A stretch of DNA of 6,363 nt from NCBI GenBank assembly GCA_046497275.1, contig JAWOFX010000042.1:1-6363 (forward strand), written 5' to 3'. Origin of the DNA: Promethearchaeia archaeon. GTDB lineage: Archaea > Asgardarchaeota > Lokiarchaeia > Sigyniarchaeales > SOKP01. Positions 1-6,363 of this stretch are shown piece by piece. Each line of letters opens with the position of its first letter. Positions within the stretch are counted from its first letter, which is position 1. The notes beneath the pieces were generated by a model. It saw only the letters and a program-made list of their open reading frames with translations, was not told where the DNA came from and did not search any database. Made by a program: the position numbers and the translations under genes.

Positions 1-192
1 GCCTCCTTTTTTTCTTGTATTTTTTTCTTGATAGGAATTATATTCTTTTATTATGTTTTCAAACTCTTTTTTGGAAAGTGATACAAAATCTAACTTTCCA
101 CCTTCTTGACTGAAATCTACATAATCTTCATCAAATACAACCCATGTATTGTTATTTATCTCTATCCGTTTATCTTTCCATTTCTCACTCAT
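1..192 (-). CDS. Small hypothetical protein, runs off the left edge (at least 64 aa: MSEKWKDKRIEINNNTWVVFDEDYVDFSQEGGKLDFVSLSKKEFENIIKEYNSYQEKNTRKKGG...)
   Basis: Hand translation; absent from the ORF track because there is no stop in the window. ATG at 192-190 lies 4 nt after the stop of the 197-550 gene, and the frame is open to base 1. AGGAGG at the window edge may be the RBS of a following gene. Confidence 0.75.
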   Translation of the reverse strand, partial: MSEKWKDKRIEINNNTWVVFDEDYVDFSQEGGKLDFVSLSKKEFENIIKEYNSYQEKNTRKKGG

Positions 193-196
193 CTCT

Positions 197-550
197 TTAT
201 TCATTTTTATTAATCCCTCTCTCTTTTGTTGTTGTTATTTTACCATATCTCTCGATGAAGTCTAAGAGATTAGGTAATTTTAAATCTTTTATTTTTTTAG
301 GATATTTTGCATATAATGCTTTAGGTATTTTTCCGATAGGTTGTAAATTAATTTCTTTTGTTTTTTTTGTTTCAGGATTATATTCTGTATCATAAATATA
401 AAAATAGGTCCAATTCCTATCTACTACATGTTTGACATTTGGAAAGTCTAATTCTTGAATGAGTTTTTTGATCTCTTTAAGTGCATCTTCTTGGTTTAAC
501 GTTGCGATCCATTTTATTTTCTCATAGATTTTTTCTAATTGTTCACTCAT
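197..550 (-). CDS. Hypothetical protein, 117 aa, with a possible beta-hairpin nucleic-acid-binding segment (YFYIYDTEYNPETKKTKEINLQPIGKI)
   Basis: ORF track 197..568. Start revised to the MSEQ ATG at 550 because TTATAAAT (581-574) ends 23 nt upstream, typical of a leaderless archaeal mRNA. Confidence 0.8.
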   Translation of the reverse strand: MSEQLEKIYEKIKWIATLNQEDALKEIKKLIQELDFPNVKHVVDRNWTYFYIYDTEYNPETKKTKEINLQPIGKIPKALYAKYPKKIKDLKLPNLLDFIERYGKITTTKERGINKNE

Positions 551-573
551 ATATGGGAGAATAATCATTCTAT

Positions 574-589
574 ATTTATAACCTCTTTC
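574..589 (-). promoter_or_regulatory. Archaeal-type BRE-TATA promoter of the 117-aa gene
   Basis: Minus strand reads GAAAGA-gg-TTATAAAT, 23 nt upstream of the ATG at 550. Confidence 0.6.
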
Positions 590-601
590 TATTAATAGAA
601 A
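586..601. repeat. Perfect 16-bp palindrome TTTCTATTAATAGAAA overlapping the BRE
   Basis: Read directly from the sequence. AT-rich, so chance is not excluded. Confidence 0.5.
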
Positions 602-617
602 AATAATATTAAAAAAA

Positions 618-839
618 TTAAGATAATGATATCCTTAGTCTATTATTCTTGCAGTTAGGACAACAAATCCTATGGATTCGTTCAGTAATACCCTCTAAAT
701 AATGATCTAATTCCTCATAATGATACGAAGTATGGCATTCATAACACCAGAAAACACAATCGTTTAAGGATATTTCTTGTGAGGAGGCATCCCGCTCCTT
801 TTGGGACCCATTTTTGGGTTTTTTTCCAATGGTCATCAT
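618..839 (-). CDS. Small zinc-ribbon protein, 72-73 aa (C-x2-C-x24-C-x2-C)
   Basis: CYEC and CPNC motifs; basic low-complexity N-terminus; TATA (867-860) lies 20-23 nt upstream of ATG 839/836. Confidence 0.75.
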   Translation of the reverse strand: MMTIGKKPKNGSQKERDASSQEISLNDCVFWCYECHTSYHYEELDHYLEGITERIHRICCPNCKNNRLRISLS

Positions 840-859
840 TATTATAGAATCTTTTTTTG

Positions 860-895
860 TATATAAGTCTTTCGACTAACCGAAACATTTATATA
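860..895. promoter_or_regulatory. Back-to-back divergent archaeal BRE-TATA promoters
   Basis: Minus: gtCGAAAga-CTTATATA (876-860). Plus: cCGAAAca-TTTATATA (880-895). They point into the two divergent gene sets. Confidence 0.75.
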
Positions 896-951
896 TCCTA
901 AATCATATCTAGTAACATAACTAAACTAAAAAAATTAAAAAAGTGAGAAAA

Positions 952-1080
952 ATGAAAGTAGAGATTAAAGAAAATGTTTTTACTGAAATGTGTAAGATGA
1001 GGGATGCATATAGACCAAACCAAGATATTATAGAATTCATCAATGATGTTTTACATAATGAATATGAGGAGGAGTATTAA
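952..1080 (+). CDS. RHH/CopG-like microprotein, 42 aa (MKVEIKENVFTEMCKMRDAYRPNQDIIEFINDVLHNEYEEEY)
   Basis: Hand translation, below the ORF-track cutoff. First ATG after the plus-strand promoter, preceded by GTGAG. Alternating N-terminal strand followed by two amphipathic helices; fold call is by pattern only. Confidence 0.65.
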   Translation: MKVEIKENVFTEMCKMRDAYRPNQDIIEFINDVLHNEYEEEY

Positions 1081-1081
1081 G

Positions 1082-1288
1082 ATGGCACCAGAATATAACA
1101 GAAATATGAAATTGATTTACTATACCAACGGGCAGATTGAGATCATTGAAGATGATCCTAACGCAGAAAATAGAAAAGAACAGATTGCTAATAGAAAGTA
1201 TTTGTTTACATTTGAGAACAAATATGAATTATTAGATCTATTGCGATCTGATAAACATCTATGGAAAATAATAAAAAAAATATTATAA
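1082..1288 (+). CDS. Hypothetical protein, 68 aa (MAPEYNRN...)
   Basis: ORF track 1043..1288. Start moved to ATG 1082, which follows GAGGAGGAG and abuts the stop of the 42-aa ORF. Confidence 0.75.
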   Translation: MAPEYNRNMKLIYYTNGQIEIIEDDPNAENRKEQIANRKYLFTFENKYELLDLLRSDKHLWKIIKKIL

Positions 1289-1339
1289 AAAAAAGAGATA
1301 AGGGAGAAAAAATGCATACAAAAAAATGGAGGAATGAAA

Positions 1340-1480
1340 ATGAAAATTGAAATTGACATAAATAGGGAAAATTGGGATCTCCTTTCTGAATATTTCCCTG
1401 AATTAAATGATTTAACCGATATGGAATTATCTCAAAGAACTTCAGAAATTATCAATGCAATATTAAGAAGTGAATTGTAA
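1340..1480 (+). CDS. Second RHH-like microprotein, 46 aa (MKIEIDINRENWDLLSEYFPELNDLTDMELSQRTSEIINAILRSEL)
   Basis: Hand translation. GGAGGA RBS at 1328-1333, 6 nt before the ATG at 1340. Similar pattern to the 952-1080 ORF. Confidence 0.65.
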   Translation: MKIEIDINRENWDLLSEYFPELNDLTDMELSQRTSEIINAILRSEL

Positions 1481-1504
1481 AACCTATATATAATTATAAT
1501 TTAT

Positions 1505-1521
1505 CGAAAAAAATATTTAAA
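1505..1521 (+). promoter_or_regulatory. BRE-TATA promoter for the 221-aa/93-aa gene pair
   Basis: CGAAAAAAA-TATTTAAA, with the same CGAAA element as three other promoters. Confidence 0.55.
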
Positions 1522-1530
1522 AATAAAATA

Positions 1531-1561
1531 ATTTTTTATTTCTCTTTTCTGTTTTCTATTT
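1531..1561 (+). terminator. T-rich tract, probable terminator of the microprotein operon
   Basis: ATTTTTTATTTCTCTTTTCTGTTTTCTATTT, about 50 nt after the stop at 1480. Confidence 0.4.
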
Positions 1562-1603
1562 CAGAGAGCAGGGAGACACAATAAAAACAAAAAAGTGAAA
1601 AAA

Positions 1604-2269
1604 ATGATAAAAAATAAAAAAAAATCATTTGGAAAGGTTTACTCCAAATGGTTTAACGAAGAAATATGGGGGTATGAAACATATCCCTTTCGTTATATCC
1701 ATACAGGATATAATGACGGAAGACATATTCCATCTAAGACCTATTATTTAGATCTCCCGCCTGATATAACTGTAGAAAATATAAAAGGTAAGAAAGAGAG
1801 GGAACTCGTGAGAAAACAACTCTTTACGGAGGAAACCCCGTTTGATGAGGAGGAATTAGTGAGAAATATCATAAAAGATAATTTCTCAAAATACATAATA
1901 TCAAAGATACATTTGATCAGAGACCCTGATTCTATCGATCATCTCATCTCTGCGAAGGGATGGGGGATTGATATAAATGGGAAATCTCTCATATATCTTT
2001 ATGGATATGTAAGAGAGATCCCCAATGAAATAAAAATTGGAGAATTCTTTAATACATTCACTTCAAGAATCTCTACACCCTTGAGGGCACCCTACAATGA
2101 AATCGAGGGAGCCATTTCTCTCTATGGGATGAATGGGATCGATATGAAACCATTTATTCCTGAGATAAAGAAAAGAATTATTAACCATTTTCGAGAGTTT
2201 TATGCTAAAAGTGTTAAATTAACCCTTTTAGAAGAGAAAATTAACTTTAATATAATCAAAGGCGAATAG
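1604..2269 (+). CDS. Hypothetical protein, 221 aa, no recognisable motif
   Basis: ORF track 1595..2269 uses GTG. ATG 1604 is preferred because GTGA-A-run-ATG matches other leaders in the window. Confidence 0.85.
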   Translation: MIKNKKKSFGKVYSKWFNEEIWGYETYPFRYIHTGYNDGRHIPSKTYYLDLPPDITVENIKGKKERELVRKQLFTEETPFDEEELVRNIIKDNFSKYIISKIHLIRDPDSIDHLISAKGWGIDINGKSLIYLYGYVREIPNEIKIGEFFNTFTSRISTPLRAPYNEIEGAISLYGMNGIDMKPFIPEIKKRIINHFREFYAKSVKLTLLEEKINFNIIKGE

Positions 2270-2324
2270 AGAAGCCTATTTCTTAATTCTCTAAAAATAA
2301 ACTAAAATAAAAAAATGAAAAAAA

Positions 2325-2606
2325 ATGGGAAAAGATATAACAATGAGTTTAGAAGAAATGAAAGAAGAATTTGAATATATTAATTGGAATGAGTTATATT
2401 TCTATGCAAAAGATCACGATGAAGCAGGAAAGATCGAAAGGAGACAAAAAAGGCTTCCAGACCCTGCAGTAATACATGGTATTTTAGTTCAGAATGATCG
2501 TTATCGAAACTTACCTTCACATCAGAAAAGAGTGATTGAATTATATAGTAGAATGGAAGCATTAGTAGATTTTGAGCTTCAAACTATTGAATGGATAGAA
2601 AAATAA
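2325..2606 (+). CDS. Hypothetical protein, 93 aa
   Basis: ORF track; hydrophilic helical composition; A-rich leader; followed by a T-tract. Confidence 0.8.
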   Translation: MGKDITMSLEEMKEEFEYINWNELYFYAKDHDEAGKIERRQKRLPDPAVIHGILVQNDRYRNLPSHQKRVIELYSRMEALVDFELQTIEWIEK

Positions 2607-2640
2607 CCTTCTTTTTTTTTATTATATTTTTTTTATTTTT
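2607..2640 (+). terminator. Oligo-T terminator between convergent genes
   Basis: CCTTCTTTTTTTTTATTATATTTTTTTT directly after the TAA at 2606. Confidence 0.6.
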
Positions 2641-3130
2641 ATGAATAGAAATTTGGAGTTCCAAATCCATTAGATTTGAATTTCCCTGAGGAGAATTCTT
2701 GAATAATTCCAACTGCACACACATCAATAAAAAAGAGCCTTCGTATAGTATCGGAGAGAGTATTTACTTTAATTTCCGAATCATCTTCATAATGTAGATG
2801 ATATACTAGTCCATAGTTTTTATTTTTGAAATCTAATTTATGATGAATCTCCTTAATCATAAAAAATTTAGAAATGATCCCAAAAAGCTCTTTTTGTTTA
2901 TCTTCATTCAAATCCTTAAGATGTTCGGGAGAGATTTTAGTCATTGTTTGGATCTCTATCCCTTGTTTCTTTTTAGGTTTGGCGATTATAAAGGTTCTCC
3001 CTTTTTTATTAGGATATTGAAATCGAAAGCCAAACTCTAAGTTAGGATCGTGGAGTGTTTCTTTCAATTGACCAATAGATTTTATAAATTTTCTAATTCT
3101 TACTTGTAATGTGTTAGGCATACTTATCAT
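2639..3130 (-). CDS. DUF2299-like (YbjN/T3SS-chaperone-fold) archaeal protein, 160-163 aa
   Basis: DPNLEFGFRFQYP...KPK...TKISPEH...L and a C-terminal ..YS resemble, from memory, archaeal DUF2299 proteins, especially lokiarchaeal ones. TTTAAAAA (3158-3151) upstream. Not verified by search. Confidence 0.6.
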   Translation of the reverse strand: MISMPNTLQVRIRKFIKSIGQLKETLHDPNLEFGFRFQYPNKKGRTFIIAKPKKKQGIEIQTMTKISPEHLKDLNEDKQKELFGIISKFFMIKEIHHKLDFKNKNYGLVYHLHYEDDSEIKVNTLSDTIRRLFFIDVCAVGIIQEFSSGKFKSNGFGTPNFYS

Positions 3131-3200
3131 ATAATATATTTTAATATGAATTTTTAAACTAATTTATTTTAACTTTAATAGTTTTTTCCTGGTATAGAAG

Positions 3201-3677
3201 TTATAAATATGATGAAAGAATCATTTGTTCAGGAAGGAAAAACTCTAAATGTAGTCTATAATTAGTTCTAAGTTTTTTTGCTGGGATAATTTTATGATCG
3301 ATTAATGATAAATCATCTTTATTGAAACTTTTCTTATTTAGTTTTTGTCGGAGTAATTTAAATTGATCTATATCTATTAATACAATTTTTTCGAATTCAT
3401 GTAAACTCACTAAGAAATATGCATCTCCTGATTTCTTCTTGAATTCAATTAATTCCCGGATTTGATGATCTTTAAATCGTGAAAATGAAATCAATTTTCG
3501 TTTGGTTTTTTTTAATTCTAATGCGATATTCTTTTCTCGTGATAGTAAAATACGATCTACCGTTTGTTTTGGTTTTTGATAGGTAGGCACATCAGTTTCA
3601 TTAATCATAAAAAAATAGTGTTTCAAATATTTTTTATATCCTAAATCAAATGCTTTCTCTAATTTATTTGTAGCCAT
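3201..3677 (-). CDS. recU: RecU-family Holliday junction resolvase (PD-(D/E)xK nuclease), 158 aa
   Basis: LE..F...YKKYL N-terminus; QTVD41...IALE54LK56; SRFKDHQIRELIEF...GDAYFLVS parallels RecU STTD...FEAKET...NFHDHQIEHM...GICFVIIS. The ATG at 3677 is supported by the duplicated copy, which conserves MATNKLEK. Confidence 0.8.
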   Translation of the reverse strand: MATNKLEKAFDLGYKKYLKHYFFMINETDVPTYQKPKQTVDRILLSREKNIALELKKTKRKLISFSRFKDHQIRELIEFKKKSGDAYFLVSLHEFEKIVLIDIDQFKLLRQKLNKKSFNKDDLSLIDHKIIPAKKLRTNYRLHLEFFLPEQMILSSYL

Positions 3678-3743
3678 ACTTATAAGAAAATAAAATATCA
3701 AGATTCATCTTTAGAAAGAGTATGGTAATTTAGTGATTTATTT
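3550..3743. repeat. Long direct repeat, copy 1 (R element plus recU codons 1-43); partner at 5482-5675
   Basis: Ungapped hand alignment at offset 1,932; 27 mismatches over 3553-3743 (191 nt, about 86% identity). Confidence 0.95.
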
Positions 3744-3749
3744 GGTTTT
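3697..3749. repeat. R element copy 1 (ATCAAGATTCATCTTTAGAAAGAGTATGGTAATTTAGTGATTTATTTGGTTTT)
   Basis: 49/53 identical to 4553-4605 (first 25 nt identical); 40/47 identical to 5629-5675. Confidence 0.95.
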
Positions 3750-3759
3750 ATAGTAATAA

Positions 3760-3784
3760 TTCTCAAAAGTGCCACTTTTGAGAA
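3760..3784. promoter_or_regulatory. 25-bp palindrome TTCTCAAAAGTG-C-CACTTTTGAGAA (12-bp perfect arms); operator-like or cruciform-forming
   Basis: Read directly. Lies between divergent genes and overlaps the BRE-like GAGAAAG of the 237-aa gene promoter. Confidence 0.7.
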
Positions 3785-3795
3785 AGATATTTAAG
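3780..3795 (+). promoter_or_regulatory. BRE-TATA-like promoter of the 237-aa gene
   Basis: GAGAAAGA-TATTTAAG, about 30 nt upstream of the ATG at 3825. Confidence 0.5.
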
Positions 3796-3824
3796 TGAGA
3801 ACTTCCTCTAGTTTCTTGAGAAAA

Positions 3825-4538
3825 ATGACTATTGAAAAAGTTATAGAAGAAATAAAGAACTATAATAACTCTTTAGAAGGAGTTTGGAAATTAAATAGAA
3901 GAATGAGGAATATTGAAGAATTCATTGATTTTATCTTAGATTATTTCGAAATGAAAGAGATTAAAGATCGTTTTCATGATGATTTCCTATATCCAAATGA
4001 GAGAGAAAGTTATTATCGTCAGAAGTCAGAGAATTTTAATTATATTGAACATTTTCTAAGACATATTAAACCATTTTTATTGTTGGCATATAGATTGTCT
4101 TGGAATGAAGATATTTGTAAATCTTTAGAAGAAAAGAATCTTACTGAAGAGTCTATTGAAAATATGATATATAATTTTACTAATCTAGAGAGAACAGGAA
4201 GGCCAAGAAAATTTTATGAATTTGAATTAGAAGCCTTTCAGAACTTTAAAAAAAAATATGAAAAATTAAAAGATTTCTATGAAGATAAAGAGGAACAAGA
4301 ACGAAAATCTTTAATGGATTATGCAAAAGCTATCAAAAAATACAATATAACAAAAACATATCTTCACGAGTTTAGAATTGAATTTAGACATTTCAAAAGA
4401 AAAATAGACAAATGTAGTCAATCTACTCTTTACCGATATGATAAGGATTTGATTCTTTTTGAAAAGATTTCGTATTTAGTAGAACTTCTCTTAGATGATT
4501 ATCAACATTTTGAATATATTATACAGAATAAATTATAA
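3825..4538 (+). CDS. All-alpha putative DNA-binding protein, 237 aa, with a split Hin/homeodomain-like HTH signature (GRPRK ... SQSTLYRY)
   Basis: ORF track 3795..4538 uses GTG inside the TATA region; ATG 3825 is preferred. The motifs resemble Hin GRPRA...GVSTLYRYF but are 68 rather than about 28 residues apart. The CDS is solid; the function is tentative. Confidence 0.8.
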   Translation: MTIEKVIEEIKNYNNSLEGVWKLNRRMRNIEEFIDFILDYFEMKEIKDRFHDDFLYPNERESYYRQKSENFNYIEHFLRHIKPFLLLAYRLSWNEDICKSLEEKNLTEESIENMIYNFTNLERTGRPRKFYEFELEAFQNFKKKYEKLKDFYEDKEEQERKSLMDYAKAIKKYNITKTYLHEFRIEFRHFKRKIDKCSQSTLYRYDKDLILFEKISYLVELLLDDYQHFEYIIQNKL

Positions 4539-4550
4539 TTCTTTTTTTCT
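4539..4550 (+). terminator. Oligo-T terminator of the 237-aa gene
   Basis: TTCTTTTTTTCT right after the TAA, immediately before R copy 2. Confidence 0.55.
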
Positions 4551-4552
4551 GA

Positions 4553-4605
4553 ATCAAGATTCATCTTTAGAAAGAGTGTGATGATTTAGTGAATTATTTG
4601 GTTTT
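4553..4605. repeat. R element copy 2 (stand-alone, not followed by recU)
   Basis: 49/53 identity to copy 1; sits between the convergent 3' ends of the 237-aa and 171-aa genes. Confidence 0.95.
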
Positions 4606-4622
4606 CAGTTTTGTTATTTATA

Positions 4623-5138
4623 TTATTGATTTACATAAATCAAGATGAGGGGAACTTTATGTCCATAATAATGACAAGTATTAATTCTATGATTTCCATC
4701 ATTTCCCATTAAATATCCTCTTTCATCATCCCATATTCTAGTAACTGGAGAAATGGATTCTATATAATCATAAATCCCATCAGGAATATGATGTGTATCG
4801 GAATGCTCAGATGCACATAACTCCGAAGATGGAGATAAATATAGAAAACGAATATCAGTTATATCATCCTTACTATACCCACAATCATAAAGCATACTAA
4901 TTGCATCATAATAATTCTCATCTAAATATACAATCTTCTCCTTTAATGAGAGGGTCTTTGTTCTTGTCTTCAGTTCCTCTAAAATATGATTTCTTGGTTC
5001 TCTTTTTGTTTTTGTTTCATCTATATTCTTATATCTTCTTCCTTTGATATGATAGTGTTGTTTATGAGGTTTTACCTTCTCTGTTTTCCCGTTCTTCTTA
5101 CGAATGTATCCGCTCTTTTTCTTTATAATTTTTGGCAT
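4623..5138 (-). CDS. ParB/Srx-like domain protein with a highly basic N-terminal arm, 171 aa
   Basis: C-terminal SPVTRIWD..GYLMGNDGNHRINTCHYYGHKVPLIL fits the ParB/Srx P...DG(H/N)HR..a...g..vP pattern (DGNHR at 4700-4686). N-terminus KKKSGYIRKKNGKTEKVKPHK. Confidence 0.7.
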   Translation of the reverse strand: MPKIIKKKSGYIRKKNGKTEKVKPHKQHYHIKGRRYKNIDETKTKREPRNHILEELKTRTKTLSLKEKIVYLDENYYDAISMLYDCGYSKDDITDIRFLYLSPSSELCASEHSDTHHIPDGIYDYIESISPVTRIWDDERGYLMGNDGNHRINTCHYYGHKVPLILIYVNQ

Positions 5139-5241
5139 AACTTATCTAATATAAATATAAGTGATTATCTTACTTAAAAATAAAACAAACAGATATTTAA
5201 GCATTAATAGAAATAATTTGTTAAAATAAAGTATCTTGTAT

Positions 5242-5481
5242 TTATATTATTGGTTTGAGTTCTTTCTCTATCGCTTTTCGTTCCTTTCTTAAATCACTAA
5301 TATGATCACTAATATTTATGCCTATTTTTGCATATAAGCTGGGATATCTTTTTGCATCTTCTATCTTTTCATCAATGTTTTTTATTTTAGAAGAATAATT
5401 ATAAAATGATCTTAATTGTGATAATGCAGGATTATTGGGATCAATTGCCTTTATTCGATGATATGCTTTACTAGATACTTG
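5242..5481 (-). pseudogene. Headless ORF remnant, 79 codons plus stop, no start codon (QVSSKAYHRIKAIDPNNPALSQLRSFYNYSSKIKNIDEKIEDAKRYPSLYAKIGINISDHISDLRKERKAIEKELKPII)
   Basis: Hand translation. Begins exactly where recU homology ends, in the -1 frame relative to the recU fragment. Confidence 0.6.
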
Positions 5482-5609
5482 ATGCGATCTACCGTTTGTT
5501 TTGGTTTTTGATAAGTAGGCACATCAGTTTCGTTAATTACAAAGAAATATGAACTAAGATATTTTTCATAGCCTAAATCAAATGCTTTCTCTAATTTGTT
5601 TGTAGCCAT
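5451..5609 (-). pseudogene. recU: Truncated recU paralog, 52 aa (43 RecU-like residues plus 9 unrelated)
   Basis: MATNKLEKAFDLGYEKYLSSYFFVINETDVPTYQKPKQTVDRI-KYLVKHIIE*; 39/43 aa identical to the intact gene; lacks the ExK catalytic motif. Confidence 0.85.
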
Positions 5610-5675
5610 AATTACAAGAAAGTAGGATATGAAGATTCATCTTTAGGAAGAGTCTATTAATTTAGTAATTTGTTT
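5482..5675. repeat. Long direct repeat, copy 2 (includes R copy 3 at 5629-5675)
   Basis: See copy 1 at 3550-3743. Confidence 0.95.
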
Positions 5676-5688
5676 AAAAAAAAAGAGT
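5676..5688 (-). terminator. Oligo-T terminator of the 104-aa gene, directly before R copy 3
   Basis: Minus strand reads CTCTTTTTTTTT about 20 nt after the stop at 5704. Confidence 0.55.
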
Positions 5689-5703
5689 AGAATTAATTTA
5701 TGA

Positions 5704-6018
5704 TTACCTAGATCCCCAAACTTTTAATCCAATTAACATATTAAGCATTTCTTTTAGTTCTTTCTTCTCTTCATTTCCTTTTATGATGAAGATCTTTTCA
5801 TTAATGATTTTCTCTATGTCCTTTTCTTCTAATTTCGCATATTTCCCTTTAAGCATATGTTCACCTCTATCACAATACGATCCTATTTTTTCATTATAAA
5901 GGAATCTAGATATTGCTTCTAAAGGACACATTAATACACCAGAGAATAACCATTCTTTTTGATCTTCTGATGCTTCCTTTGGAAATAAGGATTCAGAATA
6001 GTCCCAATGTAAAGGCAT
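5704..6018 (-). CDS. Hypothetical protein, 104 aa
   Basis: ORF track; strong RBS 10 nt upstream, own promoter and terminator. Confidence 0.85.
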   Translation of the reverse strand: MPLHWDYSESLFPKEASEDQKEWLFSGVLMCPLEAISRFLYNEKIGSYCDRGEHMLKGKYAKLEEKDIEKIINEKIFIIKGNEEKKELKEMLNMLIGLKVWGSR

Positions 6019-6028
6019 TTTTCCTTTC

Positions 6029-6037
6029 TCACCTCCT
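6029..6037 (-). promoter_or_regulatory. Shine-Dalgarno AGGAGGTGA
   Basis: Complementary to the 16S 3' tail UCACCUCCU; 10 nt from the ATG at 6018. Confidence 0.75.
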
Positions 6038-6083
6038 TTCTGTTTTATTTGACTAAATCCTTATGATCTATAATGAAACATTC

Positions 6084-6099
6084 CATAAATACTTTTCGG
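6084..6099 (-). promoter_or_regulatory. BRE-TATA promoter of the 104-aa gene
   Basis: cCGAAAAg-TATTTATG on the minus strand. Confidence 0.5.
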
Positions 6100-6250
6100 T
6101 TATTCTTCTTGGAGAGAATTTGTTTAAAGAGGATTTGGGAGAATATCGATCCTTAAGAAAATTCTAGATCAGGAGTCAATCTATATAGTTGATCAAGAAT
6201 TCTATATATTTCTTCTGCTGATCTCCAGCAAAAAAAGGTCTTTTAATTTT

Positions 6251-6363
6251 TTAGATCCCTTGTTCTTCCCAAGTAGCAGGAGTCTTCACACAAAATCTAC
6301 AACTTAATCTGTTCAAATTCTTTTTTTCATACAAAGGATTAAGTTTAATATTATGATTTTTGA
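6251..6363 (-). CDS. C-terminal end of a probable PAPS-reductase/PP-loop family protein (...KNHNIKLNPLYEKKNLNRLSCRFCVKTPATWEEQGI*)
   Basis: Hand translation, frame from 6361; the start lies outside the window. HNI..NPLY....RLSCxxC matches the family pattern l..nPLY..G..R.gC..C. Only 36 aa are visible. Confidence 0.5.
   Translation of the reverse strand, partial: KNHNIKLNPLYEKKNLNRLSCRFCVKTPATWEEQGI

Follow-up and report, generated by a model that had tools for sequence, protein, structure and literature searches.

Mosaic exchange of modules in phage and plasmid genomes is the subject of the modular theory and of the 'boundary sequences' described for lambdoid phages. Another way of rearranging small genes is that of the integrons, with IntI, attI and attC cassettes. 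For the locus reported here the closest known analogue is the module shuffling that T4-type phages show at regulatory cassettes termed promoter-early stem-loops, PeSLs (Arbiol et al. 2010, PMC2839356; Comeau et al. 2014, PMC4122927). PeSLs are ~100 bp long and occur in many copies per genome, each with a terminator hairpin and each driving the adjacent ORF, and the mechanism proposed is a loop-out of circles that are re-inserted in Campbell-type fashion through homologous recombination (PMC2839356, PMC4122927).

The window analysed is a whole contig of 6,363 nucleotides binned with an Asgard archaeal genome. Three copies of R, a segment of ~50 bp, were found in it by repeat search (Table 1), all in direct orientation and spaced by 856 bp (R1 to R2) and 1,076 bp (R2 to R3), as given in a preliminary description of this DNA. 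R2 was 92% and R3 75% identical to R1, with four differences in 53 nt and an exact 25-nt run between R1 and R2, a longest exact run of 29 nt in the R1/R3 region, and an exact 15-mer common to all three copies. A larger ungapped repeat (3550-3743 versus 5482-5675; 194 nt, 86%) contained R together with the first 43 codons of recU, in keeping with the earlier statement that copies 1 and 3 both lead into a recU start. The repeats were far beyond chance, since they gave E values of 1.5e-15 and 3e-59 against the whole 3.85-Mb genome, in which R was found nowhere outside its three copies in the window. The exact R core (a 22-mer with one degenerate base) had no match in the viral, metagenome and species-genome collections.

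Table 1. Positions of the R copies, genes and gene remnants in the window
Feature	Position	Strand	Description	Basis or remark
recU	3201-3677	-	intact gene of a RecU-like Holliday junction resolvase, 158 aa	Pfam, PHROG, conserved residues
R1	3697-3749	-	recU upstream segment (putative promoter/leader), -20 to -72 from ATG	conserved in relatives
Palindrome	3760-3784	.	perfect, 25 nt with 12-nt arms, immediately upstream of the 237-aa gene	sequence
237-aa gene	3825-4538	+	all-helical protein; divergent from recU; followed by a T-run	12 homologues
R2	4553-4605	-	orphaned recU upstream segment	repeat and profile comparison
171-aa ORFan	4623-5138	-	C-terminal DGNHR motif	ORF call
X'	5242-5481	-	start-less, 5'-truncated remnant of a larger gene	no start codon; match to P0026
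recU'	5481-5609	-	first 43 codons of a diverged recU allele	out of frame with X'; meets a stop at 5451
R3	5629-5681	-	upstream segment of the truncated recU' module	L012 homology extends to 5685
104-aa ORFan	5704-6018	-	upstream of R3	ORF call

The intact RecU matched Pfam PF03838 (43.8 bits against a cut-off of 25 bits, E 3.5e-11) and phrog_843 'Holliday junction resolvase' (E 8.6e-19), and the PD-(D/E)xK catalytic D ... E-x-K motif was kept, with D41, E54 and K56 invariant in an alignment of 12 family members. Eleven relatives with identities of 52-84% were obtained. The single protein as query found no relatives among viral and genome contigs, while the alignment as query found nothing in viral contigs and one distant locus (L028, 52%) in metagenome contigs. 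A search of 60 related genomes returned only two weak partial matches; relatives of the host thus do not commonly carry the element. Elsewhere in the window, the 16 nt GTATATAAGTCTTTCG at positions ~860-875 recurred in the divergent promoter region of L010/L011; this match is possibly due to chance, since the proteins neighbouring both sites were unrelated. Spacer-like matches of the contig against the rest of the genome consisted of A/T-rich low-complexity matches only.

In the close relatives from metagenomes (L008-L013 and L016-L018), an R-like motif was present exactly once, at -20 to -72 of recU, including the 20 kb of L008 and the 9 kb of L010, and the profile built from these loci marked three copies in the window only. 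The blocks homologous between the window and its relatives were 3201-3739 (L016-L018), 3201-3743 (L013) and 2967-3743 (L012), and the homology between L010 and L008 restarted 68-69 nt upstream of the recU ATG. The break lay at the distal edge of R in the pairs window/L012, window/L016, L010/L008 and L010/L011. Because the homology of the relatives begins at this edge and often stops at the recU stop codon, R and recU constitute one shared promoter-plus-gene module. R1 carried a TATA-box-like TAAATAAATCACTAAA followed by CAY-ACTCTTTCTAAAGAT, and the TAAATAAAT motif was also located in R1. R is the conserved segment upstream of recU, a case that the preliminary description had itself named as refuting its proposal, and judging from this position and the TATA-like motif it would act as the recU promoter.

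The position just upstream of R was a cargo-variable spot in the relatives, being empty in L011, occupied by 3.5 kb of ORFans in L010 and by a type IV CRISPR-Cas module in L008. An empty site and different cargo could therefore be found in relatives, but none of the cargo was repeat-flanked: that of L008 and L010 lacked flanking repeats and a second R, and its ends had no core in common. A Phage_integrase was encoded ~4.3 kb upstream of recU in both loci; L008 encoded a Resolvase in addition. These enzymes and the 15-mer shared by the three R copies would suit the att or cassette site for integron-like capture proposed in the preliminary description, if R were truly site-specific and a tyrosine or serine recombinase encoded at another place on the element acted on it. 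We regard this as hardly credible. R occurred once per close relative and in the same position. The shared 15-mer and 25-mer would be predicted by a conserved promoter as well as by an att core. No recombinase family was found among the window proteins (Pfam and PHROGs; 6.4-kb contig), as had been noted at the outset. R had no attC-like fold, with 0 pairs predicted by RNAalifold on eight R-type sequences and no consensus RNA or DNA fold, and the Rfam scan of the whole window gave no match near gathering score. In addition, the units had their own promoters in mixed orientations, and the supposed cassette of 1,076 bp was edged by truncated genes out of frame with each other.

The 856-bp unit between R1 and R2 contained the 237-aa gene, its palindrome and the T-run as described, but the label HTH-like could not be confirmed. 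The protein had no Pfam match, its AlphaFold model was confident for residues 130-237 only, Foldseek found nothing in the PDB at E <= 0.001, and the VIA wide search reached a best Z of 7.6 with generic helical bundles. As only generic helical-bundle matches were obtained, an HTH or any other function deduced from the fold was dropped. Twelve homologues with 41-49% identity were detected, several of them on contigs carrying integrases, and no flanking repeats were found around the homologues elsewhere. In L021/L022 and L019/L020 the homologues were preceded by palindromes related to the one in the window; the palindrome is probably the operator of this gene family. L027, whose recU is 80% identical and is followed by the same downstream gene, likewise contained the palindrome and, in divergent orientation to recU, the beginning of the 237-aa gene, with an 83% match to window 3761-3850. 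Since the same divergent neighbour of recU recurs in L027, the 237-aa gene and its palindrome look like backbone and not like a captured circle, which had been the origin first suggested for this unit. On its other side the unit ended in R2, which adjoined the terminator of the 237-aa gene and ended 20 nt short of the expected position of a recU ATG, with no ORF downstream for it to drive.

In the 1,076-bp unit the 171-aa gene and the start-less ORF were present as previously reported, while the name ParB-like was too strong for the former. The 171-aa protein had no Pfam match and no homologue in 5.8 billion proteins, and its structural neighbours in the Atlas, at TM <= 0.47, included ParB_N clusters, a weak lead that it may be ParB_N-like. 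R could in principle be a multi-copy protein-binding site kept for that role, as a centromere-like site for this protein, an iteron or a shared operator, and the overlapping short inverted repeats in its conserved core (AAGA-N4-TCTT and TCTT-N-AAAG) would speak for this, as would the position of a weakly ParB_N-like gene between the copies. This is highly improbable, however, since relatives had a single R and lacked the 171-aa homologue, R always accompanied recU, and R3 had already fallen to 75% identity.

The remainder of the unit consisted of gene fragments. X' aligned from its first residue with residues 627-693 of the 919-aa protein P0026 at 45% identity (E 1.1e-4 against the library, 2e-14 pairwise). 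As X' is start-less, matches the interior of P0026 and is out of frame with recU', the recU'|X' junction is an illegitimate joint of two truncated genes. The recU' fragment cannot be active because it stops just past D41 and lacks E-x-K. It differed from recU by 16 nucleotides, 10 of the 16 at third codon positions, with seven of the 11 changed codons synonymous, and it was equidistant (86-88%) from recU and from L012. With differences mostly at third positions and a distance from recU as large as that of L012, it stems from a different functional lineage, a third, diverged recU lineage, rather than from duplication in place. In-place tandem duplication as the source of the 194-bp repeat was ruled out, the fragment being diverged like the allele of another sample with a pattern of purifying selection; the genes upstream of R3 also differed from those upstream of R1 and R2. 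The 104-aa ORFan beyond R3 had no homologue in any related locus.

The state with three R copies was seen on one contig of one assembly. An assembly artefact would mean that variants from co-occurring strains had been fused into a chimeric contig at short words shared within R or the 5' end of recU. The contig is a metagenome-assembled one of 6.4 kb, its own proteins were found on one contig only with no second assembly, and one sample can contain several variants of the same element family, as with L010 and L011. Nevertheless a chimera is very unlikely. The longest exact shared runs, 29 nt for the R1/R3 region and 25 nt for R1/R2, are shorter than the final k of the usual assemblers, and each R copy had substitutions of its own and was bordered on either side by unique sequence. 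Some real molecule must therefore contain the recU'|X' and terminator|R2 junctions, however the copies are connected.

A shuffling of the PeSL kind would explain the layout by homologous recombination between R copies, which would loop out mini-circles of 856, 1,076 or 1,932 bp for Campbell-style re-insertion at R in related elements. This keeps the mechanism of the preliminary description but drives it by general recombination, perhaps assisted by the RecU of the element, and not by an att-specific recombinase. The modules are flanked by direct repeats of 53-194 bp, deletion between R copies would give the order upstream gene, R, recU as in L012, the site upstream of R varies from empty to a CRISPR-Cas module, and the mechanism is documented in T4-type phages (PMC2839356). 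Still, we consider it unlikely here. Relatives have one R and cargo without flanking repeats, the 1,076-bp unit is built from gene fragments, the 856-bp unit is a conserved recU neighbour in L027, and R2 drives no gene. With 75-92% identity and exact runs of at most 29 nt, the R repeats are moreover poor substrates for recombination.

The R copies are probably scars of recombination between diverged relatives of a mobile element in their shared R-recU module, and not dedicated attachment sites. We infer the order and mechanism of the events as follows. Small mobile elements of one family, which are probably plasmids or integrative elements residing in Lokiarchaeia-type Asgard archaea, would have in common a self-contained recU module of ~540 bp, composed of the ORF and of R as its promoter/leader. 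Pairing or exchange may have occurred within this module, common to diverged relatives, and later illegitimate joints or deletions would have removed the 3' part of redundant copies. Of the modules on the contig, R1-recU would then be intact and two would be decayed, R3 with 43 recU codons and R2 alone, and R would serve as a passive homology patch and as the module boundary beside the variable region of the elements. Of the interpretation first suggested, two parts stand, recombination of diverged elements at the R-recU module and a spot of variable cargo just upstream of R; the gene-capture system does not, and the locus gives no evidence of a new gene-capture machine.

Some points run counter to the scar reading. 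Three R copies occurred on a single contig of one assembly, the shared exact 15-mer and 25-mer would look alike for a site-specific core, and both scars retain the distal R edge and lose the downstream part, a regularity that an active mechanism at R could also yield. It is quite unlikely, but conceivable, that R is an active recombination hotspot of this Asgard-associated element family, where modules as small as one ORFan or as large as an entire type IV CRISPR-Cas system come and go, either as circles or through exchange among co-resident elements, with possible help from the adjacent RecU, as an archaeal counterpart of PeSL mini-circle shuffling. If precise circles do form at R, the promoter-cassette shuffling of T4-type phages would be extended to archaeal elements. 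As scars, the R copies make the locus a small, clear example of mosaic mobile-element assembly linked to Asgard archaea, in which an R-recU module common to otherwise unrelated backbones lies at the edge of a variable region holding type IV CRISPR-Cas in one relative, and out-of-register recombination left datable traces.

Compared with integrons, the locus shares direct repeats alternating with small gene units beside a recombination-related gene. However, no integrase adjoined the R array, and R lacked the imperfect hairpin of attC and is the putative promoter of a neighbouring gene. In integrons each cassette consists of one ORF, mostly lacking a promoter, and all cassettes face the same way, whereas the units here had their own promoters and ran in both directions: the 1,076-bp unit was made of one ORF and two gene fragments, and the 856-bp unit had a palindrome and promoter and opposite transcription.

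The likeness to PeSLs is closer. In both cases small modules of accessory genes or ORFans are flanked by a repeated intergenic segment with a promoter, putative in the case of R (here three direct R copies and two modules), and the insertions, deletions and replacements that distinguish related genomes end at the repeated segment, here at the distal edge of R. Unlike PeSLs, R had three copies on one contig, one per relative and none elsewhere in the 3.85-Mb genome. It had no hairpin and belongs to one gene, recU, R2 driving nothing; one R-bounded 'module' consisted of gene fragments, and the host domain is Archaea. With the mosaic exchange of phages and plasmids the principle is the same: a conserved gene and its promoter are common to otherwise unrelated backbones, homology breaks at gene or promoter edges, and out-of-register or illegitimate joints give partial duplications and pseudogene scars. 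What is new is the setting, elements that carry RecU and were binned with an Asgard genome, together with the double scar.

Three copies of R, a direct repeat of about 50 bp, were borne out in one orientation as the preliminary description had it, and R was not found elsewhere in the 3.85-Mb genome. Copies R1 and R3 sit in an ungapped repeat of 194 nt (3550-3743 against 5482-5675, 86% identity) extending into the first 43 codons of minus-strand recU, which bore out that both lead into a recU start. The gene at 3201-3677 scored 43.8 bits with Pfam (cut-off 25) and E 8.6e-19 with the PHROG Holliday junction resolvase family, residues D41, E54 and K56 were invariant across the RecU family alignment, and the gene encodes a bona fide RecU-type resolvase. 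A weak R-like fourth stretch (3850-3892, 72% over 43 nt), within the coding region of the 237-aa gene, is probably a chance occurrence in A/T-rich sequence.

Coordinates of the R copies, neighbouring genes and palindromes (window unless a contig of another element is named)
Feature	Position	Orientation	Remark
R1	3697-3749	same as other copies	reference copy
R2	4553-4605	same	92% identical to R1
R3	5629-5681	same	75% (repeat search)
recU	3201-3677	minus	158 aa
recU fragment	5481-5609	minus	behind R3
237-aa gene	3825-4538	plus	
171-aa gene	4623-5138	minus	
Start-less ORF	5242-5481	minus	
Palindrome	3760-3784		237-aa gene family
Palindrome, L021	~3040-3065		237-aa gene family, unrelated element
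Palindrome, L019	~7965-7990		237-aa gene family, unrelated element

Relatives of RecU (n=11, 52-84% identity) were found in public metagenomes, and in every close relative the same motif occupied positions -20 to -72 before the recU ATG, in the order T-run, TAAATAAATYACTAAA, about six bases, CAC and ACTCTTTCTAAAGAT. A profile built from the relatives' recU-upstream sequences revealed one copy per related locus, always before recU, and three copies in the window only. Neither a consensus secondary structure nor an Rfam match was obtained for the motif. Its position before recU and its TATA-box-like element suggest that R is the putative recU promoter together with the start of a leader of about 40 nt. 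R1 and R2 carry common derived bases missing from R3 and the relatives, with private changes also present in each, and they appear to be sister copies which have diverged since. R2 stops 20 nt short of the would-be ATG and has no ORF ahead of it; the T-run that terminates the 237-aa gene lies immediately next to it.

For the related contigs L016-18, alignment with the window was confined to 3201-3739, a block bounded by the recU stop codon and the distal edge of R. The aligned block was 3201-3743 for L013 and 2967-3743 for L012, and the R3 copy matched L012 as far as 5685. Since these alignments span recU to the distal edge of R, the two are best read as one promoter-plus-gene module of 540 bp, common to otherwise unrelated backbones. 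In L016-18 a homologue of the 221-aa gene (window 1604-2269) came directly after the recU stop, with its 3' end facing it (window 2228-2294 matched L016:1096-1165), and the two genes of window 2325-3130 were absent. The downstream side of recU is also a breakpoint. In the relatives' contigs this side was as variable as the upstream side; thus R is, as judged from the alignments, not unique as a breakpoint.

The recU fragment next to R3 differed from recU at 16 positions, 10 of them third codon positions, and 7 of its 11 changed codons were synonymous. Its distance from recU (87% identity) equalled that of both from L012, which came from another sample. Because the divergence equalled that of L012 and the changes were mostly third-position or synonymous, the fragment goes back to a functional recU that evolved separately in a different lineage; an in-place duplication was ruled out by the same divergence and substitution pattern. 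After codon 43 the fragment ends and switches out of frame into the start-less ORF, which from its first residue onward matches a 919-aa protein (residues 627-693, 45% identity). Two truncated genes abutting in this way indicate an illegitimate joint or a deletion rather than crossing-over at a defined site.

The 237-aa and 171-aa genes were present as first described; the label "HTH-like" for the former was unsupported by domain or fold searches, and "ParB-like" for the latter found weak support. The 237-aa family was uncharacterised and all-helical, with invariant residues R123-G125-R126-R128 and T201-Y203-R204-D206-K207, and no direct repeats flanked its homologues in other elements. Just upstream of genes of this family lay a palindrome with 12-nt arms of the TCTCAAAAGTG-N-CACTTTTGAGA type. 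A related palindrome was kept upstream of homologues in other elements, and this conservation in unrelated elements suggests a putative autoregulatory operator of the family. In L027, a related contig whose recU was 80% identical to that of the window and had the same downstream gene, the contig end matched window 3761-3850 at 83%; the divergent arrangement was kept, with another spacer of 420 nt. As the inner unit (palindrome and 237-aa gene, divergent from recU) recurs there, the recU/237-aa gene pair looks like backbone.

Two related elements, L010 and L008, were collinear over a stretch that begins with a PadR-like gene, includes a tyrosine integrase and ends with a small divergent gene. 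Beyond it they were wholly different for ~3.4 kb, and homology resumed 68-69 nt before the recU ATG. The cargo was eight ORFans in L010 (3.5 kb, L010:3285-6760) and a type IV CRISPR-Cas-like module in L008 (L008:6536-9931 differing from L010). In L011, which shares its sample of origin with L010, the left flank was joined straight to R (L011:182-187), so that one site between the small divergent gene and R-recU occurred in three states: empty, with ORFans and with type IV CRISPR-Cas. No second R or common core was found at the cargo ends, so the change of cargo fits replacement through recombination within the flanks that are conserved, or an illegitimate insertion where two divergent promoters leave a permissive gap. 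Of the view of R as a gene-capture spot, the variable position just upstream of R thus survived, but not a cargo bounded by repeats or a core.

The 27-kb element L008 carried its CRISPR-Cas-like module at 6784-9944, directly upstream of R-recU (recU 10001-10474), with RAMP/Csf2-like, Csf3, PAPS-reductase/CysH-like and Cas6 genes, labelled from precomputed Pfam only. A tyrosine integrase and a serine resolvase were also present (Pfam labels), and the Cas6-recU adjacency was observed in a second, independent contig (L009). In addition, the exact 16-mer GTATATAAGTCTTTCG was common to window 858-875, L010:~3176-3195 and L011:~73-92, each time in a divergent promoter region next to a small gene on the minus strand, with unrelated adjacent proteins; it may be a promoter element in common, or chance.

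The window is the entire contig C152 (6,363 bp, 27.6% G+C) of a bin of 3.85 Mb in 188 contigs (30.4% G+C), which encodes an archaeal TBP. No paralogues of the window proteins were found elsewhere in the bin except one distant DUF2299 protein, RecU was absent from the six same-genus genomes searched, and a search in 60 relatives' genomes gave two weak matches only. The contig therefore looks like a mobile-element fragment that was binned together with the host genome; a link to the host through CRISPR-spacer-like matches was not found. GATC numbered 33 in the 4.4 kb of flanking sequence, where base composition predicts ~11 (19 against 8.2 in 1-3200, 10 against 1.7 in 5682-6363), a 2-6x excess in the outer parts (1-3554 and 5304-6363), and once within 3555-5303, the 1.75 kb with the 237-aa and 171-aa genes. 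This contrast agrees with a foreign origin of the middle part; it points to another origin or to a history of methylation or restriction. A-rich, near-identical initiation regions (930-970, 1582-1622 and 2303-2343) of the form AAAAAAGTGA[G/A]AAAAATG, with a GTGA Shine-Dalgarno-like element, precede three plus-strand genes; the GTGA-type element was missing from recU.

The nested units of 856 and 1,076 bp, proposed as circles integrated Campbell-style, did not prove clean, with truncated genes at the joint, a backbone-like inner unit and R2 facing no ORF. Instead, recombination most likely took place between elements with the R-recU module whose lineages, two at the least and probably three, had diverged, through co-integration at the module followed by deletions or through out-of-register joins. 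This would leave a single intact module beside two 5' remnants, one made up of R3 and 43 codons and the other of R2. The three-copy layout is known from one metagenomic contig, and an assembly chimera could give such a contig; however, the longest exact repeats were 25-29 nt and each R copy had unique flanks, which argues against it.

In every integron trait compared, this layout departed from integrons. The nearest described system is the PeSL cassettes of T4-type phages, repeated promoter segments flanking ORFans, through which insertions, deletions and replacements arise and which form mini-circles (PMC2839356). The logic is in common, whereas the window is without the defining multiplicity, the hairpin and the one promoter per ORF of PeSL, and the archaeal setting is the sole new aspect relative to PeSL-like systems.
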